Shown here one piece after another: positions 1 to 64,000 of a stretch of DNA of 64,000 bases. The stretch's first letter is position 1, and each line of letters opens with the position of its first letter. Origin of the DNA: Paraphysomonas bandaiensis (lineage: Eukaryota > Protista > Chrysophyceae). Under the pieces are notes generated by a model. That model did no database searches and was not told where the DNA came from. It worked only from the letters and a program-made list of their open reading frames with translations. The translations under genes and the position numbers were made by a program. The stretch lies in contig CBFFRP010000035.1 in the NCBI GenBank assembly GCA_965644295.1, forward strand, positions 1-64,000, in the 5' to 3' direction.

Positions 1-1392
1 TTTGCATGCAATATTGGGAAATTATACAAAAAGTCTCAAGCGCATCGGAAAGTGCTCGACTGGTCAGAGGAGGCCACGGTAGCATTCGATGAGCGGAAGG
101 AGCGAATTCATGAGTGTCCCTTATTATTTTTTATGGATGATGTTTTCCCCATCTATCTATATACTGATGCATCTATAATAGGGATTGGGGCTCATTTGGT
201 GCAAATCGTGGAGGGTCACGACGCACAATTGGTATGATTAGTAAGGCGTTCGAGTCAACCTTGGCGAAATGGCATACCTGTGAGCAGGAAGGATTTGCCA
301 TTTTTGTATGCCTTGAATAAGTGGAAATACTTGTTGAGAGATCGACGCTTCATTGTTCGAACGGATCACGACAGCTTAAGCAAGAACACGGTGTTTTAAG
401 CGTGTGCAACGCTGGTTTATGTGTTTTCAGTCGTTTGATGTACTTAGCAGGAGAACTTAAGGTGATTGCTGATGCTCTTAGTCGAATTTGTGGGGTGGAC
501 GCATCCGATAAGTTCGGTGAAAATGTCTGTTCTTCACTCGAGCAGTGCCTTGAGGTAGAGCAGGATACAGCGTGTGAGCATATCCTTAGTCGCTGCTGGA
601 AAGTTATTTAGACCTGTCACAATAGTGTAGTGGGTCACCATGGGGTAGAACGAACCATGGGAAAGTTGCGAAGGAGCAACAACATTTGGAAAAACATGAG
701 TCAGCATGTAGTGACTTATTAAAAGATGTGTGAGTTGTCAAAAGAATGTCAACGGGGTGGCAGACAGACTTGTCGCTCAGGATAAGGTTAGGGCGTATGC
801 ACAACAGAATTTGCGTATCCGAGACCAGCACCATATTGAGTCTAATATGCCGGAGGGTATATCCTCATATCCGGTAGGGGCTTTGGTGCTAGTGGAATAT
901 CGCCATAACTCGTTGAGGAAGGGTCCTCCGAGCAAGTTATTACCATATTTGAAAGGCCCCATGAAGGTGGTGGCAATAGATGGTGGAATTTATACAGGGC
1001 AGAGTCTTTTGACCAAAGGCACGACGAAGCATCATATCTCGAAGTTACGTCCGTTCTGTTATGATCCGAGGGTGGAAGACCCGGTGCAGATTGCGTTACG
1101 GGATGACACAGAGGGCGCCGAGTTTGTGATGGAGAATATAACGAACATGCGAGGGGATGTAAAAGGGTCACGATTTGACTTGTACTTTGAGGTGTTTTGG
1201 TCTAATTATAGTGTACCAACTTGGGAGTCTTGGAAGACAGTGCGGGGTTCAGAGGCATTGCTAAGATACCTGAGGTCCCACTCTAACTATCTTGTTCGGG
1301 CCCTATTACCCAAGAGAGGAAGGAAGCGCTCCAGGTCAGTTGATTCGACGGAAGAAGAGGCCCAATCCGAGGAGGAGGGCTCGTCGAGTTAG
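1..1392 (+). mobile_element. Decayed Ty3/gypsy chromovirus pol 3' part (RNase H, integrase Zn-finger, GPY/F, chromodomain)
   Basis: RNase H motif YTDASIIGIGAHLVQ (~160-205), then E-x-E-x-x-A-I and ADALSR remnants; H..GH.G and CVSCQK integrase zinc finger (~620-745); KLLPYLKGP GPY/F motif; chromodomain ENITNMRG..YFEVFWSNYSVPTWESW; multiple stops and frameshifts. Confidence 0.9.
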
Positions 1393-1560
1393 TTTAGGGA
1401 TTATGAGTTTTGACGGTTAAAATCCGCTCTGTCCATGTAGTGGACACCTATGATAAGGTTCTCGTAAGTCAGAATAATGCTTGGAGTGATATGTAGGGTA
1501 GTAGTGGTGAGTTTTTTTTAGGAGTAGTAGTTTTCGTAGGCTAAATGCCAGGTTTTCTTC

Positions 1561-1680
1561 AAAAAAAAAGGAAGGAAGGGGTAGTGTGGCATGAAACCCC
1601 AGCCTTTTGGGAAAACCTTGGGTTTTTAGATTTGCGATCACTCTCCTTCAGGGATTGCTTTGGGCACGTCCCTTCAGGAT
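1561..1680 (+). mobile_element. Polypurine tract and probable start of 3' LTR
   Basis: AAAAAAAAAGGAAGGAAGGGG (1561-1581) then TAG and TGT at 1585, downstream of the pol stop; LTR end not identifiable. Confidence 0.6.
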
Positions 1681-1791
1681 CGTGATATTGTGATAGGCAG
1701 TTGCTTCATGCCAGTCTATACATACATGATTCTTATATGCATAATAACCATATATTCCTAGTCTACTTTCTCTTGGTGTCTGTCAGCTACA

Positions 1792-2141
1792 ATACATACA
1801 TACATACATACATACATACATACATACATACATACATACATACATACATACATACATACATACGTACATACATACATACATACATACATACATACATACA
1901 TACATACATACATACATACATACATACATACATACATACATACATACATACATACATACATACATACATACATACATACATACATACATACATACATACA
2001 TACATACATACATACATACATACATACATACGTACATACATACATACATACATACATACATACATACATACATACATACATACATACATACATACATACA
2101 TACATACATACATACATACATACATACATACATACATACAT
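1792..2141. repeat. (ATAC)n tetranucleotide microsatellite, ~87 units
   Basis: Near-perfect ATAC array with two GTAC variants (~1864, ~2032). Confidence 0.99.
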
Positions 2142-4435
2142 GAAGTCGTATCATATCTTTCAGTGTACATATATATTAACACCTTCCATGTATTCAATAA
2201 TTATGATCCTTGTACTAGCTTGTCTATGTCACATATCCTCAGCTGAATTTCTATGGGGTGCAGCCACGGCCAGTTATCAGGTGGAGGGCGCATACAAGGA
2301 GGATGGTCGTGGTATGTCTGTCTGGGACGTGTTTTCTCATACTCCTGGCAAAGTATCGAATAATGATAATGGTGATGTAGCATGTGATAACTATCATCGA
2401 TTCCAACAAGATATTGAATTAATTAAGAACATGGGTCTTAGTTCCTATCGATTCAGCATCTCATGGTCAAGGATTCTGCCTGATGGGGAAGGAGATGTAA
2501 ACATGGCGGGAATCAATCACTATAATAATCTTATTGATACATTGATTCAGTATGATATTGTTCCGTTTGTCACTCTTTTTCACTGGGATACTCCCCAGAA
2601 TTTAGAAACAAAGTATGGCGGTTGGTTGAACAGCTCCATGGAAACATGTAGGCGTTACACTTTCACACATGCCTTCCTTTTAACTATGAGTGTTTCATTA
2701 GATTTCTCTCAATATGCGGATATATGCTTTGAATATTTTGGTGATCGTGTAAAACATTGGATAACACTTAATGAGCCAATGACTGTTGCATTGAGCGGAT
2801 ATTCGACTGGAAGCCATGCCCCAGGAAGGTATTTGCATTGGATGTGAAATATACTAGTGTATTAAATGCTCAGAATCCTGCATATATAATGTATTGTTGC
2901 ATAGAAAATATTTGTTCGTATTGGTTGTAGCGAATGTGTGGTGTTTTCTGCTCTATAGTGTTATATAAGATGTTAGGTGCTCTGATCGCACAGTCTGCAT
3001 AGATGGAAACTCGTCCACGGAACCGTATATAGTATCTCACAACATGCTAAATGCGCATGCTGCAGCGGTGGAGATCTACCGTTCTGCTTATCAGTCGACG
3101 CAGCAAGGGAGAATTGGAATCTCACTCAATACCGATTTTGCATACCCATTGACTTCAAGCAGCAACGATGATAAAGCCTGTGAGAGGTATGGTCCCTTGT
3201 CAAAGTCGTTTAGTATACTTGATATGGCTATGCGACGTATTTGCGAAGAAGTTGCCACAAAATCTTGTTACTTATTTATTTCTATATGATCCTGATTTGT
3301 ATATATTTTAGAAATCTTGAATTCCAAGCTGCATGGTACTCGGACCCTATTTATTTCGGGGCCTATCCCGCGTCTATGATGGAGCTAGTTGGAGACCGAC
3401 TACCTACATTTACTCCATCGCAAGTGAGAAGAATTAAAGGTTCCAGTGATTTTTATGGTGCGCAATTGGATTGCTGTGTTATGCAGCATAAGAATATCTT
3501 GCTTTCTACTGCATTGCTGTATTTCGATTGGTTGATTCAAGGAATATTTTGATGTTTTTGAACCAGGCTTGAATCATTATACTTCCAAGTATGTGGCAGA
3601 TTCGTCTCCTTCTGAGGTATCATCTGGGTGGGTAGATGATCAATGCACCGTTGTTAGCAATAAAAATTCCGATGGGGAATTAATAGGCCCACAAGCCGCT
3701 TCGTCGTGGTAAGTCTGTGCTCTGTCGTTCATCACTAAAGAAGGACAGCTTGATATATATGTAGAAATAATATATGTTATCGCTTTAACTACAATTGAGT
3801 AAATACTCACTATGAATATATGATAATAGTAGTGTTGTATCTCAGGTTGAATGTGGTACCTTCCGGTATGATTGACCTTTTACTGTGGTTGAACAAACGG
3901 TATGCTCACCCGACCATTTACATCACTGAAAACGGCTGCGACGTGCCTGGAGAGTCTCAACTACCAGTAGAAGAGGCATTGAATGACACTTTCAGAGTTG
4001 AGTATTATAAGGGTTATCTTCGAAGCGTACTTCAGGCTATAGAACAAGGTGTCAATGTGAAAGCCTATTTCGCGTGGTCACTTATGGTAAGTATCCAGCT
4101 GACTACGGCTGTCTGTCATGGCGCTCACGAAGTATAGACACTGCTTTGTAGGGCCTACAAGTTACTGCGTTTCGAATATTTTGAATCTTTTTATTATGCA
4201 GGATAACTTTGAGTGGGCTGATGGATATGACTATCGATTCGGAATTCACTACGTGGTTAGTTTGTGCTATGTTGCATGATAAATCCTGTTGATGCATCAT
4301 TTATATGAATGATTTCGATGTGTTAATACTATATCGTTTTGTGGGTAGGACTTTGAAAACGATTTGACAAGATATCCAAAGAAGTCGTCTTTGTGGCTCA
4401 GCAATTTCGTGAAAACACATCCGCAAGGTTATTAA
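2140..4435 (+). CDS. Secreted glycoside hydrolase family 1 beta-glucosidase (7 exons; start 2140 or 2188)
   Basis: FLWGAATASYQVEG, YRFSISWSRI, TLFHWDTP, TLNEP (acid/base), ITENG (nucleophile), WSLMDNFEW; GT-AG introns 2648-2701, 2829-2976, 3187-3311, 3458-3567, 3709-3845, 4067-4201, 4256-4348; TAA 4433-4435; signal-peptide-like N-terminus. Confidence 0.95.
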
Positions 4436-5320
4436 GACTACCGTTTTGAATTAGCAGACCTAAATTCTCGTATGAGCGTACTTTATGAAACGTTAGTTTT
4501 ATACACAGACAAAAGCTTTTCGTCAGGAATTGATCTTCAATCTCTTGTGATCTTCACTTGAGGGAAAGTTGAATATATATGTACGAGGAATCGTCCACTG
4601 GATATTCTTTGGGTTATTTAGCGCACCCGCAGTAATTACTAGTGTTAGTTTGAATACTCTATGATGTTATAGAATCAACATCTAAGCACCGTGTTATATA
4701 AATTGGACGTTTCACTGAAGTTAGCCTTACTCTACACGTAAACCTTAATCTTGCTTTGGTGAATTATAATTAGTAATCTATATATAGAAATGTCTGATTA
4801 TTAATTATTACATGAGAACGGTTGTATCTAGAATTTGTAATGTAGCTATGGACTTCATAATATTATGCGTCGCTATTTACTAAATTCTTCAACCGTCTCG
4901 GGACTGCTTGTGCATTGCTGCAAGTACACTTGGTGAAATCATCCCTTGTATTGGAGTTAGTCTACCTTTGGGCAGTGTTTCTGGCGTTCCAGTGCTGCAC
5001 GTTACTTGAGGAGTGGAGTAAATGACATGTATGTGGGAGTGTAGGTCGGTTACGGAATGTCTGCTAGTCCTTGCGGTTATGTCTCTTGAATTTCGTCCTA
5101 TTCAGTGGATGTAAACTTAGAAGCCAAGTGCAAATCATTAGGCCGCCTTTTTTCGTCGAGTATTCGACGCTCTCATCCATATCCAGTCCATCATGCATTT
5201 CATCAATATCACTGTCTGCATCTTGAACTTCCATATCCATAATCAAAAGCTCTGATAGTGCTCGAATAGTTAAAAAGTATTATTTTGTTTAAGATTATCC
5301 ATATTTGGCTATGACATCAT

Positions 5321-5423
5321 AGGTTTTGGACCCGAGGTTTTGAACGCACTTCTAGATGTGCGCTCAAAACCTCAACCTACCCATAGGAGGTTTTGAAAAA
5401 GGTAGGATTTTCCCGAGGTTTTT
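5321..5423. repeat. 40-bp near-perfect palindrome plus AGGTTTT iterons
   Basis: GAGGTTTTGAACGCACTTCTAGATGTGCGCTCAAAACCTC (5334-5373); further AGGTTTT copies near 5321, 5388 and 5416. Confidence 0.8.
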
Positions 5424-5446
5424 AGGTAGTTATTTTTGGTAAGAAC

Positions 5447-7260
5447 GTGTGTTATACACTATACCACTATTACACAACCCCCTACACATTAACTATACAC
5501 ACACAACTCCTTACCCATGACCCATATCAACCTGTCCATGCCTTATTTTCGTCGCGATACAGTCTAGTCTACACATGGTGCCGACCGCAGAGAACCTCCA
5601 TTTCACTGTTACCTCCGGCCACTCTATTCCACTCAACACACACACACCGTCCCATTTCGAAAAGCCGCTGTTGTGTTCCATGCTACTTGAGCCATGCAAC
5701 CTTGTCTACACCTGGTATTCAACGCAGAGAACCTACGCGCCACTGTTACCCTCGCCCAATACATTTCATCCTCATTGTCCAACCTCGGAACCGCTGTGTT
5801 CCATGCCATATGAACCATGTAGCCCTGTCTACACATGGTGCTCGACGCAAAGAACCTATGTGATGCAGCTCCCCACATCCCCCGACGCAATACCACACCC
5901 AGAGGACCGACCCCACTCCGAAACTACTCCGGCTACTCCGAGGAACACCCACTCCTAGAATCATACCACTCGAACCCGCCCCCAGCCCAGGCCTGCACAT
6001 CCACTCCGAAAACAACTGCTACTTGCCATAGACAGCACTCTTGGCAGCAGCTCATCAAATTCTGGGGTCAACTGCACCAGGAAACTACAACCCTGCGCAC
6101 CTTCTCCCAACGAAGAGGATACCACCGCATTATTGTCATTGGTGCAACGCTTGCTGGCTCTATGCCTCACTGCAGGCATCACTGCCACACGTATCCAAAC
6201 ACTGAAGCGTACACTCACCCGCATGAGGAGTGCCCTCAACTCCCCCAACCCACAGGACAGAGCTCTCGCCGCCACACACTATATTATATGGACACCGAAG
6301 ACTTCCTACTCATGCTTAGACTTCTACGACTCCGATTCCAGTTCTGGCAGGGACACCCGCTGTACCTTCAGCGTGGCTGGGTCCTCCTCAAGACGCCGAC
6401 AGGAACGAATCGACATTCCCCTACACCAGTCCACAACGTCGCGTATAGCGCATCTCACTACTTTCTCCTCAGGATTACCGATGTCGACAGTAAGTGCACC
6501 AATGCTTCTCACGCGGCTAGACTCTCCCTGTCTGTCCGCCCTTCAGTCCGCCCAAACATCATCCCACCCCTTCACTTGCCCACATCCAGCATCACCCACC
6601 GAAACATTACACCAACCCCACGGCACAAACACTTCCTCCCATAACAACACGGACACACCACACACACCAGCGTACGCAGACACACAGGACCATTAAAGAG
6701 ATCTCTGATTATTACACACACAGGACCACAACACCTGCTGTATCGACACATATACACCACAACATCCCCCCCATGCACCACATCCACTACCTCACTCACT
6801 ATCACCGACGGAATGGTGACCTGGAGTATCACTCCGCGTGGACTAAGGGAAATCGAAGTCCAAACTCAACATCCCGATCAACCTCAACCGCCCCGCGTAG
6901 CAATACTGAACGCTGGCAGAATTCTCAGGCTTCATGTATCAGCGCAGAGCATCCACACAGCACACAAAATCCCAGCCAACGGGTATTGTGCATACGGAAC
7001 CCTCCATCGCTTGCACATGCTCATGACCAGCAAACGCCCTGCAGCCACCTATTGGGAGCTCGACTTCCGGCGACCAGAGCACAGGACCTAGATCCCGGCC
7101 CATGCCATCATTTCCGAGTGCACTGGCCAAAGACTCTCTATCCCGGAAGCCAGGTCCACGGAGCGTTCCTCCGACTATCTTGTCCAAGACGCACAAGGAA
7201 CATTTGCAATAGACGCCAGGGACAGGAAAAGCAAACGCATACTTTGCGCAGCCGTGTAAA
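5447..7260 (+). mobile_element. Degenerate C/A-rich retroelement-like fragment (probable LINE 5'/ORF1 region)
   Basis: Strong C/A strand bias, broken ORFs, three ~125-135 bp internal repeats (5567, 5704, 5827), similarity of 5916-6020 to 8198-8300. Confidence 0.55.
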
Positions 7261-7507
7261 GCCGTGGGCTTCTATAACACCGTTGGTAGTTTTATATGAT
7301 GATGATATATATTGGTATAATAGGCGGTTATAGTATATGGAGAAAGAATGAATAAGTTTTATAAGTAGTTGATAGATTGAGTTATTAGTAGTTATCTAAA
7401 GGGAACGAAACAAGGCTTACTAACCATCGTGGACACGACTTATGTCTTTCCTGCGAGCTTTACGACGGGGATGAGTAATACCAGCGTGATTAGGAGGAGG
7501 CTTACAG

Positions 7508-7634
7508 CAGCGATTCGGGTTAGGAAGCATTGATACACACGATTTCGTTGGTCTACGTGATTGCCACCCGTTGATTTACGCCTATATCCATATAGCAGTC
7601 GGTGTAACAGCGATTCGGGTTAGGAAGCATTGAT
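7508..7634 (+). repeat. 27-bp exact direct repeat, period 100
   Basis: CAGCGATTCGGGTTAGGAAGCATTGAT at 7508 and 7608. Confidence 0.9.
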
Positions 7635-7899
7635 TGGTACCGCATGTGCGATATTCGTAGTCCATTCATCATTATGAGAAGTTTTTTGATGGTTTTGAAC
7701 AGCTCTATGTGCTTGCTCATTGCTCTGGATTCTGATATACGAATATTTTTCCAGTGTTACACACCGTCGATTTTCTGTAGAACGGGAGAGAACTCGTATA
7801 CGGTGCCAGATTTTTTGGAAAAGACTTATTTAGGCGTATTTCAGGGCGTTTTTGACTATAATCGATGTAGGATATGAATCGTATAAGCTTGACAAACTT

Positions 7900-8530
7900 C
7901 GCACACGCACGCTCCCCCATCCCTGGTTTTACACCGCCATAACCAAACTAGCCAAAGCCGCATGAAACCCAACCACCCCCCAGGTTGAGCGCTACTGGAC
8001 CGGCCACATTACTGCCACACAAATGGCCGACGCATGCGGACGCCACATATCCAGCTCACTGTTCGAACATCAATTCCACGCCTTAGAAAAATCCATCGCC
8101 TCTATCCTACTTCCCCTATATGGTGGAGGGCTCCGCATGCTTCGCAATAGGGGACACACTCACAGCAACGCCAGTCCCAGGATACTCACCCGACACCAAA
8201 AATACTCCAGCTACTCCAGGCGACATCCACCCCACGAACTACACTCTCTGCAAGAGCCCAGACCCGACAGAGGCAAGCGCAACCACTCCGGAAACAACTT
8301 CTCCTTACTTGTAGCCGAAACCCCACCTCAACAACCAGCACCATCTCCACCACCGACTTGCACTCTCATATACATCTCGCCTCACCCACCCCCCACATAA
8401 TCTATGGCACAGGCCCGCCAGACACATTGCCCAAAGGTAGACCCCCCGACTAACCTCACTACAAGGGACGGTTGCACCATGGTGCTCGCAGCAATGCAAA
8501 GCAGTCCCGAGACGGTTGCCCGCCACTAGT
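7900..8530 (+). mobile_element. Second fragment of the C/A-rich element family
   Basis: TACTCCAGCTACTCC..CCACTCCGGAAACAACT matches 5916-6020; peptide PLYGGGLRMLRNRG matches PLYIGGLPMLKDRG at ~39530-39580 (-). Confidence 0.6.
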
Positions 8531-8829
8531 AGTATATAGCAAATCTAGTTATTAGCTAGTCTATAGACATAAACTAGTTTCTGTGCACAACCGTACTCAT
8601 GTAATACTCAGACTTTCATATATACGTGTCTTTTTGCTCATGCCATAGCTCTCGTGCTCTGCCTCATTCAGCAGGTTTCGGCTCTAGCCCCAGATGATTT
8701 ATACTCTTCTTTATCATATGAATTTCTATCTTCGGAGCTGATACCCCAGCCTGATACTTGTCAAACTTCAGTATCTTACTCTGTCCTTGTGAAGTTATGA
8801 CACAATGGATGATTTACTAAATTAACTGG

Positions 8830-9230
8830 ATGTGTAGTCACTCATTAAGCTTGTTATAAAATTATATCATTCATCAATATCATGTTATCTCTACGAGCAA
8901 TCATTTCTCGTGCGGTCTTACATTGTCACTATCTTGTATGATCAATATAATATATTCAGTTTCATTACTACAGTAGCTATCATGTTGTTTGTTCTCATAA
9001 TACTGTTAACCACTACTCTATTCGACTAACGGTCATAATTCCAATACCTTAGAATTACAGCTTTTAATTGCTCCAACAGCAAAACACAACACTCCCTCTC
9101 AATTCAACGCTGTGCATTGAATCTTCAAACCACGAGACATAACTGATGGGTAGAATTACAGCTTCTAATTGCTCTCAAATAGCAGAACTCAACATTCCTT
9201 CGCCTCATCCGAGCTACCATGCTAGTATGG
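8830..9230 (+). repeat. Dispersed AT-rich repeat family A, copy 1
   Basis: GTTCTCATAATAC..TACAGCTTTTAATTGCTC core recurs in reverse complement at ~21340-21480 and ~39830-39960. Confidence 0.75.
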
Positions 9231-9874
9231 TCACTCCACTGAAGTTAACCTCGTCTATGTTGGGAAATGCTCATTTTACTTAGATCAAAGAGAGATTAAG
9301 TTGTTAGACTAGATAGATTTATTAATATCAACAACATCTTCCATGTCAACCACTGTTCAACTTCAGTATCTTGAATCGTAATGATACTTCAGTTTTCACA
9401 TTGTATTCTACAGTTCTATCTTAGATAACATACGTATTTCAACATACACTGCTGTAATCTGTAATCAACAAAATTGTGAATCCTTTCTCCATATTACGTA
9501 TCAAGTTGTACACTAAGCCATGTATTCCTACAAGGCACATGAAACTTACATTTTGTACACTATAAAGCGAAGCACACTTCTTTGGTCACTCTACACTTCT
9601 GTGAGTATACATCTATAATCTATATTACCTTCTATATTGCTAAACTAAGAAGAAGGGAACACTGGTACTCCTGAATGTATGATTGTGTTGTAACTGCTAC
9701 ATTGTTGGTGCCTGGATATATTCAATAATTCGCTGTAATTGTAAAATATTAGTTATAGTGTGAATACAGACACTGTGCGGTTCCTACGTGACAAACTAAC
9801 TTCACGGAACTGTCTGCGGGGCGATGCATAAACTATAGGGGTTGGCATAATTATTCACGACACTTAAAAGGCAC

Positions 9875-12800
9875 TCAATTGAGGGTGACTCCGGTGGTAT
9901 GCAGTAGCTCCCCTAACACTTTTTTCTCATCCTCATCAAGAGACGACTGCAGTGCTCCGGAGTACTTGGAAGGGTGGGCGGCACAAAGGGCGCTCAACTG
10001 ACGGGCAAACTTGAGCCGTGCTTGTGAGAAGTCATCAGTACCATCGCTAGTGTTCTCTATAATCTGAGCATATGCTAGCTTCGAGTACGCACTGTCAAAC
10101 TCTCTTGCCTCTGCTTCTTCGTCAGGGAAGATATCGTCCCTTTCCCCAGTAGCAGACGGGGTTTTCCGAATGAGTTCCAGCAAAGATTTAGCGAGAAGAA
10201 TCCAGGACTTGGAGTCATTAGCGACAGGGGTTTCGCAGAGGAAGAGGGAACATCCTGAGACAATGCGACTTACCTCGGCAGCATCCGACATGGCAAATGA
10301 CGCAGCGTTGGGATGCAGGATTTGCTCTACGATCATACCAGTCATACCAGCCTGAATGCTCTCCAGAGATTCGTATATGAACATGGGGCCGATGGCAGAC
10401 GTCGCCACAACGCAAAGAAAGTGAACAAAGAGGCGGCAGTATTGAGAAGTTTTGTTCTCCTGCATTCTCATGAGCATCAGCTGGAGTACCATGGGCATGT
10501 AGCCAGTCATTGTCTGTTGCGGGCAATATCGCACCACAGCACAAATTATCTTGAATGCGTACACCTCGTTGGCCTGAAGAAACATACAAATTTAGTAAAA
10601 TACTATAACACGTGAGAATGCGTACCTTGGAGGCCAATAACTTTTGAAATACTCCAAGCACACCCTCTAGTAGGTTCCTTTCTACGATCTCTGCAATACC
10701 CTGGTGCACGTATGCAAGGATGAGGTCGGTGAGGGCTGGAACGTTTCCCTTCCTGGTCCACAGCACAGGGGAGAGAAGAGGGGGAAAGAGTCCTTTATAA
10801 GCCTCAGAAAGGCCAGACCCAGTAGGACGGTAAGATAATAATTGGGCAAGTATCTGGAATACGTAAGGCACAAATTCGACCACATCCAGCTGCAGAATGG
10901 ACTGGAAGGGCGGGAACAACAACGCCTCAAACTTGCTCGTAGATTCCGCTGCCTGTGCTGCGGAAACAGCCGACGAGGGAGCGCAACTAGATCGCACAAG
11001 CAAGGCGAGGCATTCGAAGAGGTAGTGATTGAAATGGGGGTTGGCAGGATTCCGACACACACGCTCCAGAGCATTAGTAAGGTGCCGGAGGACAAGCTCG
11101 GTGACAGAGGTAATATCAGTACCACACACTGATAGCACGCGCATTACACACTTCATTACGTAATCGTTCTCTGGGAGATCTTCATTGTCAAGAACAGGAA
11201 AAAGTGCTGAAAAAAGAGCGTGCAACATGGGAGACACAGTCTCCCTACCTAGTCTGAGGGGCCCAGTAGGTACAGAAAGCAAGCCCATGGCAGAGGAGGA
11301 AGCATCAGCATCTCGATCCCTAACAGTCAAGAACTTCTCAATACACAAGGCGGCGTATGTTTGGATGACGATATGCTCTGAAGAGAGATGTCGGATTAGA
11401 TGTGGCATCAACTCAACCAGGAAGGCAGCAGGGAAGTGTGATCGGAAGGTACAAATGAGTTTAATTGCATCGGCCTTAACAATAGGCCGTGCGTTCACAT
11501 TAGAATCATGTAGCTCAGGGAGAACATGTGTATTGAAGATTTCGAGTATATTCACGTGAGAATTTAGAGTTCCCGCACCTTGTGTGGTCGAAGAAGAGAC
11601 CACAGACACGGCAAGTACAAGATGTAGGGCCCCATCCTTGGCTTTCCAATCTTGTCGCCCAGTGCTCTCGTATTGCTGGAGCATGGCTGTGATGTATGAG
11701 ACACAAAGTTGTGATGTTTTTTCAGCAAAGAACTTTAGCAAAGCCCTCACAAGTTCACAAGCACACCTCCTGCGTGTATCCTGGTCACTACCCTCGATGT
11801 CTTTACGAATATAATCCAAGGGATTATCCTCAAAGAGCTCCTCATCGCTCTCTGTCGCCATAAGATTTGGCACCACGATTTGCTCAACAATCTGTTGCAA
11901 TACTTCATCAGTAAATAGTTGCACATTCATCTGCTTGGAAGCCACTGTCGTCAAGAATTTTATAGATACTGTTGCCAAAATATCGTATCTTGGATCGGCT
12001 TTTACGTGCACCAGTAGCTGCCAAATGATTTCTGTGAAGGTCGGTAGGTATGGAGTGAACATCTCTTCATACTTAGTCGCGTAAAGGACAAGATTTTCTA
12101 TTATAGCTGCCTTTAGTCGCTCTATCGGGCCTGACTCAGAGCTCTCCCCAGAATTCTCTAGATTTGTGTTTGTGTAGGTTAGGTACTTGGCGAACCCCGG
12201 CATCCATGTCTCTGTGTTGTCCTCGAAGTACTCCGGAATGTCCTGCCAATTAAGCGAAAAAAATACCCTCGAAGTCAAACGCAGAATTTCCAGTACCACC
12301 TTGGTGCTCTCTAAATTAGATCCGGCAGCATCTAGCATTGCGGATCCCTGCATGAAAAGCTTGGTGAGAGGCTCCTGAAACCCTTTCAAACAATACAATA
12401 GCTCCTCATACAGAGCGTCCGACTTGAAGACATAACGAAATCGCTTCATAATGCTGTTCGCAGTAACCATTACTCCATGAATAACATTTATGTCATCAGA
12501 TCCCAAGCGCTCTATTAAATGAGGAAGAAGATTTTGCCACTTAGCCGGAAAATCATACTTCGAAATAATCGACACAGCTTCTGCTAATTGTTGCTGAACA
12601 TCACGGGGAGTCGTACACATCAAGTCAACCAAATGTATCTTGATATTATCTCTGTCGCTATCAGGAATGGGGGTATCATCCTCAGTCTGCCATCTTTTCT
12701 TAATGGCATTTTTGAATAGAACTGAAGCGGAGAGTCTGGTGGCTACGTACTCAGGTGAATCCGACCTTGACAGCGCGCTAATTAAATGAAGAATCACTAA

Positions 12801-12982
12801 TGTGAACCCCGGCTTGTCTTCCATGTCATTGAGAGCCTTCTCAGCTGTATACATCAGCAGTGAGGACAGAATCCACATATATATCAGCTGTGGTTACCTT
12901 CTCGTCTCTTCGTATTATCAGACGACAGTACCTGGACCAATATGCCCTGAACATGGTGGAGGGTAGCATCATTGATTTCCAT
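9875..12982 (-). CDS. CSE1: Exportin-2 / CSE1 (CAS), importin-alpha re-exporter
   Basis: IBN_N (ASVLFKNAIKKRW), FFSLNWQDIPEYFED, ELFEDNPLDYIRKDIEGSDQDTRRR, ENDYVMKCVMR, NPANPHFNHYLFE; introns 12897-12845 and 10625-10574. Confidence 0.97.
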
Positions 12983-14669
12983 TGCAATGAAATTAATTTA
13001 TTTCAATATCTAACGCAATGGTTGTGTTAGGTGTGCTCTATATGCGATGCACTCGTATATGGTGCCTATATATGTATGTATATACACACTCCAGCTTCTC
13101 GAATTCAATTCTCCCCCACACATCTACACATCTACACATATGCCTACACACATACACCATATACATATATACAGCCTGGGCGGTGTAGGTGTAGTCTGCC
13201 AACGTATAGATTGATTGATTTAGAAAGCCAACTGTAAGAAAATCATCACCAGCAGCAGTCAATGTGATTGGCTTCGAATCCCGCCCTTGTATACCGCCGT
13301 ATATCAAAAAAGTGCAACTCCCTCATTTTTGGAGTTCAGAATTTGGCACAGAAAATGTGTAGTTTTTTAGGGCTTTCTAACAAAGTACTCTCACACACAG
13401 ATGGACATGCAGGGTGTATATACAGCAGTACATGATGTACGTAAGTAAGAACCAGTAGCTGAAGCAATATGCATCTTATGCTGTGAATAGATATCAGCGA
13501 CAAGATATACAGAACGACGTTAATCTTCTTACTGAAAGGAAGTAGTTGTCATTTTTACTTGCTACTGTAAACAAACAATATCTAAATACTTATGAATATG
13601 TTGGCAGAGAGACGATTCAACATGCCGTTATGTACATGTTGGTGTCTGCAGTGATATTGACAGAAGAAAGACTTTTACTTAGCTACATGTAAAAGCCGAA
13701 AGACTTTCTATCTTCACCGCTATCTTAAATTTTCGATGGAGCGCAATAGTCGCATGAGCATATGCGAACGCCTATATCGGATTTGATCTAATCGGACCTT
13801 CTCACAACGAATATAACATTATACCGCACATGATATAAAGCTTTTTGAATAGGTATACGAGAAAAACCGATTCCAGACTGCCAACGCTTTGAGAACAGTC
13901 AAGCCTAACTATGATCATGATGATTGTGTGTGGTGTGCGGCAATGTGATGCTCTTGTGGCCACTCAGTCGTTGCTACAGAAAAATACTGTAAACCATATG
14001 AAGCTACATCATGACTAAAAGGATCCTTGATAGAATCTAGTTTAACCCAGAGTGAAAGTCTTATTATTAGCAGTAGGCGTCAAGAATCGACACCAGAGAA
14101 GTAGTTAGATTAAGACTAGTCAAGCTAGATCGACCTCTACCAGTAACTAATTAGTGTAAATTCTCATATCCTACTATTTAACACTACAGAAGTTTAACCC
14201 ATCAACAACACATGAAAATTATACGATATACACTTTACATGTACTAGCGATAATATAAAATATTAAGTGGTTGTACAATGTGTAATCAAATTACTCAGTC
14301 TTATATATATATATATATATATCATTACACCTTCACTAAATTGTCTGCGATGGATGAAACGTCGTCGTACATCACCGCAACTGCATTTTTCGTACTACTA
14401 TCATATTTTTGTACTCTACATTCACATATATAAACACATGTACTATATTTATGCCATTCTCGCTTCTCTGCACGTAATATTTCTTTTTGGGTGAAGTAAA
14501 ATCCTAAAGACTAGCCTATGTAGAAAACAAAAACGATCATGCTATAAATACTTCCAGAAAAATTCAAGACACAAGTTGTAATCACTAGTTCTTATGATTA
14601 ATACAATCCCTATCTACGTAACTACATAAGCCTGTAACCAGCAGTCGAGGGCTGAATCAACAAAACAAA

Positions 14670-15765
14670 TTACATGCCAGCGTTAGCCTCCATGACACCA
14701 GACCGTACGCTGTTAGAGTCGCTTGGAAGAAACACAGTCTTGGTACCAGCATGACTCCCGACTTCCTGTATTGCATTAAACGACGCCGTCAGCACATATA
14801 ATATGTCGATAAATATCAGCTACATACCTGCAGGGCATCGAAGTACTGAGTCAGGACAAGAAGATCCATCACATCACGAGAAGATGTATCGCTGACTTGG
14901 TTGTTAAACTCTAAGATGCTCTCCCTGTATACAATAAAGTCAAGCGCCTGAGACCGCAGAGTAAGTTACCCACTTGAGTCCATCCATAATAGCGTGGCGA
15001 GATCTGGCAACACCGACTCCGGAGAGGTGCATACTTTCTGCCTCCGCCTCTGCCCGCTTCACCTGTATCCAGTGCCACACATTAGCCTACGAAAAAGAGG
15101 TTTAATGTATAAAAACCTTTAGAAGTTTTTCGCCTTCTGCACGCTGGTAGGAGGCCTCTTTGATGCGCATAGAGGAATTTATCTCGTTCATGGCATCACG
15201 TACGCGGTTATTGGGGGAAATGTCAGTCACAAGAGTCTGGCATATAGAGAATCCGTATTCAGAGAATACCTCCTGAAGGTTGGTCTTAAGAGTTTGACTG
15301 ACTTCATCTTTGCAGTCAAACGCCTGGTCCAGAGTAAGTGCACATATCGCAGCACGAAGGGTGTCATATATATACGATCTCATTTGATCCTGATAATTTG
15401 TATAAGTACAACCCCGTATCATCATTAACAACTCTGACCTGAGAATCTGAGAGAGAATAAAAAGCCTGGTACACTTTCTCTCTGATGACCTGAAACTGCA
15501 CACTGACATTCACCATCACAAACACCTGTTCACCATTAGTCACACATCCAACGTTAACGCACATCATGCCCATTCATACATTGTCCAATGTTTTTGTTTC
15601 ACAAGTGACATCAAGCTGTTGAATTCTTAGAGATATTTTCCCGGCAATGATTTCATACGGGCAGCACACGAACACTAAGCCAGGGTTAGCCAAGCGATTG
15701 TACTTCCCGAACCGTTCAATTATACCCACATCAGAAGTACTGATAGTAGCGAAACAGCAAGCCAT
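14670..15765 (-). CDS. SPFH/band-7 protein, hypersensitive-induced response (HIR) family, paralogue 1
   Basis: [66 protein letters not shown]; several ~50-nt introns; TAA 14670-14672. Confidence 0.93.
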
Positions 15766-16839
15766 TGTGGATTACTGTAACTCGTCGATAAGTGTGGTGA
15801 AATATGCTGCGAGAGTCTCTAGGAGGCTACAGGCTACAGTGCATACCTTCATGCTCCCAATCACGATACAGCAGGATGTCACACACGCAGCCAGTGCAGT
15901 TGTACATATCAAATCCCACCCACTTGTATCCCACCCCAGTATACCTGATATACGGCGGTATATTATTGGATATGGGATATAGCATACTATAGCATGATGT
16001 AGCTAAGCTGGATACTACATACCGTATACCGGTACAGAGTGAGATCGCAACAAGGATCGCACGGCCTCGATATTAATGAAAGATAAGAACGCTCATGGCT
16101 GGAGTGATTTCAAGCATAAGGAGTTGGACGTATTGTAGCTGAGGTGTTTAGTTGACGCAGTAAAGAATAATAAAGAGTGTTGATCGTACATAGAGACAGG
16201 GATCATGCATGGACTAAATCAAGGGGCACGGCCGAGCAAGTGTATCAATACTTGTTAATGTTGTGAAACGATGAATAGAATTAATCCCTTACTTCAAGAT
16301 CATCCGTTACATCTTTAACGGTCAGATGCAATGAATAGAAGTGGATTTATTCACACGCACATATCAGTGTCAATAGCCTTCTTTACTAGATGGACTGATT
16401 TAATCCCTACTCACAGATAACATCAATATCAAGGCAGACTTGGGCAGCTATTGAGATCTATTTAAATCTAAGAGACAATTCACTACTAGGTGGGGCACTC
16501 ATATAGCTTTCATATTAGACTGTGGGGATGTCGTAATTACCATGGAGAATGTAATGTATTTTTAGTCCTGTTTACAAATGTGCTAATATGAATCAGGAGA
16601 GTTATGGATTCACTGATTTGCCTATTGTCGTGTTTTGTGTTTATATTTTGACGACGCGAATCCCATAATTTATATTGACGAGTCATTTCAATCATTCGAG
16701 TAGGCATCAATTAACAACCATTTTGATGCCCACTGAAGTATCCGTCAATAATCAGTTCTAATATATTATACATTCTACAGAATATTATCAATTATTTGAG
16801 TACCATTAAATTGTTGTAACGCTATTACCCGCAGTTCTG

Positions 16840-18230
16840 TCTATATAGTCATCTTGTCACAAAAGAAATGTTTATTAAACCTAAATTGGGTTCAACAGAG
16901 CGCTCATACTAACACCGGGCATATATAAACATTCAACTTCAATATTCGGTTTCAACAGACATTATTTTCATCTAAATTATGATATTAATTATTGACTGTT
17001 ATTTTAATGTAATTTCATTATATCACACTATTATAGGGAAACCACAATGATAAATGTAAATCCACTTTCAAAGTCGATTAGTAGTGAATATCTTATTTAG
17101 CAATAGGCGTGTAAGAGTCAGAAGTAATGTAGCAAAATAATTTAACTAAATAGTGATATCCTACTATTTGGCGCTACGAAAGCTGCTTGTGCGTCACGGC
17201 AAGCACCAAGGTGCAACCACTTTCGCTCTCTGTTCTTAGGGTGAACCAAGGATTGGGAAAAATATATTGCAATACTATTGTTAGATAGTGTTCCATCAAT
17301 AGTATTGATGGAGTTTTTAAACCGGCCCTACAATACTATTGCAATATATTAAAATATATTGTACAATAAATTGCCATATATTAGTTTGACTAATCAGTAA
17401 GTAAACACATCCGTAGTTTTTAGTACTTGTCAGTATAAGGTCTAAGGTGACTTGATTATCAAACCCACTACTCTTAACTAATTAAAAGTTTCCTCATACT
17501 CATCCTCTGAGCCATCATCGGTGATATCATCATCACCATATTCATCCAATATTAATTAAAATATGCTTGCATCCGACCACAGCTGTCAATTAGCTTTCAG
17601 AAACAACAGCATAAGAATAGTAGGATGCATACGTTCGCGCAACACTGATGTAATCAGTTTAGCCGCGCTCAACAGGCGTTCAGATGTATTGGTAGTACAT
17701 ACTACATAACTCGTGCACCTGTACGAAGATATTTCAACTTTCCGTTTCTTAAATTTTTGAGCTGATTGAAGAATTTTTTCCGCATAGCCAACTTCAGCTT
17801 CGTCGTCCTCTGTGTAGTTGAATAATCACTGTCTGAACGGAGATTTATATACATGGACTTATACCTTTTTACCCTACAGTTAAGAAGCTTTCTGTATATA
17901 ACTATCATACTATTGATTGCAATAAATTGCAATATAGCTATTTTAACAGAAACAATATTGATGGAATATTTGACCAGTCCACCAATCAATATATTTTACA
18001 ATATAATTGCAATATACTGTTCCCTATCCCTGGGGTGAACTATCCCGGATGCTTGACTGCCTTCAGTAGGCAGCCCAATATCCCGGATTCCCTTGAGGTA
18101 GGCCCATTCCCGGATGCCTGTTTATTCGTCAAGGCCCAAAGATGTCTATAGGTCGTGCTTATCAGGATTGTGAGCCTCGTATCATGTACACAGCATTCAA
18201 GTTCATTGCACTAGCAGGTGTTAAACGTGT
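16840..18230 (+). repeat. Dispersed repeat family B, copy 1 (interrupted by hAT element)
   Basis: TTGGGTTCAACAG..CATTCAACT.CAATATTCGGTTT (16887-16955) and GCTTATCAGGATTG..ACACAGCATT (18157-18200) recur at ~46820-46895 and ~47217-47260. Confidence 0.7.
17247..18032 (-). mobile_element. Non-autonomous hAT transposon with transposase C-terminal remnant
   Basis: Imperfect TIRs CAAGGATTGGGAAAAATATATTGCAAT / CAGGGATAGGGAACAGTATATTGCAAT; perfect 8-bp TSD GGGTGAAC (17239-17246, 18033-18040); minus-strand TNTSERLLSAAKLITSVLRERMHP..LLFLKAN resembles the hAT dimerisation domain. Confidence 0.92.
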
Positions 18231-18640
18231 TGTATATAAAATGGTGATGATAATATTAACCATGGAGTGCTTATACCCTTTAACAGCAAGTAAGCTACAA
18301 ATAGCTATACATTCTAGATATTAGGTTTTCAACATCATGAGGTGTAAGGTTGCTCTCACAGAATCTGCGCGCGATCCATATGGTCTGCCAACATGGTGGG
18401 TGTGGTCTATGAGTGACTGCATAGAATCAGCGCAAAATCTTGAACTTATATGTAGTCTATGGTCTACCAAGGTGCCTACACTATGGCCACACTGGTACTA
18501 CTGGATAAAATGTATCTCCCCGTGTACAAAAAAAATATGTCATTTTTACCGGTGCATGCAAGTATTTCTACATAGTAAGAACTAATTTCATTTCACAGCC
18601 AACAGTTGGACATGAAACGGAAACACTTCAACATGGGAGT

Positions 18641-19699
18641 TTACTTTCCTGCAGACGCGCCATTGAGTTGGCTCCTTAGACGATTTACCGAGTCAGGGCC
18701 ATGCGGCAGGAAAAGAGTGCTTCCAGCAGTACTCTTGTGTCCAACATCCTTCAACATATCAAAGTACTGGGTAAGGAGCAACAGGTCCATAACATCTTTA
18801 GCAGATGCGCCCTCGACTTCGGCAGCAAAGGTCGAAACGGTGTCTTGTAAACCATCTACAAGGGCCTTTCGCTGTCGAGCAATACCAAGTCCAGTGAGGT
18901 GTTTGCTCTCGGAATCTGCCTCTGCTGCCTTAACAAGCAGAATCTTCTCAGCGTCCGCCTTGTACGAATTGGCCTGTCTCAATCTCTGGGAGGCTATATT
19001 AACACTATAATCAGCACTTTAACCAGAACAAATGAGATGCGTACCATTAATTTCATTCATTGCGTTCTTAACAGAATTGTCAGGGTCTAGGTCAATGATA
19101 AGCACATTCACAATTTTGTATCCATAGTCGTCCATAAGATCAGCAAGGGAATTCTTCACATTATCAGCGATCTCACTCTTCGATGAGAAAGCGTGATCCA
19201 AGTCAAGCTTTGGTAGAGACGAGCGAATACCATCAAAAACATATGATCTGTAGAGATGCATATGAGATACCTTAATGTCGTGCGTACTGCGTACCTTATT
19301 TGAGCTCGATGGTCCGACAGTTTGTAGTACGCATCATATACTTTGTCGGCAATAACAAAATACTGCCCATTGACAAACATCAGCCAAAAAATCACAGACA
19401 TAGCGAGGCGCGACTCACCTGTACCGCAACAGACACCTTTACGAACACATTATCCTTCGTCTTCGTGTCGCACATGACATTCAGCTGCTGCACGCGAAGA
19501 GACATGTGGCCGACAATGCTTTCGCAGGGGCATCTGATGCACACACATCCCGCTACAGTACACATGACCGGCGACACGCACACACATACATACATACACA
19601 CACTCTACCTGGAGAGATCCTACTGTACTCGCCACAGCTCTCTATGACAGCCACTTCAGTCTCTTTGATACAGGAAAAACATCCGCACTGGAGAGCCAT
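18641..19699 (-). CDS. SPFH/band-7 HIR-family protein, paralogue 2
   Basis: MALQCGCFSC N-terminus, SLRVQQLNVMCDTKTKDNVFV, SYVFDGIRS, NAMNEIN, AAEADSESKHLTGLGIARQRKALVDGL, LLLTQYFDMLKD, FLPHGP. Confidence 0.95.
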
Positions 19700-20318
19700 G
19701 ACCAATTATAATATATGGGATACGAAGCGTATCTATTAATATGTTATGAGATACTGTCAGTGCATATAGAGCCAGCTGATACTCACCCTGCGCTGCTATA
19801 CATACACACACATACACATACACATACACATGAACTACAACACGAGTAACTACTACTGCTGCTGTGAATATAGATGGATATCCTAATGGTATACACCAAC
19901 GGGTTACACGCAGATAAGATACGGGTATCTATCCGTATGTGTTGATTCAATAAATTTTGAACCCCCACCATACAGAAATACACATATATCTACCCAATAT
20001 ATACGGCAGTACGGAGTATGCAGTGTCCACATGGACATCCTAAGAATTCCTAGAGTGCGGCAATCGCATACAGTGGCATACGAGACATCTTCCTATGCGC
20101 ACATGTACAGCAGTATACCTCTACAGAGTACAGTACCTAAACATACAGCAGTAGTATGTATGTTGTAATAGCGGCGGCACATACACACACAGGCCAGATA
20201 GGCTAACTTCACCTGACATCTTAAGAGTTATTTGAACAGCTCAACGGCCTCTGACTCACTCGTATTTTTATCTCATTTATATCACAACTGTATCACGTAA
20301 CGGCAATCATCTGACTGT

Positions 20319-20939
20319 ATGGGCGCCTGTGGATTACCCGGAAACAGCCTTGATGCCCATGGAAGTGAGGCCATCGCCCTCATGATGCCCGCCTATTATA
20401 TGCCCACAGCAGATGTAGGTCCTAATGATATTGCTGCAGCGAAGGTCTCTTGGTCGCTCATCACTGATGATAAGGCACAGCCATTTTTATTCGGAAAAAA
20501 AGAAAGACTGTTTCAGTATTCTACTTGTATAGGTTGGTTTTATGTGGTATTCTTTGAACGACTCTTCGATGTTCACCCCGCATGTAAACCCTTGTTCACT
20601 GCTGGCGTCATCAGCCAAGGAAAATTCTTAGTCAAAATGATAACGTTGTCACTGCATCAGCTGGACGAACAGGAGGCATTTATTAATACCATGCACACCC
20701 TTGCTGTCCGACATTGTGAGCGTGGTGTGCGTGCGGTTGAGTTTGGGATAGTGGGTGATGTCTTGTTTTATACACTAAGGAAAGTACTGGGTGATGATTA
20801 CACAGATGAAGTTGACATAGTTTGGAAGAAGATTTATTCTGGCATGCTTCGTATAATTGTGCCACTGGTTATTGCGTATGAAATGTCTGGATCTGCCAGT
20901 GTCAGTGATGATCCTGATTCAAAGGTAGAGGCTAGTTAG
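20319..20939 (+). CDS. Single-domain globin with N-terminal MGAC acylation-like extension
   Basis: A-helix SW, FFERLFDVHP..PLF (CD1 Phe), E7 Gln (SQGK), F8 His (AVRHCERGV), G helix EFGIVGDVLFYTL, H helix WKKIY; intronless. Confidence 0.88.
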   Translation: MGACGLPGNSLDAHGSEAIALMMPAYYMPTADVGPNDIAAAKVSWSLITDDKAQPFLFGKKERLFQYSTCIGWFYVVFFERLFDVHPACKPLFTAGVISQGKFLVKMITLSLHQLDEQEAFINTMHTLAVRHCERGVRAVEFGIVGDVLFYTLRKVLGDDYTDEVDIVWKKIYSGMLRIIVPLVIAYEMSGSASVSDDPDSKVEAS

Positions 20940-21269
20940 TTGTCCCGCGGGGCATGTTTCTACTCCGTAGTTTAGTACTAATTGTACTTGTTTCCATGTT
21001 TATATGTTGTTGATGGAACAACTGTTTCGACGTACTTCTAGAGTATTCCATCATTTGTATTAGTTTTTTTCTTAAGATGTCGTATCTTGTTGATTCTGTA
21101 CCCTATGTGCTAGGAATCTGTTTAATCATGTTTCAGGTATTTAGAACTGTGAGTCAGTAATAGTGCATAGGTTGCTATAATAAACTTAGTGTTTAATTTC
21201 CACATTACTGATTAATTCTTGTACAGTTTTTCTAAGCCTTCGTGACAGTATTGTCGTTACGTGGCCGCG

Positions 21270-21690
21270 CAGTTGTCAATGAAGGGTGTGAATACGTAAT
21301 CGTAGCTCATTGTGTATTATACGTGTTGAGTTTCGCAGTTTGAGAGCATTTAGAAGCTGTAGCTCAAAGATATTTGAATGTATGACTGTTAATGGAAGAA
21401 TACAGAAGTAGTGAACTGTATTATGAGAACTAATGTCATGGTAGTAATCATAGTAGTGACACATAAATAGATTGACCGTATAAGATCGTGATATCTAAGA
21501 TTGTATGCAAATGATTGGTAGTTGTGATGTTTCACAGAATTTGACAGTGAATGACAAGTGATATTGATTATAGGTTTAATGTTTAATTCAATTTGTATGA
21601 ATGACATGTGTGTTACGATATGTTAAGGTTAAATTGTTTTTCTACATTAGTTCTGACTCTTACACGCCTATTACTAATAATAAGACATTC
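21270..21690 (-). repeat. Dispersed repeat family A, copy 2, adjoining a ~55-bp segment shared with 54690-54745
   Basis: AAGCTGTAGCTCAAAGATATTTGAAT..ACTGTATTATGAGAAC; TTCTACATTAGTTCTGACTCTTACA. Confidence 0.75.
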
Positions 21691-21949
21691 AGTACTACAA
21701 TACTACAATAATCTATAATTCAAAATTCAAACATTGTGTATATTACGTTGTGCTATTTAAGTCATAATCACCTAATCATGTCAAATATTGATACTACGGG
21801 CATGGCATATTACACATCGCCACAGAACTGTTCCAAAGTGGTCCAGTACATATTCTTTATTCCATAGTATTCAGTGCGTAGCAGACTACGTTTTAATATT
21901 TTTATAGATTAACAAACATGTACAATATGCTATCTCGGTCTACGGTGTA

Positions 21950-24289
21950 TTATGACAGTTTCTTCACTTTGGCTTCAACTGATTCCTGAAGCTTCTTTGC
22001 TAAAAAGACGCCGCATACCAACAGAAAGATGCAGATGCCCGCAGCAATATATCGCTGATTCATTCCAGCTGACGACAAGGTAGACGTTGATTTTCGACTT
22101 CCAGATTTGCTGACAACGGTACACCTCTCGAGCAGATCTCTAATTTGATACTCCATTTGGATAATTCTGGAGCGGTAACCCCCTACCTGTTTCTCTGAAG
22201 TGGTAATATGTTCAACAGAGAGCAGTGATGTCGCATCCCCCATTTCTCGCATCACATCTCCAATTTGCTCAAGTATAACGCGCAACATATCTCGCAGCTC
22301 CATTAAGAGGGCTTTCAGTTCACCAGGAATGACTTCAGTATTTTCGAAACTTTCATTAATGGCGGACACAGGTGCAAACACTAATTCCAATAGGGCATCT
22401 ACCCCGCTATCCTGAGACAGATCAGCAGATGCAACGTTCTCGCGGTGAACTAGTGAATCGGGGCGATATACAAGCGATAGCATCCGTCCTATGTCTTCAA
22501 TTAAAAATGAGGTCTGGTAGACAATCTGAATCAGATCGTTCATCACGCGGACACCTCTAGACAGTGCAATGCCTCGGCGTGAGGCCCACCTAATAACTCC
22601 TGAAACTCCTCCCTTAACCCCCTCTCTGACAGGGGACAAACTCCCTAGGGGAGAGAATGGGTGGCTTCCTTGTACCCAAGTTAGATCCAGAGACTGGGAC
22701 GGGTCTGAGGGCAATGGAAATTGAGGGGGGCGTATGCCAGCAACTGCACGCGACAATCCTTCTGCGATTCCTTTCAGAGCATTTGACATATCCAGGCGTT
22801 TCCAGCCCCCTCTTGCAGATGAGTACACATTAATAGAAGTATTATTCGAATGCATAACCAGAACTGCACTTCCAGTTGACTGTACCGCCTCGCCGTTCTC
22901 AAACAGTGGATGAAGTTGTTCACAACCACGTTCTTTATCATCCACAAGGTTGAAGCCAGCTAATTGAATATCACTCAACACAAATACTGGTACAAACATT
23001 GTTTTGTGTCGTAACTCCGAAGTGGCAAAGTAGTCGTCATCATATAGCCCCATTTCATTGGCCCAATCGTCCAATGGTCCCTGCGATCCCTGCTGCAGAG
23101 TACGGAAGAGAGATTCAAGCTGAATAAGTGAATCGTCTTCGAATCCCCGCCCAGCATCCAGTAAGAGACGTCGACAAAGATTGTCCCCTACCTGTGCAAG
23201 CTCTGGGAGAAGATGTGACGAGTCAATATATGGCACTGGAGAGGGGCTCTCGTCCTCGTCGTCGGTAGAGAGTGTTTGCCACCTGGAAGCGGAAGCCAGT
23301 GCGATAGGCAGTTGAGGATGATCTTCAATAAAGTGAGTGGACGAGAGCACCTCAATTGACTGCGACGGCAGAAGCAGACTTTGCATCCACTGCTGCAGTG
23401 TGTGCAACTGGGCGCTGGAAAGACCAACATTTTCTTCATCAGATTGTCTACGAGCAGCCCTTGACTTAAGGAACAAAATGGGACTCATGATTCGCTCAGC
23501 GGATTGCGCAGGGAAATGCTTTGTTTCGCCACCTATGCTGAACCGATGTGCAGCAGAGATAGCAATCCCACCCACCCAGGCAGCAGTGTACACATTTCCG
23601 GGGTGTCTGAGGTCAAAGGAGTCAGGTGATGTGAATAAATCTCCCCACAGGTTGGATAGACTGCTTCCAGATGTGGCCACATTATCACTTCCAAATGTAG
23701 GAGACAAATCGCACGATAAGGCAGAGAGGTCAACAAAGACGGCATCTCCAATATATGACTGCGAGCACTGGAGGTGAGATGTCGTGTAGAACTTGTGCGG
23801 GGGAAAATTCTTGTTTGGTAGAACAATCACGATAGGGATGTTACTCGACGATGCAGTGAACAGCTCGGCATCAGTCTCCGAGTGAATATACGACAAGAAC
23901 TCGTCGGTTCTATTCCAATGCAAGTGCATAACGCCATTGACGATATCGTTTGAGCTGTCAACAATGTCCAAGTAAGCACTTGACGCATCAGCGGGCAAAG
24001 TGTGTACGTGATACTCATAGTCTACCTCCACCCCCATCACAGTGGTATCGTATGGAGCATACCGTAAGCGAGACTGTGAGAGAAATTTCTCAATGGAGAG
24101 CACCTCTGCTCCCGGATCACTCTGCAGGACCCACACATTAACAGATAGAGTGACAGTGGCGGGTGAGAGGGTGATGTCTTTGACATGAAGAGAGGACACT
24201 GTTATCATCATAATCATAACCATCATAACAGTAATGAGACTCCTGTTAAGAGTCCCCCCCACATCACCTACAGCCCTAACCATACCCAT
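21950..24289 (-). CDS. Uncharacterised type-I membrane protein (signal peptide + C-terminal TM), resembling plant At4g16180/At5g58100 family
   Basis: 779-aa intronless ORF; hydrophobic N-terminus; C-terminal TM YIAAGICIFLLVCGVFL plus KK-rich tail; motifs HPQLPIALASA, YIDSSHL, VPVFVL, DLTWVQGSHPFSP. Confidence 0.75.
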   Translation of the reverse strand: MGMVRAVGDVGGTLNRSLITVMMVMIMMITVSSLHVKDITLSPATVTLSVNVWVLQSDPGAEVLSIEKFLSQSRLRYAPYDTTVMGVEVDYEYHVHTLPADASSAYLDIVDSSNDIVNGVMHLHWNRTDEFLSYIHSETDAELFTASSSNIPIVIVLPNKNFPPHKFYTTSHLQCSQSYIGDAVFVDLSALSCDLSPTFGSDNVATSGSSLSNLWGDLFTSPDSFDLRHPGNVYTAAWVGGIAISAAHRFSIGGETKHFPAQSAERIMSPILFLKSRAARRQSDEENVGLSSAQLHTLQQWMQSLLLPSQSIEVLSSTHFIEDHPQLPIALASASRWQTLSTDDEDESPSPVPYIDSSHLLPELAQVGDNLCRRLLLDAGRGFEDDSLIQLESLFRTLQQGSQGPLDDWANEMGLYDDDYFATSELRHKTMFVPVFVLSDIQLAGFNLVDDKERGCEQLHPLFENGEAVQSTGSAVLVMHSNNTSINVYSSARGGWKRLDMSNALKGIAEGLSRAVAGIRPPQFPLPSDPSQSLDLTWVQGSHPFSPLGSLSPVREGVKGGVSGVIRWASRRGIALSRGVRVMNDLIQIVYQTSFLIEDIGRMLSLVYRPDSLVHRENVASADLSQDSGVDALLELVFAPVSAINESFENTEVIPGELKALLMELRDMLRVILEQIGDVMREMGDATSLLSVEHITTSEKQVGGYRSRIIQMEYQIRDLLERCTVVSKSGSRKSTSTLSSAGMNQRYIAAGICIFLLVCGVFLAKKLQESVEAKVKKLS

Positions 24290-25484
24290 ATATATATCCC
24301 TGTAGAGTCAGATACAGGCAGACAGATGTCTGTGACAGGGAAGAGAAGAGACCAGGGAATGATGTGCACTACACGCAAAGGTTGAGTGATGCTGCGTTCC
24401 GTCAATGTGAGTTGCGGACGATCGCATCGGATGACAGTCTCTTGCTGCCGACACCTGCTGCATGACTGTATGCTGTATACTGATGTATACTGCTGTATAC
24501 TGCTGTATACTGTATACGGTATGTATAGAGTGAATATTCGAGGTAGGGGCGGCAGCAGACAGCAGTGTACAGTGTGCAGTATACCGCCGTACATGTATGT
24601 ATAGCGACGAGTATACAGCTGTATATCCCCATCACATCCCATCCCTGTGTATGTGTGTGTGTATGTCTATACGGATGATATCTACGACACACTGACAGTC
24701 CCACCTTTCAGCTGTGTTACTATCACATCGTCTGCTCTGTATGGATGGATGGGTACGTGTCTATAGCAGCCAGCAGCCCATGTATATGATCACTCACATG
24801 AGGAATATTCTATCTATGGTACTAGTCATGCCCTGTAAAGTGCACTCGTTTTGTCAATAGAGGCGTCTGTTGATACACACTTGTTCAGATATCGGTGCGG
24901 TGTGTCTACGATGGCGATGATCCAGATATTGCAGTACATCAACGACAGTATAAATAGAACTGACTATACTTTATATTTATAGAGTGTATGCTCCGTTTAT
25001 GGTAGAAATTAGAAGTAGACCTTACCAATCTAAACACTGTAGTCGATAATCGATGGAAGTATGTCCATAGTCCATATGTCCTTTACACAAGGATATCCAA
25101 GAACAGTAATATTAAAAATGTACCATATCACACTTATATATAGCTACATGAAACAAGCTAATAAACACCTACCGTGGAAGCCGTCATAGGTGGAAAATAA
25201 GAAGATTTCTATGAAGTATGAAAATACTAATGACTTAAACATGTATGAAAAGTATCCGTTTACGTCACTGAAAACTGATAGGAAATTAAAAGTGGTGTTT
25301 TATACGTACAAAATAGATCGATGCCAGTAGGTCATCAGGATATTTAGGCACTTCATAGTAGCATTACCCAAATGCCATAATTTGGTATGTAAAATAGAAA
25401 ATTTCAAGTCTGAGATTAGTTTGAAAAATGAAAGCACAGACAAAATACTAAAATTTAAACCAAATAAAATATACATTTCATAAC

Positions 25485-27632
25485 TCAAACGCATGATGAC
25501 TTCACAAACTCTCTGGCATACTGAATATTTGACAGGTCAGAATCGGCTTTATACCACGATATATTCAATATTTGGGTATAGGCCGCACACGCTTCTGTAC
25601 GTCTAGACTGTGTTTCGAGAAGGAGAGCAAGAGCAAAAGATGTCCACAAACGACCTCTATAGAGAGGACACGATAGCACAGACTCGTACTCGCGGCGAGC
25701 CGCGTCGAAATGTCCTATGCATAAAATGAAACCGAGTGAGATAGTACGGAGAGCATACCTAGGTGTGAATATAGGACACCAAGCGATTCAGCAATTGGTC
25801 GAGGCACTACTTCCGGTTCGTTGTAAGGCACTACCGAGTGCGTAATGTTCAAAGGACTCATATCTCGCGCAGTGGATAGAGCACCCACAGCAGCTTTGGT
25901 GTCCCCTCGTGCCATTAGTACCACACCCTCTGCCTCCGACACGCTGCAGAGGATACCTTTTACTACACGGTCGATTACGGAGTATGATACGTCTCCCGAG
26001 CGCAAATTTCCTGTGCCTCGGATAAATGCACTAGAGTATCGCTTCATTTCCAAGTATGCCTTCTGTGCTGCCTCCACATCATAAGATTCCCTCAATGAAT
26101 ATCCTCCCTTGCTACCAGCACCGCCTTGAACCTGCCCTGAGAATACAGCTGACATGACAGAGGCGTATGCACGTTTGGCGGCGAAGAGGCTAATAACATG
26201 ACGCAGGGTGGGACTTCTGTCAACGTGTGTCGTGATAAGATCGATCACTAACCCCACCTGTTGTCGAGCCTTGTCCCACATGGAGGCCGAAAGATAGGCA
26301 TCCACCGGGGCGAGTAGACACTGAAAATAGTACCTAGAAAGCGCACGACTAGCTAAAGGAGAGTACTCCAGAGGCAAATCAAGCGCCAGAGCCTCCTCCC
26401 ATGGTCGCATATTCAGACAGCTTTCTCCCCATCGCTCCACCTCCTTCATCCTCCCACTCATCCCGAGTGTCATTACTTGGAAGGCGGTATTGTGCAGCAT
26501 CTCCCAGTTGGTGGCACTTGAACTGATAGCTAGACAGGAGATAGAGGGGGGCGTACAACGGGGACCAGGCTCAAGAGCTCGGCTCGTGGAAAAATATTCG
26601 CTTGCTTTACCATAATCACCCAGAAGGAAGTATACATGACCTACCATGTGTAGGATGTGTGGAGAAGCGGGAGCCATTTGTACAAGTGCCTTCGCAGCAG
26701 GCAATGCCTTTTCTGGATTCATCGTATCTTCCCAAGCATGAACTATATAGTGGGCGAGGCCATGATGCCACGGATACGCCGAAAAAAGGTGAGAGAGCTC
26801 CATTTGTGCATGCTCACGCTGGGGTTGCAAAGGTGACCCAAAGACATATATAGAGCTATCCACCCAGTCCCACGCCCGGAATGCAGCAGCATCCACATCT
26901 TCCGGAAATGAAGCGATCAGACGCTCCTGTGATGCTGATAGACATTTCGATGCTGAAAAGGAAGTACACCACTCCACCTATACTTATTAGAAGAGAATAT
27001 CATCATCGTGCTTCACTTACCTCTGCGTAAAGCTTCTCCTGGAGAGTTGAGTTCTGCACAGCTGCCAATGCCCTTGCTCGTACAGAACATTCTCTTGATG
27101 CTCTTAAATAACCTGGATTCCATCGCAAAGCTCTGCACAATAAAGAGACAGGAATTGAGCTGGAGGGAAGCATTGTCATCGCTGTCACAGCAGCCCAGGC
27201 TGATGCCTCAGGATTAAAGTTATGAGCGAGATCAATTGCAAACCTAATCACGCCTTGTGCAGCGTTATTCCGGTACCCCTGTAAGAGAAACTTCGATGTA
27301 CCAAACCCTGATTGAGGAAACAAATTTCCACGAGACTCATAGTGTGCGATAACATCTGATAGAGATGGACCGGATAACGAACTAGAGGCCTGATGCATTT
27401 ATACGTGTGTTAGAGCAGATCATGTTGATATGTGCATATCCATTACACTTATTTCATTGTTGTGGTCGATAGCCCATAAGGATGAGCTAGATCCATATCC
27501 AGAGCCTGTACCTGTGCCTGTACTGCGCCATAAGACCATGAGCGGCAGGAGAGTGATGCATACAGTGACATAGACGAGAGTGATGGTGCAAGACTGATTG
27601 TTCATACTCATAGCTCTCTTTATCGTCGTCAT
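25485..27632 (-). CDS. TPR-like protein of the bacterial/fungal HYxxHxxE...HxxHMxxH family, with N-terminal TM anchor (multi-exon)
   Basis: AHNFNPEA; HHGLAHYIVHAWED..PEKALPAA..APASPHILHMVGHVY; YNEP..PRPIAESLG; C-terminal WYKAD; spliced from ORFs 27420-27722, 27003-27398, 25715-26977, 25485-25679; exact start uncertain. Confidence 0.78.
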
Positions 27633-28761
27633 TTCAATGCATGAGGGTGAGTCATTGGGGTGCAGCGTGTGAGTGCATGTATAGTGTACAGGAGGTGTAT
27701 GGAGGGGCTCCTGTGATACCATACACAGTTAACAGCAGACGCCTCTGTGCTCTTGTCAGAACAGTATACGGTGCTATACGACAGTATTCCATGAGATACG
27801 AGATAGGATACACCAGTATACCTATACAGCTATACAGTCTACTGTAGCATACATCTATATGCTGGAAGATACTGCTGTATGTCCTCTAGATGCATACATA
27901 CATGTAAACATGGACGTGTATGTAGAGTGTACAGAGATATCTGGAAGACACTGCTGTGGAAGTACACGCAGCAATGAATCCAAGTGGACATTAATTCGAC
28001 CAGTATGTGGATTAGATCACCTTCTCCTGTAAATGTTTCTCTTGATATGTTTCGTATCTATAATCTGACGAGATGAGAGCATTGAGTTGCAAGAGTTAAC
28101 ACACCAACACCATACACTATATATCACTTTACTTTAAATTGCTCCGCATGAATAATATTGAGATAGTAGTAGGTATACAGTAGGTTATGTTACTGTGATA
28201 TTGCTTTAATAGTCTACTGAAGGACTCTTGGATCCCTTTTCAACTATGTCGATTATTTTTCTCCATTTATTAGGTCTAAACTTAAACAGCATTTTAATTT
28301 TCTATGTAATAGTGTCAAAAGTCGAAAGTAGGCTATGTATCAAATTGATATTTCGACTGAAGTACCCAATACAACATCGCTTCATACGAGATACATTTAT
28401 AGTATAGTAGGACTAATGTCAATTACTCCGAGGGTTCATGTTGATAAAAAATTATGACTAACCAGGATTCAATACTAATACATTTTTCTGACAGTAAGAG
28501 CAAATGTATGCGTTATCCGTGTAGTTGCAATAAAGAAAAAGGTATTCAAGTCTCTAAAGGGATAAATAACGGCAATCGACACTAAGCTCCAAACTCAAAG
28601 CAGTGATTTTTCGTTTACCACAGCATTTTTCATATGATATTATTATATTATTATAGGGTGCAAGTATACAGAGTATAAAGTCATAACACATGTTCTTATT
28701 CTCCTAGATTTGCACCAAAGAACACATTAGAGATCTGGTATTTGATACATAGTGATACATG

Positions 28762-31493
28762 TTACTCCTGAGTAATCGATAGGTCATCCAACGATACATT
28801 ATCCGTAATGCGTAGGTTCTGCGGAAATACATAAATTCAAGAAATCATAACGCTTTAAACATTACCTTTTCATTTGCCAAATGCAAAAGGCATATGAAAT
28901 AGAAGGGTAGTGAAGCATCTTTTTGTTGGGAAGAGGGTTGCTGTGCGATGTCACGTACCACTGACTGGAATGATAGAGCAGACGACTTTTCTTTGTCTCC
29001 TAGATCGCAGGTAGCTGGGGTCACATTCTCTTCACCATCCAGGTTTCTATCTCCGAGCGATGAATCTAGAGTTCGCCACATATCGTGCTTCAGCTTTCGA
29101 ACATTGACCCTCTTTGAGGAGGTCGCATACCCAATATTAATCTTTTCAACCACTCTTGTGGCCTCAAGTAGTCCCCCTGACACCTGAATATCCAGTCCAG
29201 TGGTGGTTGAAACAGCAGCTGTATCCCTTGCGGGTTGCTGATCGTAACCGTCCGAGTTGTCGGCTGGGATATCAAAGTCCCCAGCAAAGCTGCCTCCATC
29301 ATCATCACACTCGTCAAATCCCTCGCCGTGTGAGAAATCGTCATCTTGCGCTTCTTCTTGCCCAATTTCCGCTTCAGACCAAATCAATTCACCTCCTTGG
29401 TTCTGTTTAGAATTCTGCCCTGCAAGTCTATCTGGCTCATAGGAACAAGGGAACATATCAGACGCCACAGGCACACACACAGTCTCCATGACACCTGCAT
29501 ATTATCAATACAGAGCTTTCATGAAACAAAAACACGTACCCTCAGAAACGTTTTGGGGTGGCACAATCATATACTCCCACTGAAAAAGTCTACAGAGGTC
29601 TTTAAGTGTGATCTTCGCGTCCTCAGGCAATGATAGGGCTCCGTCCTTTGCGCTTTGTGTATTTTTCTCAATAGCAGCGTCTGTCATGAGTGTGGCGTCA
29701 GTTCGTCGACGGCCTTTTGGTTCAACCGTAACATCCAACGACAGACTTTCCGGGGCGTTGAAATCAATTTGGAACTTCTCCTTAACTTGACGCTTCTTAG
29801 TCGGTTTCGTAGCTACCGGTTCTCCTTTTGCAGCTGCAGCTCTTGGTCTGAGATTACTCTTCCAGTGCCTAGCCCCCGCCCACTGATTTCCTCCGCCCAT
29901 AGCTGAAAGAAAGGTTGCTGCCGCAGAACTGCTCGGGTATTTCGGTAAAGGAGTGGCCTCAGTAACGGACATGGAAGCAGTGGACGACTGCGCATAGCCG
30001 AACGCACCCCCACTCCAGCTTTTCGTGCTGACTGAGCTGCACACAGAGCGGGTGTCATCTTCGTCACTTCCTGCTACACTTCCTGCTTCAGAAAACACAG
30101 CATCCCACTGTATTTTCCCCTTGGGCTCAGATCCTGGAGATGAGGTTTGCATACCAGCATCATTGTCGTCATCGCTGAAGTCGCAGCCCGCATCCATTTC
30201 CAACGCACCACAGTCATACTCTGCATCAGAAGTCCCAACAACAGTATTGATGGTAGAAATAGGAGCGGGTGATAGTGGTCCAGTGGCTACGCGAATCATC
30301 TCTTTGTCTCCAGTTAACACTGGTAACCCTCGCAGTACACTTTCCTTATCGGAAGAGACAGCATCTATACCCACTGCATGTCTGTAAGAGCTTAACGCAG
30401 AGCATACCGACCGATTGAGTAACTCCTGCACGCTAAAACCGCAGCGGGAGAGAAGGTCTTGAGATACTGCAACACCGCGGTTCCATGCAGCAGTCCCATC
30501 ATCTTCACCACCAGCATCATTTCGAGTAGCCGTGGAGCTGGAGTCTGCACCAAATACCAGCGTAGAAGAGCCCCGGGATACCCTCTACATGGTATAGGCT
30601 GTATTACGCAACAGTAATAAATACCACAAACAACTCACCAGATTGGTCATGAGCATGCCTTTCGCACCCCCTTCGTCAAACACTTGGCTCATCTTGTGAA
30701 ACATGGGGTCTGCGGTAGAGGAGGCGAGTTCTTTAGCAGGCAGATTAATGTTTGCGAGACTCTTTTCGATGGTAGAGGTTAAGTTGTGTCTGCCGATGAT
30801 GAGAACAGCAGCAATGAAGCATCTAGCAAGTTACCTGTTTGATGCGGACTTGGTGCCCACCCTTGCCTTTACTCGCTGTCCATCACCCTCATCTTCGTCT
30901 TGTTGGTCATCTGAGTCCTCCACATGTTCATTCCTGCTTAAGTTCTCAAGTATGCGATATGATGAGCTCCATGTGTCATCCACTCTATGAGAGTATATCT
31001 TGATAGATGCATCAAGTGTACAGCTCGCCTGTGACAGTTACTCATTCTCTCATTCAATATGAAAATATTCTACACACCTTTTGAAAATTAATGCCTCTGT
31101 TACTCCTATCAGCCGACTCCTCCCTAATGATGCTATCCATATGATTTATCAGATCCAAATTCCATGAGTTCTTAGCGTTAATTTTCTATATATGTGATGA
31201 TTAGACGGGTGTGGTGTACGTATATGTATGTACGTATGTACGTATGTATGTATGTATCTTACGTTCTCTGATGATAGTTTAATAATAGCTTTGTACATGT
31301 CTGCTATTTGATTCTGGTCAGCTGTATCAGTCGCACTGGAGCTCGGAGACACTCTCTTCCCAAATGATTGTCTGCGTCTGCCTGACGACAATCGTCGGGG
31401 TGGGGAGTGACTCACTTCATCCGATGACTCATCTTGCTGGGCGAGTAGATGAGTAGACTTAAACCCACTGCTCAGTCTCCTTTTAGTCGACAT
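28762..31493 (-). CDS. NCAPH: Condensin I kleisin subunit CAP-H / barren
   Basis: ENKINAKNSWNLDL, NFQKASCTLDASIKIYSHRVD, DPMFHKMSQVFDEGGAKG, WAGARHWK, YATSSKRVNVRKLK, FICLLHLANEK; several short introns. Confidence 0.95.
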
Positions 31494-31841
31494 TATCCTT
31501 ATCGCCTATTGGATAATACTCTCACTTCGGTGTCATTCAATTATTCGACTTCATCTCAGTGTCTTTACTCAGACTCACAACTGTTAGCACAGTGTTTTTT
31601 TTGAACAATAACAAACACTCTAAATCAACGGTCAAATTTCCAATATATAGAGCATGGTATTCCTGGGCGGTATTTGTATGAATACCGTACTATATGTGGA
31701 GTAAAATGAATGGTCGGACGGGTAAAATGCTACTGGGAAATGAATGGAATATATGGCCACTTGCGCTGTACACACTTCCCACTCATATATATCACTCCTG
31801 CTATATTCGTGAGTTCCATACACGTATTGTTTGTTGCAAGA

Positions 31842-32480
31842 ATGGAAGTTGATGGTGAAGTTATGATGGAGACTAATGAGGAAATGGAAATTCCTAATTT
31901 TCCCCAAATATCTGCGATGACAGCATTTGGTGGCAGAATGGAATATAGAAAAGTCCGATGCCCACCTCACCGGTTGACACCTCTAAGAAATCAGTGGGAT
32001 CAGCTAATGTCTCCTATTGTAGAGTTTTTAAAGCTTCAGATCAGGTTTAACCCAAAGAACCGCTGTGTTGAAATGAAAACATCCGAACATACTGAAGATC
32101 CAGGGGCTATACAGAAGGGACAGGACTTTATCGAGGCATTTATGATGGGATTTGAAGTTCAAGATGCTGTTGCTCTGTTAAGATTGGACGACTTATTCAT
32201 TGATTCTTTTATGGTCACTGATGTTAAAATGCTGCACGGGGATCATCTCTCACGAGCTATCGGTAGAATTGCAGGACAAGATGGTAAAACGAAATATGCG
32301 ATTGAAAATGCAACCAGAACTAGAATTGTAGTAGCAGATCAAAAAGTACATATTTTAGGGTCTTTTGCCAATATTAAATTAGCGAGAGATGCCATATGTA
32401 ATTTGATCATGGGTGCCCCTCCTGGAAAGGTATACAATCAAATGCGCAACGTTGCGCGCAGATTAAACGAGAGGTTTTGA
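31842..32480 (+). CDS. PNO1: RNA-binding protein PNO1/Dim2 (KH domain, 40S biogenesis)
   Basis: PPHRLTPLR..W, ALLRLDDLFIDSF, DVKMLHGDHLSRAIGRIAG.DGKTK, GAPPGKVY, ERF C-terminus; likely ATG 31842. Confidence 0.97.
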   Translation: MEVDGEVMMETNEEMEIPNFPQISAMTAFGGRMEYRKVRCPPHRLTPLRNQWDQLMSPIVEFLKLQIRFNPKNRCVEMKTSEHTEDPGAIQKGQDFIEAFMMGFEVQDAVALLRLDDLFIDSFMVTDVKMLHGDHLSRAIGRIAGQDGKTKYAIENATRTRIVVADQKVHILGSFANIKLARDAICNLIMGAPPGKVYNQMRNVARRLNERF

Positions 32481-33172
32481 TTTTTTACGTTATTTAGATG
32501 GTAGTCACTCATATAATCGTATTAATTCTGTCGCAGTATATATATGAAATGTGAATAATAATATTCAAATCAGATTCTTCGCAGTAACTGATTCGTCTCT
32601 CTTGTCCGACATATCATTTGATTTAAAGTGGTGTAGACGTGTAGACCACATTCAGTTATATTAGTCAACATATATAATCGGCGGTCAATTATCTTGTATG
32701 TGTTAGACTTAGGAAACAACTGCTTAAAAAGCAGTGGGCTAGAGTAACTGCGCACGTCATCGAAATAGTAATACGTACGAATTGCCTGTTTCGTTTACGC
32801 CTTCAGGGTCGATGATACAATAACAGTATATAAGAAGCGTATTAGAAATGGGAGTGCAGACAGAGGTAAAGAAAACTGAGCATGTATTAGCTTCATGGTA
32901 CTATCTTGTATCTTGACACTTCTATGAGATTTCCGGCCTATTGATCACGAATCTCGGCTCGACCAATGTTATTAAGCAGCTTTGCTTTGATGTCCACAGT
33001 GAGGGCAAGAATAACGTGTATTATAAACTACCATAAACACTATGAAAGGTGACAAGTAGTTTCCTTTGGTATTAATAAATGACCATATATTATTTAGCTT
33101 TTGAGTACGCAAGGGGTATTATCACCTATCAATAATACACTACGCCATTTAAACATAAAACCCAAACAACAA

Positions 33173-33891
33173 TCAATATAGGTATATCTGTATGTCTGGT
33201 CTCTTGTTTTCTGCCATGCGCTCCAGTTTATCCCTACAGTGGCTTGAGAGTGCTTGGCCCGAGACTGTTACCTTGGTCAGTGCTTTATTTTCCAAGCAGC
33301 GTGTTACGAAATGCTGTAGCAATGGTCAAGGAAATAACTTATGCAAATATTATAAAAAGGTACCGTAATTTGCTTGTCATCCATAGCATTACTAAAAAGT
33401 TCCACTTCGTTAAGACATTGCATGCGTTCTACTGCTTCACCCAGTGATGTCGAGACTTCCTTCAAACTTATGTTTTGAACAGTGAGTTTGACAACCTCCA
33501 TCCCTTGAGAGGATGGCAATACAAGCATATTGAAGAATGGGTTTAATACATCCGACGACAGATTGATTGCCCGTCCTCCTGGACCTGTTTCCTTAGCATC
33601 TAATGTAAGACACTTCACAGGCGGTGTAGAGGGTTGGCGCTCTGACCCAAATGAATCAATGAAAGGCCACAGACCTTCACCGAGAACAACTTCTAATATT
33701 ATATCTACAGGCACACCTACATAAGAATGTTGTACTTTTGAATCGATTCTTTCGGGATGGAAGTTAGGATTCATGGATGGTGGATTCACATGTTGCGATT
33801 CGCTCATCTTTACGTAAACATGATGGCTCTCAACAAACTTCCAACCCGTGGGGGTTTTCTTATCACCACGTTTCGAGAATAGACTCCCCAT
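33173..33891 (-). CDS. Hypothetical protein with N-myristoylation motif and RNI/LRR-like C-terminus
   Basis: MGSLFSKRGDKK start at 33891; probable intron ~33363-33314 extends frame to ..HFVTRCLENKALTKVTV..IQIYLY* (TGA 33173-33175). Confidence 0.6.
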
Positions 33892-34387
33892 GTCTCTGAC
33901 TGTGAGACTGTGAGGACTACACGAGTACGCCAAGGAGTATTGACAATATCAATGTGACTTTATAATTATAGTTATACTCCCCTTCATTGGAGATTGATGT
34001 GAGTGCTCTGGGCTGTTATGTGTGTATGTTATCTACACAATCCCATAGAAATCACCAGCAGCAGCAGTATCTGTAGTCAGGTGTAGTGGTTCAGATTTCC
34101 CGGATTTAGATAGCTAGATATCTAGATATCTATGCATATATTTGAAAATTTAAAGTGTTTTCATGACGAGAATTCACCCCCAGCAGCAGCAGTATGTATC
34201 TATATGTATGGTATATGTACAGCAGGACTATACATACATACGATCCCTGTGTGATGAGAGGAGTCACCTGTGTGCACGTTTGTTGCTCTGTATAAACCGA
34301 GTCGAAGCCACTCCTCTGAGGCTCACTGGCTGTTCATACATCACCACATCACAAAGTTCATATACTTATTCACTCCCTCATATTAGA

Positions 34388-37066
34388 ATGGAAGATAATG
34401 AAGCTCATAGTTCATCAGGGGAGGACTCGGATGACTCAGAGCACATGTATCGTGAAGACATGTCCAAAGAACTCTTCTATGAAAACGCTACAGATACAAG
34501 TGAGAGTGAAGAGCCGAGTGATACAGATCTTATCCCGACCCTTCAAGAGGTGATTGAGGAGTATCTTCATATTAAAACATCTCTTGTCTCTCAGCAGATG
34601 AAGCTGTCTGGGGAGGCGCCCTCGAGAGATGTCATATACGAGGTCAAGTCATCTCTGGCTACTCTTAATGGGGACTTAGAAGATCTTGAGTATGATTTGG
34701 ACGCCCTTTCACTCACCACGAGGGAGGACAAGGCTCAGCGCAAGCATATGGTATCAGATCTGGCTGACTTGTTTGATAGTATATGTGCACTCGACAACCG
34801 GTGTCAGGAGTGTTTGCGAAAGGACGCAGAGAGAAAGCGTGCGCTGGGAAATGATTGCTTTAAAAGTGGTCATTACTCTGATGCAGTAACTCATTATACA
34901 TCGGCCATTGGGTCGGACTCTTCGATACCACTTCTATTTACTAATCGAGCCCTCGCCTTTCAAAAATTAGGTAAATTTGATGAAGCCATCGACGATGCCA
35001 AGACTGCACTCGGACTAGACGTTAACTTTCTCAAAGCTTATGTGATACTGGTTAAGTGTCTGCTGACTGTGGGTAGTGTAGCTATGGCAAGCGAGACCCT
35101 GGATTCTGTTCCTATTGCGTCACAGCAACGCACGGAAGTGGCAGATCTGAAGACGCAAACTGCAGCTGCTGCTAAGGAGTCAGGTAATGCATCTTTCAAG
35201 AAAGGAGAGAAGGAAGAAGCGGTGAAATTCTACACGATAGCTATCCACTGTACTCCGGAGAACCATCTGCTGTATTCCAACCGTAGTGCGGCTTATCAAA
35301 GCCGTGGTATGTGGAAAGAGGCTCTCAAAGATGGAGAGAGGTGTGTGCATTTGTGCGAAAAGTTTCCTAAGGGCTACGTACATATGGGTCGCGCCCAGGT
35401 GCAGCTACAGAGGTGGTCTGATGCGGAAAGTACAGTCAACATGGCCAGTACACTACTTGCCGGTACGCCAGAGTTGGAGAGTATAGCAGAACAGCTGAAT
35501 GAGATTCGAGCCGGGATCCAGGCAGGCAAGCATCATGGTAGGCGCAACAACGGTGGCGGATGGGGATTGTCGGACTCGGAGAAAGCTGAGCAGTTTAAGG
35601 CACGAGGCAACGCCTACTACAAGAGCGAAGACTACGAGGAAGCGGTACGGTTCTACACGCAGGCAATATCCCTCTGTCCTAATGAAGGTCCGTACTACGG
35701 TAATCGAGCGGCTGCATGGCTCATGATGAAAGAATATAAGAGGGCAATTGCTGATTGTCTTGAAGGAATAGCGCGAGAGAAGACGCCAGGATTGCTTGAC
35801 AAGTTACGAATGAGACGGGCGACGGCTCTTGCAGCTATGGGCAGCGTGGACGAAGCGATTTCTGTTCTAGAGGAAGCACTGCGGCTTGAAGGACGACAGA
35901 ACGATACCAAGAATATGGAGCAGCAGTTGGAGCGGCTTAGAGGTGCAGTTCAATCGCTGAACCTTGGTCAAGAAAGTCTGCAGAAAGGGGAGTTCTCAAG
36001 GGCCCGTCGACTTTTTGAGTCAGCACAGAGTGGTGGTCTAAGTGACTCCCCTTCTGTGTCTTTGGGCATAGCTCAGGCATGTCTGGGGGTTGACGAATAT
36101 GAAGAGGCATCCAGGGCTGCGCAGCGTGCCATAGCAGCTGGTGGACAGGTGGGTATTGAAGCGTATGCGGTTCGTGCGGAGGCACTACAGGCAACTGGCT
36201 GTACAGACCTGGCTCAGAAACACTTAATGGCAGCGCTTCAGATGGATCCAGACAACGCCACTTTGCAGAGAAAAATGAAGGCTCTGCGACGGGTCGTAGC
36301 AGAAACCACAAGGGTTCGATCTGCCGTAGATGCAGCGATGAATGCGCGCAAATTTGATGAGGCTGTACGACTGTGTGAAGAAGGTCTGCGCATTGACAGT
36401 CGTGGAAAGAAGCTACTTGCGGAGTTCCATGCCCGTCGTGCTAAAGCGTACTCAATGCAGGCTAAGCAACACTTTCGCCTGGCAGCCGAAGAAAGTGCAG
36501 ATCCAGCTGAGGCGATGCAGGCCTGTTGGCGACGATGTTTGCAGGATTCTCATTATTCTATGTACTACGATTCATCCGATTCTGCACTTCCTGCGGTATT
36601 CCTTAAATGCGAAGCACTACAGGCATTAGGTAGGTATCAGGAGGCGCTGGACGAGCTGGAGAGTTGTTACAAAAACGGTCCTGGAGAAGGAGATGAAAGT
36701 GTGCGAGCAAAGCATAAGGAGGCGCAGTTTTTGCTTAAAAAGTCAAAACGCGTGGACCTGTACAAAGTACTGGGGTGTACCCGCGGTGAACTGTCGTCTG
36801 AGAAAGAGATCAAAGTATGCTACAAGAAGGCAGCCTTGAAATGGCACCCCGATAGACACTCTGGGGCAGATGAGGCGAAGAAGAAGGAGGTAGAGAAGAA
36901 ATTCAAAGAAATAGCTGATGCATATGAGCTTTTAACTGATCCTCAGCGTAAGGCACTGTATGACAAAGGGTATGACAGGGAAGAGATAGAACAGCATATG
37001 GAGATGCAGAACCAGCGAGCACAACAGAGATCTCACTTCCCCGGAAGAGGGCGTTACTATTACTAG
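34388..37066 (+). CDS. TPR + J-domain co-chaperone (DNAJC7-like) with extra TPR clamps and N-terminal BAG-like domain
   Basis: Three K/R..GN..F/Y..Y..AI...NR clamp TPR sets; C-terminal J domain DLYKVLG..IKVCYKKAALKWHPDRH..FKEIADAYELLTDP..R..YD; likely ATG 34388; intronless. Confidence 0.92.
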   Translation: MEDNEAHSSSGEDSDDSEHMYREDMSKELFYENATDTSESEEPSDTDLIPTLQEVIEEYLHIKTSLVSQQMKLSGEAPSRDVIYEVKSSLATLNGDLEDLEYDLDALSLTTREDKAQRKHMVSDLADLFDSICALDNRCQECLRKDAERKRALGNDCFKSGHYSDAVTHYTSAIGSDSSIPLLFTNRALAFQKLGKFDEAIDDAKTALGLDVNFLKAYVILVKCLLTVGSVAMASETLDSVPIASQQRTEVADLKTQTAAAAKESGNASFKKGEKEEAVKFYTIAIHCTPENHLLYSNRSAAYQSRGMWKEALKDGERCVHLCEKFPKGYVHMGRAQVQLQRWSDAESTVNMASTLLAGTPELESIAEQLNEIRAGIQAGKHHGRRNNGGGWGLSDSEKAEQFKARGNAYYKSEDYEEAVRFYTQAISLCPNEGPYYGNRAAAWLMMKEYKRAIADCLEGIAREKTPGLLDKLRMRRATALAAMGSVDEAISVLEEALRLEGRQNDTKNMEQQLERLRGAVQSLNLGQESLQKGEFSRARRLFESAQSGGLSDSPSVSLGIAQACLGVDEYEEASRAAQRAIAAGGQVGIEAYAVRAEALQATGCTDLAQKHLMAALQMDPDNATLQRKMKALRRVVAETTRVRSAVDAAMNARKFDEAVRLCEEGLRIDSRGKKLLAEFHARRAKAYSMQAKQHFRLAAEESADPAEAMQACWRRCLQDSHYSMYYDSSDSALPAVFLKCEALQALGRYQEALDELESCYKNGPGEGDESVRAKHKEAQFLLKKSKRVDLYKVLGCTRGELSSEKEIKVCYKKAALKWHPDRHSGADEAKKKEVEKKFKEIADAYELLTDPQRKALYDKGYDREEIEQHMEMQNQRAQQRSHFPGRGRYYY

Positions 37067-37982
37067 TCTTGATCTACAGCTTTATTACCGTCTTTTAATG
37101 ATTGTTCCGAAATTGACTGGGCTCTTATTACGGATTGTTATTATATATGTTGCCGTGCTATTTATATATTGGGCCAACTGCGTTCAAAGCTCAGGTATTA
37201 TTCGGACTTATTCTCCGAAGAACCTTTGGTCAATTTACTATTTAGCGTACTTCTATTGAACTGAAATAGTCAGAGAATTAGATATGTTTATCCAATTTTG
37301 CATTGCTCTGAGTACTTATGTTTGAGGATTTCTTTGGTATTTGATTATCATTGCTAAATCTCTAGTTGTAAGCATTCCAAAAATATATTGTACTGGTGCT
37401 GCCTTTGTATATTTTCTTTAGTCCATTAAAGGAATAGATCTACACCACCTCTATAAGTTGCTGATAGCAGTAGTTTATTGAATGATAATACTATTCATTC
37501 CTACTACTGAATATATGTCTCAACTTAAATGCAGAAGGAAGAAGGAAGGCCCTGAACAGTTAAGCTGTTCAATTTTTGTATATTGATATTGCATACTTAC
37601 AAGCTTATTTGATTACATAATATTGTCCTGGTAGCTGGTAGTGTTGATATTGGTACCTGGTATTCACAATGTAATTTAAAAGTATCTAACAGTCTAACAG
37701 TCCTCCAACAACCACTGTGACCGTACATGTGGTGACAAATACTTCTAATGTGGCATAAAATAGAATCGTACTATTTTGCCCAATGGGTTAAAAGACGATA
37801 TATATTATTATAACTAATATTTATTTGCGCACACCGGCTAGTGATGTCGTATACAAATTACGGATCATGTGCGAGACTACCTATAATACTACCTCTATCT
37901 TGATGCTGCATTAACCAACACAAATCGCTATTAACGACAACCACATACACAAGTTGTCAAAAATGTTATTAACATAGACTTC

Positions 37983-38654
37983 TTAGGAGAGTAATTTTTG
38001 GCGGATGTCTTTCCTCAGTTCAACGTTTCCTAAACAACATATCTGCACCATGCGCTCTATAGCTGCTGTATCCTGTTTCCCCTCAAGCCACAACTGGGTT
38101 ACTTCTCCTGTTCGAGGAACAGATGCGACCACTAGAAATGAATCACTTGATTTGGCGACGTGCGCTGAAGGAAATTGTAATAACTTTCCACCACGACTCG
38201 CTACAGCAAAGGCGCAGACAATATCTCGCATCTCTATGCCTGCATTCAAAAGAGCCAGCGATGCGCACGTAATAGCAGGGGCTAAATCATTTCCATCAGA
38301 CTGCAGCACCACTATATTAATAGATATAATAGTCTTGGCATATTTCTCTAGATGGACATTACTCTGCAGAGCGTGAGTGATCATACAGGGCTGTATCTTG
38401 CCGGGACACACAGCAGACGATGCGTATCTAACATCGCACTCCAGTTGACCCATTTTACTAAACATTCCCTTCCTCTGTGATGCATGAGGGCCGTGTATGG
38501 AGCACATGACCTTAGCCCCTCCTATCTCCATATAAGACGATCCAGACACTCCGCTAATGAGACCCACATCTACTTTAAGAGGACTCATATCAGGGGATTC
38601 GGAAGACGGAGCGGGTTCATTGATGATACGGGGGTGATAGCTGTCACTAAGCAT
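37983..38654 (-). CDS. Exosome core RNase PH-family subunit (MTR3/EXOSC6-like)
   Basis: GLISGVSGSSYMEIGGAKVMCSIHGP, GQLECDVRYA, VLQSDG, ITCASLALLNAGIEMRD; exact subunit not certain. Confidence 0.85.
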   Translation of the reverse strand: MLSDSYHPRIINEPAPSSESPDMSPLKVDVGLISGVSGSSYMEIGGAKVMCSIHGPHASQRKGMFSKMGQLECDVRYASSAVCPGKIQPCMITHALQSNVHLEKYAKTIISINIVVLQSDGNDLAPAITCASLALLNAGIEMRDIVCAFAVASRGGKLLQFPSAHVAKSSDSFLVVASVPRTGEVTQLWLEGKQDTAAIERMVQICCLGNVELRKDIRQKLLS

Positions 38655-39399
38655 GATGGTAATGTATGTGTGTATGTGTGGGCTCTATATATGAACACAT
38701 ACACGTAGATGTCTATATGCATGCATATATATGGATGGAATGTACAGCAGTGTATGTGTATGTGTATGGTATGTGTATGCATGTATATGGTGTGTACATG
38801 TACAGCGGTAGTTCATCCATATGGTATGGTATGGTATTCCGTATTCTGTATTCAGTGGCCCTTCACTTCACTCTCCCGCACTCGTAGTCTACATACAAAC
38901 TCGTACACAGCAGTATACAGTCCCAGTATACCATACAATACACCTGAATAGACATGAATCAGCCACGCCTCATGTGGATATCATCCGCATACTTCACCGA
39001 TATCTGTAAGATCAACTCCACATCATGAGCTAGCCTGCATCACAACAGTCAGGCAATATTCATCTTACACCCTCTTAATAGACCGTGTGTTCCTTATGGC
39101 TAGTGACTTGAGTGGTAACTATACTCATAACTTGAGCTTCATAGTGAGCTTCATAGTGTTTTATATGCTCTGCTATAAACACTGAAGGGTCTTCGATTAA
39201 TCTTCTAGCTACAGTACGTGTAATTGGTAGTAACTAGAATTGATACATGTTAGAACTCAAAGTCTTGTCTATGTAATGTGTGTGAAGCCGATAAATCGGG
39301 AAAGTACGCTTGACGACCCGCAATAATAGTGAAATCTCATGTATCTGTGTAATGCATATATGAATTAAAGTCTCTGAAACGGCTAGTCGTCATCACAAA

Positions 39400-39640
39400 C
39401 AGACAATAGATAAATACTATGACTGTGCATAGGATGAGTATGGTTGGGTTGGGTGCGAATCGGGGTGTGTGGGGTTGGCGTGAGGATCTACGCTTTGATT
39501 GCAATTGGGTCGTAGGGGTATGGCAGTTGGTGTGGCGTTGCCCCCTATCTTTGAGCATTGGAAGTCCACCTATGTATAGGGGAGGAGAATGTGAACAATG
39601 TGATTTCAAGGACGTAGAATTCCTGTGTTCGTAGAGGTGT
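39400..39640 (-). mobile_element. Third fragment of C/A-rich element family
   Basis: Minus-strand PLYIGGLPMLKDRG aligns with PLYGGGLRMLRNRG at ~8110-8155. Confidence 0.6.
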
Positions 39641-39783
39641 GGAGATGTTAATGTGAAAAAACTACGGATACTATTACTGCTCAGCTGGTTTACAATATTT
39701 ACACTTTTATAGTTACTATGTTACTGCTACATATCAAAAGGATTTAATTAATGTCATAAGCATGGATACTAATCAGTTTATTC

Positions 39784-41664
39784 CAGAGCCTGATAACCAT
39801 TAATGGTAATGGCTGTTGAGTTTTGCTGTTTGTGAGCAATTAAAAGCTGTAGCTTCAAAGATATTTGAATTATATCCGTTACTCAAAGAATACAGTAGTA
39901 GCTAACTGTATTATGAGAACCAATAATATGATAGCCATTGTAGTGATGAAACTGAAATATACTGACCGTACAAAATAGTGACGATGTAAGATCGTACTAG
40001 AAATGGTTGGTGTAGTAGAGATAACAATGAATGAAGTATGATATCTCTTATAATTATATAATATTCTATATAAGTGTTTATCTAGTCTTATTACTGGAAA
40101 TGTCAATTTCTAACCATGGCATTAATGGTAATGCCATTATAATTGCGGGGAACTGGACTACCATTAATGACATGTACTGCTATATATAGAACTGAGTGTT
40201 ATTAAGATAATAGAATACAGTATCTCCTCTACATTCCGAAGAAATTCTAAACAGTATTAGACAACAGTGTTCATGCAACTCTACAGGCACTCTATGGCAA
40301 CCTTGTTCACTATCTTCTCAATGCATTCTAGAGTTAGAGAATAGAGTCCTGACGATATCCATAGCAACGTACCCACATACCCAAAAACTCTAAAATAATC
40401 ATTGAAAATATGCATATTTCACCTAGAAACATTCATAAAAACACTATTTTTCCCCAAAGTTGAAAGAAGCTACAGCACCAGTACACAACTAAGCGAAGTA
40501 ATATACTCTGTATTTATACCATCCCACATCCAGCATATTAAGCGACGATGATGGCCAAAACAATTGATGGCAGTGTAATTTACAGAGTCTTCTTCCGAGT
40601 GGTTTAAGAGAATCCTCTCAGTGCTCTGTATCTTATTTGTTCGTTGTGCAATGCTCGCCGTTATCAAGATATACAGCGAGGTTACGTGAGTTGTGTGAAT
40701 CATATAGCCAAGAAGGGCACCAAACATGCGGATTTTTCTTGGCGAGAGGAACTCGAGAAAATTTTGAGAAGCGAAAGACTTCACGGGGGCGATTTGTTGT
40801 CTTTTGTAAGAAAGAAAGTATCTCCTGTTGCAAGGAACTTATTTCGGTGGCTGGAATGGATAGCTATGAACGACGAATCATTTTCTATCGTAGAGAATAG
40901 GTATGTTCGGAAGAGATGGAACCAATTTGTACCAAGCCCGCCAGTTTTGATATGCTGCTACAAGAATTTCTAGAGCTGCATCCATACCTTTCCCCTAATG
41001 CAAGCATATTGTTGCCAGTGCAAATTTTGAGAGGGCAGTGGCTAAAATTCAAGGGAACGATGAAAGAGACTTGACAGGCAATATGAGAGAAGAGCAGTTA
41101 GACATTTGCAACTGGATTCCATGGAGGTTGGTGTACCCTACAGAAATAACGAGGACGAGAGTGAAGGAACTGATTTTGCACAGGGTGTTCTGGACAGCGC
41201 CGAGAGGTCACCAAGAGAGCTCGACTTGGTACCTATGAGTCCAACTACCGCTGCTTGCTTCATATTGAAGCACAATCTAATGTTGTTGAGAGGCTCTTTA
41301 GTCGTGCAAAGTTGATTATGACACCTGAGCGTAGAAACATGAATCCATATCGTCTAGAATCGTTGCTATTCCTACGAGCCAATTACATGTTGTGGGATGT
41401 TTATACCCTCCATAAAGCCCTGCAAGAAGATCGTGATGTGCCAGTAGAGAGCGAGAAGTAGTTAAAATTTGTAGTCTGCTATTTAACTAAAAATTAGCAA
41501 TTAAGGGAGCACAACACTATCTATTATATGAGTGGTGCTATCTACTTTAAGTTAGTAGTAGGTATTAATGGTCATTATAATTGCCGGGACATTTTTCATT
41601 AATGCCATTATAATTGCCGGGAACTGGACTACCATTAATGGGCCATTATGGTTATCAGGCCCTG
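39784..41664 (+). mobile_element. Deleted hAT transposon with transposase remnants and nested repeat
   Basis: TIRs CAGAGCCTGATAACCAT / CAGGGCCTGATAACCAT; 8-bp TSD GTTTATTC / GTTAATTC (1 mismatch); subterminal CATTATAATTGC.GGGAACTGGACTACCATTAATG repeats; peptides RNLFRWLEWI..FSIVEN and SNVVERLFSRAKLIMTPERRNMNPYRLESLLFLRAN. Confidence 0.92.
39812..40110 (-). repeat. Dispersed repeat family A, copy 3 (inserted in hAT left end)
   Basis: Reverse-complement match to 8950-9080; flanked by CATTAATGGTAATG on both sides (~39799, ~40120). Confidence 0.75.
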
Positions 41665-41675
41665 GTTAATTCATG

Positions 41676-41951
41676 CACTCTAGAGTGAAATGGAGGCAGT
41701 TCATGAAAGTCCATATGGCAGTTAATTGTCCGTTCATATGACAGTCCATATGGCAGTTCATATGACGGTTAATTGTACGTTCATCCGACAGTGAACCGTC
41801 ATATGCACTGAGCTAATATCTGAACCGCCATATGCACTAAGCAAATATCTGAACTGCTATATGCACTTCCACATGAACAGACGCCTTAAAAGATATTTTC
41901 ATAGCTCTCGAATTCACTGTCGAATGAACTACTTTTATTTCACTAGTAATG
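41676..41951. repeat. Foldback/MITE-like element with internal inverted and tandem repeats
   Basis: Ends CACTCTAGAGTGAAAT / ATTTCACTAGTAATG; left arm GCAGTTCATATG repeats versus right arm CATATGCACT repeats. Confidence 0.55.
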
Positions 41952-41999
41952 GCATGGAAATTACGATCAATTTCCCCGATTAAAATATATATCGTCACT

Positions 42000-43510
42000 A
42001 CTACCAGCCAAAAATATCAGACCTTAGATAGTTGCGTTCTTATACATCAGTCAAAATAACACAAACGACAACCGAATCCCCTGAGCCGGATTGTAGCCCC
42101 CTTACATCTCTACCAAGAACTTCACATTCTCCACTTGGAATGTCAATGGTAACCCCTCCAACAACCCGGGAAAAATCGAAGCCATCCTTCACTACATCCG
42201 CACACAATACGTAGACTGCCTCTATCTGCTCGATGTTCGCCTGTCGCAGCACCAGGCGACGTAACTCGCTGACTACATCCAGGACCAACTCCCAGAGGCT
42301 CTTGTCTGCAGCTTTCTGAACACAACGCGGAAACAGGGCCCCAATGATCCGCGCATGGGAGGAACAATTGCAGTGGTCAGCGAAACATGAAAGGGAAGCG
42401 TCCGACGTACAAGCACTGACTGCACAGGACTAGGGCTCATCTCTCGAATTGAATTTCACACCGGCAGACCTAACAGCGAAGAACGACTCACCGCTATGGG
42501 GGCGTACCTCCCCCCCAAGCCCGTAACCGACGGACCCTGCACACTGTGTGGGCATCCTTGAAGGCCTTCGGCAAGAAAGCTCCCAGGAATGGCGCCACTG
42601 GTCCATATACGCCATCCTCATGAACATCCTATCCAAATGGATCACCAAAGTCAGAGCAAACAATCACACAGTCCTAGTCCGCGGAGCTCCCTAGAGGGAC
42701 AAACGGGAATTCGAGACCTTTGTGGATTCGCGAAATCCCTGCAACTCACATCCCCACTCATTCAATCCCTTGACCCAGAGGCCCCATACCACACCTTCTA
42801 CTGGAAAGACCGTAGTATCTCCAGAATCGACCACATCCTGCACGCGCCCCTTCCCACATACTTCCATAACTCTCGCAACGGATGCTACACATCCGACGCC
42901 CTCACCGCGCCGCGACCTTTGATCACAGACCGGTCTGGATCAAGGTCGGTATTAGTGGAACAGGCCCAACCCTCCCGAAGGAACGACATCTTCAGATCCC
43001 GCCAAGGCTCAACATCAACCATGCTGACCAAGAAATGGTAGAAGAATTTCAGAATCACCTCCACTCCCACCACACCTCATTGCCTGAGCTACACATATCC
43101 CCCCATACCGCCGAACACGCCGCCATAAAACTGGCGTTCCTACTACATCGCATCACGTTAGACGCGGCCCACGACACCCGCTACGCAGAAATATCTAAGA
43201 AAACCCGTACACTTGCCAACGCAAACGCTCCCGGCTCAAGGATGGATTCTCTGCAGAGATGAGAATTCTTGAAACAGCTTCCACCTGATCCTATACCTCA
43301 AACGGAAACTTTTCACCAGATCCGGACACCTACAACCCCGCGTCACTGACCCCTGCATGTACAGCACCATCCGGAGAGGGATCGGAAGATGGGAACACAC
43401 CACCGCTGTACTTGACCGATCATCAGAGGACCCCGATCGACCGCCCACCGCTATAATCCGGACCGACAGACCCACGGCAAATGTTAACATGGTCTGCCGC
43501 ACATTACGTG
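42000..43510 (+). mobile_element. Degenerate non-LTR retrotransposon (LINE) ORF2 apurinic-endonuclease region
   Basis: TWNVNG (~42133), VDCLYLLDVRL, GGTIAVV, TFYWKDRSISRIDHIL, FDHRPVWI; in-frame stops and frameshifts; C/A-rich strand. Confidence 0.85.
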
Positions 43511-44234
43511 CTTAAGAGCCACACGCCATATCAATATTTCTCATAGTTCATATTATGTACTGTGTATCATATATCTTCCGAATTCTAATTCCACACACAA
43601 TACTCTAGGCTCAAGGCTGTAGACACATAGTGTCAACTGAATTTAATCTCTTCACACTTCACATCCAGCTTGAATTAATCTTTGTAAATACCTGCTGAAA
43701 CTTAGCGTCACTTGTTGAATCGTTTTTTTAAACATTTGATGGAAAAGTATTTGTGTTGTGCTAAGTGCTAAGTGCTAATTGACTTACTTATTATTATATT
43801 GAGGATATAAGTATATTCCGCAGTGCACAGTACCGATACATTTATATACACGAAATCGTACCTTCATGACAACTTCATGGCCGCTCTATGCATCACTAAA
43901 GTATAGCTACAGTGAATCAATCCTACCAATTGAGAGTAGTCCTAAGAAACTGATAAAACTAATGCCTTCCTGTTGAGACTTGAAATGAAAAATAAAATGA
44001 ATTTTAATGAGAGAATAGTAAATAGCAATATTGAGATGATCATTAGTCAATGTGTACAAAACAAGAAAGGCAGTATGTATTTCTCGAAGAAAAGTGGTTA
44101 TTTAGTGAAGAAACGCCTTTGCACATAAGAACTTTTATTCTACCGTCTCTAGGTATCACAGAGAAAGCATAATTCTAACATACAGGGAGACGACCGGAAC
44201 ATTCACCAAAGCGTTCAACAACTGAGCAGCGCGC

Positions 44235-45255
44235 TTAGTAATCACCTCCATCTCCGCCACCGAACATATCCATACCACCCTCGAGGGCATCAACCTCCTC
44301 CTCGACAGGAGCAGCAGCAGCAGGAGCGGCAGCGGCAGCAGCCGGAGCAGCAGCACCACCTGGAGCAGCCGCCACCGCAAAGGCGGCAGGGTTCTCGAGG
44401 AAGTCCTTGAACTTCTTGGCCTCGTCAAACGTGTAGGTATCCATGCCAAGAGTAGCAGCAACAAGTACCTTGAAGGCATTGCCAATGGAGTGGGGAACAG
44501 AAGCCTGAGTGGGGTATCCGATCTGGAGAGAGATAGCAGCCACGCGAGACAAGGCAAAAGAGAATTTGCCGATGATAACTTCGGGGGTGATGTTGAGCAC
44601 ATCAACGCTGAAGATACTACCATTGTCGTACACACAGCGGATACCAAGACCGTAAGTGAAGGGCTTGATATTCAGCTTGGAAAGGAGAGCAGACTCGGAC
44701 TGGCCAACCTTCTCCCCGACCTTGATAAGGTGTACAGGGTTAGTGATCTCAATCTGACCCTTGACAATCTTGGTGGGGATCTGAAGGACCTGGAAGAAAC
44801 TGGTCTGGCCGGGATCACACCCAGTGGGTCCCTGGGGGATGATGACATCAACAGGGGCGATGGCACCAACACGGGCAGGGGCGGGCACACGGTTAGAGAG
44901 GATAATGTCACGGATCTCCTGGAGGTTAGCGTTGGTAAACACAAATCCAACATTTCCACTAATGGACTCCACAAGGGCCTCAATGGGGTGGCCGGGGTTC
45001 TCCTCGATGAACTCAGAGATGATGCGGCGGATAAGAGTGTTCTTACCTGCATGAGATATCGTCAATTATTTACCAATAAAACAAACAAGACCTACCCATG
45101 AGAACCTCAGCGGTACCACGCATCATAATACGGGTCTGGTGAAGCTGCTGGGATCCCACATTGTCGACCTCTACAACAAAGCATTTGGTGTAGGTGGCCA
45201 ACAAGCGCTTCAACTTGTCAAAGTAAATTTCCTTCTTTTCCTTCGAGAGAGGCAT
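44235..45255 (-). CDS. RPLP0: 60S acidic ribosomal protein P0 (uL10)
   Basis: VDNVGSQQL, LMGKNTLIR, GNVGFVFTN, PAPARVGAIAP, TSFFQVLQIPTKIVKGQIEI, Ala-rich hinge; intron 45095-45047; strong codon bias. Confidence 0.98.
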
Positions 45256-45760
45256 CTGCATCAATGATCATTCATAAAACAATACATCTGATAGAGGCAC
45301 TGACCCTTATTTAGTGGGGGAATGAGCTCGGCGTCTCAAACTATTTAACCACGAATATATATGCTGCTGCACAATATGTGTATGTGTGTATATCTCCATC
45401 TCCCTCCCCTCTCCACTGAATCAAACCAATGGACCACACACCATCCAATATCTTCAAAAGTCCAAAACTGAAAATGCTTGTGCGAATTGTGCAGTATGTA
45501 TGCTCTATGTTGTATGCTGCTGTATGCTGGACGTATACACAGAGTACATATCTACACCACCACCAGCAGCAGTGTACGGAGCTGTTGTTATGATGCTATA
45601 CATACACTGCACATGAAATGACCTTAACCATATTTCTATTCCAGGTAAACATACTACGAGTAGATTAACTTGAAGGTGCATTATGCATTAGAATGTTGGT
45701 TTTTTCGAGTAGGGGTTATATCATTCCATTACCTCTCGTGTAGCAACAAGAATATATTAA

Positions 45761-46742
45761 ATGGCAACTGCGAGATTGTCGAAGTTTACGGAGAAAGCCA
45801 TAGACCATGTGTCGAGTCAAACAGCTGTATCTATACTTGACGGTCGCGAGGGCCAAGCGCTGAAAATAATAGCCACTCGCTTGCAAATGGCTCTTAAACT
45901 GACGAATGAGCAACTGGATGATTATTACGACGCATTTGTTATGTTCCCATTAGACGATAATCACAGAATATCTGTTTCATCTTTACAGAAATTCTATACA
46001 GAAGCAGACATTGATCTCTCAGAGGAGGACTGCCTACGTGCAATTGGATCACTATCAGGAATTAATGGGCTTGTTTCATTGGACTTTGAAGCCTTTGTTT
46101 TATCCATGGAGAGATGGATCAAGAAGGTGTGTCTATATCACACTTACTTTCCTAATGTAGATATGATGCCATTTATAACATAATGTGTGATTTGAACCGT
46201 TGGTATTAGCTACCGCTTGATGTATGGCATATATGTTACTCAGTTTTAACCATTTGTAATTCAGGATGTACACCATGAAGATGTTTTGAAGATGGCGTAT
46301 ACAGTCTTTGGAGATGAAGATGGAGTCACGCTAGAGAGTATGAGTACATTCATGAATTGTATAAATGGTCCGCCTCTTACTCGAAAAGAAGTCCGTGCAT
46401 TAGTGGACCATGCAAACAGTACATAAAAGTGTCGTGTCTTTGTTCTAAAGGTGTTTTTTTCAGTTGTGCACGTATGTCATAGGTAGAATATATCCACGTA
46501 GTCGGTGATATAAGCGTAGAAGTATGTATCAACCGTAATTTTAATTCAGAAGTGGCATTGAGTAGTTGCTGTCTTATGTTATATACTAATGCATTAGTGA
46601 TGCTTTTTAATTCAAATTGATATGATACAACATTGTGAAATTGCTAATTTCTTTCAGGGCGACGGAGTCAAAAGTATTGGTCCATATTGTCTCAAATCTC
46701 AGCACTATAGATTATACTTCATCAAAGCACACTACAATATAA
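45761..46742 (+). CDS. Divergent calmodulin/centrin-like EF-hand protein (multi-exon; 3' end uncertain)
   Basis: LTNEQLDDYYDAFVMF..DDNHRISVSSL, SLDFEAFV, EDVLKMAYTVFGDEDG; GT-AG introns after 46126. Confidence 0.65.
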
Positions 46743-47270
46743 TTAATAAATTAATTTGTTTGTTAGCAGTGGTGTACTTATCCCCATTAGCCTCAGAAAA
46801 CGTGGTTTTTGACCGAAATTGGGTTCAACAGGACGCTCGCATTTCGTATTAGCACTGGGCCAATATAGACATTCAACTCCAATATTCGGTTTAACAGAAA
46901 CTATCTTCTCACTTAATTATGATATTGTAGGTCTTTTATGATTTCATTGTATTCCACAATTCTAAGGAAACGACACTTTCAACTTTCAGCAGCATATTAT
47001 CTAACACCCCAAGTTATATTCCATATTTCGTCTTATGTAAAAGGTAGAGGATCATAACGATATCAGTGCAAGTGACCTATCTTCATAATCAAAATTAAAC
47101 AACGTTAAGAGTACTACTGAAGAGTTTAAATGTCACATTCGATGCGAAAGGTGTCTTGAAGCTGTGGCACCCAGTCCTTTCAGGGTTTGGGCGCTTGGGT
47201 CATGTTGTGATGTTGTGCTTATCAGGATTGCGTGTTTCTTATCATATACACAGCATTTGAGTCAGTTAAT
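46740..47270 (+). repeat. Dispersed repeat family B, copy 2 (no hAT insertion)
   Basis: Matches 16840-17060 and 18150-18200. Confidence 0.65.
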
Positions 47271-47831
47271 CTACAATTCAATGTAAGGTTAAGGAGAATT
47301 GCCCCTTGTCCAAATTTTCAAAATTTTGAGCGCGAGACGATATTAGCCTCCTTATCACCCGTGGTTATATATAACTGTAGCCATATATATATGTTCAGTT
47401 TTGCTAGTACAATAATTCTAATGCAGCATATTTAGTATCAAATGGATAATACTCGGATCAACTTTCGTTTTTAATCTCTGTATATTTCGAGCTTCTTTGA
47501 TAAGATGTAGATGCACTGTGAGAGATCAGCCACGTGTCATTTGAAATATAGTATGTAGAAAGTGCGTCGTGGACCTTGAGACAAATTCACTTCTCACTAT
47601 TCTTCCTAATGGTTACATCTACTACTCAATAGGTTAGGCATATATGTACAGGCTTAATACCTTGGTAAAGAAAAGTTGTGATGCATCAGACAAATTTAAA
47701 CAGCAACATTCAGATATATTGGAAAATAATTACCCATTAGTATTGCTTTCACACATATGTCGATCTATACTATATATGCTAACACCTAGAACTAATCTCC
47801 CACGATACCAACTTCTATCTTGCTGAATCTT

Positions 47832-48961
47832 CTAGCTTTGTGTGGAAGTGGGAGAATCAGGAACGACTTCAGTTACCCCAGGAGCGAGTGCGAGGTAATT
47901 ATCTTTAAAGTACTGTGTTTTGAACAAGGGATTTTGGACAAGTTGTGTGAATGCGCCGTTGGTAATCCAGTAAATTATGACACCCTATACAAAAATGAAA
48001 TGAGTTAGCCTATTCACGAAACGTTTGTTGAAAATATTATGCTTTCTGGACAATATGCAACGGGAAATAGCACATAACGTACCGATGGTAAAGTGGCTGC
48101 AATGGGAACCATTACTACAGGAATAACTTTGGTCAAGACGGTCTTCGCGACTGCTTCCTGCTGAGTCTTTGGTTCGGGAACGGACTTGTAGGAATTATGC
48201 ATCAAGGCAAAGAATGTCACACCGTTCAACACCGGTAACACAAAAAGTGGATCTGGTACGCTTAAATTTTCAAACCACAGAGTACCACCGGATGCGTAAT
48301 CAGGACAAAACTCAGGCATTTGCTTGAGACCAAAGAACATGGATAAAAACACTGGCATTTGTGTGAGCATACCGAAAATAGAAGACAGAGGATTCGTTTG
48401 ATGCTTTCTCATCAGCAAACGTATTTCAGCATTCTTTTCGTTGTCGGGTATATTCTCTTCTTTAGCTCGTTGTAGGAACTGATTCAGCTCAGCTGTGAGA
48501 GGTTTGAGTCGAATTGCATCACGTTTGGCTTTAATTGACAATGGCATCAAAGCAACTCTGAACCCAATTGTCAATATAATAATAGAACTCCAGTACGGTA
48601 TGCCTAAACCAGCTGAAATCTCATTCAAAGTATACCCAACCAAGTCAAAGGGGTGATAGCCAAACTCACGAATCACGGGCTCCGCTGCTTCATCTGGGAG
48701 AGTAACATTTGCACCTGCCCAACTCTGAATTTTGCATAGAAAGCCATTTACCACTGAGCTGAGAGATTCTAGAAATGGAGGGTCAATTCCTGGCTCTGGC
48801 TGAGATTCGCTGGAAAGTGTCGGCCGAGTGGATGAGATACAACGAGCATTACATAGAACAGGAGATCTTAACATGTTGACTGAACTTCTAGCATTGATCG
48901 TTGCATTGGAGGCTATGTGTCTCCCGCTTCGTCGTGTATGTGAGAACAATAACGGAAGCAT
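47832..48961 (-). CDS. OXA1: Mitochondrial inner-membrane insertase Oxa1 (YidC/Oxa1/Alb3 family)
   Basis: Arg/Ser-rich presequence; GIPYWSSIIILTIGFRVALMPL; QMPVFLSMFFGL; GGTLWFENLSVPDP.FVLP; final exon GVIIYWITN; TAG 47832-47834; OXA1 versus COX18 not resolved. Confidence 0.85.
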
Positions 48962-49864
48962 GTTGACTACAAGCGGTAACTGTTCCGCAATTAATTAAGT
49001 AGAATTAATTGAGCTGTATCGTTGATTGAGGTGGTGTCTTAGGGTCGTATACATGCATGTGTATATAGCTCTCCTGTTGTTATATGTGTGTATGTTACAG
49101 TACACAGAAACACCCACTGAAAATTTGTGGCCATAGTTTTAATATCCAATCAAATCACTTGTTTCTGTTCCCTGACGAAATCATTGGCATAAAACACTGT
49201 GGAAAATGACTCAGTTCAGTGGTATGGAAAATGCATATGGAAGATACAGATAGATACAAGACATACATGAGACATAAGGAGATGTGCATAGAGATATATA
49301 GAGACCTCTGAGAGCGGACTCTGAAATTGGTTATCTTACTTGTAAATACAATGAAGCAGAAACAGAAAATTATCTCACTTTTGACAGCGGTAACCGAAAA
49401 TTACAGCAGTGTCTGTGGATTGCTTCTCATAATGAACTACTCATCAAATGGTCCACGAATTCAGTCTGTATCGAATGGTTCACGATTCTGTAAGCATATG
49501 CTAGCTGGACATTAGTTGCGGAAATAGGAATCTCTGAGAGAGTGTTCTGTTTAGTTATGTATTCTATTAATCTGCAAGAACGTATAAGCGATTGCAACGC
49601 ACTAACGATATGGTACACATATAATTATATTTAATTCATCCATACTATGTTACCAACAAGAAAAACTTATATACAGTTCTAAGACTCTTTAAATTAATGC
49701 ATTGGTTTCACTTATCTCATAATAGCACTGCAATTTAAAAGATCATGCACAGTACACCTATCGCCGTCAGTTCTACATCAAACAGTACTTAGTAGTCTGT
49801 AAAAAACAAACACACCACGATTCTACAATATCGACGCAATAACGAATATCCTATAAAACTCAGC

Positions 49865-51399
49865 CTACATCTCTTCACTTCTACTGTGGGATGAATCGGA
49901 ATGACGTGGTGTACTGCTCTCAACAATCCTCTTGAATGACCATATGTCTCTGACAAGAAGTTCTGGTTGCTCTAGGGCTGCAAAGTGACCTCCGCGGGGC
50001 ATTACAGTCCACTGTCGTAAGTCAGAGTAATACTGCTCAGCCCAAAACTTTACGGGTGTGAAAATCTCCTTGGGAAATACCGACATGGCAGTAGGTACCT
50101 GACACATTTAAGACAGGATATATTATGAGAAACAACTTTTCAGTAGACTCTCTAGACAACGTAGCCCAACCATAAACAAATAATAGAATGCACTCCACAT
50201 CACAACTTACTTTGACCTCTAGTTTCGACAACCGCTCAAAGGCTCCATACGAACCCCTGATAAATTCATAGTAGAACCTTATCGAGCTTGCTAAAACCAA
50301 ATTAGTAAAAAAAACGTGTGCAGTTATAATATAGTGCTACGTAATTCCTTAAAGAGTATATCGTGGGCTTACCCGAAGTATCTGTAGACCAATATATCAT
50401 GAAATTTGTCAACAAATCATCCATAGAAAATACAGAGAATAGATCTCCATCGCAATCACTCCATGCGTGAAACTTCTCTGCTATCCATGCCAAGAGGCCC
50501 ACTGGAGAATCTGTAAGGCCGTATGCCAAAGTCTGTGGACGAGTGGTCTGCTCATGAAAGTATCCTGAATGGTCCAGAATATGAAGTGGAGTGTTTACGA
50601 TTCCCACGCGTTCAGAAGGGGTATAGAACCACCACGGTACAATCGCACTGAATGCCAGGCGGAGGAGTGTAACTATACCCTTATTGAGAGGGGGCGGAAC
50701 AGGAAGCATATTAAGATGAAGCCCCATGACACAATTCTGACTTTCTGGTAGGCTTGCTTGCAGTGATGCCACTACGCTTCCCCAGTCACCGCCTTGTAAA
50801 AAGTACTGTTTATACCCCAGTACCTCCATCAATTGTGCGAATAACTCTGCAGCGGCCTGCTGATCGAATCCATCAGTGGTAGGCCGGGATGAATACCCGT
50901 AACCAGGAATGGAAGGGCACACTACATGGAATGCGTCGGATGGGCTACCACCATAATTTTCAGGTTCAGTAAGCATAGGTAATATTTTGTGGCACTCCCA
51001 AAATGATCCTGGCCAACCGTGTATTACCATCAGCGCCCTCGCATCAGGATTCTTGGAGCGTTTATGAACAAAGTGTACATCATAATTGTCAATGCGGACT
51101 TTATATTGAGGCATTTCGTTTAACTTTTCTATCGTAGCCTCCCAGTCGAACTTATCTGTCAAGTACTGAGCGAGGCTCTGGATGACATTTAGAGGAATGC
51201 CATATTTCCAATCGTTTCGTTGTACAGCATAAGAACTTCCCAATTCATCAGGCCAGCGAGTTACATTAACTCGATCTTTCAGGTATGTGAAGCTGTTCCT
51301 ATCAAACTGTATTCTAAATGGAATCACATCACTAGAGAGCGATGAGGGCAGTGAAGATAAAACAATTGATACGATTAAGATTGTCCAAACAAAACTCAT
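49865..51399 (-). CDS. Microsomal-type epoxide hydrolase (EHN + alpha/beta hydrolase)
   Basis: FDWEATIEKLN, HFVH, HGWPGSF, PSIPGYGYS, QGGDWG nucleophile, RPQTLAYGLTDSPVGLLAWIAEKF, GGHFAALEQP; N-terminal hydrophobic anchor; two introns. Confidence 0.95.
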
Positions 51400-51628
51400 C
51401 CTGGAATCTTCACCTCTACTTTCACGACAATTAAAAGGCAAAACTCAGTTACCTTCAGCCTGTAAAGGTGTGCAGTAATGTCGTATCTTGTATATTCCTG
51501 ATACTGTAATTACCTTCCTGTTGTTATAAATACACACAACACACAGCAGACTACGTCCAGCAGACTACGTCCAGCAGCCAACTCTCGAACTGAAAATGTA
51601 GTGTGTGGATGACGCAAAAAAAAAGTGG

Positions 51629-51729
51629 TGCGGGTTGTGAGGCTCGAACTCACGACCTCCGGATAGCTTATCGTCGTATTGATGATTTGATTATGAGACC
51701 GACGCTCTAGCCAACTGAGCTAAACCCGC
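51629..51729 (-). tRNA. tRNA-Met(CAT), elongator type, with ~27-nt canonical intron
   Basis: GCGGGTT/AACCCGC acceptor stem, TAGCTCAGTTGG A box, CTCATA anticodon loop + intron, GTTCGAGCC B box, followed by CCA and a T9 Pol III terminator. Confidence 0.95.
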
Positions 51730-51905
51730 TACCTTTGATACAGATGCAATTAAATTTGTATTATATATATTCATATTCAATATTCCTGAATATATCTCCT
51801 GTAGTCACCATCTTATAGATATATTCCTGTTAATAACACTGTTACCAGACCCCCTTCATTGGAAGGAACAGCGTGCTGCTATCACTGCCTACTCTATTCA
51901 ACAGT

Positions 51906-54326
51906 ATGATAGTATCATTGACTCTCGATAAAGCATCTATCGACTCCATAGTTAAGAATGGTGTAGCATATGGGACATGTCTCGTGTTCGCTTTAACTGT
52001 TGGAGGTTACATGTGCAGTGGAGCAATGCACTCTCCACTCTATACATTATTCGGTATTGGTAAGCCCAGAACTAGAGTATCAGGCTTTGTCAAGCCCGGA
52101 TATGAATGTGTATGTATTGTTGAAGGTCACAATACGCAGTCCTGATGTGTGTGTTCAGGTGAAGGCCGAATTCGAGAAAATTCTTAATGACGGGATGGAA
52201 GATAAGGCACAAGCCTGTGCATTTGTGGGTGGTGAAGTTGTTGTTGACCTGGTAGGAGTTGTAGACATGGATAAGGCTCAGCATCCATCTGAGGACCATA
52301 TATACTCACACCAGTCTATTCAAAATGTCTTTTCGTCTACCAAGGCCCTCACTTCAATAGGTATATACCTGCTGCTATTCACAGTTCATAACTGTTTATT
52401 GTTTTTCTTTAAGTGGTGGCAATGTTGGTTGATAAAGGACACCTAAAGTATGATATGAGAGTGTGTGACGTTTGGCCAGGTGTGATTTGTCTCTGCATGC
52501 GTTACGCCACAGAAGATTCATATCACGTGGTATCGTGTAATGGTTCACTTTAATCACTATTCGTAGAATTTTCCCAGCAAGGAAAACACGTTATTACCGT
52601 GGAAGATCTGTTGAAGCACGAAGCTGGCCTTCAGAAGTTTGGCTTTTCTATTCCAGGTTACAGTGTGATATTGGTATAGCAGTCATGACATGACATGGTT
52701 AACCTCGTTTTACAGCTAAAGATCTTCATAGAAAAGCTCTCAAACAGAATTCTGTTAGTAGTTTAATTGCAGGTGTATATATATATGTCTCGTGTAAATT
52801 CCTTTTGATTGAGTTTATCAACGTGGTGCAGAAAGCTCCTCAACTCGCAGCGATCAGGCTTCTGCGGATGCACAGAGAATGTACCATTATCTAACACGAG
52901 ACATCATCGTTAATGAGGTGGTTATGCGTGCGGATCCACAGGGCAGGACTGTTGGTGAGATCATCAGAGATGACATTGCTGGCCCACTAGGATTACGTGA
53001 CCAGGTTCACCAATTGTTATTCAGCTATTTTTTTGACCCGAGTAGTATTTTCCTTGTACTTAATAGTATTTATAGTTGACCCTGGGTGAAGAGACTGTGA
53101 TTCACAAGAAAAATGTATTTCCCCTTGTCAAGAATCGACCTCTCTGGGTGTTGATGCAAATGTGTAATTTCATCACTGGGAAGCTTAAAGCGCTTCACTG
53201 TGTGATACATTTATTCCTGTTGAATGTATGTGGTTGTGGTAAATAGTCATAATTGCTTATGATGCACATTAGCTGCGCTTGCTATTGTTGCTGAAGTTCA
53301 TTGCTACTTGTTATTGTTATACTTCATGAGCACATCATTGCGTGTGAATGCTAAGTTCACTGTTTGTACTAATCTACTTTGTCATGTTCATTTTATCTTA
53401 AAAACAGTTGTAGGCTCCGATGGTGTACGGGATTGCCCAGTTCCTGTATGGCCCCAATTATGCGAAACCGTCGATAGTGTTAGGTAAGACCACGTGATTA
53501 TCATTTTGTTGTGACGTAGCTACGCCTCTCCGAATTAATGCAATGATGAAATTTATTTCCTAACATACAAGTACAAAACTGGATGCTGCATGGGCAACAA
53601 TATGTTCCGAATTCTACACAACTTGTAAATTATAGATGTCCTATTTACGTGAAGTTTTCTTTGTCAGGTGATGGCCATCCTGACCATATGTTTATTGGGG
53701 ACCTTTTCAATCATGATCATATCAGAGAAGCAGAGGTATGCACTGCAGCTGTTGCAAGAGAAGATAATGTGTAGATATTAATGTGTATTTCATCGATATG
53801 ATAACACACTGCCAATAATAATTTATGTGTCAGGTGCCCAGTGCGAATGGTCATGCCTCTGCATTTGCCCTTGCGAAGACTGCGTCGGTGATGTCAGCAG
53901 GTGGATCCGCTCATGGAGTGCAACTTCTCTCCCCGACTACATACCGGGATGCCACAGGGAATATCACCGATAAATACGATAAAAGCCTTCTCAGCAGTAC
54001 TAGGTTCACGAGAGGGGGGTGGGCTGTGTTTGATACCTCATTTGCGCACTATCGACATGGGAGCATAGGATGGTTTGGAATAGGTGGTAGCGCTATGATG
54101 TGGCATAGGTACGAAACTTGTGTTGTGAGTGTATATTATCAAAGTTTTGTTGGTATTACAATGACTGTGTTGTCGTTTCTGTTATAGAGACCTTGACATC
54201 GGATTTGGGTATGCGGGCACGTTATTGAGTGCTGATGTAGGGAACAAACACTCTGCACTCATACAGAATGCTGTCATTTCTGCAGCCATGAAATTAAAGT
54301 CATCTACTGACAGGAATGCAGTTTGA
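51906..54326 (+). CDS. Beta-lactamase-related serine hydrolase (family VIII esterase/class C-like), multi-exon
   Basis: VVDLVG, VFSSTKALTS (SxxK), DVWPEF, LLKHEAGL, YHYLT, PSANGHASAFALA, GWFGIGGS; N-terminal TM; about 10 short introns. Confidence 0.88.
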
Positions 54327-54654
54327 TTTTATAGTTTATAAAAGTAGTATAGAGTGCGTAATGCATTGCGTATGGTGGCTTGTATCTTACTTAAATATAG
54401 TTGAGTCTGTGTAAAGATATATACAGTATTTAGTATTTCCAAGTTACCTGCAGAATATACTTGTACTTATATGTAATCGCGTACGAGTATCTCTTACATA
54501 CAACGATCCAAGTTCAATTATACTAGTGTAGCGTTTTACAACAATTTCATATTTACAATGTAAATATACATATATACACACAACAAACATTATATAAGAA
54601 GATGCGCTCTCTTAGACAGGGCCCTCAACAAAGCCGGACTCGCACCTTTTCGTG

Positions 54655-54745
54655 GTTGTCTACATTAGTTTTCTACATTGTTTTCTACGTAATTGTTTTC
54701 TACATTAGTTCTGACTCTTACATGCCTATTGCTGTAAGTGACATT
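54655..54745 (+). repeat. Short tandem TTCTACATT(A)G array plus segment shared with 21632-21690
   Basis: Four TCTAC(A/G)T units followed by TTCTGACTCTTACA.GCCTATT. Confidence 0.6.
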
Positions 54746-55117
54746 TTTAAGTGACAGCATAGATGAAATTATGAGGAACTGAACATTATGGTATCCACTT
54801 CACACTCCCCAAGAGTTTAAGAATCTACAAGGTGTAATATCAGTATTTCTTTGATATATGAGAATTCAAATTTAGTAAATCTTATTGCTTGTTAGTCTGC
54901 TACTAAAGTATTTCGTAAGTCTCCATCAAGATCGTATAGTTAGGTTGCCGTAATATTTATGAAAATTACTCAACACCTCAAGCAGTTGTCGCCATATATA
55001 TTGACAATATAGAACAGAAAACTGTCTATCACACAATTTTTCATCAGTGAAAAATCATTTGCTATTGAAACACCATATGTACATAAAATACTCTTCTCGT
55101 AGTATTCACAGTGGTTG

Positions 55118-57935
55118 CTAGACCAATGAGTCGATATCTGCTACGTCATTCATCTGCACGCCTTTCAAGCAATCAATTACGTAATTTTCGTCCTGCACTG
55201 CTGCACAACTGGAGTATTCGGAGTCATCATCTAGGTGATGATTTATTTTACTAGTATTTGAGTATTCAGAACTGGCTTCACTGCATATACTTAGGTCTTT
55301 ACGCAAATTCGTTGTGATATGAACTGCAGATGATATTGGACGCGATTTCAATAAAACTGAAATTGCGAATGAGATATGATATACAAATTGACAAAAAATC
55401 CTACCAGTAGATAATATCTTCAGTATTGCATCCAGAGTGCAGGGTTTTATAATTACATCGTCAGCACCAGATGCAATGAATCGAGCCCGTTCTTCAGGCA
55501 TTGCATTTCCAGTCAAGAATACGATAAATCCAGTGAAGCCTAATTTTCTTATACGAGATGTAGCTTCTGCGCCACCCATTTCAGGCATTGTAGCATCCAT
55601 CACAATAACATCGAAGGGACAATTCATATCAATAGACTCTTGCACCTTCGCTACGGCAATGAGGCCGTTCTCCGCCTGGACCTTTTCAATAACTCTGTTT
55701 CCAAGTAGCCGACAGACCATCTTTCTGCTCACCGCAGAGTCATCTACCACTAATACTCTTTTGACCTTGGGCTGCGATGAACCTTGCGGAATGCTACCTT
55801 GATGCAATAAAGTCGATTGTTCAATGCTCACATCTGCCACGCGAGTACGAAGGGATATCTCATCCGCAGTAGCACCTGTTTTCTGCAATGTGTCATTATG
55901 AGAAGCCAGACGAATCTCGAAAAAAAACATCGACCCCATTCCCAGCTCAGACATGACACCCATTCTTCCTGCATGCAGTTCAATAATTCCTTTAGAAACT
56001 ACAGGAAAACGTTCAGACTTAGAATTTGGAATTTATTTATAACTATATACTTACTCCAGAGCCCCAGACCAGAGCCACCACCATTGTGAAGATGGGATTG
56101 ACCGAAGTGAACAATATCCTTGAAGAGGCGTTTCCTGTCCTCCTGGGAAACATGAGTATAAAATATTAGCGAAGTTTACTAGCGCAATGTAATTCGCTAC
56201 AATGCGTATGTAAGATATTTAGTACTACAAATAAGAGCAATGAACACAAATCCCACAGATGCTTAGATCGTCATTATTTCGGTTATTAGCTGCATACTAT
56301 ATACAGCATGTAGTAATATTACCTCTTTTATACCCACACCGCTGTCATGTACTTCAACTCGTAATACACAGTCCTTCAAATCTGCCACAGTGAAAGTATT
56401 TGAATCAGCTGAATCTCGAGATAAAACATATTCCCTAGAGGCTCTTAAAGTTTCAGGGCGGACCATAGTCTTCGATTGAAAGGAGAATATCGGAGCTGAC
56501 GGGGTGGCTTTCGGAGCTAAAAAAGCGTATACATCGACATTGTCTCCAGACGACGTGAATTTGAGAGCGTTAGAAATTAGGTTTCTAAGTACTTGACTTA
56601 TCTTTTTCACATCCACATTCAGCATTACATTAAGATGGCGGAGAGTTGGGTCGATATGGGTGTCGCCACTGTGAACATAGTTTACACCTTGTTGTCGTGC
56701 CTAGTAAAAAATATTCATTAAACTACCCACACCATATTTCCATGAGATATATATTAGCACCTGGACATCAAACGGGGCGGTAACAGATTCAATAAGATCC
56801 ACGGCAAGTATTTCCGTTATATTTAATGAAAGATTTCCAGCTTCTATACGATTCGCCATCAGGAACTCGTTCAAAATATCGATAGCTACTCGGCATGATG
56901 AATTAATATCTTCAAGGATATTTTTCACATCATCTCCTTCAGAGGGGATAGAGCTGTACTCTTTGTATAAAAGTTGGATACCCATGTATATGGTATTTAA
57001 TGGCGTGCGAATCTCATGGGACATGTAGCTCACGAAATCTCTTTTTGAATTGATCATGTGCTATTATAACATGTTACGCACATACTGACAACGCACATAT
57101 GAGTACTCACTTCAGCAAGAGACTTTTCATGCCTTGCTTGTCTTCCTGGAATTGTGGTGGCTAATATGCATATCAGAATATCCGATATACCGATATACGT
57201 TATGTCTGCCACAGAGACAATCACCAGACACTTCAATATGTAATTTATAACATAAAGAGTGGCGTAAACGGTTTTGTACACACATGACTCCTCTTTACGC
57301 TTAGCTTCAAAATACCTCTGGACGAGCATAGCTATTACTATTGTGGTAGATACGCCATCTACGAACCGGGCAAAGATTACCCAAACAGGATGAATCACAG
57401 ATTCAGCAAACCCTTCCCATAACGTGGTCTGCATTGCAAACGCGCTCATAAACCCAACACACGAAACCGCGCATGCCGTGTCCCTTGAACACCCATCATG
57501 CAACAGAAAACTTAATAGAGTGCCTCTCAACAAAGTTTCACGCATGGCCACACTGCACACCGCAATAGCAACAGACCCCTCACTCAAGCTATCCAGTGCA
57601 ATATATGCCACTATATTCGGCACAGTGAGTGCCAATACAATAAACCAACGAGGTATTAGAGATCTAACAGGAAGTTGGTAATCTAGAACAGTGTCTAAAG
57701 ACATTGGTAAGGAAGTGGACACAGCTACAATTAGGGTCAATCTATAAAATGACCAATACTGCTCCTCCGATGGGCGAAAGTTATGAATATCTCCACTGAA
57801 GACACCTCTGGAAAAAAATGGAATGAAACAACACAAACTCGCAAATAAAGTGAAAATGAGAAAAGCTTCACTAGGACGACAAGTGTATATCAACCTCATG
57901 GCACGAGTGGTTTTATCTGTCATTCTTCTGTTCAT
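55118..57935 (-). CDS. Membrane-bound hybrid histidine kinase (multi-TM sensor + HisKA + HATPase_c + receiver)
   Basis: H-box FVSYMSHEIRTPLN; N-box QVLRNLISNALKFT; G1 DSGVGI; G2 GGGSGLGL; receiver VLVVDDS..VMDATMPEMGG..LTGN..IIKP; ~7 hydrophobic N-terminal segments; short introns. Confidence 0.95.
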
Positions 57936-58569
57936 TGGACTGACACTGCCTCAACTATACACTAACTCAACTGACAATGCATATCACTGTGTGTTTATGA
58001 ATGTAAAGGGTATTGGAAGAGGAGAAAGTGCTCTTCTCGCTCTAGATGGTGAGATGGAGAGCCATAGAGTTCCACACAAGACCAACAAGTAAGTGACTAT
58101 GTTACTATGTCATCGCACTGAAGCAAGCCGTAATATTTCCACCAATGATATCAGCTCCCAGTTAAATAAAATAATTTGATTCGTGAATACTCCACAGCCT
58201 GTCTATCTGTAATCACTACAATGTAGTTTGGTGCGTATACGTACCGGTATACCATATTCTGAACAAGATATGTCATGATGTGTGCTGCTCCTGCTGTACA
58301 TATACTCTACGTACATGTGTATACCGGTCGGTATGTCTGCCGAAGTTTGGAATTCTGTTGCAAGATTTTCCTCATCGAACTCCATTTTGAGTCCAACACA
58401 CACATACGTACATACATATATATATATATCTAGACCCCGCCCGCTATCTTTCATTGATATCAATGTACTGGACTTTTATGGATACTTTTGTGTGACTTAT
58501 GATTGAGTGAAGTGGAAATTGAGATTGATTTTAATTTAAGTTGAACGTGAGACACTTCTCGACAGCCAT

Positions 58570-61500
58570 ATGAATATATTGACTCTATCGCTCCTGTCAG
58601 TGATACACGTCATCTTCTTTCTTGCCTTAGGTGTACATTCTTCGCCCTATAGCGATAAGGAGGATAATTTTTTGTGTGAATTTATCTCTGCATCTAATGT
58701 AAACTCCAAAGCTGCAAGTTGGGTATGCGTTGACGTAGCCGACAAATGTAACTGGCTGGGCATAACATGTGAGAGTACGTTCATAACAAATATAGATCTC
58801 GATGCTTTGAGTATAACTGGAACCTTACCCTCCAGTATTGGACTTCTTACAAAGTTAACTTATTTAAAGCTGAGGAAAAATCGTATCAGTGGAACTTTAC
58901 CCAGTACTATTGGAAATTTAGCCAAGCTTGAACACTTTCAAATCCAGGAAAATTCGTTCAGTCAGAGTTTTCCGGATGTATTTTCTTCTTTGACATCTCT
59001 GCGAAAGATATATATACAGAAGAACCAATTCAATGGAAGTTTGCCTGAGTCCTTGGGTAATTTGAACTTAGAATTCATCGGATTTCATAGTAACTTGTTT
59101 ACGGGCACCCTTCCGTCATATATTGGTGGAATGTCCGCTTTAACGGGACTATCGATTAATGATAACCAGTTTACGGGACCGCTTCCATCAGAACTTGTGG
59201 GTTTGACACATTTAAGCTCTATTACCATACACAGAAATTTATTTAATGGGTCTATTCCTAATATATTCGTGCATATGTCAAAAATGACGGAGTTATCATT
59301 ACATGATAATTTTTTTTCTGACGATTTACCATCGTCAATCGGTATGCTGTCGTCACTAGTTGATCTGCAGGCACAATCAAATTCTATAACTGGTGTTCCA
59401 TCTTCTGTGAGCGCGTTAAGTACATTGACTCTACTGAGATTGGATGAAAACCCGCTGAGTGGTAGCGCTGTGCTAGATAATATCTTATCCATAACAAGCC
59501 TCGAGCACTTGGAGTTGAGTGATGCAACTTTGGGACCTACACTTCCCTCTTCTGTTGGAAATTTAAGTAGACTTGTTCACCTTGAAATGGGGTCATGTGG
59601 ATTTAACACTCCACTTCCCCACGAACTGACCCAGCTGAGTATTCTGTCGACTCTAGATTTCAGTGGAAATGATTTCACAGGCGCAGTCCCTGCAGGACTT
59701 TGGCAACTCGACAACCTTGTACACTTGTCTTTAAATTGGAATGAAGTTGAAGGTACCATTCCTACCTCTGTTGGGTCGTTAGGGAAGCTGACGGAGCTTG
59801 CCCTGTCTGGAAATAGTTTTCATGGCATCCTCCCAACGGAAATGGGTGATCTGAGCAATCTTCATGTACTTCACATTGAGCAGAACAGTTTTACTGGGCC
59901 GATACCGTCATTTTTTGGCCAATATGCTAAGTTATCTCAACTTGAAATGAATGAGAATGTATTTTCTGGTTCCATCCCGTCATCGATGGGAACACTAAGC
60001 AACCTTGTTACAGTCATGATGTATTCTAATTCTCTCACAGGATCTGTTCCAAGCGGCTTTGGTGAAATGAGTAAACTTCGGTTTTTACATCTTCAAGGAA
60101 ATAATTTGAATGGTATATTTCCCAGTGAAATATGTAACCTTGGGTCGCTATCCGAATTTTTCCTTGTGGACAGCACCTCCAATATGTGTAATTTACCACC
60201 AACTGCTATTCCAACTTCTATACCATCTCATCGTCCCAGTAGCGATCCCACTGGACAGCCTACTAATGTTCCTACGGGATCTCCTACTACATCGATGCCT
60301 ACAGATGTACCCTCTTATGTTCCTACAGGATCTCCAACTACATCGAAACCAACTGGCCAGCCTTCTTGTGTTCCTACAGGATCTCCTACTACATCGATTC
60401 CAACTGGTCAGCCTTCTTCTGTTCCTACGGGATCTCCTACTACATCTAAACCAACTGGCCTACCTTCTTCTGTTCCTACAGGATCTCCTACTACATCGAT
60501 ACCAACTGGTCAGCCCACCAATGTTCCTACAGGATCTCCTACTACATCGAAACCAACTGGTCAGCCTTCTTCTGTTCCTACGGGATCTCCTACTACATCG
60601 AAACCAACTGGTCAGCCTTCTTCTGTTCCTACGGGATATCCTACTACATCGATACCAACTGGTCAGCCCACCACTGTTCCTACGGGATCTCCTACTACAT
60701 CGAAACCAACTGGTCAACCTTCTTCTGTTCCTACAGGATCTCCTACTACATCGATACCAACTGGTCAGCCCACCAATGTTCCTACAGGATCTCCTACTAC
60801 ATCGAAACCAACTGGTCAGCCTTCTTCTGTTCCTACGGGATCTCCTACTACATCGATACCAACTGGTCAGCCCACCAATGTTCCTACGGGATATCCTACT
60901 ACATCGATACCAACTGGTCAGCCCACCACTGTTCCTACAGGATCTCCTACTACATCGAAACCAACTGGTCAACCTTCTTCTGTTCCTACGGGATCTCCTA
61001 CTACATCTAAACCAACTGGCCAACCTTCTTCTGATCCTACAGGATCTCCTACTACATCGAAACCAACTGGTCAGCCTTCTTCTGTTCCTACGGGATCTCC
61101 TACTACATCAGAACCAACTGGTCAGCCCTCATCTGTTCCTACGGGATCTCCTACTACATCAGAACCAACTGGTCAGCCTTCTTCTGTTCCTACGGGATCT
61201 CCTACTACATCGATACCAACTGGTCAGCCCACCAATGTTCCTACGGGATATCCTACTACATCGATACCAACTGGTCAGCCTTCTTCTGTTCCTACAGGAT
61301 CTCCTACTACATCAAAACCAACTGGTCAGCCTTCTTCTGTTCCTACGGGATCTCCTACTACATCGATACCAACTGGTCAGCCCACCAATGTTCCTACGGG
61401 ATATCCTACTACATCGATACCAACTGGTCAGCCTTCTTATGTTCCTACAGGATATCCAACTACATCGAAACCTACAGATGGACCCTCTTATATTCCTACA

Positions 61501-64000
61501 GGATCTCCTACTACATCAAAACCAACTGGTCAGCCTTCTTCTGTTCCTACGGAATCTCCTACTACATCGATGCCTACAGGTGTACCCTCTTGTGTTCCTA
61601 CAGGATCTCCTACTACGTCGAAACCAACTGGTCAGCCCACCAATGTTCCTACAGGATTTCCTACTACATCGATACCAACTGGTCAGCCTTCTTCTGTTCC
61701 TACGGGATCTCCAACTACATCGATGCCTACAGATGGACCCTCTTATGTTCCTACAGGATATCCAACTACATCGAAACCTACAGATGGACCCTCTTATATT
61801 CCTACAGGATCTCCTACTACATCAAAACCAACTGGTCAGCCTTCTTCTGTTCCTACGGAATCTCCTACTACATTGATGCCTACAGGTGTACCCTCTTATG
61901 TTCCTACAGGATCTCCTACTACGTCGAAACCAACTGGTCAGCCCACCAATGTTCCTACAGGATTTCCTACTACATCGATACCAACTGGTCAGCCTTCTTC
62001 TGTTCCTACGGGATCTCCTACTACATCGATGCCTACAGGTGTACCCTCTTGTGTTCCTACAGGATCTCCTACTACGTCGAAACCAACTGGTCAGCCCACC
62101 AATGTTCCTACAGGATCTCCTACTACATCGATACCAACTGGTCAGCCTTCTTCTGTTCCTACGGGATCTCCTACTACATCGATGCCTACAGGTGTACCCT
62201 CTTGTGTTCCTACAGGATATCCAACTACATCGATGCCTACAGTTCAGCCCACCAATGTTCCTACAGGATCTCCTACTACATCGATACCAACTGGTCAGCC
62301 TTCTTCTGTTCCTACGGGATCTCCTACTACATCGATGCCTACAGGTGTACCCTCTTGTGTTCCTACAGGATATCCAACTACATCGATGCCTACAGTTCAG
62401 CCCACCAATGTTCCTACAGGATCTCCTACTACATCGATACCAACTGGTCAACCTACTAAAGTTCCTACGGGATCACCCACTACATTGATGCCTACAGATG
62501 GGCCCTCTTATGTTCCTACGAGAACTCCAACAACATCGAAACCTACAGATGGACCCTCTTATATTCCTACAGGATCACCTACTACACCCGATAGAACTAA
62601 TTCTTCTACACCGGATATAACTAATATCGATATTATTACGTCGAAAAACTATTTTGTTATATCTGCGAGCGTGTCAATGCCGGGAACGCTGTATTGCGGT
62701 GCGTTTTTGACTACTACGCCCCCTATCTCCATCCTAACTGTCACAATGACAAACAATTTCGCCATTGTTAAGTTTCCTGAAGCTCTAGTCCACATAACCA
62801 TTGATAATTTGCTGCCAAATACAGCATATAATGTATATTGTGTGGCAAGTAGTGTATATGGCACTTCTACTTCCTTAGCTGATATGGTAACGAATAAAAT
62901 GTTGGTCCGTACAGAGTGCTGTAAAGAGATATCTATTTCGTTAGCTGGAGTATCATATGCTGCTGACACCGATGTGCCGTCGTTCCTTGCAGTTGCTGCG
63001 ACAGCAGCACCGTCATTTCCTTTGACTGTTACTTTCACGGCAAGGCTTTTGGATGGCTCGAATCGATCAACTAATATATTTGTTCCTAGTACTGTTGAGA
63101 TTAACTCTAAATCATGGACTGCTACAAAATATATATCATTGATTGGCTCTCCTGCCGGTCGATATGATATCAGTGTCTCTATGAGTGGAGTGGATGGTGG
63201 TAATTATAGTGTTATTTTCAGTGAGCAGAGTGAATTCACCCTTCAGTTGTCAGGCGTGGAGCCTCCTGTTCCTAGCCTTACTGCTGCTACATTTACTTCT
63301 GATGGAATGTTTGTCATTGTCAAATTTGATTCCCCAACTGACATGGCCGGACAGTTTTCATTGTTCCCGTGTTCGCTAGTTTTTTCTTTCGAGGATGATA
63401 CAAATTCTACGTGTGAGTGGACCAGCCCATATAGTGTACTCGTTACTCCAGGGGCAACCTCCAACATTGATGTGGGTGAAAAAGTCGCTGTTGTTGAGAA
63501 TGTTTTGCGTGCATCATGTCCATTCTCGTCGTTCGAGTGCCTGCAATGGAAAACTGTTCCTTCGACATCAGCAGTTATAATCTCTGCACCAGTAACACCA
63601 ACTCCCCCGGAGGTTGTAATCTCTGGACCCGATAAGTGTGGTCCATGTGATGAAGTTGTTCTTGATCTTCTTTCTTCCACCGGCAGCGGTCGAAAGGCAT
63701 GGAAAAATGTGACTGTCGACGTAATGAGTCGAAACATGGAATCTGCGAGGCAACTGGAAATCTTTTTCTCAACCTATGAGGTAGGCCGTCCGACAACCAT
63801 TCCTCGAGACTTGTTGAACCCCGGATATTATTATGACTTTCATTTTACTCTCTGCAACTTCTTAAATTCATGTTCTCATTCGGTTCACCGTCTCGTGATG
63901 ACGTACAGCTCTGTACCTTTGGTTCGCATATTGGGGCGAAAATCTCGATCTATTGCAACTGCCGTCCCCCTTGTTCTGCAAGCGGATGCATCTGTATCTT
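58570..64000 (+). CDS. Giant secreted/surface protein: signal peptide + ~19 plant-type LRRs + P/T/S mucin-like repeat + REJ/PKD-like region (incomplete, runs off window)
   Basis: Frame from ATG 58570 (MNILTLSLLSVIHVIFFLALG) open to the window end as read, absent from the ORF track for lack of a stop; LRRNT C.WLGITC; LxxLxLxxNxF.GxxP repeats 58790-60150; LYCGAF..LPNTAYNVYCVA; ISGPDKCGPCDEVVLDLLSSTGSGRKAW typical of REJ-domain proteins. Confidence 0.9.
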   Translation, partial: MNILTLSLLSVIHVIFFLALGVHSSPYSDKEDNFLCEFISASNVNSKAASWVCVDVADKCNWLGITCESTFITNIDLDALSITGTLPSSIGLLTKLTYLKLRKNRISGTLPSTIGNLAKLEHFQIQENSFSQSFPDVFSSLTSLRKIYIQKNQFNGSLPESLGNLNLEFIGFHSNLFTGTLPSYIGGMSALTGLSINDNQFTGPLPSELVGLTHLSSITIHRNLFNGSIPNIFVHMSKMTELSLHDNFFSDDLPSSIGMLSSLVDLQAQSNSITGVPSSVSALSTLTLLRLDENPLSGSAVLDNILSITSLEHLELSDATLGPTLPSSVGNLSRLVHLEMGSCGFNTPLPHELTQLSILSTLDFSGNDFTGAVPAGLWQLDNLVHLSLNWNEVEGTIPTSVGSLGKLTELALSGNSFHGILPTEMGDLSNLHVLHIEQNSFTGPIPSFFGQYAKLSQLEMNENVFSGSIPSSMGTLSNLVTVMMYSNSLTGSVPSGFGEMSKLRFLHLQGNNLNGIFPSEICNLGSLSEFFLVDSTSNMCNLPPTAIPTSIPSHRPSSDPTGQPTNVPTGSPTTSMPTDVPSYVPTGSPTTSKPTGQPSCVPTGSPTTSIPTGQPSSVPTGSPTTSKPTGLPSSVPTGSPTTSIPTGQPTNVPTGSPTTSKPTGQPSSVPTGSPTTSKPTGQPSSVPTGYPTTSIPTGQPTTVPTGSPTTSKPTGQPSSVPTGSPTTSIPTGQPTNVPTGSPTTSKPTGQPSSVPTGSPTTSIPTGQPTNVPTGYPTTSIPTGQPTTVPTGSPTTSKPTGQPSSVPTGSPTTSKPTGQPSSDPTGSPTTSKPTGQPSSVPTGSPTTSEPTGQPSSVPTGSPTTSEPTGQPSSVPTGSPTTSIPTGQPTNVPTGYPTTSIPTGQPSSVPTGSPTTSKPTGQPSSVPTGSPTTSIPTGQPTNVPTGYPTTSIPTGQPSYVPTGYPTTSKPTDGPSYIPTGSPTTSKPTGQPSSVPTESPTTSMPTGVPSCVPTGSPTTSKPTGQPTNVPTGFPTTSIPTGQPSSVPTGSPTTSMPTDGPSYVPTGYPTTSKPTDGPSYIPTGSPTTSKPTGQPSSVPTESPTTLMPTGVPSYVPTGSPTTSKPTGQPTNVPTGFPTTSIPTGQPSSVPTGSPTTSMPTGVPSCVPTGSPTTSKPTGQPTNVPTGSPTTSIPTGQPSSVPTGSPTTSMPTGVPSCVPTGYPTTSMPTVQPTNVPTGSPTTSIPTGQPSSVPTGSPTTSMPTGVPSCVPTGYPTTSMPTVQPTNVPTGSPTTSIPTGQPTKVPTGSPTTLMPTDGPSYVPTRTPTTSKPTDGPSYIPTGSPTTPDRTNSSTPDITNIDIITSKNYFVISASVSMPGTLYCGAFLTTTPPISILTVTMTNNFAIVKFPEALVHITIDNLLPNTAYNVYCVASSVYGTSTSLADMVTNKMLVRTECCKEISISLAGVSYAADTDVPSFLAVAATAAPSFPLTVTFTARLLDGSNRSTNIFVPSTVEINSKSWTATKYISLIGSPAGRYDISVSMSGVDGGNYSVIFSEQSEFTLQLSGVEPPVPSLTAATFTSDGMFVIVKFDSPTDMAGQFSLFPCSLVFSFEDDTNSTCEWTSPYSVLVTPGATSNIDVGEKVAVVENVLRASCPFSSFECLQWKTVPSTSAVIISAPVTPTPPEVVISGPDKCGPCDEVVLDLLSSTGSGRKAWKNVTVDVMSRNMESARQLEIFFSTYEVGRPTTIPRDLLNPGYYYDFHFTLCNFLNSCSHSVHRLVMTYSSVPLVRILGRKSRSIATAVPLVLQADASVS
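60247..62590 (+). repeat. Coding 51-bp minisatellite (~46 units) encoding PTGQPSSVPTGSPTTSK
   Basis: Unit CCAACTGGTCAGCCTTCTTCTGTTCCTACGGGATCTCCTACTACATCGAAA with variants. Confidence 0.97.

Follow-up and report, generated by a model that had tools for sequence, protein, structure and literature searches.

As a rule, J-domain proteins and nucleotide exchange factors are distinct proteins, and their ratio tunes the holding, folding and release of clients by Hsp70. The question raised by a locus of the marine chrysophyte Paraphysomonas bandaiensis is whether both activities may be joined in a single chain. The original prediction, made for the forward strand of the 64,000-nucleotide stretch analysed here (the window; positions 1–64,000 of contig CBFFRP010000035.1, GCA_965644295.1), was that a BAG-like domain, three TPR clamps and a J-domain form a fused co-chaperone that could load, tether and release clients by itself. 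Considered as a whole, this interpretation is partly supported: the observation itself is confirmed, in that one 892-aa protein combines an acidic tail, a conserved helical domain, TPR modules and a C-terminal J-domain; the BAG-type nature of the helical domain is largely supported by the evidence set out below, and its nucleotide-exchange activity is still a putative one, since the copy in the window falls short of the Pfam BAG model altogether.

The region 34388–37066 (+) is an open single ORF of 892 codons plus stop, and the gene can be delimited as follows:

34311..37331, forward strand: transcript extent, a single colinear and intron-free contig with a 5' leader of 77 nt and a 3' UTR of ~265 nt
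34388..37066, forward strand: coding sequence, 892 aa plus stop, based on the ORF and on ~14 full-length orthologues

A 3,021-nt transcript contig (X1 record 2) corresponds to 34311–37331 with seven differing letters, no gaps and no joints, so that one transcript spans the whole ORF, as had been proposed for checking by RNA-seq. Other transcript contigs (X4, X6 and X12) end at 37275–37326, pieces from polyA metatranscriptomes cover the stretch coding for the N-terminus (34355–34857), and no coverage of 34081–34310 was seen in the transcript data. Because the transcript contigs begin at ~34311, the ATG at 34163, which is the upstream end of the mechanical ORF, was rejected as a start site; no ATG occurs in 34311–34387, and the first AUG of the 3,021-nt contig is thus that at 34388, upstream of the BAG-like segment and not downstream of it. 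Looked up by its exact sequence, the 892-aa protein has no record in public gene calls. A priori, with a mechanical ORF that reaches as far as 34163, the BAG-like segment might be thought to lie in an untranslated leader or to belong to another gene upstream, with translation starting downstream. Such a gene-model artefact is extremely improbable and is effectively refuted, not only by the colinear contig, the polyA RNA pieces and the position of the first ATG, but also by the relatives of the protein, all of which (~30 of ~30, among them CDS derived from SAGs and gene calls made independently) have the domain in frame before the TPRs. On the colinear transcript and the in-frame domain in relatives, a fused-ORF artefact was likewise rejected.

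From the N- to the C-terminus, the following parts can be distinguished:

34388..34516, forward strand: acidic Ser/Asp/Glu-rich N-terminal tail, residues 1–43, poorly conserved and of varying length, gappy and acidic in all orthologues (alignment columns 1–107)
34517..34837, forward strand: BAG-like three-helix bundle, residues 44–150, with helices at ~52–72, 80–105 and 112–149
34820..35137, forward strand: TPR module A, residues 145–250, nearest to Hop TPR2B, with four of the five clamp residues (R151, N155, N186 and K216; Ile220 in place of Arg)
35159..35482, forward strand: TPR module B, residues 258–365, nearest to Hop TPR1, with four of the five clamp residues (K263, N267, N298 and K328; His332 in place of Hop R77)
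35483..35569, forward strand: Gly/Arg-rich linker, residues 366–394, variable among orthologues (alignment columns ~456–540)
35570..35932, forward strand: TPR module C, residues 395–515, where the DNAJC7-like half begins, with all five clamp residues (K404, N408, N439, K472 and R476)
35933..36727, forward strand: further TPR-like helical repeats, residues 516–780 (Pfam TPR_14, TPR_19 and ARM_TT21; similarity to DNAJC3, 2y4t_A, over residues 741–861)
36755..36964, forward strand: J-domain, residues 790–859 (PF00226, E 7e-19; E 3e-20 for the isolated piece)
36965..37063, forward strand: conserved C-terminal tail, YDREEIEQ... followed by a Gly/Arg/Tyr-rich end (alignment columns 1091–1143)

The full-length orthologues (~14) measure 880–1000 aa and share 38–57% identity, and ~30 relatives with the same architecture are labelled DNAJC7 by their sources. 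The acidic N-terminus of the original prediction is present, and the helical segment quoted there (LEDLEYDLDALSL...ICALD, within 34538–34800) covers residues 97–136.

The J-domain had been predicted to keep its HPD motif, and indeed H820-P821-D822 (36845–36853) is invariant in 14 orthologues, with DnaJ and Hsp40 J-domains among the PDB matches. The prediction of three carboxylate-clamp sets calls for more nuance: the three GN...NR[AS] sets are present, but “three carboxylate clamps” is an overstatement, since one module, C, has the full set of five clamp residues and the other two, A and B, have four of five each. In module A, KAYVILV is aligned with Hop KGYTRKA, and I220 is nearly invariant in orthologues; in module B, all five clamp positions, His332 included, are invariant (alignment to 7kw7_E/1elw_A). 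The residues of the module C clamp, complete by sequence pattern and conservation, are invariant or nearly so, and it is this module that places an EEVD-type carboxylate-clamp TPR upstream of the J-domain. Pfam detects many TPRs in the protein; as predicted, more of them follow the clamp sets, and residues 516–780 are, judged by eye, devoid of an evident clamp signature.

The label DNAJC7 borne by the relatives deserves some scrutiny. DNAJC7, also known as TPR2, is a class C J-domain protein of ~500 aa and likewise has TPRs, including an EEVD-type clamp, followed by a C-terminal J-domain with HPD, as does the protein described here. At 892 aa, however, the latter does not fit a definition of about 500 aa with TPRs and a J-domain only: it is nearly twice as long, adding an N-terminal BAG-like bundle and two Hop-like TPR modules, and appears by eye to have lost the second clamp of DNAJC7. 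Animal, fungal and green-algal DNAJC7 align only to its C-terminal ~52%, with ~29% identity, and the BAG-like domain, found in sequences P0001–P0033 only, is absent from them, in agreement with the earlier statement that canonical DNAJC7 has no BAG domain. Since contig C366 of the same genome carries another gene of DNAJC7 type, canonical in appearance, the BAG-like/TPR/J protein probably represents a paralogous, expanded lineage and not the DNAJC7 orthologue. Hop (Sti1) also has several EEVD-type TPR modules per chain, modules A and B being nearest to its TPR2B and TPR1, respectively. In contrast to Hop, both modules have a substitution at the fifth clamp residue, and a J-domain and a BAG-like domain are both lacking from Hop. 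The TPR1-DP1-TPR2A-TPR2B-DP2 organisation of Hop is not found here either: a Pfam search of the 892-aa protein yielded no STI1/DP domain (PF17830), which true Sti1 matches carry.

In the N-terminal domain, residues 44–150 are conserved in all full-length orthologues and are modelled, in a single-chain prediction, as a three-helix bundle with a pLDDT of 93, as had been anticipated; this is the antiparallel arrangement of ~80–110 residues expected of a BAG domain (PF02179). The best structural matches are BAG exchange factors (human BAG1 and BAG3–5, Arabidopsis AtBAG1–4), which display the same bundle of ~100 residues. In Foldseek, AtBAG4 is the best match of the window's domain, and for a paralogue encoded in the same genome, ranks 1–18 are all BAG domains (E 0.02–0.14). 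A three-helix bundle is nevertheless a generic scaffold (PMC4753570), and in VIA and Atlas the scores of CorA, NPHP1 and spectrin are as good as those of BAG. Syntaxin-6 N-terminal/Habc and spectrin-type bundles were also considered and rejected; they give weak Pfam matches (E 0.07–0.1) and mid-list structure matches, never rise above BAG in Foldseek and do not have the conserved Asp/Arg-Lys signature. The position of the domain differs from that in human proteins, where BAG domains sit C-terminally (PMC4753570): here it is N-terminal, and its helix 3 is fused into the TPR array, running on continuously into module A (helix 69–106 in the 107-residue model).

At the sequence level, the assignment of this domain in or next to the BAG family is largely supported by independent lines that converge, each of them individually sub-threshold. 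Pfam BAG is the commonest weak match of the family, being found in 12 of 39 members, all sub-threshold, with a best E-value of 3e-4. The same-genome paralogue scores 15.7 bits on this model, below the gathering score of 23.4 bits, and the PF02179 check suggested for the window's own domain failed, no match being obtained even at E<=10. With the domain profile, small standalone stramenopile proteins are found at library-wide E-values of 1e-8 to 1e-5, and the natural PDB matches other than coiled coils are BAG1, BAG5, AtBAG4 and BAG4 only (E 0.01–0.4). Alignment by hhalign to Pfam-positive BAG repeats gave 93.7%, although these repeats pass Pfam only as summed tandem repeats, and in a language-model search BAG clusters rank first. 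For the link with canonical BAG, conventional significance is not attained by any one test, the PDB profile E-values lying near 0.01 and those of Foldseek at 0.02–0.09. The Pfam-positive intermediates, P0135 and P0159, owe their scores to tandem duplication, crossing the threshold only through the sum of two repeats, so the transitive link that they provide is weaker than their E-values suggest.

Several searches gave little or nothing. A word-index search with residues 1–150 only found nothing, an Atlas feature search with the N-terminus gave no usable match, and a word-index search with the A4 profile retrieved nine short relatives only, none of them BAG-annotated. A six-frame PF02179 search of the genome gave no match, which is weak evidence of absence, because the control genomes, all prokaryotic, were equally silent. 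One might consider that the domain belongs to some three-helix coiled-coil family confined to stramenopiles and their allies and unrelated to BAG, the resemblance being due to convergence or chance: direct E-values to solved BAG domains are all ~0.01 or worse, no search is free of contaminating coiled coils and designed helical proteins, and a profile built from the Pfam-positive BAG repeats (A5) does not reach solved BAG domains, its top match being Pup. This explanation is nonetheless improbable, since five methods (profile-to-PDB comparison, Pfam recurrence, hhalign, Foldseek ranking and language-model features) meet on one small family among thousands, and the exclusively BAG ranks 1–18 of the paralogue are very unlikely to arise by chance. 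Moreover, an invariant Asp and an Arg-Lys pair fit the BAG signature at a spacing equal to that of a fungal BAG.

When aligned with the hallmark Hsp70-contact residues of human BAG1 (PMC6013550), the three most conserved positions of the family, G95, D105 and R118, correspond to E212, D222 and R237, and K119 to K238 (HMMER, 1hx1_B, with the chain-to-residue numbering assigned in the present analysis). Across 39 sequences D105 is invariant and R118 nearly so. The alignment thus agrees with the earlier claim that the equivalents of Asp222 and Arg237 (plus Lys238) persist, in contrast to the diverged positions of Glu212 and Gln245: the former site is an invariant Gly, and the latter, Ala126 in this protein, is variable in the family, leaving two of the four hallmark residues in place. 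That the missing half might signify a “mock” BAG is a rather unlikely reading, according to which the domain descends from or resembles BAG and serves to dimerise, to scaffold, to bind some other partner or to cap TPR module A rigidly, with no exchange activity, the protein being an enlarged DNAJC7/Hop-like J-protein. The Pfam-negative copy of the window, the helix 3 that runs straight into module A and the generic bundles that score as well in VIA and Atlas would all be in line with it, and a precedent exists in Bag6, whose BAG domain is a “mock” one that lacks exchange activity (cited in PMC4753570). On the other hand, G95, D105 and R118 fall on three of the four BAG1 contact positions and not in the hydrophobic core, which argues for a conserved BAG-type polar interface, and fusion with a J-domain and EEVD clamps is a sensible context for a binder of the Hsp70 NBD.

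All things considered, the protein is probably a cytosolic multivalent co-chaperone of Hsp70, and possibly of Hsp90, composed of a divergent BAG bundle, two Hop-like TPR modules, a DNAJC7-like TPR block and a J-domain. Judging from what such domains are known to do elsewhere, one or more of the clamp TPRs would tether a chaperone of the same organism, either by the C-terminal IEEID tail of its four cytosolic Hsp70s or by the MEEVD tail belonging to its two Hsp90s, and the J-domain, with its HPD intact, would trigger ATP hydrolysis and client capture. Binding of Hsp70 by the BAG-like domain, the choice of tail by the four-residue clamps and action in cis are putative elements of this scheme. 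Were they to hold, both halves of the Hsp70 cycle could be driven on a tethered chaperone by one protein or, alternatively, the protein could pass a client from one chaperone to another, much as has been proposed for DNAJC7 with Hsp90 and Hsp70. The fullest version, a self-contained driver of the Hsp70 cycle in which J-domain, functional BAG-type exchange factor and EEVD clamps work in cis on one tethered Hsp70 or relay a client between two chaperones, is possible, if doubtful. It would imply processive capture-and-release cycles and a new class of J-domain protein, and would mean that stramenopiles and their allies have, as their BAG-type exchange factor, a previously unrecognised BAG subfamily invisible to Pfam.

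In the sources searched, no characterised protein was found to be described with the combination of a BAG-like domain, EEVD-clamp TPRs and a J-domain. Searches of the literature for stramenopile BAG proteins, and for a BAG and a J-domain naturally fused, found none, and the main text of a large survey of J-domain protein architectures makes no mention of BAG. Stramenopiles do encode other BAG-like proteins, for example Hondaea fermentalgiana GBG33564.1, an Octactis speculum MMETSP transcript and the paralogue on contig C219 of the same genome, which have both the domain family and the motif LAxLNGxLExLQ..D.V...ar..RK.L in common with the protein described here; they are standalone or otherwise fused (P0163 with thioredoxin) and lie nearer to canonical BAG than the window's copy. 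If true, a conserved natural protein in which the two activities are fused and combined with EEVD tethers would offer a ready system for relating cis coupling of hydrolysis and exchange to chaperone output, and would inform engineered chaperone scaffolds. More generally, a divergent BAG-like family, occurring standalone, fused to TPRs and once to thioredoxin, is missed by current Pfam thresholds, so that Hsp70 exchange factors are probably under-annotated in the genomes of stramenopiles and related protists, where such proteins are at present filed as “DNAJC7” or “hypothetical”.

The co-chaperone gene (34388-37066, forward strand) is an uninterrupted ORF whose translation gives an 892-aa protein with an acidic N-terminus, a helical segment (residues 97-136), TPRs and a J-domain with an HPD motif, just as the original prediction had read it. 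Public sequencing runs, including polyA-selected marine metatranscriptomes, contain this stretch. When transcript-like contigs were placed on 33700-37500, a single 3,021-nt contig from one run (X1) was colinear with 34311-37331 with zero gaps or joints, as expected of one transcript that includes the N-terminal domain; contigs from three further runs end at 37275-37326, and pieces from polyA libraries tile the N-terminal coding region 34355-34857. Because there is no ATG in 34311-34387, 34388 is where the transcript-like contig has its first AUG, ahead of the BAG-like segment and not downstream of it; a downstream start would have excluded this segment from the protein. An upstream ATG at 34163 was rejected as a start, since it falls outside this contig, and the public runs gave no coverage across 34081-34310. 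The contig boundaries, from which RNA ends are not provable, are sharp and distinct from those of the neighbouring gene's contigs, and thus argue for an intron-less mRNA including the N-terminal domain. The upstream neighbour is a 209-aa ORF (33304-33933, reverse strand) lacking a Pfam match, and transcript-like contigs over 33700 to ~33987 end there, leaving a short untranscribed gap ahead of the co-chaperone gene. The downstream neighbour (37983-38654, reverse strand) codes for a member of the RNase PH family (PF01138, E 7e-21) that is probably a subunit of the exosome; it has no relation to the co-chaperone.

A whole-protein search revealed a family of 880-1000-aa proteins, with 38-57% identity over >90% of the length, from metagenomes, chrysophyte single-cell assemblies, one brown-alga record and other sources, several of them named "DnaJ homolog subfamily C member 7" by their sources. 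In contrast, true DNAJC7 from animals, fungi and one green alga shows ~29% identity over only the C-terminal ~52% of the co-chaperone. Residues 44-150, the BAG-like domain, are conserved among the orthologues (consensus LEDLQYExDxL...KxxRR...IADLSDRC), and their profile matches the roughly 30 relatives of the same architecture (P0001-P0033) but no canonical DNAJC7 or Sti1 protein among the search matches, which bears out the statement that canonical DNAJC7 has no BAG domain. The genome also holds a separate gene of the canonical type, which is devoid of the BAG-like domain:

G000:C366:69357-70987 (L021), forward strand: DNAJC7-type TPR and J gene, intron-containing, with two GN...NRA clamp-type modules

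Therefore, the co-chaperone gene is probably an expanded paralogous lineage and not the DNAJC7 orthologue.

By Pfam, the protein contains many TPR matches and, at residues 790-859, a DnaJ domain (E 3e-20 with the C-terminus alone), whose HPD (residues 820-822) is invariant across 14 aligned full-length orthologues. The carboxylate-clamp residues of Hop TPR1 are K8, N12, N43, K73 and R77, and each TPR module was scored against these five. Module A (residues 145-250), which aligns most closely with Hop TPR2B, keeps four of the five (R151, N155, N186, K216) and has Ile220 at the Arg of Hop KGYTRKA, and module B (residues 258-365), with a gap-free alignment to Hop TPR1, likewise keeps four (K263, N267, N298, K328) and carries an invariant His332 at Hop R77. 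Module C (residues 395-515), with which the DNAJC7-like half starts, has all five, all conserved (K404, N408, N439, K472, R476). Thus, of the three clamp sets originally proposed, one is complete and two are each one residue short; by eye, the clamp signature was not seen in the later TPR region.

Direct searches did not identify the N-terminal domain: Pfam BAG (PF02179), the check originally suggested, gave no match even at E<=10, and neither a word-index search nor an Atlas feature search with residues 1-150 found anything. The AlphaFold2 model built from a 14-sequence alignment is a confident three-helix bundle (pLDDT 93, pTM 0.80), as anticipated. Foldseek against the PDB places AtBAG4 on top (E 0.088), followed by many BAG1 chains (TM ~0.72, rmsd 1.8-2.4 A), and in the ESM Atlas a BAG1 cluster (TM 0.85) appears alongside other bundles. 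The modelled fold therefore agrees with BAG without being diagnostic of it, the three-helix BAG fold having been termed a generic scaffold by Bracher and Verghese (PMC4753570). At the sequence level, BAG1 is among the PDB matches of the domain profile (E 0.013), surrounded by designed coiled coils.

In a HMMER alignment to BAG1 chain 1hx1_B, to which we assigned the residue numbers of human BAG1, the family's invariant Asp (D105) falls on D222, its near-invariant Arg (R118) on R237, K119 on K238 and an invariant Gly (G95) on E212, whilst the Q245 position is variable (A126 in this protein). Human BAG1 contacts Hsp70 through Glu212, Asp222, Arg237 and Gln245 (PMC6013550; bioRxiv 10.1101/2020.12.23.424083), so the earlier reading of a retained Asp and Arg with diverged Glu and Gln was correct. 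Asp and Arg lie 13 residues apart, just as in the fungal protein BagA of A. nidulans (D368 to R381; PMC6013550). The family's three most conserved positions thus all fall on contact positions of BAG1, which number four, and the canonical residue is kept at only two of them, which leaves room for a "mock BAG", for which Bag6 is the precedent (PMC4753570). The same pattern agrees with an interface of BAG type that has been conserved while its chemistry changed.

The domain recurs in at least three other genes of the genome, on C219, C463 and C224, and the copies located are:

G000:C219:49288-49584 = L002:1495-1815, reverse strand: standalone paralogue, inside a 328-aa ORF (L002:1144-2127, reverse strand)
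G000:C463:63525-63874 (L003/L004), forward strand: weaker BAG-like copy
G000:C224:33258-33389 (L006), forward strand: weaker BAG-like copy
G000:C150:64929-65048 (L005), reverse strand: weaker BAG-like copy

Both the C463 and the C224 copy appear to be split by introns, with helices 2 and 3 in different frames or ORFs. The C219 paralogue continues beyond the domain with an acidic, coiled-coil tail and has BAG as its sole Pfam match (E 0.022); Foldseek with its AlphaFold model (pLDDT 95) fills ranks 1-18 of 350,542 chains with BAG1, AtBAG4 and AtBAG1 only (TM 0.79, rmsd 2.6 A and 19-21% identity to BAG1). Some 100 nt downstream of this ORF lies a long perfect microsatellite (12-nt unit, ~0.8 kb), translating as (IHTY)n or (YVCM)n.

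An exhaustive hmmsearch over 1.84 billion representatives (E<=1e-3) gave 63 matches. The multi-stretch coiled-coil proteins among them are noise, and a coherent subset consists of small proteins with a single full-length match each, all sharing the motif LAxLNGxLExLQ..D.V...ar..RK.L, for instance:

P0134: Hondaea fermentalgiana hypothetical protein, E 2.6e-8
P0147: Octactis speculum transcript, E 4.4e-6
P0148: small protein, E 5.5e-6

Two matched proteins, P0135 (43.6 bits) and P0159 (31.4 bits), exceed the Pfam BAG threshold with coinciding Pfam and profile regions. They are tandem-repeat proteins in which both scores sum two copies of ~16-22 bits, and a profile of their repeats did not reach solved BAG domains; they are thus supporting rather than decisive evidence. 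An alignment of DNAJC7-like members only matches their repeats by hhalign over helices 2-3 (93.7% probability, E 2e-7). A second-iteration profile of 39 sequences, leaving both out, has as best natural PDB matches BAG1 (E 0.0095), BAG5 (0.01), AtBAG4 (0.036) and BAG4/SODD (0.41), and a profile of standalone members only places BAG1 first overall among PDB sequences. Against Pfam (E<=1), the 39 domain-only sequences match BAG more often than any other family (12/39, generic coiled-coil families reaching at most 8/39). A language-model search with P0148 puts a BAG cluster on top (score 0.89, 197/256 features shared), with two more BAG clusters lower among the matches listed. The standalone branch is very probably a divergent BAG subfamily, and the co-chaperone domain is likely to be a further diverged member of it. 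Another unreported fusion context is P0163 (321 aa, metagenomic), in which the BAG-like domain (residues 15-112) is joined to a thioredoxin domain (PF00085, E 8e-27).

As for possible partners, the genome encodes four cytosolic-type Hsp70s (L007-L010, on C426, C264 and C290, the two on C264 in tandem), all ending in GPKIEEID instead of the usual IEEVD, as well as one BiP (DDEL end), two Hsp90s (both MEEVD) and a Grp94-like protein (HDEF end). A six-frame genome search gave no match to canonical PF02179, which is weak evidence, as control genomes were silent too. J-domains stimulate ATP hydrolysis by Hsp70, BAG domains open the NBD via lobe IIB and release ADP, clamp TPRs bind EEVD-type tails, and DNAJC7 is thought to pass clients from Hsp90 back to Hsp70. 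By analogy with these established functions, the protein would most likely be a multivalent co-chaperone: it may tether the tail of Hsp70 (or Hsp90), its J-domain triggering hydrolysis on Hsp70 and its BAG-like domain promoting the exchange of nucleotide and the release of the client, whether on a single Hsp70 or between two chaperones.

In the accessible literature, we found neither a natural protein with both BAG and J-domain nor a description of stramenopile BAG proteins, and BAG goes unmentioned in the main text of a large survey of J-protein architectures. PF02179 is absent from the precomputed Pfam annotations of all relatives; therefore, Pfam-based architecture databases would not show the combination. 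What is new is the BAG-like/TPR/J architecture, together with an unrecognised divergent BAG subfamily, the kinds of component being already known. Contingent on biochemical confirmation, this architecture would be of real interest to chaperone biologists.
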